Assembly (NCBI GenBank): GCA_010093815.1
Contig: ML996576.1
DNA: 64,000 nt
Source of the DNA: Pseudovirgaria hyperparasitica
Taxonomy: Eukaryota
Direction: 5' to 3' (one strand)
The translations under genes were made by a program, and so were the position numbers. Shown one piece after another: positions 1 through 64,000 of the stretch. The notes beneath the pieces are model-generated. The model had not been told where the DNA came from. It saw nothing but the letters and a program-made list of their open reading frames with translations, and made no database searches. The stretch's first letter is position 1. Every line of letters starts with the position of its first letter.

Positions 1-411
1 CGATTGCATTACCTGGTATTTCGGCCGTCGACCGCGGCAGTGAAGGTCGACCGGATTGGCGGCAGTTCACCTGTGAGGCCAGCAGGACCAGCAGCGCTCG
101 TGTAATCAATCGTCAACGCACAACTTTGTTTCGAACAGCTCTGGCATTTGGTCCACGTCTTTGTGAATCCTTACAGCAGCTGACATACAGATGACGATGG
201 AGTTTGATGTACGTGAGGCTACGAGACGGGCCATGATGTTTGAGAGGTGTGGCGCTCCAGACCAGTGAGACCCTTGATCATGGGTCCTATGTTGCTGCCC
301 TTTGCTGATTGAAGAAGTTGTATTGAGTAGAAGTTGAGTCTGTAAAAGATAACTTAAGTATAGAACACTAAGTTCTAGTATTACTACAGCGAGAGTAGAT
401 CTTTCTATACT

Positions 412-445
412 TATCGTGGACGGTATGTGTCAGCGGGCCACACTT
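412..445 (+). repeat. Left terminal inverted repeat
   Basis: 34-bp match to the reverse complement of 5041-5074. Confidence 0.95.
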
Positions 446-573
446 TTTTTTTGCCGAGGGCACACACCTTGAAAGCATACTCATATACATCAAACCTACT
501 CCCCCCCTCTCTAAATATCCCTCTCTTCGTACGTAATACGTGCCTATCTATATATATTTTCTCTCTTTATATA

Positions 574-2200
574 ATGGCGTAATAGATAGCCTATCTCTAG
601 ATGGAGATTATCTTAAAATATACCTCTAGTTATACCTAGAATGATCTCCTAGCCTAGATTAAGCGTGTACATAGTATTATAGTATCCTATCGTACGCTTA
701 AGCGCTATTTCTCTATATAGAAGATTTAAAAGGACTCTTCTTTACTTCCCTCTTCCGTACGAGAGAGCCTATAGAATAGAATCCGTACTCTTACCCTTAA
801 ACTAGCTCTTCTAGATACTAAGATTATTCGGATCCTTTAAGAAGAAGGGTTTAAGATCTTACGGAGTTCTCTATATTACTATTATATAGATATAGGTATC
901 GTATAAAAGGTACGGGGTATTAATATATAATAGGCTAAAAGTAAGAAGGTAATACAGCTCGTATAGGAAGGCTTAGAGTTAGGAGTAATTAATAGGTTTA
1001 GTCGAGGCCTACTCCATACATATTTCCTAGGAGCTAGAGTCTAGATTACACGGTATCTATACCCTTCTATCTATATATAAAGACTTATTCTAAGAATCTA
1101 TCTAGAGATTGGCTATTTTAGGCTATAAAGATCTTAAATCCAGAGGGCGTACGACGCCGCTATTATGATTTTCAGCGCTATAGAGGCTAGTATATTATAA
1201 AAGGTCCTAATTATATCTAGAGTATAGATAGGTACCATAAGCTTAGCTTATACGGTATTAAGATCTATGCCTATATAGATATATACTTAAGATATATTAT
1301 CTAGGCCTATATTAGTATCTTATCTACTATAGCAGTTAGTTATCTCTTTTAGTTTCTAGAAACTTTAAGAATTAGAGGTATCTAGCCACGCTTCGTACGA
1401 AGTGATAGAGGTAGTAAGATAACTTATATAGTAAATATTTAGTGGAATCTCCGCCAGGTTAATAACCTAGAGATTCTACTAAATTAATACTAGATATTTA
1501 GGATAAGTATATCTAATTAAAGGATTAAGGCTTAGTAGGCATAGCTTTCTAAGGCACTCTTATTCCGATAGAGGGTATGTATCGTACGGTAGTATATTAT
1601 ACTTAGCTAATAGATATTTAGAACTTCTTCTTAGAGCTTAAGTAGAGAGGTATCTTTAATATATAGAGTTATATAGATCGGATTACTATTTAGGTAATCT
1701 ATATCCCAATTCTCTATACGGAAGTTTCAAGCTTCGTATAGATATAGAATTAGTATCCTATTTAAAAATAGAGAGATCGACTATCTACTATCTCTAGACC
1801 ACCCGTACGAAATTACTTTATACTAGCTAAAGGTATTAAACGTGGAGTAGTACCTATTAATTAAGAGGCTCTTACTACTATCCGAGGCTAGGTAGGAGCT
1901 TAGGATATAGATATATATCTACTACCTAATATACTACTATAGTATACGAACTAGCTTAAAGATCTTAGCTTTAATAGAGGTATACCGCTTCGTACGGCTA
2001 AAGAACGGAGAAGTCCATTTATGGATATCTATGTTCAGCTACGCCGTAGGATTTAGGACTATATCTATACTAGAATAGCCCCTCGGCTAGAAGTCCTAGT
2101 ATATCTATATCTAGATCCTAATTAGTTTATAAGTATTATTCTTCCGTACGAGAATAAAGAGTGGTATACTAATAGACTATATAGGGAACCTCTCTTAAGA
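574..2200 (+). pseudogene. RIP-mutated DDE transposase (Clr5-like N-terminus plus integrase core); 3' end approximate
   Basis: Reading through RIP stops gives YRTLKRYF, RGLLHTYF, an intron at 1053-1105, GPNYI*SIDRYHKL..GIKIYAYID (first D), PRFVRSDRGS (second D) and SN*RIKA** (NQRIEAWW before RIP, catalytic E). Confidence 0.85.
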
Positions 2201-2470
2201 ATGTTAAGGCGTCTAATCTTAATAATAATAGGGTAGATAAAGGATAATCTAGGAAGTAGCGTCATACGGGAGTACTTTAGTTATTCTATAACTTATAGCC
2301 CTATCTCTCTTTTCTAATATTCTCCTTATATAAAAACCTTTCCACTCTTATCTTAAATAGCTATACCAGTATTAAATACTTTCTATAACTACTACCCTAA
2401 AACTAGGACGCACCACTCTTTATACGAAGTAGCTACCTATCTAGATTACTAGTAAACCCTCGTTATTAAT

Positions 2471-3830
2471 ATAGAGATTATTAATCTTACTTCATCCCTA
2501 ATCGGATCTCCCTCACCTTATCTAAGATTATATATACTAAATACTTAATCCCTTACTCTTCGTACGAGTGTACCTCCTCTAAGCCAGCTAGTAATTATTA
2601 TTCCTAAGGCATAAACTTAATATCTTCTTATACTATAGCCACCGGCTAGAGTAGATACCGTATAGATAATTACTCGTATAAGAGGAAACATCCCGCTTAT
2701 TAAATAGGAAAGACAAGCATCTATATATCGTATGACTATATCTTATAGTGGAAAGAAGAAGAGGGATAGCAAGATATTCCTTTCTATATACTACTATGTT
2801 ACTATATATATAAAGGAAGGAATAGTTCTAAGAATAATAGGCTATAGTCGTACATGGTTAACTCTCTCTCCCCTCTCTTATTTTATATACTTATTTACTT
2901 AATAGAAGCTATAATAATCCCGGTAGTTAATACCTATTTCTAAGATATTATAAGCTTCGTACAAGATATACTTCTATGGGAGTTTAGAGTATCTCTATAG
3001 CTAAATAAGTTCAAGGCCATAGATTCTCTATATATCTCTACTAGTATTAAGGGCTAGTAGAATAAACTAACTAACCTTCTAAATTCCATGTACGAGAAGT
3101 ATATAGTGGATGAGTTCTTTATATATAGTAAGCTTTTCGAGGGAGAGGGTACTATAAAGAAGCTAATCCAGGTCTATATATATAGATAGGTATTAGAGGT
3201 AGTGGAGAATAAGATTAAGAGCCTAGCACCATCTATATAAAAGAGGCTAAGGACTAAAACAATCTAGGATAAGGATCCCTTCTAGGATCTAATTTAAGAC
3301 CTAGAAATCCAGCGTCTTATCCGGAAGGCAGTATCCAAGAGAAGTTATATAAAGGTTAAAACTAAAGGAGAGTCTCGTACGCTAAAAATAAAAATCAAGA
3401 AAGAGCTTAAGTTAGAGACGCCTAAGGATATCAAGAATAAGCCTTCTTACCCCTCTCTAAAAGAGAAACTTCATATATTAGATCTTACTTATACGAGTAG
3501 TACTAAAGGCTCTCCCCCTATACTACCTAGTTCTTCTAGTCTTTCTATATAGCTAATATCCATAGTAGAAGCTGAAACCTCTATACGATAATCATCCATT
3601 AAGAAGGAAGGTAGAGAGAGTAATAAAGAGGATGATATTACCTAGAATTAATCTATAGGGATAATAATAAGGTCAAAAGGGAAAGGAAAAGAGTCTTAGT
3701 AGAGAAAGCCAACTAATTATATAGATTTAGGAGCTATTACTCCTCGTATAGAAGAGAATAGCAAAGTAGATATTCTAGTATACTCTAAAATTTTAAAGTT
3801 TTTCTTTCGTACGAGGGGCTTAAAGTCATA
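2471..3830 (+). pseudogene. Relic second ORF of the transposon, K/E-rich C-terminal part; ends approximate
   Basis: Frame begins ATA GAG ATT ATT AAT CTT ACT TCA TCC (de-RIP MEIIDLTSS); in the stretches translated, stops are TAA/TAG consistent with CAA/CAG/TGG mutation. Confidence 0.5.
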
Positions 3831-3861
3831 TAATATAATATATACTAGTGCTAGACTAGGC

Positions 3862-4884
3862 CTAGTGCGGGGCTAGGCTCCCACATTTAATTCTACCTAA
3901 GCTCCACTTTAGCCTTACCTTTAATACCTTTAACCTTACCTCTAAAACTTTAAAATTCTCTCTTAACACCTCGTATAAAGCTATTATAGCTTTAAATTCT
4001 TTCTCTAGCCCTCTAGGCATCACCTCTTATATCTAGTATCACTAGATCTTCACTAAATAGGCGGATAAGATCCTTAAAACCCCACCCGGCGCCACTAATT
4101 CTGACCCTAGTCTTTATATAGGCTAAGCTCCTGCCTTTAGCCTTATTAGATCGCCTACACCTACTACGTACGAGTAGGTATTCTTCTATAACCCTATTAT
4201 AGCTAATAAGCTATTAGAGATCTTTACCTTTAGTATTCGTACTAGCTATTCTAACTATAGATCTTTAATACTAACTTTAGTATAGAACCTAATCATTATA
4301 TAAGCTACTAATTGGCCTATTCGAACATGGGAGAATCGCGCTATATATAATAGCACCCTTACTCTAGTTATCGTACGCCGCGGTGCCCTTAAGGCTAAGG
4401 CTCTCTTATTATAGCGGGCTTCATATATAAAGGCCTTTATTATCCACTCTCGCGGTTAGTAATACCTTCTTTAGAATTAGTTATCGTATATATACTAATA
4501 TTAAACCTAGGGTTTAAGAATACTATACCATGCGATAGATATATTCGTGCCTATAATAGTATAAATGAATTTAAGACGTACGTAGGCTATATTAGTCTAT
4601 ATAGCTACTTTAATAATACCTACTCTAACTATATATATACCGAAGTAACTACCCGCTATAGTAAGAATTATAAGATTAAGGATATAAAGGATCTCTCGTA
4701 CGACGAGTTTACGCGCCGTTTCCCTAATAGTCTACCATAGCCCCGCCCATCTTTAGCTAGTAAGCGTGTAGTAGGTAGCCTTAGCAGCCCTCCTAGCGTA
4801 AAACGTATCACATAATCTTAGGAAAGAACTGGTTAGCATGGATTTCTAGGGAGATAGGTGTCGTACGACACATAAAGGTTACAT
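3862..4884 (-). pseudogene. Relic third ORF of the transposon, coiled-coil-like C-terminus
   Basis: Minus-strand frame from ATG 4884 with RIP-type stops; distal segment reads LEKEFKAIIALYEVLRENFKVLEVRLKVLKVRLK; middle part not resolved. Confidence 0.4.
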
Positions 4885-5040
4885 TATAAATATATAGTAG
4901 TAGAAATTAAAGAAATCTATACTTAAATCCTATAGAAATCTTAAGCTAATAACTTTACCTAATTAATACTATTAGGTCTAGAAGGGACTTCTATAGAAAA
5001 TGGCTGTAGAGACTTCTAACTTCTAACTTTTGAGTTTTAG

Positions 5041-5074
5041 AAGTGTGGCCCGCTAACACATACCGTCCGCGGTA
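5041..5074 (-). repeat. Right terminal inverted repeat
   Basis: 34-bp match to 412-445, followed by TSD TATACT. Confidence 0.95.
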
Positions 5075-5581
5075 TATACTCCCTTATACTTAGGTTATTC
5101 ACTTACTCTAGATCTATATCTAATCTTAGTCTCTCTGGTAATAGTATAGAGAGAGACTTCATATATATTAAGTTATTAGTAGAACTTAAGATATACTAAA
5201 TCTTGAAGAGTCCTTATATAATCCTTAAGATTATCTAAGGTCTTACATATAGAAATATCTTATGATAATGAAAAGTATTAAAAGAATCTTATAGTATAGG
5301 GATCTTGCTATAATATAGAGAGGGATGTTAGTAGTGTTCTAGATGATAAATGTAGTTAGGCCCAAAGCAACGCTAGATCGTATACGGACTAGCGGAATAC
5401 CATGTCAACCCACGACACGACGCAAGCGGATGGTCTTGCTTGTGAAGGCCAGAAACAAACCGATTCTGCAACGCACTGTATATCACAAACAACACACAAT
5501 CAACCCATCCTCGACCCGCCCCAGACGACCGAACCTCCCCTCTCACTCTCCCCCTCCCGGTCACTCATCCACCTCTCCAGC

Positions 5582-6496
5582 ATGGCAACCCAACAGCCCG
5601 AGCTCTCCTCCTCCTCCACCACCACCACAGACCCCTTCGTCTCCATCTCCTGCCTCGACTTCCTCCTCATCGAGCTCGTGCCCATGGCATACCGCATCGC
5701 CGCCGAACTCTCCGCCCGCGAGGAAGATTGGACACGGCCAATTGGCGCTCTAAACACTACCACCACTACTACTGGCACCTCCTCCCGAGCGCAGGACACG
5801 ACGAGTACGACTGGGGGAGGAGGAGGGGGTGGAGGTGGAGATGGAGGTACGGCCGGCAGCGTTGCCATCGTAGACGACGAGGAGACGCGCGAGGCAGTGT
5901 TCTACAGGTTGGAGATGCTGGGGTACCGCGTCGGACTGGGGATCACGGAGCGGTATGGCACTCTCATTCCCCCCTCATCTACTCTCCTTTCTCCATTTCC
6001 CCACCAAAGCCATGAACGATAAATGAAAATCAAGAACCCTTAACCGCAACACCCACTGACCCAACCCAGATTCTCCCGCGACAAGCCGCGCTCCACAGAC
6101 GCGCTCGACACCATCAAATTTCTCTGCAAGGACATCTGGCTGCTCGTCTTCCGCAAGCAGATTGACAATCTCAAGACGAATCACCGGGGCATATACGTGC
6201 TGACGGACAACGCGTTCAAGCCGCTGACACGCATGTCGGCGGAGAGAGGGCAGGGCGATAGCATGCTGGCGCGGGCACAGCCGGTACGTTAAACCTTTTT
6301 TTTTTTGGATGAAGGGAGATCAGAGTTGAGTGAGGGAAATTGGCTGACCTGGTTGGCTGGACAGTTCTTGTACTTCCCTTCGGGCGTGCTGAGAGGGGCT
6401 TTGGCGTCGATGGGAATTAACGCGACGGTGCAGGCGGAAACTACTGCTTTACCAGGGGCCACTTTTCAGATCAAGACGGTTGGGGCACGGCCTTGA
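5582..6496 (+). CDS. TRS33: TRAPP complex subunit Trs33 (TRAPPC6)
   Basis: Exons 5582-5952, 6070-6283, 6365-6496; motifs CLDFLLIELVP, RLEMLGYRVG, IKFLCKDIW, KQIDNLKTNHRG, FPSGVLRGAL. Confidence 0.93.
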
Positions 6497-6777
6497 TCGT
6501 GCTTTTCGGACATAGAATTGACGTACGGCATATTTGATCGCATCTAGCGCGGCGTTGCATTGGGAGGCTCAATACCCGGAATGGTTACATATCTAAGCAT
6601 CACGACACAATTCTCTCATGCTCAATTTCACTCGACACAGCATGAAGCATCGTGCGTACATACTGACGTCAGAAGAGGAGCAACAGTCTGTCATTTGGGC
6701 TGCTAAGTCTGCTCACCGAACACTTTACGTATCTATTTTACGATTATAATCTGAGCGTCTTTCATAGGAAGGAGCTG

Positions 6778-8375
6778 TTATAATCTATCTGCCAAGCATT
6801 AGCACCGGCCATTTGTCGCATCCTCTCTGCGGTTGGGGGACAAGAGGTGATGATAGGAGCTCGAAGGTGATGATAGGAGCTCGAAATGCACAGGCGTACT
6901 CACTTTTGGGGTGGGTTACGAACGAATTCGACACCCTTCTCGATGTTGCCCTTGAGACCTTCCACGGCAACCGAAAGAAGCTTCTTCTCGGCGTCGTTAG
7001 CCTTGCTGACAATGTCGATTGCCTTCTTGGCACCGTTGGGCTAGAAGACTGTTAGCTGAAAACTACCATGAGTGGGTGTCGAGGCTTACGCCGAGCTCGA
7101 TAGGAACGGAGAAGAAGTCAACACCGACGGCTTTCTGGATAGCTTCGCCACCCTCGATGCCGGGCAGGTAGACGTATGATGGCTCGATTATGCCAGACTC
7201 TCCCTTGACGGCCTTTGCTACCTTCTCGGCGAAGCTATGAAAGCGTTAGCATATAGTCCAGACAGTTCCAATGACAACTTACCGGAAGCCAGCGTATGCC
7301 ATGGAGAGAGTCGCTGAGCCGGCACCGTCTTTGGCCTTTACGACCTCGTCACCGCCAAACTGAACGCCTGAGTGCACAATTAAGCGACTGCTTCAACGAT
7401 CGAGTTGGATATCTTACGGTTGATGAGAGCATCGAGCTTATCAGCAGGAATATCTACGGACGGTTGAGCTTGGCTGAAGAGAGGGACGATGGTCTCGCCG
7501 GAGTGACCGCCCACAACAGGGATCACAAGCTCTGATGGGTTCTTTGAGCCAACGATCTCACCGACGAAGGTCTCGGCACGGACAACATCAAGGGTGGTAA
7601 CACCGAAGAGTCTGGTAGGGTCGAAAACGTTTGCGCGCTTGAGGACCTCGGCAGCGATTGGGACGGTGGAGTTGACAGGGTTGGAGATGATGAGGACGAA
7701 AGCCTTGGGGCAGATCTCGGCGATACCTTGCACGAGACCTTGGACAATGCCAGCGTTGATCTTGAACAGGTCGTCACGGGTCATACCAGGCTTTCCTGTA
7801 TGTAGGTGATGAGTATGGTGAGCTCGTGTGGTTCGGTGGCGGACACATACTTGGAATGCCAGCTGGAATTACAACGAGCTCAGCACCCTTAAAAGCCTGC
7901 TTCATACCATCATCCTTGGGAAGGTACCCAGTGATTTTCTACACAGTCTTAGCATTAATTGTATGTATGGAAAGTTATCGTTCGATCGTACCGCTGGAGA
8001 GGAGATGTGAGAGAGATCGGCTATCAATATTGTCAGCATCTGAAATTCGACGTCATGAAGCCAGCAGCGAATTGGTCTGGTGTCATTCCGTATCGACGCA
8101 GAAACACAAGATAGCTATGAAATGATGTTGTGGGCTTACCTGCGACACCGGGCGTGTTGACGACATCGTATAGAGCCAATTCAGTGATGAGGGGGCAGGC
8201 CTTGAGGAGCAGCGACAACGGCTATGAATCTCTAGTCAATTACAATCCGTCTAGAAGCACTGCTAGAGGGCTTTACCTGTCCAATACCACCGGCAGCACC
8301 AGCAACGACTATGTGAGATCCGGTCAGCGGTGATGAAGCTCATATGATCTGTCAATAGCCCATACCGGCTTTCAT
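6778..8375 (-). CDS. MDH: NAD-dependent malate dehydrogenase, cytosolic/peroxisomal type, multi-exon
   Basis: [73 protein letters not shown]; no mitochondrial presequence; unspliced stop at 6900-6902, spliced stops at 6785-6787 or 6778-6780. Confidence 0.95.
6845..6884. repeat. Tandem duplication of a 20-bp unit in the last MDH intron
   Basis: AGGTGATGATAGGAGCTCGA x2. Confidence 0.9.
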
Positions 8376-9216
8376 TGTGTTGATTGGGCGGGGTTTTGTA
8401 CGGAAATCGAAGTTGTAATGAGTCCTGGATGAGAATCAGAATCTACTCAAGATGTATGAGACAGCATAGAGTCTTACAGAGTTCAATGGCAGATGAAAGT
8501 ATAGCGTGAGTTTTGAGGAAGAGTGGGTAGGTTGCGGCGGTCAAGGGCTGGGCGGGGTGTTTTGGATGATTGGGGATGAATGCGGGGCACACGGACTGCT
8601 GCTCAGTAGGGTTGCAGGTACACAAGCGCACGGTCGTTAATTCGAGTAATATAGTGACCGGCCGGTCCTCAAATAATGACGTTGCGAATGTTTCAAGAAT
8701 CCAGGTGTCATGCCAGTAGTCCTCAAGACCATTTATATCTCTCAAATCCGTGTCTTCGGCCGGGAAAAACCACCCCAAGACACCCTCGGCCAAGGCATGT
8801 GAAGTGTACACTCGGAAACAGTCGGGCTCGAAATACATGAGATAGAGCAATCAACGCCTTGCCAGACAGACACTATATGTAGACCGCGGTTCGACTGGGT
8901 CCACTTTATCGAAATAAAGAATGAATATGTGACATTCCGAGATGTCCAAGATCCGCTTGCACCATACTCCACTCAGTATCTCCTTTAGGACAACCAGTTT
9001 CCGGTAGCTGTCAAAGCCTGCCCATCAATTCGTAGAAATGGCCTTGGAACGCCAGAACAGAAGATATACAATGCCTGCTTGATTTGCCCTGACGGGTCTT
9101 GCGGACCCGACTGTATGACAAACCAGAGTGCCCGACAATCAAGAATACACATTGTCAACAGACGTAAAAGCAAATGCAAAACATCGTCATGCGAGAGCCA
9201 CTGTCAACAGCATGCA

Positions 9217-10396
9217 TCAAGGACCATAGTCCTCGCGCTCTCCCTCTGCATCAGCCTCCGGATCATGTTGTCGATAGTTTTGCGGGTCTTGTGCACCTGA
9301 ATGGTCAGGTCCCCTCTGGGGGACAGAGTACATTTGCTAGCAATATTAGAATGTATAGTTTTGCCGACTTCGCAGTGACTTACCGGTTGTTGCATGCCGT
9401 ACGGTGCGTACATGCTCTGATCAAACATCTGCTGCTGCGCCTGTGGGTAGCCGGCTGATGGATCTGGTACACCTGGTGGGAACATTCCCGGAGGTCCCTT
9501 GTACTCTTGCTCAGATATGTGTTGACTCATATGTTCCGGTGGTCCCATAGGATACTGCTGCGTATGCATACCCATCGGTGGAACACCTTGCTGGACTGCA
9601 GCTGGTGCAGCTGGCGCAGGCGCTGATTGTCCTCCAGTCCGCTTGTGTGGGCTAGCATCCTCGCGTGGAACAATGTCGATAAGGAAGTCGAACATATCCG
9701 ATTTGATCAACGCAGACGCAATGTCGGAACGCTGTAGAGTGCGGCGCTTGTTCTCCTCAGCGTGAATCCAGGCACGCATGGTAAGCTCTGTGATGAAGAT
9801 GTCGCAACCCTTTGCGAAAAGAATGGGGGCTTCCGCGGATATCATCTTGACTTCTGGATCGGCCTTCATGACCTTTTTGATTCTTGCCAGAGGCAAAGGG
9901 TGTATTTTGTAGTCATGATCCTCCGTCTCCAGCTTCGTGATCTGATGCTGCCAATAGGTATTAAGGATATCGCGGTATTGTCCGTTAAGACCTTGATTGA
10001 CCTAGAGCACCGTAAGCACATATCAGTTGCACAGAAGGGAGGTGAGTGTATACATTGGCCCACGAGCCTGTGAATAGTTGTGGATCTGGCGCGTGGCCTG
10101 AAGCGGCTATCTGGACCAAACAATCAGCGACGAGGATTTATATGAGACGTATTCGATTCCACATTGGTGACGTACTGACGCGCTCGCACCTGTTGATGAA
10201 GTCAGTATATAAACAGTCTCTAGCTAGTCTGTGTCTTTATTGCAGGATGGAGCTTGGGCGCGTCGCGACCAGCGGATGACGTACCATAGTGACCTGAATG
10301 CTCAGTCTTGTATGCAGGATTGCCATTTTGCCCGTCATATCTGCGTGGCGCCTGTTGGCGCATCTTTTGCTGGCCTGGTATGCTCGAGGGGTCCAT
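9217..10396 (-). CDS. hapE: CCAAT-binding complex subunit HapE/Hap5 (NF-YC)
   Basis: Histone fold [60 protein letters not shown]; five exons with canonical introns. Confidence 0.95.
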
Positions 10397-11872
10397 GGGT
10401 CGCGAAATTTGTGCGCCGGACTGTCGCGACGGAGCTCGCCTGGGTGGGCGGAAGAGGGCTAGAGTGTGCGTCACTCAAGGAGAATGAGAGATCAAGAGAA
10501 GGTAAAGGGCAATCGAAATGATCCGCCAGAGGGATGAGTCAGTTGCTCTGGTGCAGACGAGGATGTATGAGATGCGATGTCGAGTGAGTAGTGCTGCGCT
10601 GGATGATGGTGTAGCTTGTTAAGAACGCACTGTTAAGATCAGGGAAGCGGGCGGGGAAATTGGTGCTGTGCCGAATGGAGGAGGATCTGATGGCTGTCCG
10701 TGTGGGATTATGCGCGTCCAAAGGTAAGACCAAGGCCAGATGGAAATGCGCTGAGATGTGCAGCTGTGTATACTGTGTTTACTTGATGGTGTGGTAGCTG
10801 TCGAGCTCGTCGTCGAATGAGAAGCTTCCTTGCTTGTCGCGTCTCTCAAAACCTGGCTGGTGTTGTAGGGCGGCGAATCGGGAGGCTTTATGGGTAGAAA
10901 TAGCTGGCCCAGCGAACCACAATGGAGAGCAGCTCGGCACTTTTGAGTAAATACTATATGGAGTTTGTCTTGGGGAGGATTGGATGAACTGCTTTTATAT
11001 ATACTCTACCTTCATATTCAGCCTAGCAGTCCCATCCCATCTATTTATTCCAACCGACCCCATCCCTCTCTGCTGGTGGACCTAATTACCTTCTTCTGGC
11101 AATCTACAGCCGCCGCTGGAGGACCATGATTGACAACGCATCCATTCGCTCCATCATTCCTCCATGCCCTCCCTCTCTTTCACCTGCCACACAAGACATC
11201 AACAAGGCTAGGTAGGCTTGATCGTGTCGTGCCTTTGCATACCCCAGCCGTAGCATTGCGAACATCTGCACTTTGCTGCGCCGTCTGAGTATGCGTGGGT
11301 GTGATTGGCTGAGAATGTGATTTGCTGGCGAGGCTGACCCAAATGGATGCCACTGATGCGTTGTTCTGCCCTTCAAACTGCCTACAATGCATCCGCTAGC
11401 GTGCAAGATTTTCTTCATGGCAGTCAGGATCTGTAAATAGCATTGCAAGCTTCACTTTTTCTCGATGAGCTGGCTGTATAGGCTCATGGGGTGACGTCGA
11501 AGGATGGCATTTGCAGCGTCGCGATCACACTGCGTCGAGATTGTGCTGCACGAACATATCATCAAGGTCGAATGACTTCAAAAAGTGTGCACCTTGAAAG
11601 CTGTCGGGGACATACGTGTACAATCGGTGTTTGTTTCTGTTATGGTCATCGTCTTGTCGGTGCTTCGTCTCTTTTTGGTAATATTGATACCCAGATATTA
11701 CAATGATCTAATTATCCATGGATTGAGGTGGTTCTCAGACTAATTAAGGCATCAGAACTCATGCCTGGCGTGACGGAATAACTTCGGTAGGGGGCCGAGC
11801 TTTCGTTAATTTAGTACGAGGGTAAGATTTCTCAAAATTCTCAGGTCGAGCTTTTTAATTTTTCAGCCCAGC

Positions 11873-12769
11873 ATGACTGAAATCAGTCAGCCGAACCTAG
11901 CTCTCGACTCTGATGATGATCTTTCAGAAGATCAGATACAAGGCCTGCTGAAAGAAGCAGAGGAGCGCCTTCGCGAGCGTGCAAGCACCACGTCATCCAC
12001 CATACAGCTTTCCGAGAAGCAGTTCAGATTTCCGAAGCTGGATGCTGGCGAAGTCAACAAACCATACGTCCAAAACAAAAATGGTGTAGCTCACGCCGAC
12101 TCAGCACGGCTGCTCTCGGATGAAGAGAGAAAGCTCGCCAACGGGTTTCGGAAAGTGGAAGACCCTGTTGCGCTCAAGAAGAGAAAGGTCGAGGTAAGCA
12201 CTGCCCATTCCTTTCGTTGCCAATGAGGAAGATAAACCCAATCATTCCTTGATGCAGATCAGCGCTCCGTTATGGAATCGCCCTGCAACATGAAAGTTCT
12301 TTTCATAGTTACTCTGAGGCACATTTCAGTTGTTTCGCACTTGCCCGTTATTTTTTTGGCAAATAATGGGATTGACAAAAGTCAGGAAAAGAAAGCTTCT
12401 GCCGGTCCGCAATGGTACAATCTGCCCAAGACAGACTTGACGCCTGAAGTGAAGCGTGATCTTCAACTCATTCAGATGAGGGGTGTCCTTGACCCACATC
12501 GTCACTACAAGAAAGAGTCTGGAAAATCGAAAGCACCAGAGTTTTCCCAGATTGGAACAATTATTGAAGGACCTACCGAATACTATAGTGCTCGGATTCA
12601 GAACAAAGACCGAAAGCGGACTTTTGTCGACGAAGTTCTTGCTGCAGAGGCCCAGAGTGGACGTTTCAAGAAGAAGGCTAGCGATATTCAGATGGCAAAG
12701 GCCAGTGGGAAGAAACGGCACTACCAAGCCATGAAGGAGAAACGAGCGAGCAAGTTCAAGAATGGCTGA
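11873..12769 (+). CDS. FCF2: Fcf2 pre-rRNA processing protein
   Basis: Exons 11873-12193 and 12386-12769; SAGPQWYNLPKT, KRDLQLIQMRGVLDPHRHYKK, FSQIGTIIEGPTEYYSAR. Confidence 0.9.
12218..12321 (+). ncRNA. Intronic box C/D snoRNA, probable snR63/SNORD46 homolog
   Basis: Terminal stem TGCC/GGCA, C-like box ATGAGGA (12223), D box CTGA (12314-12317) preceded by TCATAGTTACT, complementary to the conserved LSU rRNA sequence AGUAACUAUGA. Confidence 0.8.
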
Positions 12770-13313
12770 TGTCCAAACTCTTCCTTGTCTCAATACAAAC
12801 ACTACTCTGGCGAGCTACCTCTATTGCCAGCAACACCATCGAGAAGGCATTCCCACATGACCTTACACTCTGTTGAAACACAACTCATGGAAGACTATAT
12901 GATCAATCGAACTGGCAATGTCAGTCGGATGAATCTCAAAGAGTCTCGCCGGGGCCATGGCCCATTTAGATGGGTGCTAGTCAGGCCAATCGAGGTCACA
13001 ATGGGGCAACTCAGACCTATCTTGTGGTTGATGGAGCACGAAATGAGCGTGTACGCCGTACAATAGTCCCCATTGACGAGGCAGACAGAAAGCGGTCACG
13101 AATGGCACATGGGCCACGATGAGCGACCGTGGCCGGATATCGATAGAGACTGGAGGACAAAATCGTTTCGAGCAATGCAATATTGACGATGTTGCACTTG
13201 AATCTACAATGTATCTCTCACGCCGACTCAAGTCGGCCGGTGTGAACGTTTCGACCCGTGCACCAATTACCTTTACGACGACGTCATCTGTGTTTCGCTC
13301 TGATCACTAAGCG

Positions 13314-13358
13314 TCTGTGCCTGCAATCTGTGCCTGCAATCTGTGCCTGCAATCTGTG
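13314..13358. repeat. 13-bp tandem repeat, about 3.5 copies
   Basis: TCTGTGCCTGCAA x3 plus TCTGTG. Confidence 0.9.
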
Positions 13359-14776
13359 AACGCGTATAGCAGCCAGATCGAAGCGAGGCAGATGCGCTCG
13401 TTGCCAGCTAGGCTCGCCGGCCGACGCAAAGTCATCGACCAGCCTTAATTACCTGCGGAACCAAATCTGGCTACGCAAGATACAGCGTAGCATCAACCGC
13501 GCCGCAATGTAGACGAAATGTTAGTTCCATATAGATGTCTGGCCACGGCTAGCTATAGCTGAGCTCGAATGACCATTCATCGTCCTCTTATTCATATCGG
13601 TATCCGAACTGACACACAAATGGCTAGTGGGTCCGTTGGCATGTGGGAGGTTCGGCACGTAAGATTCGTTAAATCCATACGCAGGTGCATCCCGAGCAAA
13701 CCCAGTGCATACACGAACAAATACAAGGATTCATAGAGGTGAGAGTCATTACTGTCCTAGCTTGATACAGGCGGTCGATATTGAGATGAGATGGGTTGGT
13801 CTGAGGATGTTGTGTTGGGTAGCAGCATCGCGTCCGCGAGAGAATGGTATGGAGGAGATTAAGTTCAGGGAATCAAGGAGTGTTTCAGAGTTACGTGCCG
13901 GTGTCCTCGACATTCCTTATTATTGTCATTGTTGTTGTTATGAATGAATGACGCATGGCCCTCTGACTGGTAGGTTGGGTTCCTTCGGGCTTCAGTAGCA
14001 GTGCGGCGGTCCAGCCACCACTCTCCGCGCTAAAATTGACCCGTTTCCGAACTTCCAGGTCTTTGAGGAAATATCAACCCACCTGAAAATTCTCCTTCAT
14101 TCCCCTACAAACCTTACCGTCCATTACGGACCTCTACTTATCATTCACTGTCATTGTTTCTGTTTAGGACTGTTGGCGACAGTATCGTGCTGAAGTCTAG
14201 AGTTCTCCCTGCTGCACAACCTCGCCCAAGTGGCACGACGCTCTATATTCGCCAACACCACAAACCTTCACACTTAGCAGCTCCCGTCTGCGAAGTATCC
14301 TTGGAGATTGCCAGTCGCGCTTTCTCTACGTGTATCCACGAACCCTAACGCTTCGGCGTTTTGACGAATAACACCTTCAAGTTGGCGGGCATCAACATCC
14401 TTCGGTTTTCCTTCATCCGCCCTCTCCTCGGCCCAAAGATTTGGGTCTACGGAGGCGACAAGAAGCCTCCATAACTTGACCGAACTCGCTGCTCTATTAT
14501 ACACCATCGAATACTGAATATAATACCCAAGTCACTTTGGTCCGCGGAGGAGGGACGCAAGCATCCTCAAAGACAAAGAAACCATCAGGCCTAGTGTAGG
14601 GGACCTCCCTACGCGAAGCCATCTTTCAAATTGAGTGCGCTTAGGCGGTGAGCGCTCACAGGCGACTCGCCTTGGTCGCTGGGCTGTGGATCGGTCGCGT
14701 GCAGAATTACTGAAAAGAGAGTCGAAAGAACGAGGAAGGGGACCGAAAAGCGGCATTTTTGTCATAGGCCATCATT

Positions 14777-16789
14777 ATGTCCGATTCCCCACGAACCGAA
14801 AGGTCACAGACGCGTTTCAGTACGCCTGTTAACGAACTAGACGACCATCGCAACCAACCACAATCGTTGCCCCTCGCCGTTGAGTCCAGCCCGCGCCATC
14901 CCGGAACGCGCCGAGGAACCGTTGCGACGATTGCGAGTGCAAATAATGAATCCCACAACCCTGATCTCCTAGCTGTAAACGAAAACTTGCGACAGCATGG
15001 ACTGATCTCCCGGGACTTTGAAGAGAGTGCCGTTGTTGACGACGATACCCCGCTGTCTGCATATGCTCGACGTGGATCAGCTGCGAGCCCAACAGCCCGA
15101 AGGAACACCTTCCGTCGTCCCCGCGACCCTGATATGCCGCCTCGATCAAGAGGGAGCTCTCACGCGTCTCGTTCTGAGTCGCCGCCCAATTCTGTTGATG
15201 CTTTTGCAACTGAGCGACAGCGGCCACGAGCTGGGACGGCAACGAGTGGACGCTCCAATATCGACCTGCCTCTCCATCGTACAGTCTCTGGTGGTACTCA
15301 TGAGAGACGCCCGACCTTCAGTTGCGATGAACGACCTCTGCGTTGTGGAACCGATGTTTCGTCTCTGCACAGCGGAGCCGAAGTCGACGTCTGCTTTCCT
15401 GTTCGTGAAGATGCTGGTAAAACGTACCAGATCGACTACGAAGAATTAGAGGAGTTCGTCGCCGAAAGTCATCTAAAAACACCCATCAGGCAATTGACCC
15501 GCCATGCCAGTAACGCTTCTCGCACGTCCAAGCGTACTTTCAATGACCTTCGTGCTATTCGGCAAGTGCCAACGATTGTCACACCTGATATGGCCATTGA
15601 TGTTCCAGATTACGTAGACAAAGAGACAGGTTCCATCAAAGGATCGCGAGCACCATCTACTGCTGCTAAACAGTCCATAGCCGAAACGCCTAATCGGTGG
15701 ACTTTCTTTTCCTCTGAGTTGGACGATACCATTCACGCAGCCGAACTTGGAGATCTTCTCATGCCGGGGGAGACTTTCCGTGATCTCTTTGAGCTATCGC
15801 CAGACGGTGGAGTATGGTGGCTTGATATGAGCAACCCGACCGAAGAGGAAGTGTTTGCTATATGCAAAGCCTTCGGAGTCCATCCCCTGACTCGTGAAGA
15901 CATCACTACACAGGAAGCTCGCGAGAAGGTCGAGCTGTTCAACAGATACTACTTTCTCTGTTTCCGCTCCTTCGACCAAAACGATAAGACGAGCGAGGAC
16001 TACCTTGAACCTGTCAACGTGTATGGAGTTGTTTTCCGAGAAGGCCTATTGACATTCAGTTTCACGGCTAATCCACACGCTGCCAATGTACGCAAGCGCA
16101 TCAGTCGTCTTCGCGACTATGTTTCACTCAGCTCCGACTGGATCTGCTACGCGCTCATGTAAGTGTTCTTATGACTGTCCACACCGAGCATGTACTTATA
16201 AGCCGTTAGCGATGACATTGTCGATCATTTCGCCCCAGTCATCAAGGATGTCGAAGACGAAACGGACGCCATTGAAGACTCTGTATTCATCGCCCGGGCG
16301 GAGGACTCTCGCGATATCTTGAGGAGCATTGGAAATGCTCGCAAGAAGGTCATGACTCTGCTTCGATTGTTGGGTGGCAAGGCCGACGTTGTCAAGGGCT
16401 TTGCTAAGCGCTGTAACGAAAAGTTTGAGGTCACCCCGCGAGGCGATGTTGGACTCTACTTGTCGGACATCCAGGACCACGTTGTAACAATGATGTCGAA
16501 CTTGGGACATTTCGAGAAAATGCTGTCGCGAAGCCATGGCAACTATCTCGCCCAGATCAATGTCGAGTCGGCCGCACAGGGCAACGAAATCAACAAGACG
16601 CTGGGCAAAGTCACATTGATCGCGACGGTCCTCGTTCCGCTCAATTTGATCTGTGGTCTGTTTGGTATGAACGTCCCAGTGCCCGGCATGAACTCGGATA
16701 GTCTAGGCTGGTTCTTTGGTATCCTTGGCGTCATCTTGTTCTTTGTGGTCTCGTCCTTGGCGACTGCGCGGCGAATGAGGCTCATCTAG
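14777..16789 (+). CDS. CorA-family Mg2+ transporter (ALR1-like)
   Basis: Exons 14777-16158 and 16210-16789; WWLDM, FGVHPLTREDI, EKVELFNRYYF, YLSDIQDH, GLFGMN signature, two C-terminal TM helices. Confidence 0.92.
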
Positions 16790-17494
16790 GCTTGACGGGT
16801 CGGTAATATGGTGCAAGGCCTGCTGCATGCATGTCGGTTTGAGTTATGGTGGTTGTTGGATATATACAGTATTGCTAGGTATTGTTGTCTTATCTCTATG
16901 TACGTAGGTGATCGTAGACTTGTTAGAATCATGATGATGACTTGTGAACTTGTGTAGCATATTGAGCGCTTAGTACTCCTTTGAATGTGTCTTTCAGTTC
17001 ATGTTGGCTTTCGATGCTTGTGTGTTGATGATATATCTTCCCGACGCCATGATGTTCCACCGAGAAATGAATACTGTTCGTAGCCTGCACAGAGAGGGGA
17101 TTGCTATACACTGCATCCACCACGTTTTTTTTTTTTTTTTTTTTTCGAAAACAAGCAAGATTTGATCTATTCCCGACTATTGTCTGTGACTTCCTTCCAC
17201 ACCTTCCATCCCCATACCTTCACTGAGCCACACCTCGGCAACACGAGATCCTCCCGCGACGTCATCCCATTCCGGCAGTCCCATCCGCGGCCCCGATTGG
17301 CCCGCCGTGCCCAAACAAACTACCTCAACATACATCTCACTTTCACAGTAAATCGAAGAATAAATAAATTAATTTTTTTTCACCCTTATCCTTTCTCCAG
17401 GGAGAATGACATGGAAAAAGACCCATTCCCAACCCATCAAACCCCATAACATACACACCCGATACAAAAAATCACACTACTCGACCGCTACAAA

Positions 17495-18052
17495 TCACCG
17501 CTCCACCTCCCTCCCATCCTGCGAAACGGGCACAGCAATCCCATACAACACCACCGCCCCAGCCTCCCTCTCCCGTCTCAGTCTCCATCCCCTCTGCTCC
17601 TCCTCCTCTCTCGCAAATACCCGCGCTACCCTCACGTACACTGCCTTGCCATAAAGCCATACAAAGCCCACCGCTACAAACGCCGTTATGATGCCCATGC
17701 TGATTACTGTGTACATGGCGAGGAGGGCGGTTAGTTTATATGGTTCTTTGAAAGCAGATATTGGTGTGGAGAGGGCGGGGGAATGGTGGTTTGTTGTGCT
17801 GGGTATGCTGAAAGGGGTGTTATGAAGGGAGGGGAACTTACAGGTGATGCGGATGCGGAGGGGGATGTGTTGGGGTGGGGAGCAGGGATCCTGGGGAGTG
17901 CAGGAAGGGGTGGAGGTGGGTGTGAGGGTGAGGGTGAGGATGCTTGTTATTGTGCGGGCGGCGGAGGGGAGGGTTGCTGGGTGGGTAGGGGTGGTGGTGG
18001 TTGTGTTGGTGAGGGTGGTGAGGGTCATGAGGGTGGAGGAGGGTGAATCCAT
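17495..18052 (-). CDS. Hypothetical Thr/Pro-rich single-pass membrane protein
   Basis: Open frame with low-complexity T/P/S region followed by hydrophobic LLAMYTVISMGIITAFVAVGFVWLY; start and a possible intron uncertain. Confidence 0.4.
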   Translation of the reverse strand: MDSPSSTLMTLTTLTNTTTTTPTHPATLPSAARTITSILTLTLTPTSTPSCTPQDPCSPPQHIPLRIRITCKFPSLHNTPFSIPSTTNHHSPALSTPISAFKEPYKLTALLAMYTVISMGIITAFVAVGFVWLYGKAVYVRVARVFAREEEEQRGWRLRREREAGAVVLYGIAVPVSQDGREVER

Positions 18053-18556
18053 GGTTTCGTACGATGGATATGCGAGGTTTTGTGGTGGTGTGGTCTGGAA
18101 GGTTGCTTTGAGCGTGGATGGGTAAGTAGAATTGGTGGTGTAGAGAAAAGGAGAAAGGGGAGAAGTGGGGATGGGTATGTGGGTTTGTAGCTGTGGAAGA
18201 GAGGAAAGTAGAGTATTTGTCTGCTGGGTATGCTCAGAGTGATGTGCCAGGCGGGTTTTATATGTGTGTTCACAGCACAGGTACCGCAGGGGCCGAGTGA
18301 TGGGTGTAGAACAGGGGGGTAAAATATTCAATCGCTATACAAATGACGACTATCTCGATCCGCGAGATCCGTTTCGATGCCCACATTCCATTCCGTTTTC
18401 CATTCCGCTCGCTTCCCATAACTAGACGCCCTATGAAAATGCCCCAATCAAACGCCACTGATGCCGCACAGATGTTTACATGAATGAATGATATGCACAG
18501 CGGTTCGTGCCGCTCCGTCCAACAAGATCCGCCTAATCAGACTTTTCCGTTCCCGT

Positions 18557-18770
18557 TTAGAATAATAACCCTACGGCCAATATCGCGATCCGCACGGCTC
18601 CTAGCAGAAATAAACACCAGAAGAACGGGGCTGTGTGGTTGTCAGTCTTGTAGCAATGCAGATTGAAGAATGGTTTGGGACTTACTGATGAGGAAAAGGA
18701 GAGCAAGGCATATGCCGATTGGGTTGTCGGCCAAGAAGGCGAGCATTCTGTTGGCGTATGGAGTTGACAT
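18557..18770 (-). CDS. Putative 52-aa hydrophobic microprotein, two exons
   Basis: Exon 18770-18686, intron 18685-18631 (GTAAGT..CTGAC..CAG), exon 18630-18557; spliced product MSTPYANRMLAFLADNPIGICLALLFLITPFFWCLFLLGAVRIAILAVGLLF. Confidence 0.55.
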
Positions 18771-19742
18771 ATAGAATGGAGATGGTGATGTAGGTTGAGA
18801 GTGAAAGGTATGTATTCGTGGAGGGTGTAGTGGTATCCTGAAGGAAGTGATCGCTTGTGTGTTGTGGTTCGTAGAGGATGAGACGGGACAAGTAGAGAAG
18901 AAGTATTGATGTGCAGCGTCTCTTGAGATAGAATTTGTATAGAAGTGAGTTTGGTGAGGTCTTTGATATGCTTCTGTTCTTGGAAAATGTCGATTGTATG
19001 AAATATTGCGAGCTGCAGACTGTGGTACACCAAGACCGGTACGGTGCGGGTCGGATCTGGTTGGGGTTTTTTTTTTCAAATTTTTCCCCCAAGGAACAAA
19101 CATATTTGAACATTATCTTTATGCTGTGTCGCATACGGGAATTCTTAGGCTACCTAGGAGACGCAGCCAATGGTTCATTCATAATGCTGTTATCCAGAGT
19201 CGATTAGCAAAGACTTGTCATGCAGGAGTCAGATTTTGATATTTCATCCATTGGGGTTCAATTCAGCCCAAAGCGGCATAGCAATAGAAGTATTCCTCTG
19301 GATCAACTACTCAATGTGTATACTGTACGAGATAGATTAGTCGTGGCAGTCGGCCCATCAGCACGCTGCCAGTGTCTTCGAGTTGACTAGCGTCTATCAA
19401 GGACAGACAACTACTGTTGAACAGGACAGTGTTCGACGTTCCATGGTACCATAGGTGGTACTTTGCCATGTTTTGATATCTGACTACCTGCTTGCAAGCA
19501 TCACCATTGGCTGATGTTCATGAAAAGGCCACTCGATGCCGGAATAGTCCGCATAGGCTGTTTCCATATAGCCAGAGAATTTGATCCCAACACTGATGCC
19601 TGGTTACCCTTCTGTTCGTTCAGATAATCTACCATCCATTGGATCAGTCTCTTGAGCACTTACTTGAACCATTCTCTATCTTCTAATCCTCGGTACACAT
19701 CACAGAGACACGATAAACCGCCACGTGCGCGTGCAAGCCACG

Positions 19743-20656
19743 ATGTCGTTCCTTAGATATTCCGAATTCCTTCCAACTCGACTCGAGCCACTAGTTGATA
19801 GATGCGTCATCTGCCACGACAGCAGAGACGAAACTCGTTTATGGTCCACATGCCCTAGCCACTTCATGTGCAGAGACGACATTATCAGAGTCTTTGTCAT
19901 GGCCTTGAAGCGCGAAGACATGTATCCTCCGACTTGCTGTCGCAAGCCTCATTTTCCTCTGAAATTGCATACGTTCCGCCATCTTTTCACAAAGCAGAGA
20001 TTCCATGACTTGGCTTTCTACAGGGCACCTGTGGCGCAATTTCTGCGCGATTATGAAACGATGGAGGCGCAGAATCGTGTCGAACGCGGGTAAGGAGCTT
20101 GTTGGTTCGCTTGTGGATGATTGCTGATCGAGATATTAGCAAACGGATATACTGTGCGAACAGGATTGCTCACACGCGTAATTACGTTGTGCATCCAAAG
20201 GTGTATCGTTCATTGCCAGCTTTGCTTTTGGGAGTTATGAAGGCGGCACTGCATGCCTGTCAGCGGTCTTCTGTTCAGCCGGCAGAACTAAGCTGTCGCT
20301 GTGACAGTTGCGGTGCACACACCTGCCGAAACTGTAGAACTATGATGGATCCGAGCGAACGCCACAAATGCCGTGTCATCTCTGCGGAAGAGGAAGCAGG
20401 TCTTGCTCGATTGGCCCGGGACGAGGGTTATCAACGCTGCCCTGGCTGTCATGTCTGGGTAGAACGCAGAGAAGGATGTGTTCAGATGTCATGTGTGTGC
20501 AACACGGAGTTTTGCTACCAGTGTGGTACCCAGATCTTGTATATCAACCTTGACTCCCCCTCGCATGTTTGTCCTGGAGAGCTGGGTCGGGCACAGCGGC
20601 AGCCCTTTCAACAAAGAACATCTGCCCAACTCCGGCTGTTGGGAGAAATTCATTGA
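19743..20656 (+). CDS. RBR/IBR-domain E3 ubiquitin ligase-like protein
   Basis: Intron 20090-20139; RING1-like CVICH..CPSHFMC..YPPTCC, IBR RIYCAN..CDSCGAHTCRNC..HKC, RING2 CPGC..VERREGCVQMSCVCNTEFCYQCG. Confidence 0.8.
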
Positions 20657-23075
20657 GAAGGTATATGCTTGTCTAGAGGAGATATACTCCTGGTAGAGCT
20701 GCGTCCTAAAGGCTTGTATCTAACCAGTCATATGCATAGACAGAAAGCACATTAAAAATCTTTCAGGAAGTGCTTAGGCATGCATTGCTCGAATGCTTGC
20801 TCCAGAGCACTTTGGTAGGCCGATCATTGACAAGAGTCTTGGAAGTTTGATGATATCTTTCATCTCTCATCTTTCAATATGGTTATAGAACGTTACGAAG
20901 GGCGCTTTGTGCGACGAGAGTAGGAGAGGCTTGTCGTTTCGCAAGAGGGTCTTTGGGATAAGGCGCAGGCAGGTGCACTATATGTAGTTCTGGTGTTTGT
21001 ACTGTCAAGACCGATTTGGCATCATCGATGAATGGAAATCAGGACTTGTCATCTGCAGGGACAAGATGGCATTTGAGAATCCGATGCTGATTAAGAGGGG
21101 TACATGAGGTCATAACTTGAATCTTGGAATACCTTGGAATGCTCAAGGGTGGCCAAGAGGGCTTTCCATCATTTTCATCGTCATTTGTTGAGGGATATAT
21201 GGAGTTGCAAGATGCAATAATGTATTTGTATAGCAAACGTCTCTTTTACACATTTCCAGTCTCTTTCAAATTAAATCATCGGAGCGAAGATGGCTGTATC
21301 AATGGACCAGCGTATGTTGCGAGGTCGGATTTCGAGTGAACCTTCAGGATCTGCTTTTCATGGCTGAGTGGGATTGTCTGCTAGCTATGTCAGTACCAGG
21401 TGGATAGGTATATAGCCATGTTGAACCATGTTCGCCCTGTTGTTTGTGGTTACAAGCTTACAGCATTCATGTGTATTGAGCACACATCGTAGCTAACTGA
21501 CCTACATCTCATGCGATGAATATTCTCACCAGGGCTTGTACCTCGAGCTGCACAAGCCAGTAGAGCCTATATTTACTGCGTAGTGGCGCTGGAGGACCAG
21601 TCTTCTATAGTCTTGATGTGCGAGGACATCGGATAACAGACATCCGCACTGCTCACGGGTATGACAATCAGGTCGGCTCGAACGGCTTCATTGACAGCCT
21701 AACTATCATTTAGAGTAGTATCTTGAAACGCCTGCGGAGTATTCTGTAGTTCATCCATCAAAGGCCAGCAGTCCCTGAGCACTCTGTTGTTGTTGGTATC
21801 ATCATGGATTTGGCAGGCTTGCCTCTTATGTTCAGGTCGTCCAGTTGGACGCATGCGACTCCAGGACAACTGTTATGAGATAACCCAGAGTGTTTACTTC
21901 TTTATTGGTCGTGTATTCCAGTGGTAGTATTGATATCCCATTCGGGACGTATCAAGGACGATTCCTGATGATATTACGGATTGCGTCAAGGCTCGCTGGG
22001 GGCTGCGAAGAAGTAGGAGAAGGTTCGACTGCTGTTATTCCGAGTGTTGCACCTTTGGAGGCTGTGGTTAGTTGGTTGAGGCTCAATTGAAAGAATGACG
22101 GAGAGGGTCAGCATGCATGCACCTGCTCATTGGAGCAAGATCTCAGAGGAGGGAGGTGCCCAGGATGGCCACAAAGGACGTCCTGTCCTCCTCAGAGATA
22201 CCTTTGATTGAGAATTGAGTTCATATTGTGAATCACGATGCGGAGAGCATTGTACCCCGGGCCTCTCGACGCAATGGGCTTCGCGCATTGCAAGTCATAA
22301 CACTCTTGTCCGTGTCCGGCGCAATGTGGATGAGTGCTGGAAATGAAGAAAGTTCTTTTCTGATTGACCCCTGGAACATGAAGAAGAGTTAGACCCTTGA
22401 GGGATTGTTTCCATACTACAAACTTGTTTTCATGATAAGTCAGCTTCCGATGGGCCTTGTCGGAAGCTGCTTTTGCCGGTGTATCCTCCTCAATTTTCAG
22501 CAATTGGGCGCAGACTGCACTTGACAGTAGAATAGCATCCTCCAATCATCTCTATAGTGCTGTATCCTGGAGATGATGTTGCAGTCTATATGTCCCAGCG
22601 TCATCTAGAAGGTCCAAGCTCAGAAAAAGTCAATATGATAGTAGACACAAACGCTTCCGTGAGAGCAACATAGCAAACACTGCGTGTAATACCGCTAGAC
22701 GTGCCTAGAATCTTGAAACACACATACCAAAACGGTATACTTGCCCCGGAATCATGTGTGAAAATGGCGTAGTTTGCATGTTATTATGCAGATTGCCCAG
22801 AAACGGCGTACTAGTAGGGGCGGTCCCAGGGAGAAAATACTGCCGTACCTCGTAAGTGATCCATCATCCATGAAACACATTGTTACTGTTTATCATGTTT
22901 GAACAACGCACCGCCTGTTCACGTTCTTGCACACACCGGTACGGATGGTTGTGCCACACAGACTGCCATGCTTGAGTCCACACCATGCACATCTTTGTCG
23001 TTCGCGCATAGATGGGCTACACTTCTCACCTAAATTACCTTCATACTACTCATTCATCACCACGTCTCCAAAACG

Positions 23076-24095
23076 ATGGCCCCTTTAATCGAATACGATC
23101 AGTTCTCAATTCTCCGCGACGATGGAGTCCTTGTATGCTATATGCATCGACTTGAAGACTGTGACGACTGCGGCTTCGACAACATGACGTTTTCGGCTTT
23201 CGATATTCCCGAGGAGATTGACGAAGAAGAGGTCAACGCGACGCTTCCTTACTTGGAAGACCCGGACGAGATAAACCAGTCGCCCTCTGATACTCTCAGC
23301 CCAGAGCAGGTGAAGGTTCTCTGGGGTGAAGAGGCCCGATTCGATCCAGACACAGACGTACAACTGGCTAATAAGTCAACAATGACCGCCAGCAAGCCAC
23401 GCCCTCTTGCGACATTCAGCAGATACAAATGTGATAGCTGTAAGCTCATCTGGATGGTAGGCAAGGGAACACTTGAAGCCACCCAGCAGCACCCATCGCA
23501 CCATAACTTCTGGGAAAGATTCGAAGGCAGTCGCCGAACCCTTCTGGTCCAGACAAGCGCGACGGTGTACCAAGCTGAGACCAGCAGATCTCGCGCAGGA
23601 CTCGGAATCCTCTTCCATGACGACTCTCCACACAACATCTCCATGCTCCTAGATGAGTCAAGCCCACAAGAACAGCACTTCGCAGACTTGCAAGTCATCC
23701 GCCTGGCGCTTTCAAAAATCCTAGACCAAGTTCACAGTGAACGTAGGCGGCATGTATCTATCCATGGCAAGGACAACACAAAGCGGGCTCGACTCAACGC
23801 AGTACAGATGAGAGCGCTCATCGTGACAGACTCAAGCTTCTTCGTCAACGGGTTCTGTGCGCTCCGGCCATCGTGGGCGTGGGACGCCGTTAATTGCAGC
23901 TTGACAGCACTGCGCGGAGAGACCATCAAGCACTCGATGATGTGGTCTGGCATCGAGGACCTCGTCCGCCTCAGCGCCAAAGAAGGAATCCAGATCCAAT
24001 TCTGGTGCGTTCCGGAAGGTGAGAACCACAAAGCCAACCAGCTTGCGTGGAAGCCTTTGGAGGCTTTGGTGGTGGAAGATCCGATGGAATTCTGA
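23076..24095 (+). CDS. RNase H-fold protein with N-terminal Cys/His motifs, degenerate active site
   Basis: RAGLGILF..HN.S, LIVTDSSFFVNG and IQFWCVP..ENHKANQLA resemble fungal RNase HI-like domains; 339-aa intronless ORF. Confidence 0.7.
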   Translation: MAPLIEYDQFSILRDDGVLVCYMHRLEDCDDCGFDNMTFSAFDIPEEIDEEEVNATLPYLEDPDEINQSPSDTLSPEQVKVLWGEEARFDPDTDVQLANKSTMTASKPRPLATFSRYKCDSCKLIWMVGKGTLEATQQHPSHHNFWERFEGSRRTLLVQTSATVYQAETSRSRAGLGILFHDDSPHNISMLLDESSPQEQHFADLQVIRLALSKILDQVHSERRRHVSIHGKDNTKRARLNAVQMRALIVTDSSFFVNGFCALRPSWAWDAVNCSLTALRGETIKHSMMWSGIEDLVRLSAKEGIQIQFWCVPEGENHKANQLAWKPLEALVVEDPMEF

Positions 24096-25572
24096 ACACG
24101 ACTCCCTGCTGCTGTTGTCGAACGGCGTCCGATCCAATAGCCTCTCGAGATCCTACAGCGCCACAACGGGTGGAACAACTGGGATAAGAATAGAAAGCTG
24201 GTCGAGCTGGGGAAGTGGACAATGGGAAGGCATATGGACAGTGATGGCAAGAGGACATATAGGCAGTAGGCCTAGGTGCAGCCATGCAGATTTGGCAAGA
24301 CCACTGCATAAATAGAATCTATTGAAGAACGACCAGATACGGCCAAGATATGCAAACAGCCTTCAATAGTGACCAGTAAGACTGCAGAGGGACATCCTCA
24401 CTGTGCCATCATCTATTTAAGAGGTTCTCCCCAGCGGAAAGCTATGAATAATACCTTCGCTCAAGTATGGCACGCCTAAGAATGTAGATGTCGCGCGAGC
24501 CCTTATCAGCCACTTCTAGCCATATGCATCGCGGATATGTTCAAGTATTGGAAGGTTAACCGTGACGACCCAGTATCTTGGGCCTTTATTGGCCATTGGA
24601 ATCCGCCTTTGAGGGCAATATTAGTAATCTCACTTCCCGTAGGTACCTAACCATCGATGCGGAAATCTCTCATTTATCAACGTGATCGGCTTCTCCATAA
24701 GCGTTGCTCAGCACATATAGGTCTTTTATATATGCGCTACCGAGCCCCTATGATGGCAGCGCGCGATCGATGATAAGATTACTGTCAAACCCCATCCGTG
24801 CTGACAATGCTCCCATGTTGCCAAGCTGTACAGACAAAGTCGGAATAGGATCGCCGTCTATAGATCGTCTGAACCATCACACGACCATCACACGACCATC
24901 GACACGCCACAGGTCCTCTGATTGAGCACGATGATGACTAGCCCTACACGGGACAGGCAATCAATAATCACAGGAACATCCGCAGCGTGTCGAGATGCAC
25001 CGACGCTTCCATGTCTTTAGCTACCATCCTCGTCGATTGACTGAGCACAACGCCTGTTCGGCTCCTATATCTAGTCCATGGGAAAGATTTGTATTTGCTA
25101 AATCGACCAGGCATCGAAAAGGCGTATCACTCTTTCGGACCCTTGTCCTGTCCAAGCCCTACGCATCAACTCTCCGTCTACGGTTAAATCTCCTATCTTC
25201 GTATTTCTACGGTGATCATCGCACCTCTATGTGTATCGCCCACTTACCCTTAGTACCTCCCATTTCTTCTACTACCGAAACGCCCATGGACCATCTCGTA
25301 CGCTATCATTATATGCCTTGCTCATATAGCTTCCTCACAACTATCATTAGCACAACCAAACCAAGCCCATCACCACTCTATACATTGCCCACCCATTGCC
25401 GTACATACAATCCAACACCACATCCACACGCACACCCTATCCATATCATGACTACCTAGCCCCTACTCTACGCAACCCAGCGTCCCCATTACATCTACCA
25501 CCATTTAAATTATATACATACCTATCATACCCCTCAACCCCCCATCCTTTCGACCTGCCTACCTAACCACTG

Positions 25573-25601
25573 CTCACTCCTCACTCCTCACTCCTCACTC
25601 C
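25573..25601. repeat. 7-bp microsatellite
   Basis: (CTCACTC) x4. Confidence 0.85.
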
Positions 25602-26515
25602 TTATCGTCCACAAAGAGCATTATACACACACCACAACTGCTCCTTGCTACCAGTACCCCGCATCACCGCCCAACAGCTGTATGTATGTACGTATATGTA
25701 CGTATATGTACGAACATCTCCTTACCCTACATATACGATACTACTTCCTAGACTCGCATCTGGCCAGGACAAGCTAGGATAACCAGCACCGACTGTGCGG
25801 CGAATCATAGAGTGCGAGGTGCTGAGATGGTTGGTATGGTTTGGAGTAAGTGGTGTGCTGTGTTTGACTGTGTTTGAATTTGCTGTGCCGTGCAGATTTT
25901 GAAGGGATTGTCTACGCAAGGATTATGTATCGAGAGGTGGTTTTGTGATGTATGTATCTACATGTATACGAAGCATAGAGCAAAGAAAGGATTACACATG
26001 GGATATAAGCAGTGACATGGGTTAGAAAGGGTTCAGTAGTTTAGATGGGTGAGTGTGCGATTCGTGGACGGATAGAAAAGGGAGCGGACGTGGTGAATCA
26101 ACTGATGTGACGACCTTGAATAGTGCGCTGGAGGTAATATTTACGCCTGTTGAGTGTGCTGGAGATGAAGATGTCGTGGATATGGGTTGGTGTGGAAGGG
26201 GATGAAAACGCCCAACAGTTTAGGGCAGAGGCTGCGAAGTTCGCAGTATGCGAGGTCTCAACAAGGCGTCGTCGATGAACACACAAGGGCTGCATAGGAC
26301 TTTGAATGACAGAGGGCCCGTTGTGCTATAATGTGCATTTTCTAGACTTTCTCGACTGCTATGTACGGTAAGGTCAGTTTTGCCTCCATGCAATGCGCAC
26401 GCAGTACGCGCGTGCCGGCCTGAAATGCTCTCATTCCAAGTCCATCCATTCCCTTCATCCGCTTTTACCTACAGAGACAGCACCACCGGATGTTTCAGAC
26501 AACCATTCAATGTCA

Positions 26516-29500
26516 CTATTCGATCAGCTGGGGATTGGTGAGCGAACCGGTGCTCGTGTTTGATATCGCGTGTTGGCGGCAGGCAGTCCAGATTTCTGAG
26601 ATGATTTTGCGAGCTGTGGCTCCGCGAGCACTATCATTCCTATATTAGCCTCTATACACACTCATTCATGCCCAGTAGAAGTGTTACTAACCCCATGATC
26701 GACCGCATAAACTTCATTTTTGCATTTCGCATATCTCCAGAGGGATCTGAGACTACCTTTTCCAGGCTTCGCTCGATCCAGAGCCTGGAGTCTGGCTCCA
26801 CTTGGATAAGTTTCGTGAAAGGGACACTCAGATACTCTAGAGCGCTTTTTGGGGCACCGCCGCAGATTTGTTCCACGAGGACGTCGCAAAGCCGAGGCCC
26901 GAAATGGGTGGTTGCTTCTTTGGCGATGCTCTGCATTCGAGGCCTCCCTTCAGCGGATGCAGTTATGATAGTGGTCTGTTTAAGTATAAGTAGTGCATGG
27001 TCATATCTTCAGCCTGACTCACCCAGAATAAAGCTGCCGCACGCTTCGGAAGCACGTCCGAGCCTTGTAAGGCACGCAACGTAAATTCCACACCCATCCG
27101 CAGTGCCACTCCATATTCGACAAGAACGCTGGCAAAATCGCCAGAGATATAATTGGAAAGCACTTCAATGCAGGTCTGTGCTACCTCTGGGTCTTCAGAT
27201 GGTTGGTCTAGTTGCCACATCAATTTGACGATGTGCGTCAACATCCTGAGTGCAGCGTCCTTGAATTGTGGATTCGCATGGTCAACGTGGGATTTGACGA
27301 ATATTGATGCGGTTGACATGATAATCGGAAGTCTCGGCGTTTGTAAGGTCGTTCTTTCGATGAATTTTGTGGTGGCATCTGCGGGGAGTACGAAAGGCCC
27401 TGGGAGTTTCTCCTTGTATCCAGCACGCAGGACTTGGCAAGCTTGTTCGATCACCTCTGGGTCATTCTCAAGTACCTGGGTTGTGGTGTTGATGCAAGAT
27501 AATATTCTCTCATGGACTGGATGCCACACGAGATTTAAATGCTGGTCGATGACTGCACCTATGTGGGCGTCGTCCGGTGCTTGCATACCCTTGCCCAGAC
27601 TTGCGAGGCATGCCATGGCGGTGTAAGCTTTGACTTGACCTTCTTCAATTCGATTTGCAGCCACATGTTCGAGCATACCCCTTATGTCATCTTCGATGAA
27701 ATTCAAGAGACGAGATACCCAGTCCACTTGATCCTGGACATTGGATAACGCTTGAACCACAGATGCGATTCCTTCCATGACTTTCTCTCGGGTCAATACG
27801 TCTGCAGTTGAAGAGGAGCAAAATGACGCGTAGTGTTGTACGAAGGCCGGCAGTTCTGCAGTAAGATGGCTGCGACAAGACGAGCAAAGCTTGCTAATGG
27901 ATCTTGCGGTCTCTATAGCTAGATTTGCAACGGTCAAAGACGAGAAGAGGAAGTTTAGTGCACTGGGAAGGAGCTCAACCCTCCGTTCGAATATGGGCGA
28001 GTATTGCCCAAGCAACTCCACCGCAGTTCGCCGTACTCGACCTGGGATCGAGGCATCTGCTGACAGCTCTGAGAATAGAGATGATTTGAACAATGACAGC
28101 AGGTTCTCATCTTCCGGACTCCCTGTTACAAGAGTCTCGCTAATTGAGTCTGCCAGAGCGTTAAGACAGAACAACGAAGCTTCGACACTCATCCAGTCCT
28201 TGGTCGCAAGTTGATGATTAGCAGTCTGCGTGAGGCTATCTGTCAACTCTGAACCGAGGAATGTGTAGGCTGATTGCAATATGTCCTGGAAGTCCGTTCG
28301 AAAGCTACTGAAGGACTGTCTAGTATCGCTGCTCCAGGTCGAGGTAATCCGGCTTGGCGGGAAGTTGAGTTTGACGAAGAGTTCGTGGAGAGCTTGTCGA
28401 GCTTCTCGCATAGCTGACTGTAGCCATGGAGGAGCTCCACTGTCTGATTGGTACATCTGCTCGTTGACAGACTCAATGTACTGACCCCAGAACTCGAGGC
28501 CTAGTGGTGCGTATTCGTCATCATCTCCAGGCGTGCCAGGGCATTGCAGCAGCATGTGGAGTAAATCTGCTTATCGTCAGTATAGCTTCAGCGAGACTGG
28601 ACTACATGAATCATACCGAGAAGAGACCGTGATAGTCTCGTGTCGGTCTCTTGAGTCAACCGGTCTATCTCGATCTCCGCGAAAGCAATCAGCAAACGGC
28701 TGAAGACCACCGAAGAGGGATCGCCTTCACGCATGCTTGCAACGTTTTTTTCACACCAAGAGCTCGTGAATAGCACGTAGAAATGTTCTTTGACGTTCTG
28801 AGCGGACCGGGATCGGAGTATGGGCCCTGAGCTATCAAGCCAGTCGACGAAGATGTTTTCGGCGTCATCGACTCCTACATATATGGCAGTCAAAGCCAAA
28901 GGAATCACGTCAACTATCGTTTGGACAAGTTCTGGATCAAACATCCATTCGCGCTGGCAGTAATACGACCAGGACTACTCGACATGATCAGCATCGATCA
29001 ATTTCGCACACATGCATTAAATATTTCAGCAAGATGGTATTAACTTACCACGAAGCTTGACAAACTCGTTTGCACGACTCTATATGCTGCGTCGGACAGC
29101 TGACCAGTAGTACTCATATCTGCGGTTGACTCCATGGGGGTACCAAATCGCAGGCCACACTGTATAAGCCAGCTCACGTCTTCTGCGTTGTCTCTCATAT
29201 GATTATGTATTTTGCGGCTGGTAGAGGTCAGTCAGAGGAGATGGCAGCGATGCGGAGCTTGCAATGCATACCTTTCGATGCCATCGAGCTTCCCTATCTC
29301 ATCTGCCAAGTCCGTCGCAAACCATAGTACGCATTGCAATTGGAGTGCAGTCAGGTGTGAAATGATCTCCATGAAATTGCCGAGTCCAGACACCATCGAT
29401 TCCTCCACATAACGGCCTTCGTAAAGGGAACAGGCAAGTTGTCGAATGCATAGGGACCAATTAAGTATCGGTTTGCAGAAGAAGGTTACCAGGGTCGAGC

Positions 29501-30024
29501 AAAGCTTCTTGATAACGAATGGCGGTTCATGACGATTGATGGGATTAACGAATTGTATCTGAACATTTTAGCATCTGTACCATTAGTGAAAGCCCCGACC
29601 ACATGTCTAGGCAGCTCTCTGAAGAGTGATGGCGAAATTTATGCCACTATGTGATAGGGGCGAGCTGGAAAATCTTACCAGGCAGGTGACGAGACCAGAC
29701 AACAAGGTCTCACCTGATGGCTCTTGATCGCTGCCAATCTTTCTCCTAGAAACAGTAAGCTCGTGGTGTTGACTTGATTCATGGTGGATACCAATCGACA
29801 TTAAGCTTTATAGTCAACGTGAGGGCACCGAAGAATCTAACGTTAGCGTCATCATTGGAGAGAAGTCTCTCTGCTACATCCCAGCCGGCATCTGAACGTT
29901 GCCATTGATGGAGCTTGGCTTGTATCCTTGACACCTGTTTTGCCGAACCAGGCTGGTACAGCTGCTTCACGAGAGTTTCTATATCCTCGAAGCTTTGTGG
30001 CGTTGTGTTTGCTGACTGAGCCAT
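26516..30024 (-). CDS. Importin-beta family karyopherin (Kap122/importin-13-like), multi-exon
   Basis: LYQPG..QWQRSDAGWDVAERLL..NVRFFGALTLTIKL N-terminus; HEAT-like WMSVEASLFCLNALAD, QICGGAPKSALEYL; canonical introns. Confidence 0.85.
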
Positions 30025-30406
30025 CTTTGATATGTGGCGCACGCAAGAATCGCGGTCGATGAGCAACGGGAGCAATTGCTGGAGTGGTTAGTGCAACATG
30101 GAGTCTACTGCGAACAAAATGCGGCGAATGCCACGTGGTTGTGATGAAGATGAAGTCAAGACTGTAGTGGTTGTTGTATCAACCTTTTGTGATGACTCCA
30201 GTCTCCAGTGAGCGAGCGCGTCCACTAATGGTGGCCTTATTGCCTTAGGAAAAAAGAAAAGCAGTCTAAGCCTAGATTGGTTAGTACATGACCTATCTGA
30301 TGCAGCTCCCCAGTCGCCCCACGTAGCCACCACCACCACGGCCGAAGCAAAGCGACGTGGTCTCGCGACCTATAATTCATCTACGCCGCTCGACCCTTTG
30401 TTGTTT

Positions 30407-32739
30407 ATGAAGCTTGCTTGCTCATTGTTTTCTGAGACCTTCTTCGGTCCTCGTTTCTCACTCTGCCTCTCTAAACCCCATGTCGTTCGCCCCAGACTGG
30501 TCTATCGTCCCCAGGTCATACGCTTCTTCCATTCGACCTCGATAAGAGCATCTACTGCAGACATGGAGAAAGTCGACACCACAGAGAGGCTTGCCAAGCT
30601 TCGAGAGCTCATGAAAGAGTCAAAAGTAGACGTCTACAGTACGCTCCAATGCTATCACAGAGCTATTGTGCTCCAGCTGATCGTCACGAACAGTCATACC
30701 ATCTGAAGACAGTCATCAGTCGGAATACATAGCAGCCTGCGACGGCCGAAGAGGTTAGCTGAAGTCATAAATCAACAAAATTGTGCAGAGTCTCACAGCC
30801 GTAGAGTTCATATGTGGCTTCTCCGGCTCTGCAGGTACAGCTGTCGTTACACTGGAAAAGGCGGCTCTGGCTACCGATGGACGTTATTTCAACCAGGCCG
30901 GGAAACAATTGGACAGCAACTGGGAGCTCCTGAAACAAGGCCTTCAGGATGTGCCGACATGGCAAGAATGGTACATCTCGTGGTAGTGACGGCCAAAAAT
31001 ATATACTGATCGTGGCAGGACTGCTGATCACTCGCAAGGGGGTAAGAGCGTTGGAGTGGACCCTACAATTATTACTGCTCGTGAGTCAAATTGACTATGT
31101 CTTCCCTTCATATGGCTGATTTTACGCAGCCGATGCACGGAAGCTTGCCGACAAAATTAAAAAGAAGGGTGGTTCTGGTCTCGTTGCAGTCAAGGACAAT
31201 CTGGTAGACGCTGTATGGGGGTCTGCGAAGCCATCTCGGCCTGTCGAGCCTGTAAAAGTGCAACCCATTGAATTTGCTGGCAAAAACACCGAAGAGAAAC
31301 TAGCAGATCTGAGGAAAGAACTCGAGAAGAAGAAGAGTGCTGGCTTCGTAGTTTGTATGAAGATTGGCTTACTGCCTCGATCCCAGCTAATTGGTCTCAG
31401 CTATGCTTGACGAGATTGCCTGGCTTTATAACCTCCGAGGCAACGAGTAAGACTAAAAGTGCAATGCGTCATATGTACTGACTTTACGTAGCATCCCTTA
31501 CAATCCCGTATTCTTTTCGTATGCTGTAGTCACACCCACGAAGGCGACGCTTTATATCGACGATTCAAAGCTCAGCGATGAGGTTAAGTCTCATTTAGGC
31601 TCTACAGTAGACATTAGGCCGTACGAGGCCGTTTTCAGTGATATTAATGCCCTCGGAGTCGCTTTGACGGAATCCAAAGCACCTTCAAAATACCTGATAT
31701 CCAATAAAGCATCTTGGGCCCTCAGCCAAAGTCTTGGCGGCGAAGACAAGGTAGAGGAAGCTCGGTCTCCAATTGCCGACGCCAAAGCCATCAAGAATGA
31801 TACCGAACTGGAAGGCATGAGGCAATGTCATATCCGGGATGGCGCTGCGCTGATAGAATACTTCGCATGGCTTGAGAACAAGCTCACTCGAGAGGGAGTT
31901 CAACTCGACGAAGTTCAAGGAGCTGACAAGCTCGAACAAATCCGAAGTAAACACAAGAACTTCGTAGGGCTTTCGTTTGACACCATTTCTTCGACTGGTG
32001 CAAACGCGGCTGTCATTCATTACAAGCCGGAACCAGGTAACTGCTCTACCATTGATCCGAAAGCAATCTATCTCTGCGATTCGGGAGCACAGTATCTGGA
32101 TGGGACCACCGACACTACACGTACGCTGCATTTTGGTGAGCCCACCGAGCTTGAGGTCCGAGCCAACACACTGGTATTAAAAGGACATATTGCTCTGGAC
32201 ACCATCAAATTCCCCAAAGGCACAAGTGGCTTTGCTCTCGATACTTTGGCTCGTCAGCACCTCTGGGCGGAAGGGCTCGACTACAGGCATGGCACTGGCC
32301 ATGGGATTGGATCGTACCTGGTCCGTATCTCTTATTATCACTCAGACACATGCTGACATAGACACAGAATGTGCACGAGGGTCCGATCGGCATCGGCACT
32401 CGAATACAGTATTCCGAAGTATCGCTCTCGGTAGGCAATGTCATCTCGAACGAACCCGGGTATTATGAAGACGGCAACTTTGGCATTCGCATCGAAAACG
32501 TCATAATGGTCAAGGAAGTTGAGACTAAGCATAGATTTGGAGACAAGCCATACCTCGGTTTTGAACACGTCACAATGGTCCCATACTGCAGGAAGCTCAT
32601 TGACGTAAGCATGTTGACGCCTGAGGAGAGGCAATGGTTGAACGACTATAATAAGGCAGTCCTTCAGAAGACGAAGAGTCTGCTTGAAGGCGATGAGCTG
32701 AGCCTGCGATGGTTGGAAAGGGAGACGCAGCCGTATTAA
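30407..32739 (+). CDS. ampp: Xaa-Pro aminopeptidase P (M24B), multi-exon
   Basis: [78 protein letters not shown]; second in-frame ATG at 30563. Confidence 0.95.
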
Positions 32740-33144
32740 TTGTTACCTTATACGGCCTTTATACATCCAAAGCGACATTAGAGCTTTACAGTACGGCATT
32801 AAGAGGGCAATGGAGCGTTTCAGTTCAGGGCGGCATTGGCATTTAGTAGGCATGAGGGACTATGGGTAGGACATGAAATCCTCGCCCTTGTTCAAACTTG
32901 CCATTCTGTCTTGGGGTTTGGACAAACAACAGCGTTGTATAGCATCCATAGAGAGAGTCAGCACTGAGTATGGTCTAGATATTGAAAGCTCGGAGTGCCG
33001 TTTTAGGCAAGGCGTCATGGATCTGCGCTAACACGGCCCTAAATGACGTCGATCACCAACCTCACCTCCCACGTCCTATATCCATCCATAACACTCACAA
33101 AACACATACCCCCAAACGAGCATTCCTCTCTACCTACCTACACA

Positions 33145-33746
33145 ATGGCCTCGCGCACATTCAACCCCCTCCTCCACCGCCCACGCGCCCTCCGTATCGG
33201 CCTCACCTCGCTCTGCGCCGGCGGCCTCGTCGCAACACCCCTGCTCCGTCCCACAAAATACTACTGCGATGCGTCTCCCACACCCCTAAGCTCGCGAGAC
33301 TGGACGCGCAACAGCTCCAGCGGCCTCCCGCCACCCGAAAACTTCATCAGCGCGAAAAACATAAAGCAGATTAGCACGGGCAGCATCCTCGGCTTGCTGG
33401 GCGGCGTGGTAATCAGCATGTTTAGCAAGACGCTGACGTTGCTGATTGGGGTGGGGATCGTGCTTGTGCAGGTGAGTGAGTCGATGGATGCATGAATGAA
33501 TGAATGAATGCGCAACTTGGGCAGGGGGTGTATGGTGTGAGGATTGGTGATTGTGGCTGATGGCTGATATATGATGTGTTGTGTTGCACATAGTTCCTCG
33601 AGAGCCGCGGCATCCCTATTGTTCCGTACGGACAGATACAGAAGATGGCGAAGAATGTGGATATTCAAGGGGCGATGCAGAGGAATGTGGCGCTGAAGTT
33701 GAGCTTTGGGATTACGTTTGCGTTGGCTGCTTTTGCGGGGTTTTGA
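33145..33746 (+). CDS. FUN14-family mitochondrial membrane protein
   Basis: Exons 33145-33471 and 33594-33746; QISTGSILGLLGG..FSKTLTLLIG..VQ-FLESRGI..NVALKLSFGITFALAAF. Confidence 0.8.
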
Positions 33747-33756
33747 GGGGGGTGGT

Positions 33757-33758
33757 TG

Positions 33759-33801
<43 letters not shown>
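33757..33801. repeat. (GT)n microsatellite
   Basis: About 22 GT units with one GC interruption, just after the FUN14 stop. Confidence 0.95.
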
Positions 33802-33803
<2 letters not shown>

Positions 33804-34550
33804 ATAGAGGGTTGGGTGTTTGGGCTGTGTGGGGCGGGGTGGAGGTGTAAGGCCTGCGTGTGGTGCTTGTAGGAATGTAGTAAAATGATTTGGTTGGTAC
33901 AAGGATAGCTTTTGTTGTTGGGATGGTATGGTGATAGTGCTGTTGACGATTGCGATGGCGGGAATGGAATGCTTTGTTGTTGGATTCCCGGGCTTGTAGG
34001 TCTTGGAAGCTGGGTGAGTGCTGGACTGGCTTTTGGATCCGTGGTATATGTTTGCGAAGACAGCGGATCATCATCAGTCACCGCGTTGTTGAATGAATGT
34101 CAGACATACCTCACATACCATGGATTTCTCATATCCATTCGGTCAGTCTCTGGAACATCTCCTAGCTGACACTATCCTTCACTTCAGGCCTAGTATGACA
34201 CAAATACATATCCAGCTAACTACCTATATCTCCTGTACGTCAAGAGCCTCATATACTACGTTCCGTCGATAGAAAAGCATACCTCGGTGCACCTTCCCCC
34301 GAACCCCGGGAGTTCGGAGCATGTTCCGCAAACCGTCCCTCGGAGAGAACACCGCTTCTAAACTACATCATCCTCCCGGGACCCCAGATATTCCCCAACT
34401 TTATCCATCTACTGATTCAGAACATGTGGGGATCTGGGTGGATGTATCGGAAATACAAATGCGGGGAGTTGATATAGAAAGGACGGAGTGTCGCTCCAAT
34501 ATACCATTGCTGAAACCAACTCCATCACTAACCCCTCGACATCAAAAACC

Positions 34551-36053
34551 ATGGCAACACAACCACCCACACCCAACAAACCCATACCCAACACCCCTAC
34601 AAAACCCTCCCACGACATCACCCAACCCACACCCGCAACCCCCACCTCCTTCGCCGCCAAAGACCCCACATGGCACACCACCCACACCAAGTCCCTCCTC
34701 CGCAAAATCGACCTCCACCTCCTCCCCCTCCTCATCACAATGTACCTCCTCAACTTCCTCGACCGCAGCAACCTGGCCCAAGCCCGCCTCGGCACCCTCG
34801 AAGCCGACCTGCACATGTCCGGCCCCACAGACTTCAACCTCGCCACCTCCATCCTCTTCGTCGGCTACCTCCTCATGCAACTGCCCTCGAACCTGCTCCT
34901 CACCCGGCTCCGGCCCTCCGTATACCTCGGCGCCGCCATGGCGCTGTGGGGCGCCATATCCGCTGCGCAGGCGGGCACGCGCTCGTTTGGGGATCTGGTT
35001 GCAGCGCGGTTCTTCTTGGGGTTTGCGGAGGCGCCGTTTTTTCCGGGCGCGGTCATGTTGTTGAGTAGTTGGTATACGCGGGCGGAGCTGGCGCATCGGG
35101 TGGCGTGGTTTTATTCGGGGTCGTCGCTGGCGAATGCGTTTGGGGGGTTGGTTGGGGCGGGGGTGTTGGGGGGTATGGATGGGGCGTGTGGGATTGCTGG
35201 GTGGAGGTGGTTGTTTGTGATTGAGGGGGTGGTGACGGTTTGTGTTGCTGGTGTTGCGGCGGTTGTGTTGCCGGATTATCCGGCGACGACGGGGTGGTTG
35301 GGGGAGGAGGAGAGGGCGTATGCGCGGTGGCGGTTGGAGGAGGATGCGGGCGAGGGGGATGAGGCGGGGGCGAGTGGGATTGTGGAGGGGGTGAGGATGG
35401 CGTTTCGGGATGGTCGGCTGTATGTGTTTACGCTGGTGCAGCATGCGAGTTTGTTGAGTCAGACGTTTCAGTATTTCTTCCCGAGTATTGTGCAGACGCT
35501 TGGGTATGGGAGGACGGAGACGCTGCTGATTACGGCGCCGGTGTGGATTGGGACGTTCTTGGTTTCGTTGGCGGTGACGTATTCGTCTGGGAAGACGGGC
35601 GATCGGAGTCTGCATATTATTTTGCTGATGATGGTTAGCTTTGTGGGGAATGTGATTGCGACGGCGACGACAAACGTACCGGCGAGGTTCTTTGCCATGT
35701 TTCTGATGCCTATGGGGGCAGTGGCGGCGTATCAGGTCATTCTGGCGTGGGTTGCTAACAGCTTTTCAAGACCGCTGGTGAAGAGGAGTGCTTGTATCAG
35801 CTTTGCCAACATGATTGGGAATACGGCGAATATCTACGGACCGTACATGTATCCGAAGACGGACTCGCCGCGTTATATCCCAGGTGGAAGCGCGACCGCG
35901 GCTGTGGCACTGTTTGTTGCTGGCATGGCTGGTATCATTAGGTTGCTACTTGCCAGGGAGAATAGCAAGTTGCAGAAGCGTGAGGAAGCAGATCCTGAAG
36001 AGACCAACGGACGTGTGGATGAAAGAGCGAGGGGTTTCAGATATATTCTCTGA
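34551..36053 (+). CDS. MFS transporter, anion:cation symporter (Tna1/Dal5-like)
   Basis: LLRKIDLHLLP, LNFLDRSNLAQARL, QLPSNLLL, RFFLGFAEAPFFPG, LSSWYTRAEL, GWRWLFVIEG, terminal GFRYIL; intronless. Confidence 0.93.
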   Translation: MATQPPTPNKPIPNTPTKPSHDITQPTPATPTSFAAKDPTWHTTHTKSLLRKIDLHLLPLLITMYLLNFLDRSNLAQARLGTLEADLHMSGPTDFNLATSILFVGYLLMQLPSNLLLTRLRPSVYLGAAMALWGAISAAQAGTRSFGDLVAARFFLGFAEAPFFPGAVMLLSSWYTRAELAHRVAWFYSGSSLANAFGGLVGAGVLGGMDGACGIAGWRWLFVIEGVVTVCVAGVAAVVLPDYPATTGWLGEEERAYARWRLEEDAGEGDEAGASGIVEGVRMAFRDGRLYVFTLVQHASLLSQTFQYFFPSIVQTLGYGRTETLLITAPVWIGTFLVSLAVTYSSGKTGDRSLHIILLMMVSFVGNVIATATTNVPARFFAMFLMPMGAVAAYQVILAWVANSFSRPLVKRSACISFANMIGNTANIYGPYMYPKTDSPRYIPGGSATAAVALFVAGMAGIIRLLLARENSKLQKREEADPEETNGRVDERARGFRYIL

Positions 36054-37035
36054 ATCAAACCACACGAATTCTGATGAACATGAAACACAAGACCAGAGGT
36101 GTAGCAGAATTTCATGTGTATGTGCTGATTTGCTGTACTTCTTGCTCCCTGTTCTGACCATATATCATTCTCCAACTCGAATGTGTATCTTGGTAGGGGG
36201 CTTCTTCTTCGACTAAGTCAAGGTCGAGACGGACGACCACATTCAATTTCCTTCAAGCCCGTGCCTCTTTTCTCTTCAGCTCCGAAGGCAAAGCTGATTA
36301 GACATCTACCATTCTCTTAAAGGGGACCTGAGGCTGCTCATAGCCCTCTTACTCACTTCTTCTCTTATCGTATTTCACTGGTGTTGGCTCGATTGTGATT
36401 GACCGAACAGTCAAGCATCTGCGTTGCAGTCCTGGAAGCACTCACCTTAAAGGTCGTTGACACATCTTTTCGTCCCATCCAGTATCTGGTACAGCTTCTC
36501 ATTCGCGTCAGGTAGGCTTCAATAGAATCCCTCGATACATTCATGGCTCTTGTTCTGCATGCTTCTGAACATTTACACCTCTCGATCCGGCTCATTGATC
36601 AGCAAGACTAGCGAACAGGACTTTGTCCTGCTGCTGTGGACTTACATTGACGAACCGGCGGGCGTAGACAAGACCTGCACATCCCATACAAAGCCATCAA
36701 TTCACTTCCCAAGTAGCAACGGACCCCATCCAGCGCCTGCCCATTGGCCAGTGGGAAAAAATCCCATTGTCCCAAGCTCACCTAGCGAGCGGTGAAAGTG
36801 AAGCAGCCCATCGATAAACAAGACACGTCCCACACGGTAGCTCCCGTTTCTTGCCACAACAACAACAATAACCACCACGTTCACCCAACAAGGAGCGTCG
36901 TACGACCAGCAAATTTCCCACATCTTTTTTTTTGTATAAAGTCTCCAGATCTTCGAGAAACTTTCGTCTCAATCCATCACTTCTGATCACCCAGCTCATC
37001 CATCACTTCGGAATACCCAGGACAAGTCATCCGTC

Positions 37036-38373
37036 ATGGACGCAACGAGGCTCTCACCAGAAGACTATGGTGCAAGGATGTGGAACGAAACAAGTACGTG
37101 ACCTCTGATAAGCCCTTCCGGACTGTATACTGACTCGACAGCTCGAAAATCCACACCGTCGTCGTCGCACAGTTCCAGCGGTGACGAGTACGAGAACCAG
37201 AGAAAGTACAGCGCCGAGCAAGTCGCCGCAGCACGTCAGTCGCAGCCCAACAACCGACAGCTATCAGACCATTTGAGTCGACTAACCTTGCATGCACGCA
37301 ACGTAGGAGAGCGCCTCGACGCCTTCACGGAAAGGGGTGACAGCCTCCCCGTCACCCCCAACGCCACCGACGACCACTCCCAACGGTGTGAGACCTGCGG
37401 AGTCAAGCCTGCCGCGATGAAAGCAAAGAAGGCCTTCATCGACGCCGCATACAAGGACCTGAAAGTCCTTAAATTCGAGCTCATCCGGGAGCGCGGTGAA
37501 TGGGAGGATTTCGAGGCCAAGCAGGCCATGCTTGACTCGAGAATGAAGAGACACAACCATGAGCGGACAGACATCATGGAAAGGAGAAAGGAGTATCGGG
37601 AGAAGAACAGGGCGCTGCGGAAGCGGGAGGCGGCCTGTGATGAGAGAGAGAACAAAAGAGCGGATGGGAGAGCGGCGAAGGAGGCGAGACTCGAGAAGGC
37701 CGAGAGGGAGATCAACGCCCGTGAACGCGCCGTCCGGGCCATGGAGCGAAGTCTGAACAAGGAATTCGCGGCGAATGAAGCCATGCTCGCACGCACAAGG
37801 CCAAGAGTTGGATGCAACACGTTAGATGTTCATCGCTCGACAAACTCAAGTGCAAGACAGTCGGACTCCCCAATCAACTACTTCACAACCCAGTCGCCAG
37901 CTCCTCCCGGGGCATCGCTGGGATATAATCAGATCACCTTCGAAAGCCAGATGGTGCAAGTCCATGATTCCGGTGCCCTTCAAGTCGACTTCTCATTCCC
38001 CGACGACGGACCGCCTGTTCACACAACGGCCACCACGGTGTCGAGAGCCGTGTCCGCGGCAATTGATAGCGCGGGTCGAAAATGGGAAGACCTGGTGTGC
38101 ACCGACGATCTGCGGGAGCTATCCGGAGGGGACGGGAGTCGCTGCGTCTGGTCGACGCTGTACCGTGACGCAGGCGGTTGGTTTGACGGCAGTTACGGGT
38201 ACAGCTGTAAGAGCTGCCAGGCCGAGAGACGACTCTGTCTCGTGTACATCGCGAGCCAGATGTATCTGCTCCCGCTGTCACCAGAGAAGAGGAGTACTGA
38301 GGATGCGAAGAACATTGGGTACTGGATCATGACAGAAGTCACAAATCCACAGAAGCGTAAGCGTGGAGTCTGA
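37036..38373 (+). CDS. Hypothetical coiled-coil protein with C-terminal Cys4 domain (paralog A)
   Basis: Exon 37036-37093, intron 37094-37141, in-frame long exon; E/R/K coiled coil; CVW..CKSCQAERRLC..LLPL..GYW; terminal KRKR. Confidence 0.75.
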
Positions 38374-39807
38374 TACAGGAACTTGATCGGATACGAGATT
38401 CGTGAGTCGTTGGTACGCATTGGAAGAGTATGATCTTACATGCATTGGAGTGAGAACAAGATTGCATGTTATAGGTTAGCAAGTGCGATCTGTAGCGTTT
38501 AGCAGACCTGTTTGACGCAATCCAAAAGAAGGACAGGAGTCCAGAAAAGACCTCGGCAATATATCTCATGATGAGCTTGCTCGACGGGTAGACCGCAGCG
38601 AATCAGGCCATACAAGCCAATTTTGATGTCTTCATGATGCAGATGCAGGCGGTCTCTTTCGTCAACCCACATGCAGAAATGTGCTAGTGAAGTGCACTCG
38701 TCCAAGAAAGTCATCAGCCGTCTAAATAAAGTTCACTCCCTGAAGGTAGGCAGTTATCATTAGTACATCCAAGCATTCACCAATACAGAGTCCGGGTTAC
38801 CGGATGATAGCCAGGAAGTCTTCTGCATATGAGGTTCCAGCCATCAGTGGAACAGAGTGGCTCAGCGTTGTCAGTAATTACGGAGTAGGTCTTCATTAAT
38901 TCATGGTTTCTGCTGAATAAATCGACATACTCAACGAGAGAACGAACCCTTAGCAAATCAAGACCAACAATGGATATCCCGCAACCAGAGAGCCGGGAAT
39001 ACGGAGAATAATAACGGGTCGCCCGAGCCGGCGGCTGGGAACGGGATGGATCCCACGATGCAGGCTAGACTCCTGCGGCTAAGTCTCAATTCGGCAGGTG
39101 CGCTGCCTGTCAAGCGGTATGATGTGGACCTCTTCCATGTCCTTACACAATTCACAATACTTTTGCATTGAAGCTGGCTGGCTATCGTGAGCATGTCTGC
39201 ATCGTGGTGGTCCGGCAAGGGAGCATAGTTACCACGTTAAGCTATTCCGCTTCAAGCAAATGGAAAGCCGCCCTAATGAGAAGACTCATCATATCAGGGA
39301 TGCTGAAAGCGTGCGCGGCGTCGCACTGCAGGGCCGCTGATAAGTGTACTCCGCAGCTCGTGGCTTCGTGGGCAATAATTCGACGGACCGACAGCAGAAC
39401 GCGAGGCTGGCAGAAGTGTCTAGGACGTAATACGATGCTGGGTTGACGTGGTCATGCGGTCGTATCTGCTCAAAGGGAGGGGCAGCCTACATCCTAGCTG
39501 CATGTAGGCAATAGGAGCGGCCTGTAGTTCTGAACCGTCTCCAGCTCCATGTTCGCGGGAGCCGTTGACCGTGAAGTTGGAGTCATGGTACGACCCTTTG
39601 TACCACTAATCTCTATCACCTTGCGTCCTCCCATAGTGCTGGGCCGCCGAGGCTTCCATATGGCGTGCCAATCTAGAACTGCGGAAATTTCTGATCTGTG
39701 GGTCCCTCACAACAGAGCCGGCAGAGGTCTCTGAGACTATGCGAATTTGTCTCACTGCCGTATGCCTGGATTTCGTTCAGGGCGTAGGTGCAGATTCACA
39801 AGGCGTC

Positions 39808-41025
39808 ATGTCGAAACGTACAGCTCGGATGATGGAAGAGGGATCTTCCTCACGTCACAACATATCGGGAGGATCACAACGGTCCAGCCCTGAGTCCACT
39901 CGTTCCTTGCGCTCCGAAGACCTCAGTGTCGTCAACGAGAATGGACGAGCGTATCCGAATGACACATTCTTCATGCCATGCGATTCACAAGAACAGACCC
40001 GTCTGTCCATCCTCCACCGAGTGTTTTTGAACGCTCTTGGGGGTCAATTGACGACTGCCCCTTTACCCTCGACAATCGAGCGTATACTGGACGTTGGATC
40101 CGGATCCGGAGACTGGGCCGTGGCAATAGCTCTCGAATACCCTGGAGCCGAGGTTGTCGCAGTTGATCTCGCCGTCTGGGACGTGGAAGCTGCAGAGGAA
40201 GATGCTAAGCAGAGGCTTGATGAGCAAGGGATGCATGATGTCGAGCTGCCTGAAGTGACATGGGAGATTGCCGATCTTGACATGTGGGGCCCAGTGGAAC
40301 ATGTCGAAGTAACCGTCGAAGAAGGCATTGAAGATGAACATGTCGCCAAGTCTGTCACAGGCCTTAATACGCAGGAAGGTGGCAAGGGCAGAGCGAATTC
40401 TGTGCAGTCGAACAGGAGCAGCCGGAGGGAAAGCTGGCGTAGAAGCTATAATCCCCCTTCTCGGAGAGGTTCCGTGAACCTAGGCTGGAACTTTAGCGAG
40501 CCATTCGACTTCATACATATCCGTGGTATGAAAGGTGCCTTCGCATATTGGACAGGAGTCTACAGAGAATGTTATGCAAACCTCGTCCCGGGCGGCTGGC
40601 TCGAGGTCGTCGATTTCCAATACCACATAGCGCAGCCAGACTCCGTGATGCGTGAAGTCTTCATCAACTTCCATGCTGTAGCATCAAAGTCGGGTTATCC
40701 GGTTACAACAACACATCTCCAGCGAGAGTTCTTCGAGGCAGCGGGCTTCGAGGAATATGAAATGATCGCCATTGACATTCCACTGGGAGCTTGGCCAGGC
40801 GATGACGAGAATCACACTCTCGGTAAGATGCACCTGGTCAGCTTGGTGGAAAGCATCGAGGCAACGGCGCTGAGAAGTATGACAAAACATGCTGGCTTCA
40901 CCAAGGAGGAAGTGCAGGAGCGTTGTGGGGACGTTGTGCAGGAGTTATTGACCGGTGTCCATGATCAGCTGGAGACAAGTTTTCGATTTGTGAGAGCCAG
41001 GAAGCCGTTGAACGATGATAAGTGA
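39808..41025 (+). CDS. LaeA-like (TAM-type) SAM-dependent methyltransferase
   Basis: ENGRAY..FMPCDSQEQTRL, RILDVGSGSGDWA, FDFIHIRG, NLVPGGWLEVVD, IPLGAWP, ARKP. Confidence 0.88.
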   Translation: MSKRTARMMEEGSSSRHNISGGSQRSSPESTRSLRSEDLSVVNENGRAYPNDTFFMPCDSQEQTRLSILHRVFLNALGGQLTTAPLPSTIERILDVGSGSGDWAVAIALEYPGAEVVAVDLAVWDVEAAEEDAKQRLDEQGMHDVELPEVTWEIADLDMWGPVEHVEVTVEEGIEDEHVAKSVTGLNTQEGGKGRANSVQSNRSSRRESWRRSYNPPSRRGSVNLGWNFSEPFDFIHIRGMKGAFAYWTGVYRECYANLVPGGWLEVVDFQYHIAQPDSVMREVFINFHAVASKSGYPVTTTHLQREFFEAAGFEEYEMIAIDIPLGAWPGDDENHTLGKMHLVSLVESIEATALRSMTKHAGFTKEEVQERCGDVVQELLTGVHDQLETSFRFVRARKPLNDDK

Positions 41026-41430
41026 TCGATTGTCTGCAAAATGCGTGTTTCTCGGAGCTCAACCTGGATCTGAATTTTGACCTTTGTTGGTATTAAATCG
41101 ATCGGTGACCTGACTGGACTTGGAGGCAAGGCTGTGTTAGTATTCGTGTATGTTAACATTGCATAGATACCCCGAATGAGCGAACACGTATGATGACGGA
41201 AAGCAGAAATCAATATAGAAAATGAGTCGTCTCGGAGCTGAAGAAGTGTGAATGCGCAAAGAACGCGCTGCCACGTGACCACCTGATATAATGCGACGTC
41301 TTTGTCCTTTCTCACCCTTCCTCTCCATTCATATAAGATAAAAGCTGAATTCTTTGTTGACTCTTCTTCCGCGACATATTCAGCATTAGAGTGGATAGTG
41401 TCTGTCTTTTTGCCATGATTGATCAACAAG

Positions 41431-42593
41431 TTAGTACGCCGCAGAGATCTTCCGTTTCTTATTCGATCCGCAGTTGGCAGCTTTCATCAGTATACTCTTG
41501 CGTTTCCAGAACTCAATCTCGCCAGGATCGTCTGTGGTCCTCACATCCTCATGCAACGGCAGCAGCTTGAGCGTACCTTTGTTGCCGACAACGCAAAGCC
41601 GGCTCAGCTTTTCGCACTGAAGACAAGCATTTTCGAGTCCCTTTGCCCAGTCGCCAGCCTTTCTGGCGCCGCTCATCTGTGTCCACACGCATTCTGGATC
41701 CCGATCTGCCGCAATCTGCTTCATCATCTTGACGCCGCCGTTTCGATGACTGCGCCATTTTATCAGCGCAGCGGAGAGGGCTTCTCTGACGCTGTCTGAC
41801 TTGATGTCGACGTAAGCTTCGAAGGGTAGGCAATCTTCTTCCTCAAAGTCGTAACTGAAGACAATGGGTTCGGCGTCTGATCTCGTGGCTGTTGTGCTGG
41901 GTCCGGCCTGGTTGAAGTCGGACTGTTTGGGCTGCTGTTCGAATGCCAGCTTTTCCTGCTCAAATGATCTTTTCTCGTTTCTGAAGACTTCTTGCTCCAG
42001 CGCCATATTCTCGACTTGCTTCTGTAACCTCTTCTCAGCATCTTCCAACATACTCATTCTCATTCGTGCTTTTCTAAGGAGCTTTTCCGCACTTTCATGC
42101 ATCGAAAGCATGTTAAAGTCGTCTGTCAACCCTTCTCCCACAGCTGGAGAGACCTCGTTCAGGACGTTGTTGATTTGGTTTGTCATAACTCTGGTTGGTA
42201 TGCGAAAGTCACGTTTCGAATTACCCTGAAGTTCCGCCTCGAATTCAGCAATGAAACTTGCATCTTCTTTCCTAGAAATGACGCTGCCTAGCGAGACATA
42301 GAGCTTGACAAGATCGTCAATCAACGGCGTGCTGTCCTGGCTGAGCATAAAGGCGATTCGTGCCGCGAGGGGATCTTCCATGGGTGCAACTTCGCGTGTG
42401 AAGCTTGGGGCTTGCGGCATAGTGTAATCCTAGTTTGTTCAGATGGATAAATAAAATGCAGAGACTTGAGAGGTTTACTCACCTCACAATCATTCGTGCC
42501 ATCGTCCTCATTGTCGTCAGAATCCATGAAGAAAGGTCCACGTCTACTCGGAGCACCCATTCTCGTGCTGCCTCTAGCAGCGGATGCTTTCAT
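41431..42593 (-). CDS. Hypothetical coiled-coil protein with C-terminal Cys4 domain (paralog B)
   Basis: Exon 42593-42483, intron 42482-42430, exon to 41431; coiled coil; CVW..CLQCEKLSRLC..LLPL..EFW; terminal KKRK. Confidence 0.75.
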
Positions 42594-43577
42594 CTTGCCT
42601 TGCAGCTCGGTATGCTGAGCTGCCTTTGACTCCCTGTAGTAGTGAGTTGAACACGAGAGAGTTTTTTAAGTCGTTAGTAGGATTTGGTGAGGCCGTGAGA
42701 ACACAAAGTTTGCTTTAAGAGGCTACCTTGGTATTGTAGAGCAGCCAACGAGATCTCGACGGTCTTCTTGGGCTTCTAGATTGAGGCTCTGTTAGAAGTG
42801 GTCGATGTGATGAGGACAATTCGATCACAGTCGGGTTTAGAAGTCGAAGACGTTATGTGATGGACATGAGAACTTGAACTTGCAAATGACAACCACTACC
42901 AGTACAAGCGAGATTCACTCTACCTATCGTAACGTAGTACCTACCTTACTCGAGTATAATCCCTTATTAAGCTGAGATTGCTCAAGATGACTTAAACCTG
43001 TCAACACTTGGGCACGGACCTGGCATGTTCGTTCACCGAACAGCCACCGCACTGCTTCTGTTCTTGTGTAAGCAAATACTGCGAGTAGCCTATCGGTATG
43101 AAACTGGCTACGCAGGTTCACTTTTCCAACTTCAGCAGACTGGGGGCGCCTATATATTGTGACATCGTCGATATCTCTTAGTATCTCTAAGTTGCGAGTT
43201 GCCCTGAAAGAGCTGATGGTATGTTATCGGTCATCGCTTTCACTTCAGTTGTGTGTACGCAATTAGGTGCAAGCGAGTTCAAGAATGATTTCTCGCCGGG
43301 GATCGATTCCGGTATTTACTGGCGACTCAATAATCTGTTTCACATTCTTCAGACAACGTGTGTTCGCTCTGTTGTATACCACCCTTGCTCTGAATCGTCA
43401 TAGGGAACTGCGCGTAGCACAAGGATTCGATCGCTTAGTATAGATTCAAAGGACGTCCAAAGGTACGACCTACACGACGCTCGAACACTACACTTGCAGA
43501 TCTCGATTTGAAAGATTTTACATCCCTTCATATATCGGTCCTGAGGTCAGCAGTCTACATATCTCATGCTTTCTGTT

Positions 43578-45795
43578 CTACTCTATCTCCTGGCCGTCAA
43601 AGATCGGAAGCCGCTTCACGACATCGTCCCATGTCTCGGTACCATTCACCATATTAACCACAGCCTTGCAGACCTCATCGTCGCTGGCACGAACTTGTTT
43701 CGTCGTGTCACGGTCGCGTAGTGTGAATGTGTTGTCCTTGATGGACTGGAAGTCGACAGTAATGCCAAACGGTGTGCCGAGCTCGTCGTTTCGGGCATAA
43801 CGCTTGCCAATACTCGCTGAAGAATCGTCCACACGATTGGAGATCCCTAATGCGCGGAGCTTGCGGCCCATTTGTTGCACTAGGGGACGGAAGTCTGCGT
43901 TGGTGCTAAGAGGCACTAGCAGGACTTTTGTGGGAGCAACTGCTGGCGGAAACGAAATAACCTATGATTGTTTAGTGGATATTACTGCGTCAATCGCCCA
44001 AGTAAACTTACACCTCGATCTACATCATCGGGACGTGTCCAGAAGAGATGCTCAATGAGCGCGTAGAAGATTCGGCCAATACCAAACGATGGCTCGATGA
44101 CGTTAGGAACGAACTCGCGAATGTGCTCGACTCTCGTACGCTTCTCGATGGTGATGAGCTCCTTAGGGATCTCGACCTTGCCATCGCCAACACCAGCTAC
44201 ATCAACGATGATCTTGCCGTCGTTCTTTAGGTCGAGAGATAGTTTCTCTCGCATATCCTGGGTCAGTGCTTCGATCGCACTCTCGACAGCTTTGCCGTCT
44301 TTTTTGAATGTGGGACCGAATTTCTTCTTGTCCAGGTCGATCTGATACTCTTCTATTGACAACGGCTCTTTTCTTGTCTCACGGACTATCAAAGGTGCGC
44401 CAGTCTTCTTAGCATGGACAGAGAGATCATAAGCACTGCGGTCGGCGCAGCCAACACACTCAATCCACCCGTAGCTAGTAAGGAGTTCTGCATCCCAACA
44501 GTCGGCAGCATAATGGGCCATCTCGTTGGCCATATGCTGTCTGAAACGTATTTTCTTCTTGTCCACGCCAATCTTAAGCAAGAACTGCTGTATCCGGGCC
44601 AGGAAGTACCCAAGCGTCTCATTGTCGACCAGACCAGATGAAACGGCCTTACCGATAGGAGTAGTCTCCACCTTGGTCTTACCAGCCAGTTGTGTCTCAC
44701 GGTTGAGAAGCTCGAGCTCTACGTCTTTCACTTCTTCAAAGCGAGGGTGCTTCTTCCCACCCTCGGGGTCCACGAAATGCTCGATTTCCGCCATTAGGAA
44801 TTCTCTTACTCGCAAAAGACCAGATCTAGGGGAGATTTCATTTCGGAACGATTTGCCAATAGAAGCCGAAGCAAAGGGCATAGATGTGTTGTTGAACTCG
44901 AGCAGTTTGTGGAAAGTCAGGAATTGACCCTGGGCGGTCTCGGGTCTGAGGAAGCCGGGCGCGTTGCTGCTTGGACCGATGGACGTCTGGAACATGAGAT
45001 TGAATGCCACGGGAAGTTCTAGATCGCCGCCAGTGACAGGATTCTTTATGTTGTACTTTGTCATCAAACCACCAAGTTCCTCGCCATTGTAGTTGTCGAT
45101 CTGCAATCATTAGCGTCGAATGGAGAGCTATTCTTTCCCCTTACCTTAGCAAGGATTTCCTCATACTCCGTCACGACCGAATCTTCCAGTTTGACGTTCT
45201 CAACCTTCGCCTTCTTCTTTTTCTTCTTAGGGTCCTCCTTTTCCGCTTCAACATTCTCCCCACGAGCTAGCTTGTCACCTTTCAGTCGAGCTTGCAGCAC
45301 CTCCTCAACCAAGTGGTCTGCCCGGAAGATATCGCCAGTCTTCGGGTCTTTGCACATCCAATCCGCGAATTTGTCTACGTGCCCGCTCGTTTTCAGAACT
45401 TCGTGCGGTGTCAACATGGTACAGTCCACTTCCAACATGTCTTCTTCCAATACGAAGTGTTTCCGCCATTGCTCGACAATGTTTGCTTGCAGCGCGCACC
45501 CAGGCGGACCATAGTCGTACAGGCCCTTGACACCGCCGTAGATCTCAAAGGAGGGTGTGTAGAAAAGCCGGCGCTTCATGAGTTGCTCCATGTGAGCCCG
45601 GTCAAACGGCTGACCGGTTTTGGTTGTGGTCTCCATATCGACAGGCTTGGGTTTACTGTTGATACTGGACTTTTGCGCGACTAATGTTGTAGTAAAGCTA
45701 CGGAGGTGATGTGCTCGTATAGAGGGGTTTGGTGGAGCTTCTGAAAAGGAATTGAATCGGCTCAATAGGCGCGTAGGTCGGAGCAGCAAGCGCAT
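43578..45795 (-). CDS. GRS1: Glycyl-tRNA synthetase
   Basis: Introns 45144-45101 and 44011-43962; [44 protein letters not shown], anticodon-binding [13 protein letters not shown]. Confidence 0.97.
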
Positions 45796-46241
45796 GCGAA
45801 TGAGTGACAGGAAGACTTGTTTGAGAAAAGGTGTACAGTGTATGAAGTCAACGGAGAAGGCGAAGATGCGAATCGTAGACGTCCAGAATTATGACTCCAT
45901 CAACACTTTCAGACCCTTGGAGAGCTTCGAAATGCCAAGAGTTCTCCCCACTTAAACGCCGACCGCCGACATTTTTTTGTGCATCTGCTTCTTGGCCTCG
46001 TCGCAAAGAGTCGTTCTCAGAAAGTGACAACTTGTCCTACTACCTTTGATGCGAGGCAGCGTGGTCAATTCGTGAGAAACCTTGATTCGACTCCGCATAC
46101 TTGACCTCGTTGTGGCTCCTCTGGAAAACAAGCTTTTCATCTAGACCGTGCGATTTACGACGAAGCTGCGACAACAGCACTGCAATCCAGGCCCACCATT
46201 CAGTCTCGTCACGCAGCACACGTGCTGTCAATTCTGCAGAT

Positions 46242-47498
46242 ATGGGCTTCGGTACTGGAGCCAGCCGCGGCTATCAGATCAGGAATAAGACAAAACGTGC
46301 AGAGATCAATCTGAAAGAGAAGAAGGCACGAGAGAGCGCAAAGCGTGATGAGCGCATGAGAAGGAAGAGAGAAGAGGCGAAGAATCCAGAGCTTCGTGAG
46401 AAACGAGTAGCCACCCATGTACCCGTCACTATCGACCAGAAGAGAGTATGGGACGCCGCATTCGGTGACGAGGGCGACGCACTAGGATGGAGTGTCGACG
46501 TGGACAAATTGAAGAAGCAAAAGACAGACGAGGAGCAGAACGGCGACAGCAACATCGACGCCGAAGACGCAGAAGGCGACGACAGCGAAGCCGACGATCT
46601 AGACAGCATGCTCGACTCCGACAGCGGCTCCGACTCTGACGGTAACGATTCCAGCTCAGACACAACATCCAAAAAGTCCAAACACAAACCCACACCCGAC
46701 GCCCCCAAACGAGCCCCCTCCCCATCCGCCGCCTCAACAGCAACAAACATGGACCTCACCCCCGAATTCCTCCAAGCCAAATTCCCAACCCTCTTTCTGC
46801 CCCCAGTCGACCCCAAGATCCTCATCACAACCTCCCTAAACAGCACTCTCCACACCGAAGCCCAAATGCTCACAAACTTCTTCCCCGCAAGCTCCTACAT
46901 CCGCCGCTCAGAGCACCGCTTCGGACACAAGTACAGCGTGCGCGAGATCTCCAAATTCGCCTCCAACCGCGGCTACACGGCCGTCATCGTGCTGAACGAA
47001 GACCAGAAGAAGCCGTGTGGCCTCGACATTGTTCACCTGCCCCACGGCCCCATGTTCCACTTCAGCATCAGCAACTGGGTCGAAGGCAAGAAGTTGCCCG
47101 GCCACGGCAAACCAACAAACCACTACCCGGAACTCATCCTGAATAACTTCCGCACGCCGCTCGGCTTGCTGACGGCGCATCTCTTTCGCACTATGTTTCC
47201 GCCCCAGCCTGAGTTTGAGGGCCGTCAGGTGGTGACGCTGCATAATCAGCGTGATTATATCTTTGTTCGACGGCATCGCTATGTTTTCAGGGATAAGCGG
47301 GCGACGGAGAAGAGTATTGTGGGGACGGATGGGAAGGTGATGAAGGGGGTCGAGGATATCAAAGCTGGATTGCAGGAGCTAGGGCCCAGGTTCACCCTGA
47401 AGCTGAGACGGGTGGATAGAGGCATACAGAGGAAGAGCGGGCAGGAGTGGCAGTGGAAGGGTAAGCAGGACAAGGCGAGGACGCGCTTCCAGTTGTAG
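46242..47498 (+). CDS. RPF1: Brix-domain ribosome biogenesis protein Rpf1
   Basis: PKILITTS, HLPHGP, HYPELILNNFRTPLG, RQVVTLHNQRDYIFVRRHRY, LQELGPRFTLKL. Confidence 0.92.
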   Translation: MGFGTGASRGYQIRNKTKRAEINLKEKKARESAKRDERMRRKREEAKNPELREKRVATHVPVTIDQKRVWDAAFGDEGDALGWSVDVDKLKKQKTDEEQNGDSNIDAEDAEGDDSEADDLDSMLDSDSGSDSDGNDSSSDTTSKKSKHKPTPDAPKRAPSPSAASTATNMDLTPEFLQAKFPTLFLPPVDPKILITTSLNSTLHTEAQMLTNFFPASSYIRRSEHRFGHKYSVREISKFASNRGYTAVIVLNEDQKKPCGLDIVHLPHGPMFHFSISNWVEGKKLPGHGKPTNHYPELILNNFRTPLGLLTAHLFRTMFPPQPEFEGRQVVTLHNQRDYIFVRRHRYVFRDKRATEKSIVGTDGKVMKGVEDIKAGLQELGPRFTLKLRRVDRGIQRKSGQEWQWKGKQDKARTRFQL

Positions 47499-47753
47499 AT
47501 GGAACGTATTTAGGTGTTCTATTTATGATATGTTCGTGGTGGCACTTCTTGATAGAAAATCTTCAGTTTTCAAATGATACATTAGATTAATGTGACGACG
47601 TATAAGAAATACATCAAACGCCTAGTATGCCTGGTATAACGCTCTCCGCCTCGCCCAACCCCCCAAAATAAAACAAAATAAATGTCAGAAAAAAACCATC
47701 ACACACGCTCACCACCCCATCCTAGAAGCTCAAATCCCCCAAACTCGCTAAAC

Positions 47754-49355
47754 TCAAAAGAAGCTATTCACCGTCTCCCAATCCCCCATCTCCCGCTCCC
47801 CGTCCCCCTCCTCCCCATCACCCTCATACCACTCCGCAGGAACCTTCCTGACGCCCATCAACCGCCAATAACTCTTCAACACGCCCTCCCTCGCCCGCCC
47901 ATCCCCCTTAGCAGCACCACCCTTAGCAGCAGCAGTAGCCCCACCTCCAACATGCGGCAAGATAACATAATCCAAATAATCAGCCACCCGCCTCAACAGC
48001 ACAAACTGCATATACCCCCACAACTCGCCGGCGCCCTGACCCTTAACAAACAGCGCCTCCAACAACCGCCTATCCTTGACAAACTTCTCGCGAATGCCCA
48101 TTGCAACGGCACGGCTCGACAAGCCCTGGGCGCGGCCCAGATCGACGAGTTCCTTTGTTTCGGTGGTGCGCATGGAGGTCTTGTCCGCGAGGCGGATGAT
48201 GAGGTATTTGAGCTCTGCGGCGTCGAGGCGGAGGGCTTGGATGATGGTGGAGAGGGTGGAGGGGAAGGGCAGGTCTGGGTTTGAGGTGAAGGCGCGGCCG
48301 AGGGCGATCCAGCCTTGGAGTTCCCAGGCGGGGATTTTGGCGTACCAGGATGTGGGGGAGGCGGGGGGTTCGATGAGGTCGTAGTAGAGGTACCAGAAGA
48401 CGAGGCGGGTGATGTGGCCGGGGCGGAGGGAGGCGTCGAAGGAAGAGAGGGTGGGGGAGAGGGTTGGGGAAATGGTTGGGGAGAGAGGGGGAGAAGGGGT
48501 GGGCGTGAATTGAGTGACTGCGGGCGCTGAAGGAGTGATTGCAGGAGCGAGATAGGCGAGAGAGAGATGTTTGCGGGTGGGTTTAGGTGTTGGGCTTGGG
48601 TCTTCGCTCTCGCTGTCGCTGTCGACAAAGGTTGCAGTGGCAGGACGGGGGCGAGTAGCTGGTGGAGAGTGAGTCGGTGTGGAGATTGAGCTGGAGCTGG
48701 AGTAGGGGCTGTAGTTGCTGCTGTCGCTATCACTGTCGCTCTCGACAAAAGTAGCGCTCGAATAGAGGGTAGGTGTGCTACTGTTGCTGAAGACTTGCCA
48801 GTTGCGGTTCGAATGGCGATTTGCAGTGACGCGGTTGAGGTTGCGGCTGCTGCTTCGATTGGTAGAGCGGGAGCTTAATGTACTGGAGTCGCTGTCTTCG
48901 CTCCGCCAGTTCTTGGAAGACTGTCTTGGTGGTAAGACAACCTCCTGTGCTTTGAGGATCCAGCCATAGCTGTCTTCGCGTGCGTGACATTGGGTCTGAG
49001 AATCCGTTTCTTTCCTCGCAGCGTTCGGTAGAGCGTTGCTCTCCGTCTTGAAATGTCCCGGCATAATGCTATGCACACGACGGTAGTCCCAGTCCAGTGG
49101 TAGAAATGGAGACAGGTTGGCCTCTCTGTCGGTAGTATTTGTGGAGTTGCGATTTGCTCTGCGAGGTTCCAGGAGCGATGATGCAGAGGTAGGTGCGGAA
49201 GCAGGAGATCGTGCAGCGGGTTCTTTCACAGCGTGAACAATTCGAATGTGACTGGATGGTCTTTGTTTGGTGACTTTGTTCATTTGACGGACTTTGGGGG
49301 TGGCTGCAGAGCTAATGCGGTCCGCACGTCGGACATTCTCGAATCCCTGCGGCAT
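47754..49355 (-). CDS. Hypothetical protein, Ser/Pro-rich N-terminal half and helical C-terminal domain; true start may lie upstream
   Basis: 533-aa ORF with the frame open ~170 bp further upstream; duplicated ATFV(E/D)SDS motif. Confidence 0.6.
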   Translation of the reverse strand: MPQGFENVRRADRISSAATPKVRQMNKVTKQRPSSHIRIVHAVKEPAARSPASAPTSASSLLEPRRANRNSTNTTDREANLSPFLPLDWDYRRVHSIMPGHFKTESNALPNAARKETDSQTQCHAREDSYGWILKAQEVVLPPRQSSKNWRSEDSDSSTLSSRSTNRSSSRNLNRVTANRHSNRNWQVFSNSSTPTLYSSATFVESDSDSDSSNYSPYSSSSSISTPTHSPPATRPRPATATFVDSDSESEDPSPTPKPTRKHLSLAYLAPAITPSAPAVTQFTPTPSPPLSPTISPTLSPTLSSFDASLRPGHITRLVFWYLYYDLIEPPASPTSWYAKIPAWELQGWIALGRAFTSNPDLPFPSTLSTIIQALRLDAAELKYLIIRLADKTSMRTTETKELVDLGRAQGLSSRAVAMGIREKFVKDRRLLEALFVKGQGAGELWGYMQFVLLRRVADYLDYVILPHVGGGATAAAKGGAAKGDGRAREGVLKSYWRLMGVRKVPAEWYEGDGEEGDGEREMGDWETVNSFF

Positions 49356-50150
49356 CTCGATGCTTTTGGCGTCGGGGATCTTCTTACACGCTTTTTCTTC
49401 GTATGAGTTGCTTTCAGGGGGTGTCGTAGCCGTGCCGAAGTCGTTTGAGCTTCTTCGATTCCGCGCGGGGGCCTGCGGCTTTTCAGTCCTCCTCAGATTA
49501 CTGAAGTAAATGACGATGCGCTACGTATTACGGGTAATACTGCGATTGAGGAAATGAGACCTCATTAATTTCGATATTTGTCGATTTGTGTGCTTAATCG
49601 ATTGCGCATGGTAAGATCACGATGTCGATAGTTGCCTTCCTCTGCTCTTGAAATGAGCAAAGTGAAGCTCTGCACCAGGTGAACGTGGTAAGTGTGTCGG
49701 TCAAACGAGCATGCCTCAGACAGTGAAGAGCACTATCCGCCAGTGAATTCTGGGAGTTGCGGTGAGCCATGGTGCCTATGGTGAATTTCCATCAGTGAAT
49801 GGTAGCTAGCAGTTCAGTATGGATAGGTACAATGACGGCAACAGTGAGGCTGACTGTAAGGCTGAAGATGCAGGCCTAGTCTAGCCGCGATCACAATATC
49901 ACATTCCTCTAGTCCTAAATACAGATCGCTCAGGTCCAAGACGCCGTTGTATGACATTGACGAATGAAAAAAATCTATAGGTGTTTTATTCATCGGCCCT
50001 AATCATATTCAGCCCAATGACAGACGTTGTTCATGCAGGGGTATTTCATTACGTGGTCAGCTCCAGCTAATTTCTCACGGAAAATTCTCACACCAAGCTT
50101 GACTCCTTTTCAGCGTTCCTGCGGTCATATCGCATTCGGAAGATTTACAC

Positions 50151-51338
50151 TCAGTCATCGAGCGTCACATCATCTTGCCAGAACTTCGGCAAGTAGTATT
50201 TTGTGTTCTCGTAAACCAGGAAGGTGACGCATGTCGACGGCAGTACCCTGACGATGTTCGGGATGATGCCTTTGTAGAAACCCATGACACCTTCCTTCCT
50301 CCAGACCTGTACTACAACGTCTGTGGCACCGCTGTACAGCTCTCTGGCATTGTAGATCTGGAGGCGTGATCGCACGACTTGGTAGGGATAGGTAACACTG
50401 CCTGCAAATATCTTGGACATTCCACTGAGCGTCAGGTAGTCCCAATTGCTCAGCTCAACGCCGCTCCCTTTGTACTCGGACCGACGGTTTTTGAGTTGTT
50501 CGTACGCCACAAATTGGATGGCCCCATGTGAGACACCAAACAAGGAAGGAAGTAGGCCTCTCCAAAATCCAGGTATGCCCTCGGACTTGTACAGCCTTCG
50601 AATGCCATCGGAAATGCTTTTATAAGCACCTGGAGCATTTGCTCCTGTGGAGATCATCCGTGTCTTGATGACCCATATTGGATTCGTACATACGGCCGTC
50701 AGTATACCTGTAGGCCCATCAGTTTGAGATCGCAGTCTGGAATGCAAGCCATCTCACCTGAGGTCCCAGATGCAACGAAGTAATCCATAGAATGAAGCCG
50801 CTCTCCTCCGCGATATGATTGCATGATATCTTTCAAATTACGATACCTGGTATCGTAAGCCTTTGTAATATCCATGGCATGGACGTACCGACCAGAGGAA
50901 GTATAGAGCCCAGCTCACTGAGTTGCCAATCATGTTTGGCATGAGCCCTCTGTACAAAGCCTTGAAGTTTCCCTCATCGCGAACAATTTGGCGTAGTACC
51001 CGCAACGAGTCCCCAGGCTTACTCTTACGATCAATTTCCACTATATGGCATTAGCTCAAGCTCATTATGTTTGCTGCACTTCGTCCGCGAGTTGTCCCAA
51101 CATGCGGTGTAGGGAGCGGGGGGATAGGGCGGCGTAAAAGAACTAGAAATCCACGCATTCGAAGCCATCTGAGTAGGGAACCCAACGTACATTGTAGCCT
51201 GGTCTTCAGGATATCAAACGGGTGTACTGCCAACGTTGCAACGACGCCTGCTGAGAAGCCCGCAGTGGACTCTATGATGGAGGGGGGAAGGTTGCTGCTG
51301 GACGTTCTCCCATCGATGGGAGGAACGACTCGAGGCAT
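50151..51338 (-). CDS. FLX1: Mitochondrial folate/FAD carrier (SLC25A32-like)
   Basis: HPFDILKTRLQ, LYRGLMPNMIGNSVSWALYF, TNPIWVIKTRM, GVSHGAIQF, TYPYQVVRSRLQ; three introns. Confidence 0.9.
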
Positions 51339-51702
51339 ATCGGAAGCTGAATGCTGCCGATGGTCATGCTGCGGAGGCCGACGCTACCTTGTTGGCCATA
51401 AAATGGTGTCGTTGGAGGTCATGAATATGATGTATGAAATGGATGAGATGCGGGACACTTGTGAGAGCTACAAGCGGTGGTGAGGCTGGGCACGCGAGGA
51501 CCACCGGAAGCCGAACCCTTGGTGCCGCGACGGACTAACCAATTGCGGTTTAGACTTCCCGATGACACAACCTTATAGATGTCAGAGCGAGGCGAGGATC
51601 CATGCCAGGTGGAAGATCTGCACTGCAGTAAACATGTCGATGCTTCTATTCATCATCGTCGCATTCATTGATCAAAGTTGTACTGCTGACCTCCCATTTC
51701 CC

Positions 51703-54184
51703 TTAGCAACTCGACCTGCATCGGAACGCCTTGAGTGACATTAGCTTCGCCAGCTGCGAGACTAGAACACGATGATTGCCTGAAAGAAAATGTTTCAATG
51801 AAGTCGAAGCTTGCTGTAAGCCTGTAAAGTCCTTGGATGGGACAAATTGCCCAACCTCAGGATGCGCAATGGAGAATCTTGGTGGCTCTTTCAATGAGAT
51901 GACCAGCCCTTCAAATTGAGAGCCACAGTCTGGCGACGCCATGTGGAGGTCGATGGTCTCGATTGTACTGAAGGGGACTTCGATCCTATATCCTACTGCC
52001 TGCTCCATCATGTAATAGTATAGACCCGCGTCTTCTGAAGAGTAGAAAACAATCAAGTCTGTCGACCTACGCCCTCGTCGAGACCATGAGCCGATCCTCA
52101 CGGACTTGCAAGTAAAGTGCTCGACAGGCACGCTTCGAAGAGCGATAGGTGCATCTAAGTTCGTGTTATGAAGCGTAGCAATAAGGCTACCGCTCGTCAT
52201 TAGATCTTCATGGTGTTGTTTCTTTGTGGACACTGAATTGGTTTGTATGCTGAGGTCACGATTCTCTGTGAGCTCAGGGCCAGGCTCGCATTGCGGGTCC
52301 CAATCATCCATGGTAAGGCCTGCTCGGAAATGCTTTGACAAATGCCTTGCTCGTGCCTTCCAAGTATCGAGAGTCTCGGAACAGAACCCGCAGCGCCAAC
52401 GGTGTCTGGAGTAGTCTACCTGGCTCTGCCATTGACACGCCAGGTCATCTGTCATGGTGACCATATGGAAGCTCTTGAGATGCTGAGCGAGATGGTCTTT
52501 TCTAAGAAAGGTCCTGTCTCCACTCTTGGGATCAAGGCACTCGGATATACGGTGACAGTTCTCCGCATGAGAATCATCTGGATCTTTCAAACCACAGAAT
52601 ACGCACTGATGGCCATAGCCAGTCTTGCACAATACTCGAAAGCCATGGGCCATGCATGTGTATTGACGCATTGGCAGATGATTTGTCTCCTCATGTCTTT
52701 TCCATGTCTTGGCATTGAGTACTTTACCACAGAAGGTGCAATAAAACACAGCTTCGTTTGTCTTCATAGGGGCGAGAGGGTGCTGACGTATCATGGATAT
52801 CGAGCTAGACTGGGCATACTTTCGTCTTCTTCCCCGTTTCGGGCGCTCTAGAAAGAGAGTATCGCCCCCTTGGGAGAAAGCCGAGCCTTTACTGGAGTAA
52901 GAGTGCGCAGATCGAAATGAGCCAAAGACGGTCGGGCTAAGCTTATCGAATTCATGTAACCTGTTGAAACACGTCGAATATTGTGAGGTCGTCTCGGAGT
53001 CTGAATGCGTGACAACATCAACCTGATGCAGCCCTACCGGGTTGAGAGAAAACGTTGGATCCGGAGTCGTCGGCGCGTGTATGCCTTCCATAGGTTTAGC
53101 AGCGATATTCCTATCTTGGAGGTGCTCCCTGTATATAGGGATCAGGCAAAGAATTGAAAAGGAGCTGGGGTGGATACTTTACGTGCACTTCGAGATCAGC
53201 CTGCGTGTCGAAACGGCGCGAACACGGCCAGAATTCCGAGCACATATGGCCAAGATCTGCAAGCTCCCCAAGTTCATCATGATGTTCTGGAAGCTTTATG
53301 ATCGATGTATCCCATATAGTTCCAGTCATATCTATGATTTCATGGCTGTCTACGCCCTCGCATCTACTGTAAGACCCGGGGTTGTGCGAGTGTTGGGCAG
53401 CATGCTGAATATCATCCTCCGAAGCTCCTTCTTCAGAAGATGAAAGCCATCGCTCCATTGTACTAAGCTTTCTTCGTCGGGCGTTAGTAAACCATGTCTG
53501 TATCTGTTTTATCGAGAGACCTGATTGCGCCGAAAGCTCCAATTTTTCATCAGCCGTAGGATATGGAGCATCATGATGTGTATCAAGCCAGCTCTGGAGC
53601 ACTCCAACAGATTTAAGTGAGAAATTTGCTCTAGGTCGCTTTTGCTTGCGGTTGATCATTGACGCGATTGATCTGGACGGCTTCTGATACGCCGAGGTGC
53701 TTGGCATAGTTGTGTATGTGCTGCTCTGTGGTAGACTCTTTGGGTAGACATTCGATGTGCTGAAGCCGTGCAATGGAAATATAGTCGCGGAGCATGGTCC
53801 ACTTTCTATATCGCACATTACGTCGCTTTCGAAAGAAGAGCCGTACTGCAAATTCCCCAGTTGTACGAGCGCGTCGATCTGTTTGTCACGGCCCATGGAA
53901 AAGCTCGAACTCCGTGGCTATATACATACTGTGAGCAAGGCAGGAGTATTCTTACTCTGTTGGGCACTGACATCGACAGACAAGGGAGCCCAGTCAGTCC
54001 CACCTTGCATCAACACATCACTGTCTGCTGTTTGTGCCACAGCAGTCTGCGCGGGAGCATCTTCGAAGATGGTGAGGCACTCAGTTGTGAGAAGATCGCC
54101 GAAGTCGAGCTCCCAGGAAGTAGTATCTAGCTCGTACTGTGTTGTAGATACCTGTTCGAGGTCTGTATAGGATATTGTGTCCAT
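51703..54184 (-). CDS. TALE-class homeobox plus C2H2 zinc-finger transcription factor
   Basis: Intron 53971-53918; HHDAPYPTADEK..QIQTWFTNARRR; FYCTFC..WKRHEETNH, FLRKDHLAQHLKSFH, WRCGFC..HLSKHF; junction near 53100 unresolved. Confidence 0.75.
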
Positions 54185-54628
54185 AGTACCAAAGCTGAAC
54201 CTTTGAACGCTTAGCACCAATCGAAACAGTGAATGGATGGTCGAAATTGATTGCCGCTTTCAGAGATGTAATTCGATAAATTTGAAATTGAAGAGCTGAG
54301 CGACTGTAATCTCAGGTGCGCCGCGCCTATAGTCAGATGCAAGATGATATTGAAGGTGAAGCTGCTCAGTGAGTGAGAAGTCGCTTTGGCCACGGGCTTT
54401 CGTGAGCTGACGAATCACAGCTTTGAAAGCGAAATATCGCCCTGAACATCAAGCTAAGGGCCGCGGTCGGACACGCGACAAAACCAAATCATATTAAACT
54501 TTATATGCATTTGTAAGATAATTGTCTGCGAATCTTTGAATTTATTGGGTATGCTCTGCGCAAATCTGCTATCCTTTGTAAAGACAGGCTTTCCACAAGA
54601 CATCATCTCGGCGTGTTAGTGCTACACA

Positions 54629-56466
54629 TCAGCGATACCTAGCCTTCTTTGAGTTGAGTCGTGCCATACAATCACCAGCAGCAGACGCATCCTGAATATC
54701 CAGGTCTGTGATTCCCTCGTCATACAGCGAGGTTCTCCGTCTTCTTATAGCATTCACAGCAGTTGACTTAACAGCCTGTCCATGTCTTGCTCCGCGTATA
54801 TCCTCAGCTCCTAACTGTTTAAATCGTGATTCAAAGTCTTTGGGTTGATTTTGCCTCCATTCCTCTTGTTCAGGAACCTCCGGGATGGTCGATAGATTTC
54901 TTTGCGAGTTTGGATTTCCAGGCGCAGCCTTTTGCTGGAAGAATGGCGACTTGAATGAAGTGAGATCATCCTCTGCACCTTGAAGGCGTTCAACGAGTCG
55001 AAATACCTTGCGTCGAGGCTTCCATGAAGCTACTACGCGATCGTACACTGCTTGTAACTCAGTGGCATAACTTTTGTTGGTGAACCAGGGATGAGCAAGC
55101 GCTTCTGTGGCTGTTAGTCGGCTATCTTCGCTTAGAGTGAGCAGTTTGCGGATGAGGTCTTTCGGACGCTTGTTTATGCACGACCAGTTTGCTCCATAAT
55201 CAAGAACTTCGAGATTGCAACGAGCAGAAAGAGTGATGACATGATCCTTTGGATTCCTTTGAAAGTCAGGATGCGAACGATCAGCGAAAATTATGTCTCC
55301 AGAGAGCAGAGTAGCACATATGCACCCGATACTCCACATGTCCACCTTTGCGGTATAACCTGCATCTGTGACGGCAGGATTCTTAGAGTAGATTTCTGGA
55401 GCGCAGAATTCCGTGGTCCCCGCCAAAGACGTCATACGAAGCTTAGTCCTGTTTGTTTTTGGATGATTGTGGCTCGTAGACGGAGGAGAGTACCTGGCAC
55501 TCCCAAAATCGGTGATGATGATACGAGCGCCATCTCCTAACGAGGTCACAAGTATATTGTCCGGCTTGAGGTCACGATGGACAACACCTAATCCGTGAAG
55601 ATACTCAACCCCTTTTAGGATTTGGTAGACGAACGTACATGCCTCACCATCTGCGAGGGTACCATCCTTGAACTCGATGTACGAAAACAGGTCGCCACCT
55701 GCGACAAGCTCTTGAAATAGATATATGGTGTTGGTCGTCCAGAATACTTTCTCGATCGTGATGACGTTCTGGTGACTCAGCTGTTTGAGTATGTCCAGCT
55801 CACGGAAGGTTTTGCGAGCTCTGCTTGCAGACTGTGATGCGCTCTCGCGACTTGATGCCTGCAAGTTGATTGTCTTGCAAGCAAGTTGCTGGCCAGAAGT
55901 CCGCTCAAGTGCCATGTAAACACTGCCTTGGCCCCCTGCACCAAGCTTACGGGTGGAGATAGTATAGTGGTTTTGGAGTAGCTTATGCTCCTTTTCTCGC
56001 ACACGGTCGAAGTGATGTGACTTACTTGGGTTTGCTTCCATGAATGTCAATTTGACTGCTCCTGCTAGATCAAGTTCATCTCCATGACAAAGGAGTACCG
56101 ACTGTACTGCTTGTCGGTGCAGATGGACTTTACGCGGTACGTCTGGGCAACCAGATGTGACATGGGTGACTAGTGTTGTTCCATTTGTCGACATATCTTC
56201 AACATACACAAGCGGGATCGGCGCTGTTTCAGAATCATCGAACACGACGCAATGAACGCACAAGTGCTTATTAGAGATACGCGCATCGTCCCATGAGCGA
56301 CGACAGGACGAGCGATCCCTTCCCAGATAGAAGCGATCGTTTGAGTGTATGGGAATCGTAGAGTTAACGTCAGAGTAGAAGTCTGCTAATGTGTTTAGCT
56401 AAACAATTGTTGGACATAACTTGTCCAGTCGATACCATTTACCCGAAGGTAAGCTACTATACCCAT
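54629..56466 (-). CDS. MEK1: FHA-domain Ser/Thr kinase, Mek1/Chk2-like
   Basis: FHA motifs GRD..ISNKH..DMSTNGT; LGAGGQGSV, LACK, HRDLKPDN, TDFG, GTTEFCAPE, DMWSIG; one short 5' intron. Confidence 0.8.
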
Positions 56467-56882
56467 CCTCGATGGAGTGTCTGGCCTAGCGTAGATGATA
56501 TCTCGGATTGACGGAAAAAAAAGTTCTATTGAGCGGTGTATATATCATGTTCATTATTTAAGGCTTCCAAGCTTTGGATGTCAGTGTAGATCACGTGCGA
56601 AATTTCAGATCCGCTTTACCTAATAGAGACTAGCCGCGTCTCGCTAAACACCTCCGCACACAAAACGCCTATCTACATCACATCTCTCATTCTTCTTTGC
56701 ACCAACAGCAACTCATCCTCAATAACGACGTAAGTTCCCATCACTGCCCGCACCCTTCACTCAGACGTATCTCATAATCATGAGATAATGCTTGACTGCC
56801 CTGCTACCATATATCCGAGATTACGTACTCGCTCTCTACAATTGACAGCTAACATGCTCTTCAGTTTGTCTAGTTATCGAAG

Positions 56883-57011
56883 ATGAGAGCCAAGTGGAGA
56901 AAGAAGCGCGTTCGACGTCTTAAGCGTAAGAGAAGAAAGACGAGAGCCAGATCGTAAGTAATCACCAATTAATGTCGCCGATGCACCATCTCACAACCTC
57001 GTAGCAAGTAA
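56883..57011 (+). CDS. RPL41: 60S ribosomal protein L41 (eL41/eS32)
   Basis: Exons 56883-56953 and 57005-57011 give MRAKWRKKRVRRLKRKRRKTRARSK*; 5'-UTR intron 56730-56864. Confidence 0.97.
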
Positions 57012-57518
57012 ACGACTCGAGAGCTCTCGATCCGATGACCGGTTACATCCCCTGCAAACTCCGCGCAACGCCTGTTGCAACACCGCACCTCTGACGACGC
57101 GACACAACCTCACTACACTATTTTCCCGACAATGATCATGCGACGACTTCAGCGTCGGCCACACGATGGCTTGACGATGACTTTTTTCAATTGGCTGGCG
57201 TCTGGTTAGGTGCTTCGGATGCAAACTCATGGTGAATGGTGGGAATCTTGTAGGCAATGTTTCTCTGCGGTCTGACAAAAAGTCATCGAGCTCCTTTCGG
57301 CGTAACTTGAGTTATGAACCCTCTAAAACCGGCTTCTTCTTCGGATATCCAAGAAGTTTGGCCTTTGAGCAAGTTCGTTCCGCATGGGCCATATGTACGC
57401 AATATCAATGCAATTCAATGACCTAACACGACATGTGCACGCATTACCTGTGATTTGAGCAGAAAACAATGTTTGATTGACCTGTATGCATATACCTGCA
57501 TCCCGATCCCTCCATCCT

Positions 57519-59943
57519 TCAGGCACCTGAAGACAAGAAGTCATCGTGCTGTCGCGTGACCGCACTCGCTGGCGGTTGAGGCCATGCGTCCAACAAAAGC
57601 TCACTGCCAGTCAATGTCAACTTCAGCGTCGTCAGCGGCTGGTTGTCGACTTGTAACTGATATGTCCCTGGAAACAACACCCTGTCACCATTCTCAAGAA
57701 CCCGACTAAGACTATTCAGCGTCAAATTCAGGTGCGCCGTCTTCGTCTTGCCTGGTGCGATTCCCAGCAACCTCTCGTATGCAATCAAGCTCTTCTTCGG
57801 ATAAGGCGCAGGTCCATTGCTTCCTACACCGAAGCCCAGCACGACGAAGTCCGACGTCACCTCCTTTCCACTATTTGTGACCGCGACCGGCACGCTGGCC
57901 AATGGACACAGATCGAGATGCTTCTCCGTACACCCATCCACCAATTCGGCAATATCAAAGCTCAGAGCCTGCTCTCCTTCCTCGACACTCACATCAAACG
58001 TCGTATAATGCAGTCCCGATCCAAAAGGATACACCGCCTCCCCCTCATACCACCTGTACGTCCTCCCCGGACTCCCCTCCCCGGGTCTCAGCCTCATATC
58101 CGTCATCTTAACTTCGTCCACATAGCCCCCCGGATACTGCGTAACCGGCAGTCTTCCCGCCGGCGCCGCCTTCCCCGTCAGCACATCCATCACCGCCCTC
58201 CCCCCATCCTGCCCCGGGTACCCAGCCCACAACAGCGCACCAATCCGCTCGTCGTCGCGGATAAACGAGGAGTCCACCTGGCCGCCGCCCATCTGCACCA
58301 CTACCATCGGCTTGCCGTAGCCGGCAAGTCGCTTGATGACGCTGGTTTGGCCCGCGCCCCAGGTTATGACGTCGCGGTCCCGCGATTCTGCTTCGTTGCT
58401 GTTGTCGATGCCGGCTACGACGATGAGGACGGAGGCCGCGTCAGCTGCCGCCCAGATGTCGGGCCATGTGCCTGTTGCGGGATCGCTTGCCGTTGGGCCT
58501 TGTGCGTACTTGATGGAGATGCCGAGAGCTTGCGCTGCGGCGAGGGGGGAGGTGAGGTATGGTGCGACGCCGTAGTAGTTTCCTTGCATTTGGGTGGTGG
58601 CGTTGGCCCAGTTTCCGATCAGGGCGATGGAGGTATTGGGGGTCAGGGTCAGGGGGAGGATGCGGTTGTCGTTCTTGAGAAGGGTGATGCCTTTGACGGC
58701 GGCGGTGTATGCGAGGTTCTGTGCGGCTGGGGTGTTGACGTCGCTCCAGGCGAGGTTGCGGTAGGGTTGTGCGGCTGGGGGGTCGAAGTAGCCGAGGCGG
58801 ATGAGGGTGGAGTAGGCGCGGACGAGAGCTTTGTCGAGGGCGGACTCGTTGTAGAGGCCTTGCGTGTGGGCGGAGAGGAGGTAGCGTTGGTAGGATGAGC
58901 CGCAGTTTATGTCGGTGCCGGCGAGGAGGGATGAGGCGACGGCTTCTTCAAGGGTGGACGTGTAGTTGTGCGGGGAGAAGACGTTTAAGACGGCGTCGCA
59001 GTCGCTTACAACTAGGTTGTCCTCGGACGTCCAGTTCCAGTGGTCGCGCAGGATTGTCTGGAGGATGTACGGATCCGCGCATGTCGGGACGCCGTTGACG
59101 GCATCTACTCCTGTCAGTATCCAAAGCTTCATCTTCTTGTCTCCTTAGGGACTCACTGTACGAACACATCACACTCCCCACATCTTCGTCCCTCGCACAG
59201 GTCTGGAATGGCGGCGAGTAATACTCACTCAGATCCTGCATGCCGATCACCGCATCGAACCCCTTTCTCGAATTCCCAGCCCAGTCCTCAAGATCATACC
59301 CAGCCCAATGCTTACACGTCGCCACAACCTTCCTGTATTCTCCATCCCCTTGCAAGCCCGCGATCAGGTTCTTGACGTAGGAGCTCAGATGGAACGGATC
59401 CTCCCCGGGCGTCTCCTGACCTCTGCCCCATCTTGGGTCCTTGAAGGGATTGATATTCGGTGTCCAGTAGTCCAGTCCCGCCAGATTCGCATTACTGAAC
59501 GCGCGAGCCTCCGTACTCACGACTGTTGCAACGGCTTTGATGAGTGCATCATCAAACGCGGCGCCGATCAAGATCGGCTGCGGGAACGATGTCGCGTGGC
59601 TGAACTCTCCTGCGGTATTGAATTTCACACCGAGCGACTTTGCAACGCCGTGCAGGGCCTCGTTCCACCATTGATACTTTGGTAGGCCTAGGCGCGAGAG
59701 GCCCAGGGCTGTGTTGCCGGTCTGGTCTATCTTCTCATTGATGGACATTAGGGATATGAGAGATAGAGCTCTTGTTCTTGTATCTGTTAGGGTCGTTAGT
59801 GGCAGTGCCAGTCATCAGGGAAGTGACTGACCAGCAGAGGCATCGCATATTGTGTTGTTAGCTAGTGGACCCTTTGCACAATCTGGAAATGCAGCGTTGG
59901 CGATACCGGTGAGGAACAGAGCCAAGAGGGCGTATGGATACAT
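57519..59943 (-). CDS. Secreted GH3 beta-xylosidase
   Basis: Signal peptide; introns 59831-59784 and 59156-59105; WWNEALHG, WTPNINPFKDPRWGRGQETPGED, KHWAGY, SDCDAV, GYPGQDGG. Confidence 0.95.
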
Positions 59944-61084
59944 AGTGACACGAGGGAGACCAAATGGTAAGTTCTGCATAAGGGTATCAAGCAAAACTCT
60001 CTCTTCATCTCAGGGGAATCTTCTCCGGCCTTATAGACTCAACCCCCTAGTATCCCTCCTCTTCCATCCCTCCACCTTGGCTCCCTCACTCAATCAATAT
60101 TCACCAGATCATCCGACCTCCAAATATGGTCTCCACTATAACACTCATGACGCTGTACGTAGTCCAAAGTGTTAAATGAAACACAGATGAGATATGATTG
60201 GCTCGTCACACCCTGCCCTCCCGCAACTCGACAACGGCTACGCGCCGAAGATCTGCGGGATGCGGAGAACTTACCGACTGCACAGCAGGTATTTAGGCTA
60301 TATTCAGCCCATCGCCACTGGAAGCGGTGTCGCCGCTTGTTGACATTAGGTAATTCTACTATGATTCTGGGAGTGTGGTTTAGATGATACAGCCACTTCG
60401 ATTGATTGTGTCTAAGCAGTGTATGCGCAGAATAGGCAGGTGTTACTGGGGTTTGAGAGTCTTACTTCGGTCATATATGTTGCGGTTTTGGGATTGGATG
60501 GACAGATGCGAGGGTGGAGGTTCTATAGCAACAGGCTGCTCGAAAGGGTTGCCTAATTTCTCCGACTACCGGGTCTGCACGTATTCTGATATAGTGTCTG
60601 TTTATTACTACTTGTTGGTAGGGCACCTTCTTTTGCAGGTCTGCTTACATCTTCAGCCAGCCCTGTTAACATGTAGATCAGTGTTCAGAGCTAGGAATAG
60701 CATACACTTCAACTCATATATTTTTGTAGTACAGTGCGTGACGGTCGTCGATATGCATTCTATAGTTCTGTAATCCACACTAAATGGAATCAGCTAATCG
60801 TGAGTCTCCTCATGGACATGACTTGACAGACGGAAAACGTCTCATAGTTGCTTCCGGACTGACAACGTACTTTGTATATTTACCATCCAGAGTGCGCGAA
60901 CTAGCCGTGTATGCGCTTTCATTGCTATGTTCGTCGCCGCGCTCATGTCTTGCGCCACTAATATCAAGCGGAGCAGGCCAAGTCATGCCACACCTTCGCG
61001 CGTACGCAGTACTTGAGACCATCGAAATCCGTTGCTCGACGTCTCGTGCAGCCTGGAGTGTGGAATTCCTAGAACAAGCCTCGC

Positions 61085-62740
61085 TCAATCACTATCGCAA
61101 TCCGGCGTCGATCGTTTCCTCCTCAGCGCCTCCCCCTCCCCTTCTCCACGCAGATGTCTGCGCTCCACAACACTCTCCCTCGCACCCAGCCTCTTGAGAT
61201 CCCCCTCCGGCATCCCCACCATCTCCTCCGCGCCCATCTCAAGCCTCTCCTGCGCTGCCGCAGTAACCGCGAACGCACCGCGAAGCTGCGAGAGCTTCAT
61301 ACCCTGCTTGACGAGCGTGCTAAATACCATCGATTCGAACCAGAGGGCGTACATGGTGAAGGCCCAGACGAACTGCAGGATGACGACGATTGCGCCGAGC
61401 ATGCTGGAGAAGCCCCAGTAGTATTTTGCGTTGTCGCCGCTGGGGAGGCAGCGCGAGTTGGTGTCGATGTCTGCGGTGGGCATGCTTTGGTTGCGGAAAC
61501 AGCCGCCGCGTGTTAGGTTGAGGGGGTTGCGGCCGATGTTGTGCCATTCGTTGTTTAGTTTGATGGTGAAGTTTGAGGTGCCTGGTTTTTTTAGTACACC
61601 GTCACACGACATACCACGAGAGGCAGCAGGAAGGGACTTACAAGGTAATTCTGTGTAGGAGTTGTCAGTGTAGTTCGTAGATGGAAATGTGCGGTCTGTC
61701 GTGGTAGTGTTGTAGGTACCTGGTCGAATTAGAAACAGTATGATAATGAGCAAGACAACGTTACGCACAATTCACAAGCAAGGCATTCGGAACATAGTCT
61801 CCACCGTATCTTGGACTATCGACGACAGTGCCGTTCGGGAATTCACACGGACCTTTACTGATAATAAGTATCTGTCACAGCACAAAAGTCTGGGTAACTT
61901 ACAGGCCAGTCGGCGACTGTTCACCATGATGTTCATACCGGGGACAAGCGACAAATCAATGTCTGAGTCCGGGACACAAGTCCCATTGCTAAGACCGACC
62001 CTCTCTCCATCCTCAATGATTTGGCCCGCGTGGACTTCAGCCATGTCGATCAGACTCGAGTCCACACTCAGATACATCTGATTGCTGCTGACATAGCCCG
62101 TCATGGCACTCAGAAGGGTAGGCATAGCAAGCATCCATCCGATCGATATGATGAGATAGATAAACAGGGCCACCATACGCTTGCTTTTTTGCCGGCGGAT
62201 ATCGACCAACAAGGTCCAGAACGTCATGAGACTGCTTCCATCAATCGCGACGCTGGTGAAGCTTCGAAACGGAATAGGAGCAACCTCGATGGCGTGGATG
62301 AGCGCCTTGCTAAACACAACGTATGAGATAAACCAGGACAGCGCCTGCGCACCACGACCAACGCAGAGATCCCAAACGACGTCGACGAATTTCGCCGTTG
62401 CAAAGGTCATCTGATCAGGACCCAGCGCATCAATGATAAAGATACCCTGGATAGCGGATCCATTCATAGTTTCACCAAAGGAGAAATCAGAGGTTTGGCC
62501 CGTGCAATACAAAGTTTTGGGCGCCCACGGATCATAGGCCAGAATAAAGAACAATGTGAGCGGAATGGCACCGAAAAGTAGTAGGAGTGAGAAGGCGTAG
62601 ATGTGCGTTTTCAGAGGTTGGCCTTGCCACCCGTGGGTAGGTTGAGGATTCTCCTTGCTCCATACTCGTCCTCGTCGAGTCATTACTTTGGAGTAGTCTT
62701 TCACGGTCGACCCTATCGTGTCCCATCTCGGTAGAGGCAT
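61085..62740 (-). CDS. Hypothetical multi-pass membrane protein, three exons
   Basis: Several hydrophobic segments, FATAKFVDVVWDLCVGRGAQ, YYWGFSS; two introns near 61900-61850 and 61768-61720 join the two ORFs in frame. Confidence 0.7.
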
Positions 62741-63536
62741 CTTGTCGTTCTTGATGATGAGCTTGAACTCATGAGCCGAGCATATGTAGGCAGGTGCTCG
62801 ATGTTCGGCATCAAAACACGCAAAACAGAGACCCCGTCGCTGCGACTCGTGAATATATAAGATGACAGAGGTTCGAGAGGAGAGCGGTCGAGACCAGTCT
62901 CCTCAGTTTCAAGCATCCTTGGACTGATATAGCGTCAGCCAAGGCGATACCACTCCAGCTAGCACAGTCTAAACGTGGTTAGGACATGTGCAGATCGAGG
63001 CCAAGTTTAGCCAAGCGGGAGGCTGTGAATTCAATCCTTCGGACTTTGGGGCTGAAACTTGCGGCACGGCCAGACCAATTAAACGGACAAGTAATATGCC
63101 ATTGTTGATGTAATATGTCCAACTCTGCAGATATTGTATCATGGCATGAATCGGTGACGTCACTCATCATGATATGAACAGCTTCTTCGTAGACATAACA
63201 TCTTCTGCCAATGAAGGGGATTTCGTACGTCTCGTAGTAAGACAATGTCGATGGGAATCTGAGTTCCATCATAGACCCTCTGGCTAATTGTACAACCAAC
63301 ACACGCCCTGATCTATTAGCCTGTGTGCGCTTTTGTGCCTTATTTGACCCCGAATCAACGGTGTATCGTCTTTCCTGCCAGGCCAGCTGACCATCATAAC
63401 CATATGAACTCCACCCAATGCAATCATACAATTTAATGCCAAAGAGAGTGCGACCCATGTACGGCCATAATCGTGTAAACAGGAACAATCGCAGAACCCT
63501 ACCAACGCCGCGCTGTTTCAAAGTATCTATGGCGTC

Positions 63537-64000
63537 CTACGACGACGCTGGCGGTGGTGATGGTGGAGGAGGCTGGGGCGTCGAACTCCTGCTGGAAGGC
63601 TTCAGAGCTCTCAAGCCTGCCACAACGCTATCCATTGTCGAAGCCTGCGCTCCAGCGGTGCTCGCTGCGTCACGAGCACTGCGAGCCTTCTCCATGAGTT
63701 TCGCCATGCCAATGCGGCCACTTTCGAGACCAACAGCTTTCATGCCTGCAGCTGTCGAAGAGGCGTCTTGGAAGATATGCTGCATGTTTCGGATTGTTGG
63801 AGAATCTTCGACTCTGCGTGTCAGGTACAAAGTCGCACTGCGACCACGTTGCTCCACGATGCTGCGGACTTCTTCTTCATACGCTTTCTCGTAGACATTC
63901 ATCTCGATCGCGGAGGGTGACTCTGCGACAATGTGCACGTTGTCTTCAGCCGAAGGATTGTGGTCAGCACTGATGCCAATGTCGAGGAAGAGCTGATCCT
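63537..64000 (-). CDS. 3' end of a gene running off the window; C-terminus resembles Ssp1/CaMKK-like kinases
   Basis: VAESPSAIEMNVYEKAYEEEV..GRSATLYLTRRVE recalled from fungal Ssp1-like kinase tails; kinase domain not in window. Confidence 0.55.
   Translation of the reverse strand, partial: DQLFLDIGISADHNPSAEDNVHIVAESPSAIEMNVYEKAYEEEVRSIVEQRGRSATLYLTRRVEDSPTIRNMQHIFQDASSTAAGMKAVGLESGRIGMAKLMEKARSARDAASTAGAQASTMDSVVAGLRALKPSSRSSTPQPPPPSPPPASS

Follow-up and report, generated by a model that had tools for sequence, protein, structure and literature searches.

The 17 CGTACG palindromes of a RIP-mutated transposon in Pseudovirgaria hyperparasitica are probably the remains of a selection-maintained, evenly spaced array of the 8-bp word TCGTACGA, in which each copy would dock a dimeric DNA-binding protein; both the binder and its purpose are ones that we infer. 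The transposon lies in a 64,000-nucleotide stretch of contig ML996576.1 (the window). The array is limited to the transposon, and the host DNA of the window has no excess of the word.

The transposon and its surviving sites

The element has the properties of a RIP-mutated repeat (Table 1). It has a GC content of 0.34, a TpA/ApT ratio of 1.57 and a (CpA+TpG)/(ApC+GpT) ratio of 0.36, the two ratios being 0.65 and 1.26 elsewhere in the window, and a word depth of 1000–5400 versus ~280–330 in the flanks. Nearly every difference between copies is a transition (474 transitions versus 26 transversions in copy run X1; runs X3 and X4 scarcely overlap the element). Other genomic copies part from the window just before position 412 (loose ends).

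An IS3EU-like identity, proposed in the preliminary description, is supported by an rve-type DDE core, a 6-bp target-site duplication—an IS3EU criterion (PMC12730594, PMC8232023)—and inverted repeats longer than 30 bp. The core exon matches Pfam rva_4 (E 5.8e-5, in the X-read frame) and has 37–43% tblastn identity; the intron that follows is predicted from splice signals and from a frame switch between tblastn segments ending at ~1574 and starting at 1622. The termini read TATCG...CGGTA, and the element of the related locus L008 starts with TACGG; rust-fungus IS3EU families have TAYGG..CCRTA (PMC12730594), a criterion of one fungal group only. No metagenome contig scanned matched a 22-nt stretch of the inverted end. 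The DUF3716 relic is a weak hmmsearch match to the A2 profile, with 9.8 bits and an E of 1e-4 that refers to a search space of just six frames, and Pfam searches of six X-read frames of the window did not detect this domain.

Table 1. Coordinates of the element, its parts and its palindromic sites in the window.
Feature	Position	Strand	Remarks
Target-site duplication, left copy	406..411	.	TATACT, 6 bp; same as 5075-5080; adjoins inverted end
RIP-mutated IS3EU-type DNA transposon	412..5074	+	4,663 bp; multi-copy in genome
Left terminal inverted repeat	412..445	+	34 nt; 91% complementary to 5041-5074
Surviving CGTACG array	528..4867	.	n=17, exact positions confirmed; 5 of 17 are the full TCGTACGA
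CGTACG sites	528, 691, 756, 1148, 1394, 1583, 1804, 1991, 2145, 2561, 3376, 3808, 4167, 4372, 4577, 4697, 4862		
Upstream transposase part	823..1010	+	P0003 columns ~85-148; tblastn column map, weak; frame differs from core
Transposase exon with integrase-type (rva_4/rve) DDE core	1068..1574	+	many RIP stops
RIP-decayed site TATACG	1249..1254	.	aligns to CCGTACGG in L001, L004, L002, L018, L036, L060
Putative phase-0 intron	1575..1621	+	47 nt, GTATGT...TAG; holds site 1583
Transposase C-terminal exon	1622..2098	+	tblastn to P0003, P0009, P0010; frame +2
RIP-decayed site CGTATA	1735..1740	.	aligns to TCGTACGA/G in L001, L004, L002, L060
RIP-decayed site CGTATA	2675..2680	.	two contigs of other copies have C at 2679, G at 2680, giving CGTACG
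Possible DUF3716 accessory-gene relic	4328..4662	+	RASYIKAFIIHSRG block, then Tyr at the family's Cys places
Right terminal inverted repeat	5041..5074	-	
Target-site duplication, right copy	5075..5080	.	TATACT

All 17 positions listed in the preliminary description are exact. CGTACG is the most over-represented hexamer of the AT-rich block 300–5350 (17 versus 0.77, z 18.5), where Markov models of orders 1, 2 and 3 (500 simulations each) give expected counts of 0.34, 0.74 and 1.86 with maxima of 3, 4 and 9. The ~59 kb outside the element (58.6 kb of host, non-repeat DNA) contains 12 copies, about the chance level. A T stands 5′ of 11 of the 17 sites and an A 3′ of 10, and the 14-bp palindrome reported at 4858–4871 is present as GTGTCGTACGACAC. 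Searches of the window and its relatives for palindromy or conservation reaching further than one base on either side of the core found none, and no tandem or internal repeat structure was found behind the spacing of the window array.

Within the transposase gene, sites 1148, 1394 and 1804 read x-Val-Arg, 1991 reads Arg-Thr and 2145 reads Pro-Tyr-Glu; site 1394 shares a transposase column with sites of L001, L004 and L036, and one site lies inside the intron. The earlier statement that codon phases vary and that some sites are non-coding is borne out, and occurrence in all three phases, introns and spacers agrees with its view that this is not a protein motif. The gaps it quoted are correct, but the 200-bp period drawn from them is weak: a Rayleigh test gives R 0.53 at 202 bp, with P 0.43 over a scan of every period between 60 and 420, and 0.035 if the band 190–210 is taken alone. 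The ~200-bp pattern is the RIP-thinned remnant of a denser array, intact arrays having gaps of ~95–150 bp, and an intrinsic array at about the nucleosome scale is supported.

Arrays in intact relatives

Transposase relatives were collected with HMMER (n=545 at E<=1e-3) and bear rva_4, rve and an N-terminal Clr5/HTH domain. Among 80 related loci surveyed from metagenomes, 16 carry 4–39 copies of CGTACG each, most of them with normal RIP indices, and the metagenome total is 243 versus 35.7 expected. The largest array is that of L001, with 39 copies in 4316 bp (0.4 expected), and others include L066 (22 in 4020 bp), L031 (19 in 5888), L008 (18 in 5107) and L004 (15 in 1519). The top hexamer is CGTACG or TCGTAC in 13 of the 80 loci. 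The motif is even denser in these un-RIPed homologues than in the window, and the survival of 17 copies in the window is explained by an evenly spaced array that runs through the genes of intact relatives. The relatives have T 5′ of 161 and A 3′ of 147 of 197 sites, with nothing conserved further out; the complete word is the 8-bp palindrome. Sites occur in exons, where they take every codon phase, and also in introns and spacers; the same homologous columns recur among relatives in all three phases, and the inverted ends of the window element and of L008 contain no CGTACG.

Spacing is much more even than chance, at about one site per 95–150 bp. When the coefficient of variation of the gaps (CV) at each locus was compared with 20,000 random placements, none was as even as the arrays of L066 (21 sites, CV 0.27), L031 (17 sites, CV 0.28) or L001 (39 sites, CV 0.47). 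The pooled gaps have their mode at 120–160 bp (52 of 145), and no helical (10–11 bp) phasing was found among them, which argues against tight cooperative stacking. The array is maintained at the DNA level through synonymous codon choice: Arg-Thr is spelled CGTACG in 43 of 62 cases versus 10 of 158 in array-free relatives, x-Val-Arg is spelled with the word in 24 of 42 versus 3 of 112, and x-Tyr-x in 14 of 15 versus 8 of 53.

Other subfamilies have other dispersed words, including pairs of GACTATTAC, ACTACCACA or CCTAATAC 11–13 bp apart, the palindrome GCTGATCAGC and TCGGACGA. The motif is gained or lost at least five times on a quick transposase tree of 79 of 81 rows, a patchiness that could reflect convergent use of a host factor and not of an element-encoded partner. 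A DUF3716 gene is found in L001, L008 and L042 on the strand opposite the transposase, unlike the window relic, which lies on the transposase strand. This accessory-gene survey scanned 72 of 172 listed ORFs of >=100 aa; it set aside any ORF overlapping the transposase, part of the antisense ones and everything from L047, L050 and L064. DUF3716 and the motif are associated in few loci from about two clades. The predicted DUF3716 structure has a pLDDT of 71; it had no match in the PDB with Foldseek and a best Z of 2.1 in a wide VIA search, so the fold speaks neither for nor against DNA binding.

Origin, reader and purpose of the array

It is hardly credible that the array is a by-product of RIP, in which CpG is spared while CpA becomes TpA, so that CGTACG is created or merely survives. 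The central TA does arise by RIP from CGCACG or CGTGCG, CpG tends to be spared and the window copy is heavily RIP-mutated. However, the precursors CG[CT][AG]CG are too scarce in the window's own DNA (2.9 per 4.66 kb, at most 8 per 4,660-bp stretch), and RIP simulated on that DNA yields 0.1–2.2 sites per 4.66 kb, which fails to account for 17. Un-RIPed relatives are richer and spell the word exactly CGTACG, with a site count equal to the precursor count; with the simulation, they refute RIP as the origin. Both results bear on refuting conditions set in the preliminary description, which the array withstands. RIP itself destroys sites. The alternative raised in the preliminary description, that this context resists RIP, is likewise rejected as an origin because sites decay by RIP at 2675, 1249 and 1735, the last two read against the nearest intact relatives. 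Site states in other genomic copies come from 40 of 562 variant rows, at few places. The five decay products named earlier are present, and half-sites in the window number 19 against 7.2, 11.9 and 17.3 expected (orders 1, 2 and 3), a class not clearly above chance. Close relatives without intact sites have CpG-transition remnants at the same places. As judged from these alignments, the array decays at CpGs in dead copies, and by RIP in the window.

A conserved host transcription activator might instead read the sites, the transposon being filled with a host enhancer word in order to stay expressed, which we consider possible but unlikely. A half-site looks like TCGTATA, the sterol element to which Upc2/Ecm22 respond in yeast. 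The word is common to transposase clades only ~40% identical and is patchy among them, as expected of a stable host protein, and it forms the core of a Pfcyp51 promoter repeat of which more copies give more expression in a promoter swap (PMC6637983). Yet an even layout every 95–150 bp through coding sequence is not usual for enhancer words, the host DNA of the window shows no enrichment, and sister subfamilies have the same dispersed layout with different words, which fits co-evolving element-encoded readers better. A role in transposition, as an internal transposase-binding scaffold that joins the ends or as an immunity marker against self-insertion, is improbable. Many DNA transposons contain multiple transposase-binding repeats, and the duplicated TATACT has the Y-R-T-A-C-N shape of a RIP-decayed site. 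But the word is missing from the inverted ends, where the transposase has to bind, and sites are not concentrated near them; a single duplication cannot establish a target preference, and none was found when one was sought around the L008 element. We give very little credence to a DNA-structural or epigenetic signal without a reader, whether the two CpGs per site act as a methylation sensor or sink or the array positions nucleosomes. Spacing near nucleosome size, decay located at CpGs and the demethylase (TET/JBP) genes of some IS3EU families, a sign that methylation matters (PMC12730594), are in its favour, but a strict 8-bp palindrome with no flank preference is the mark of a sequence-specific dimer, not of bendability, and the words of other subfamilies include CpG-free ones.

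A fungal IS3EU-type lineage keeps the TCGTACGA array along its whole interior but not in its inverted ends. If the palindromes are docking sites, each copy would be bound by a dimer of a sequence-specific protein. The likeliest reader would be the element's own cysteine-rich DUF3716 protein, and the N-terminal Clr5/HTH domain of the transposase or a host activator are alternative candidates. With at least one site per nucleosome length the entire element could be coated, and the most plausible purpose would be to maintain transcription and open chromatin and to withstand silencing; assembly of a transposition complex or immunity to self-insertion may be another role. A broader and more tentative proposal, which may well prove wrong, is that the IS3EU lineage coats itself: subfamily-specific words less than one nucleosome length apart, in coding sequence as elsewhere, would be read by an element-encoded zinc protein (DUF3716 or counterparts) that excludes heterochromatin, and the same word, perhaps with the same reader, would explain the TCGTACGA repeats of cyp51. 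A protein-read coat would make this a rare mobile element that rewrites its own codon usage for a regularly spaced DNA signal, and would give the widespread fungal domain DUF3716 a testable function. The signature, TCGTACGA every 95–150 bp, is a simple finder for such elements and for their RIP-eroded remains.

Comparison with known systems

In Ac/Ds, En/Spm and Mutator, the subterminal repeats bound by the transposase are non-coding and cluster no more than a few hundred bp from either end. They appear similar in being multiple short, often CpG-containing, protein-binding words of a DNA transposon, but the fungal sites cover the whole interior and avoid the ends. The cyanobacterial HIP1 word GCGATCGC is also an 8-bp CpG-type palindrome, enriched many-fold inside genes, in all frames and genome-wide. 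The fungal array, by contrast, is eukaryotic, evenly spaced and confined to a mobile element, with no host-genome-wide enrichment of the HIP1 type: the 58.6 kb of non-repeat DNA in the window has 12 sites.

The element resembles IS3EU transposons, which include REP9/Styx of Zymoseptoria (PMC8232023, PMC10853768; Kojima 2025, PMC12730594), in its integrase-core DDE transposase, inverted ends of >30 bp and 6-bp duplication; an accessory DUF3716 gene, present in REP9/Styx, is clear in relatives of the element and a possible relic in the window. Excerpts of these three papers make no mention of an internal palindrome array for IS3EU or REP9/Styx, and no description of an array of this kind was found in the literature on IS3EU, DUF3716, CGTACG or fungal transposon palindromes.

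The Pfcyp51 promoter of Pseudocercospora fijiensis, also a Dothideomycete, has a 19-bp repeat TAAATCTCGTACGATAGCA with the core TCGTACGA that raises cyp51 expression (PMC6637983). It is the same 8-bp palindrome, acting as a copy-number-dependent positive cis element, but in a short tandem cluster of one host promoter and not in a spaced transposon array. Since this repeat drives expression, the word can work as a protein-read cis element, and transposon biology may be tied to a known fungicide-tolerance promoter element.

The preliminary description had likened the array to the target motifs of the VANC anti-silencing proteins of Arabidopsis VANDAL transposons (Hosaka et al. 2017, PMC5735166), a fitting comparison, since the words differ between subfamilies here too: in both systems a transposon has many copies of a short word and related elements have different ones. 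The proposed logic may also be shared: a sequence-specific protein would recognise the element as its own and counter silencing along its length. VANC targets, as described in excerpts of PMC5735166, are non-coding and often tandem repeats, whereas the fungal array occupies exons, introns and spacers without a tandem repeat, and consists of an even palindrome placed through codon choice in an IS3EU element that has no VANC homologue. Should the array prove to be a protein-read coat, it would give fungi their first counterpart of the plant anti-silencing systems.

Structure and copies of the window element

The window element has the three features that excerpts of two accounts give for IS3EU transposons (PMC12730594, PMC8232023), namely a 6-bp duplication, inverted ends longer than 30 bp and an integrase-type DDE enzyme (see table). 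Read with X at stops, one frame matches the integrase-core family rva_4 (Pfam). A full HMMER search finds 545 relatives; in those scanned, a Clr5/HTH domain precedes rva_4/rve, and the named ones are fungal. The target duplication has the shape Y-R-T-A-C-N, as in RIP-decayed CGTACG. One gene of the window shares 99% identity with a protein from the Dothideomycete Pseudovirgaria hyperparasitica.

The element belongs to a multi-copy family mutated by RIP, because word depth in contigs of four public sequencing runs (X1–X4) is 1000–5400 within it vs ~280–330 in the flanks, its copies part ways just outside 412 and 5067, and differences among the X1 copies amount to 474 transitions vs 26 transversions. 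AT-rich, RIP-like DNA, single-copy as judged from contig depth, extends past both ends (300–411, ~110 bp; 5081–5350, ~270 bp) and may reflect RIP leakage or an older, more diverged repeat hosting the insertion. Contigs of X1, X2 and X4 also join the right inverted end (5067) to the left (415) with 11 other letters between, in X4 within a 12-kb contig; such joins may represent a pair of abutting copies, a mini-element with two ends or an excision circle.

Features of the window element and dispersed words in related loci
Feature	Location	Position	Detail
Flanking TATACT, 6-bp duplication	window	406-411 and 5075-5080	read from sequence
Left inverted repeat	window	412-445	34 nt, 91% complementary to 5041-5074
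Right inverted repeat	window	5041-5074	34 nt, pairs with 412-445
Transposase catalytic core	window	1068-1574	tblastn mapping to relatives
Putative intron	window	1575-1621	47 nt, GTATGT...TAG; frame change and splice signals
Transposase C-terminal exon	window	1622 to ~2098	tblastn mapping to relatives
Recurrent CGTACG columns	transposase P0003	43, 101, 153, 179, 209, 235, 257, 278, 321, 347, 355	numbered on this relative
Paired word	L011		pairs of GACTATTAC, 12 bp apart
Paired word	L012		pairs of ACTACCACA
Paired word	L013		pairs of CCTAATAC
10-bp palindrome	L026	760-6102	~nine copies of GCTGATCAGC
Dispersed word	L022	418-2453	seven TCGGACGA, one letter off the CGTACG-type word

Excess of CGTACG and the contribution of RIP

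All 17 CGTACG positions in the preliminary description are exact; they lie between 528 and 4867, and the whole window has 29. The block containing the element (300–5350) is AT-rich (GC 0.34) with a RIP signature (TpA/ApT 1.57 vs 0.65 in the remainder of the window; (CpA+TpG)/(ApC+GpT) 0.36 vs 1.26). At Markov orders 1, 2 and 3 the block is expected to contain 0.34, 0.74 and 1.86 sites, with maxima of 3, 4 and 9 in 500 simulations per order. CGTACG is its top over-represented hexamer by a wide margin (17 vs 0.77 expected), and the excess belongs to the whole hexamer, since only 19 of 36 CGTA and 14 of 31 TACG lie outside full sites. T precedes 11 and A follows 10 of the 17, and five are full copies of the 8-bp palindrome TCGTACGA.

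The 58.6 kb of ordinary host DNA in the window has no CGTACG excess, which rules out a genome-wide repair or mutation bias as the cause. RIP can arrive at CGTACG only from CG[CT][AG]CG, and this ordinary DNA contains 37 such precursors (2.9 per 4.66 kb; no 4,660-bp stretch has more than 8). Simulated RIP upon it, under five settings of which one attains approximately the GC, CpG and TpA content of the block, yields 0.1–2.2 CGTACG per 4.66 kb vs the 17 observed, so RIP is rejected as creator of the array and the ancestor was already rich in the word. The other suggestion, that this context resists RIP, fails because the sites themselves mutate. TATACG (1249) and CGTATA (1735) in the window correspond to CGTACG when aligned with the nearest relatives, and the variants listed for other genomic copies include CGTACG at 2675 and TGTACG at 4372. 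Close relatives lacking intact sites have TGTACG, CGTATG, CATACG or CGTACA at homologous positions, and three loci (L003, L018, L067) have a 3–4-fold GTAC excess and many half-sites. The sites are thus mutable and the window array is thinned. Deamination of both CpGs turns the word into TTGTACAA, and this form is enriched in L040–L042 and L067, whose transposase frames still appear open (ORF 295–1401 in L042); it would be either the remnant of a decayed array or a working variant devoid of CpG.

Arrays in related elements

A metagenome scan with A1, an alignment of 24 transposases, gathered 80 loci, of which 16 contain 4–39 CGTACG each and the other 64 contain 0–2 (243 observed in total vs 35.7 expected); a word from the inverted end had no match in a scan of metagenome contigs. 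L001 has 39 sites in 4,316 bp vs 0.41 expected, followed by L066 (22), L031 (19), L008 (18), L004 (15), L002 and L032 (12 each), and L033 and L036 (10 each). RIP indices are normal in most array loci, and the motif is therefore present in un-RIPed homologues. CGTACG or TCGTAC ranks first among hexamers in 13 of the 80. Precursors are about as numerous as CGTACG in array loci, so the word is exactly CGTACG; and with T before 161 and A after 147 of 197 sites and no conservation beyond one flanking base among them, the unit is TCGTACGA.

Spacing is even in several arrays. The 21 sites of L066 are separated by 132, 170, 151, 295, 129, 142, 124, 131, 118, 162, 129, 135, 146, 132, 136, 109, 127, 111, 151 and 127 bp (CV 0.27); the CV is 0.28 in L031 (17 sites) and 0.47 in L001 (39 sites, mean gap 95 bp), and none of 20,000 random placements matches any of the three (P <0.003 for L033 and L006). 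Across ten non-redundant loci, 52 of 145 gaps fall within 120–160 bp, with no helical phasing. The 17 window survivors have a gap CV of 0.65 (P 0.06), and the proposed ~200-bp period is not sustained (202-bp periodicity, P 0.43 once all periods are scanned). Adding 19 one-sided decay candidates, as a class not clearly above chance, gives a mean gap of ~124 bp, near that of the relatives. An intrinsic array at nucleosome scale is borne out by its presence in un-RIPed relatives and not in RIP simulations.

The arrays extend through introns, spacers and downstream ORFs of both strands, and sites within the transposase gene recur at homologous columns in all three codon phases, in agreement with the earlier view that no protein motif underlies them; none lies in the inverted ends of either the window element or the complete L008 element. 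Window site 1394 encodes Val-Arg directly before the catalytic RSDRG, in a column shared with sites in L001, L004 and L036. Arg-Thr is written CGTACG in 43/62 cases in array loci vs 10/158 in array-free loci, x-Val-Arg includes it in 24/42 vs 3/112, and [SPTA]-Tyr-[VADEG] in 14/15 vs 8/53. On the evidence of these sequences, selection on the array acts at the DNA level. The downstream ORFs of L001 (2829–3362, 3582–4094) are studded with Arg-Thr, with SLRTT repeated and ALSRT present twice, and its accessory protein sequences on both strands are visibly shaped by the array. In L031 a hAT-family transposase gene (215–2548, minus strand) adjoins the IS3EU element and has only two CGTACG, which serves as an internal control and shows that the array ends with the element.

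On a quick maximum-likelihood transposase tree (79 of 81 rows), well-supported branches force at least five changes among array-rich loci; the supported set of the window element (96) comprises L001, L002 and L004 with the decayed L003, L017, L018 and L027. Other subfamilies have different dispersed words (see table). In L011, L012 and L013 a 9-bp word occurs in 9–13 dispersed pairs, its two copies always 11–13 bp apart, in either orientation and also within the transposase gene; not even the sister elements L011 and L013 have this word in common.

Candidate readers of the array

Palindromes are a layout read by dimeric DNA-binding proteins, as are direct pairs spaced by one helical turn, and the arrays are probably docking sites for a putative dimeric protein. 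Chromatin opening or anti-silencing would be the most plausible purpose. The literature searched contained no description of such a CGTACG array.

A host factor is a serious alternative as reader: an excerpt of a study of Pseudocercospora fijiensis describes a 19-bp promoter element with core TCGTACGA, where cyp51 expression rises in proportion to the copy number of the element, as seen by promoter swap (PMC6637983). We favor a protein of the element itself. A cysteine-rich DUF3716 protein is encoded near the far end of L001, L008 and L042, with weaker likenesses in L066 and L070 and no match among the scanned ORFs (72 of 172) of 18 other-type loci. The window relic is weak (RASYIKAFIIHSRG, 9.8 bits); after it comes a stretch in which Tyr replaces the Cys of the family. 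An AlphaFold model of DUF3716 (pLDDT 71) matched no solved fold, and DNA binding by this protein therefore remains a guess. DUF3716 genes are also described, in an excerpt of PMC8232023, for REP9/Styx, a characterized IS3EU relative.
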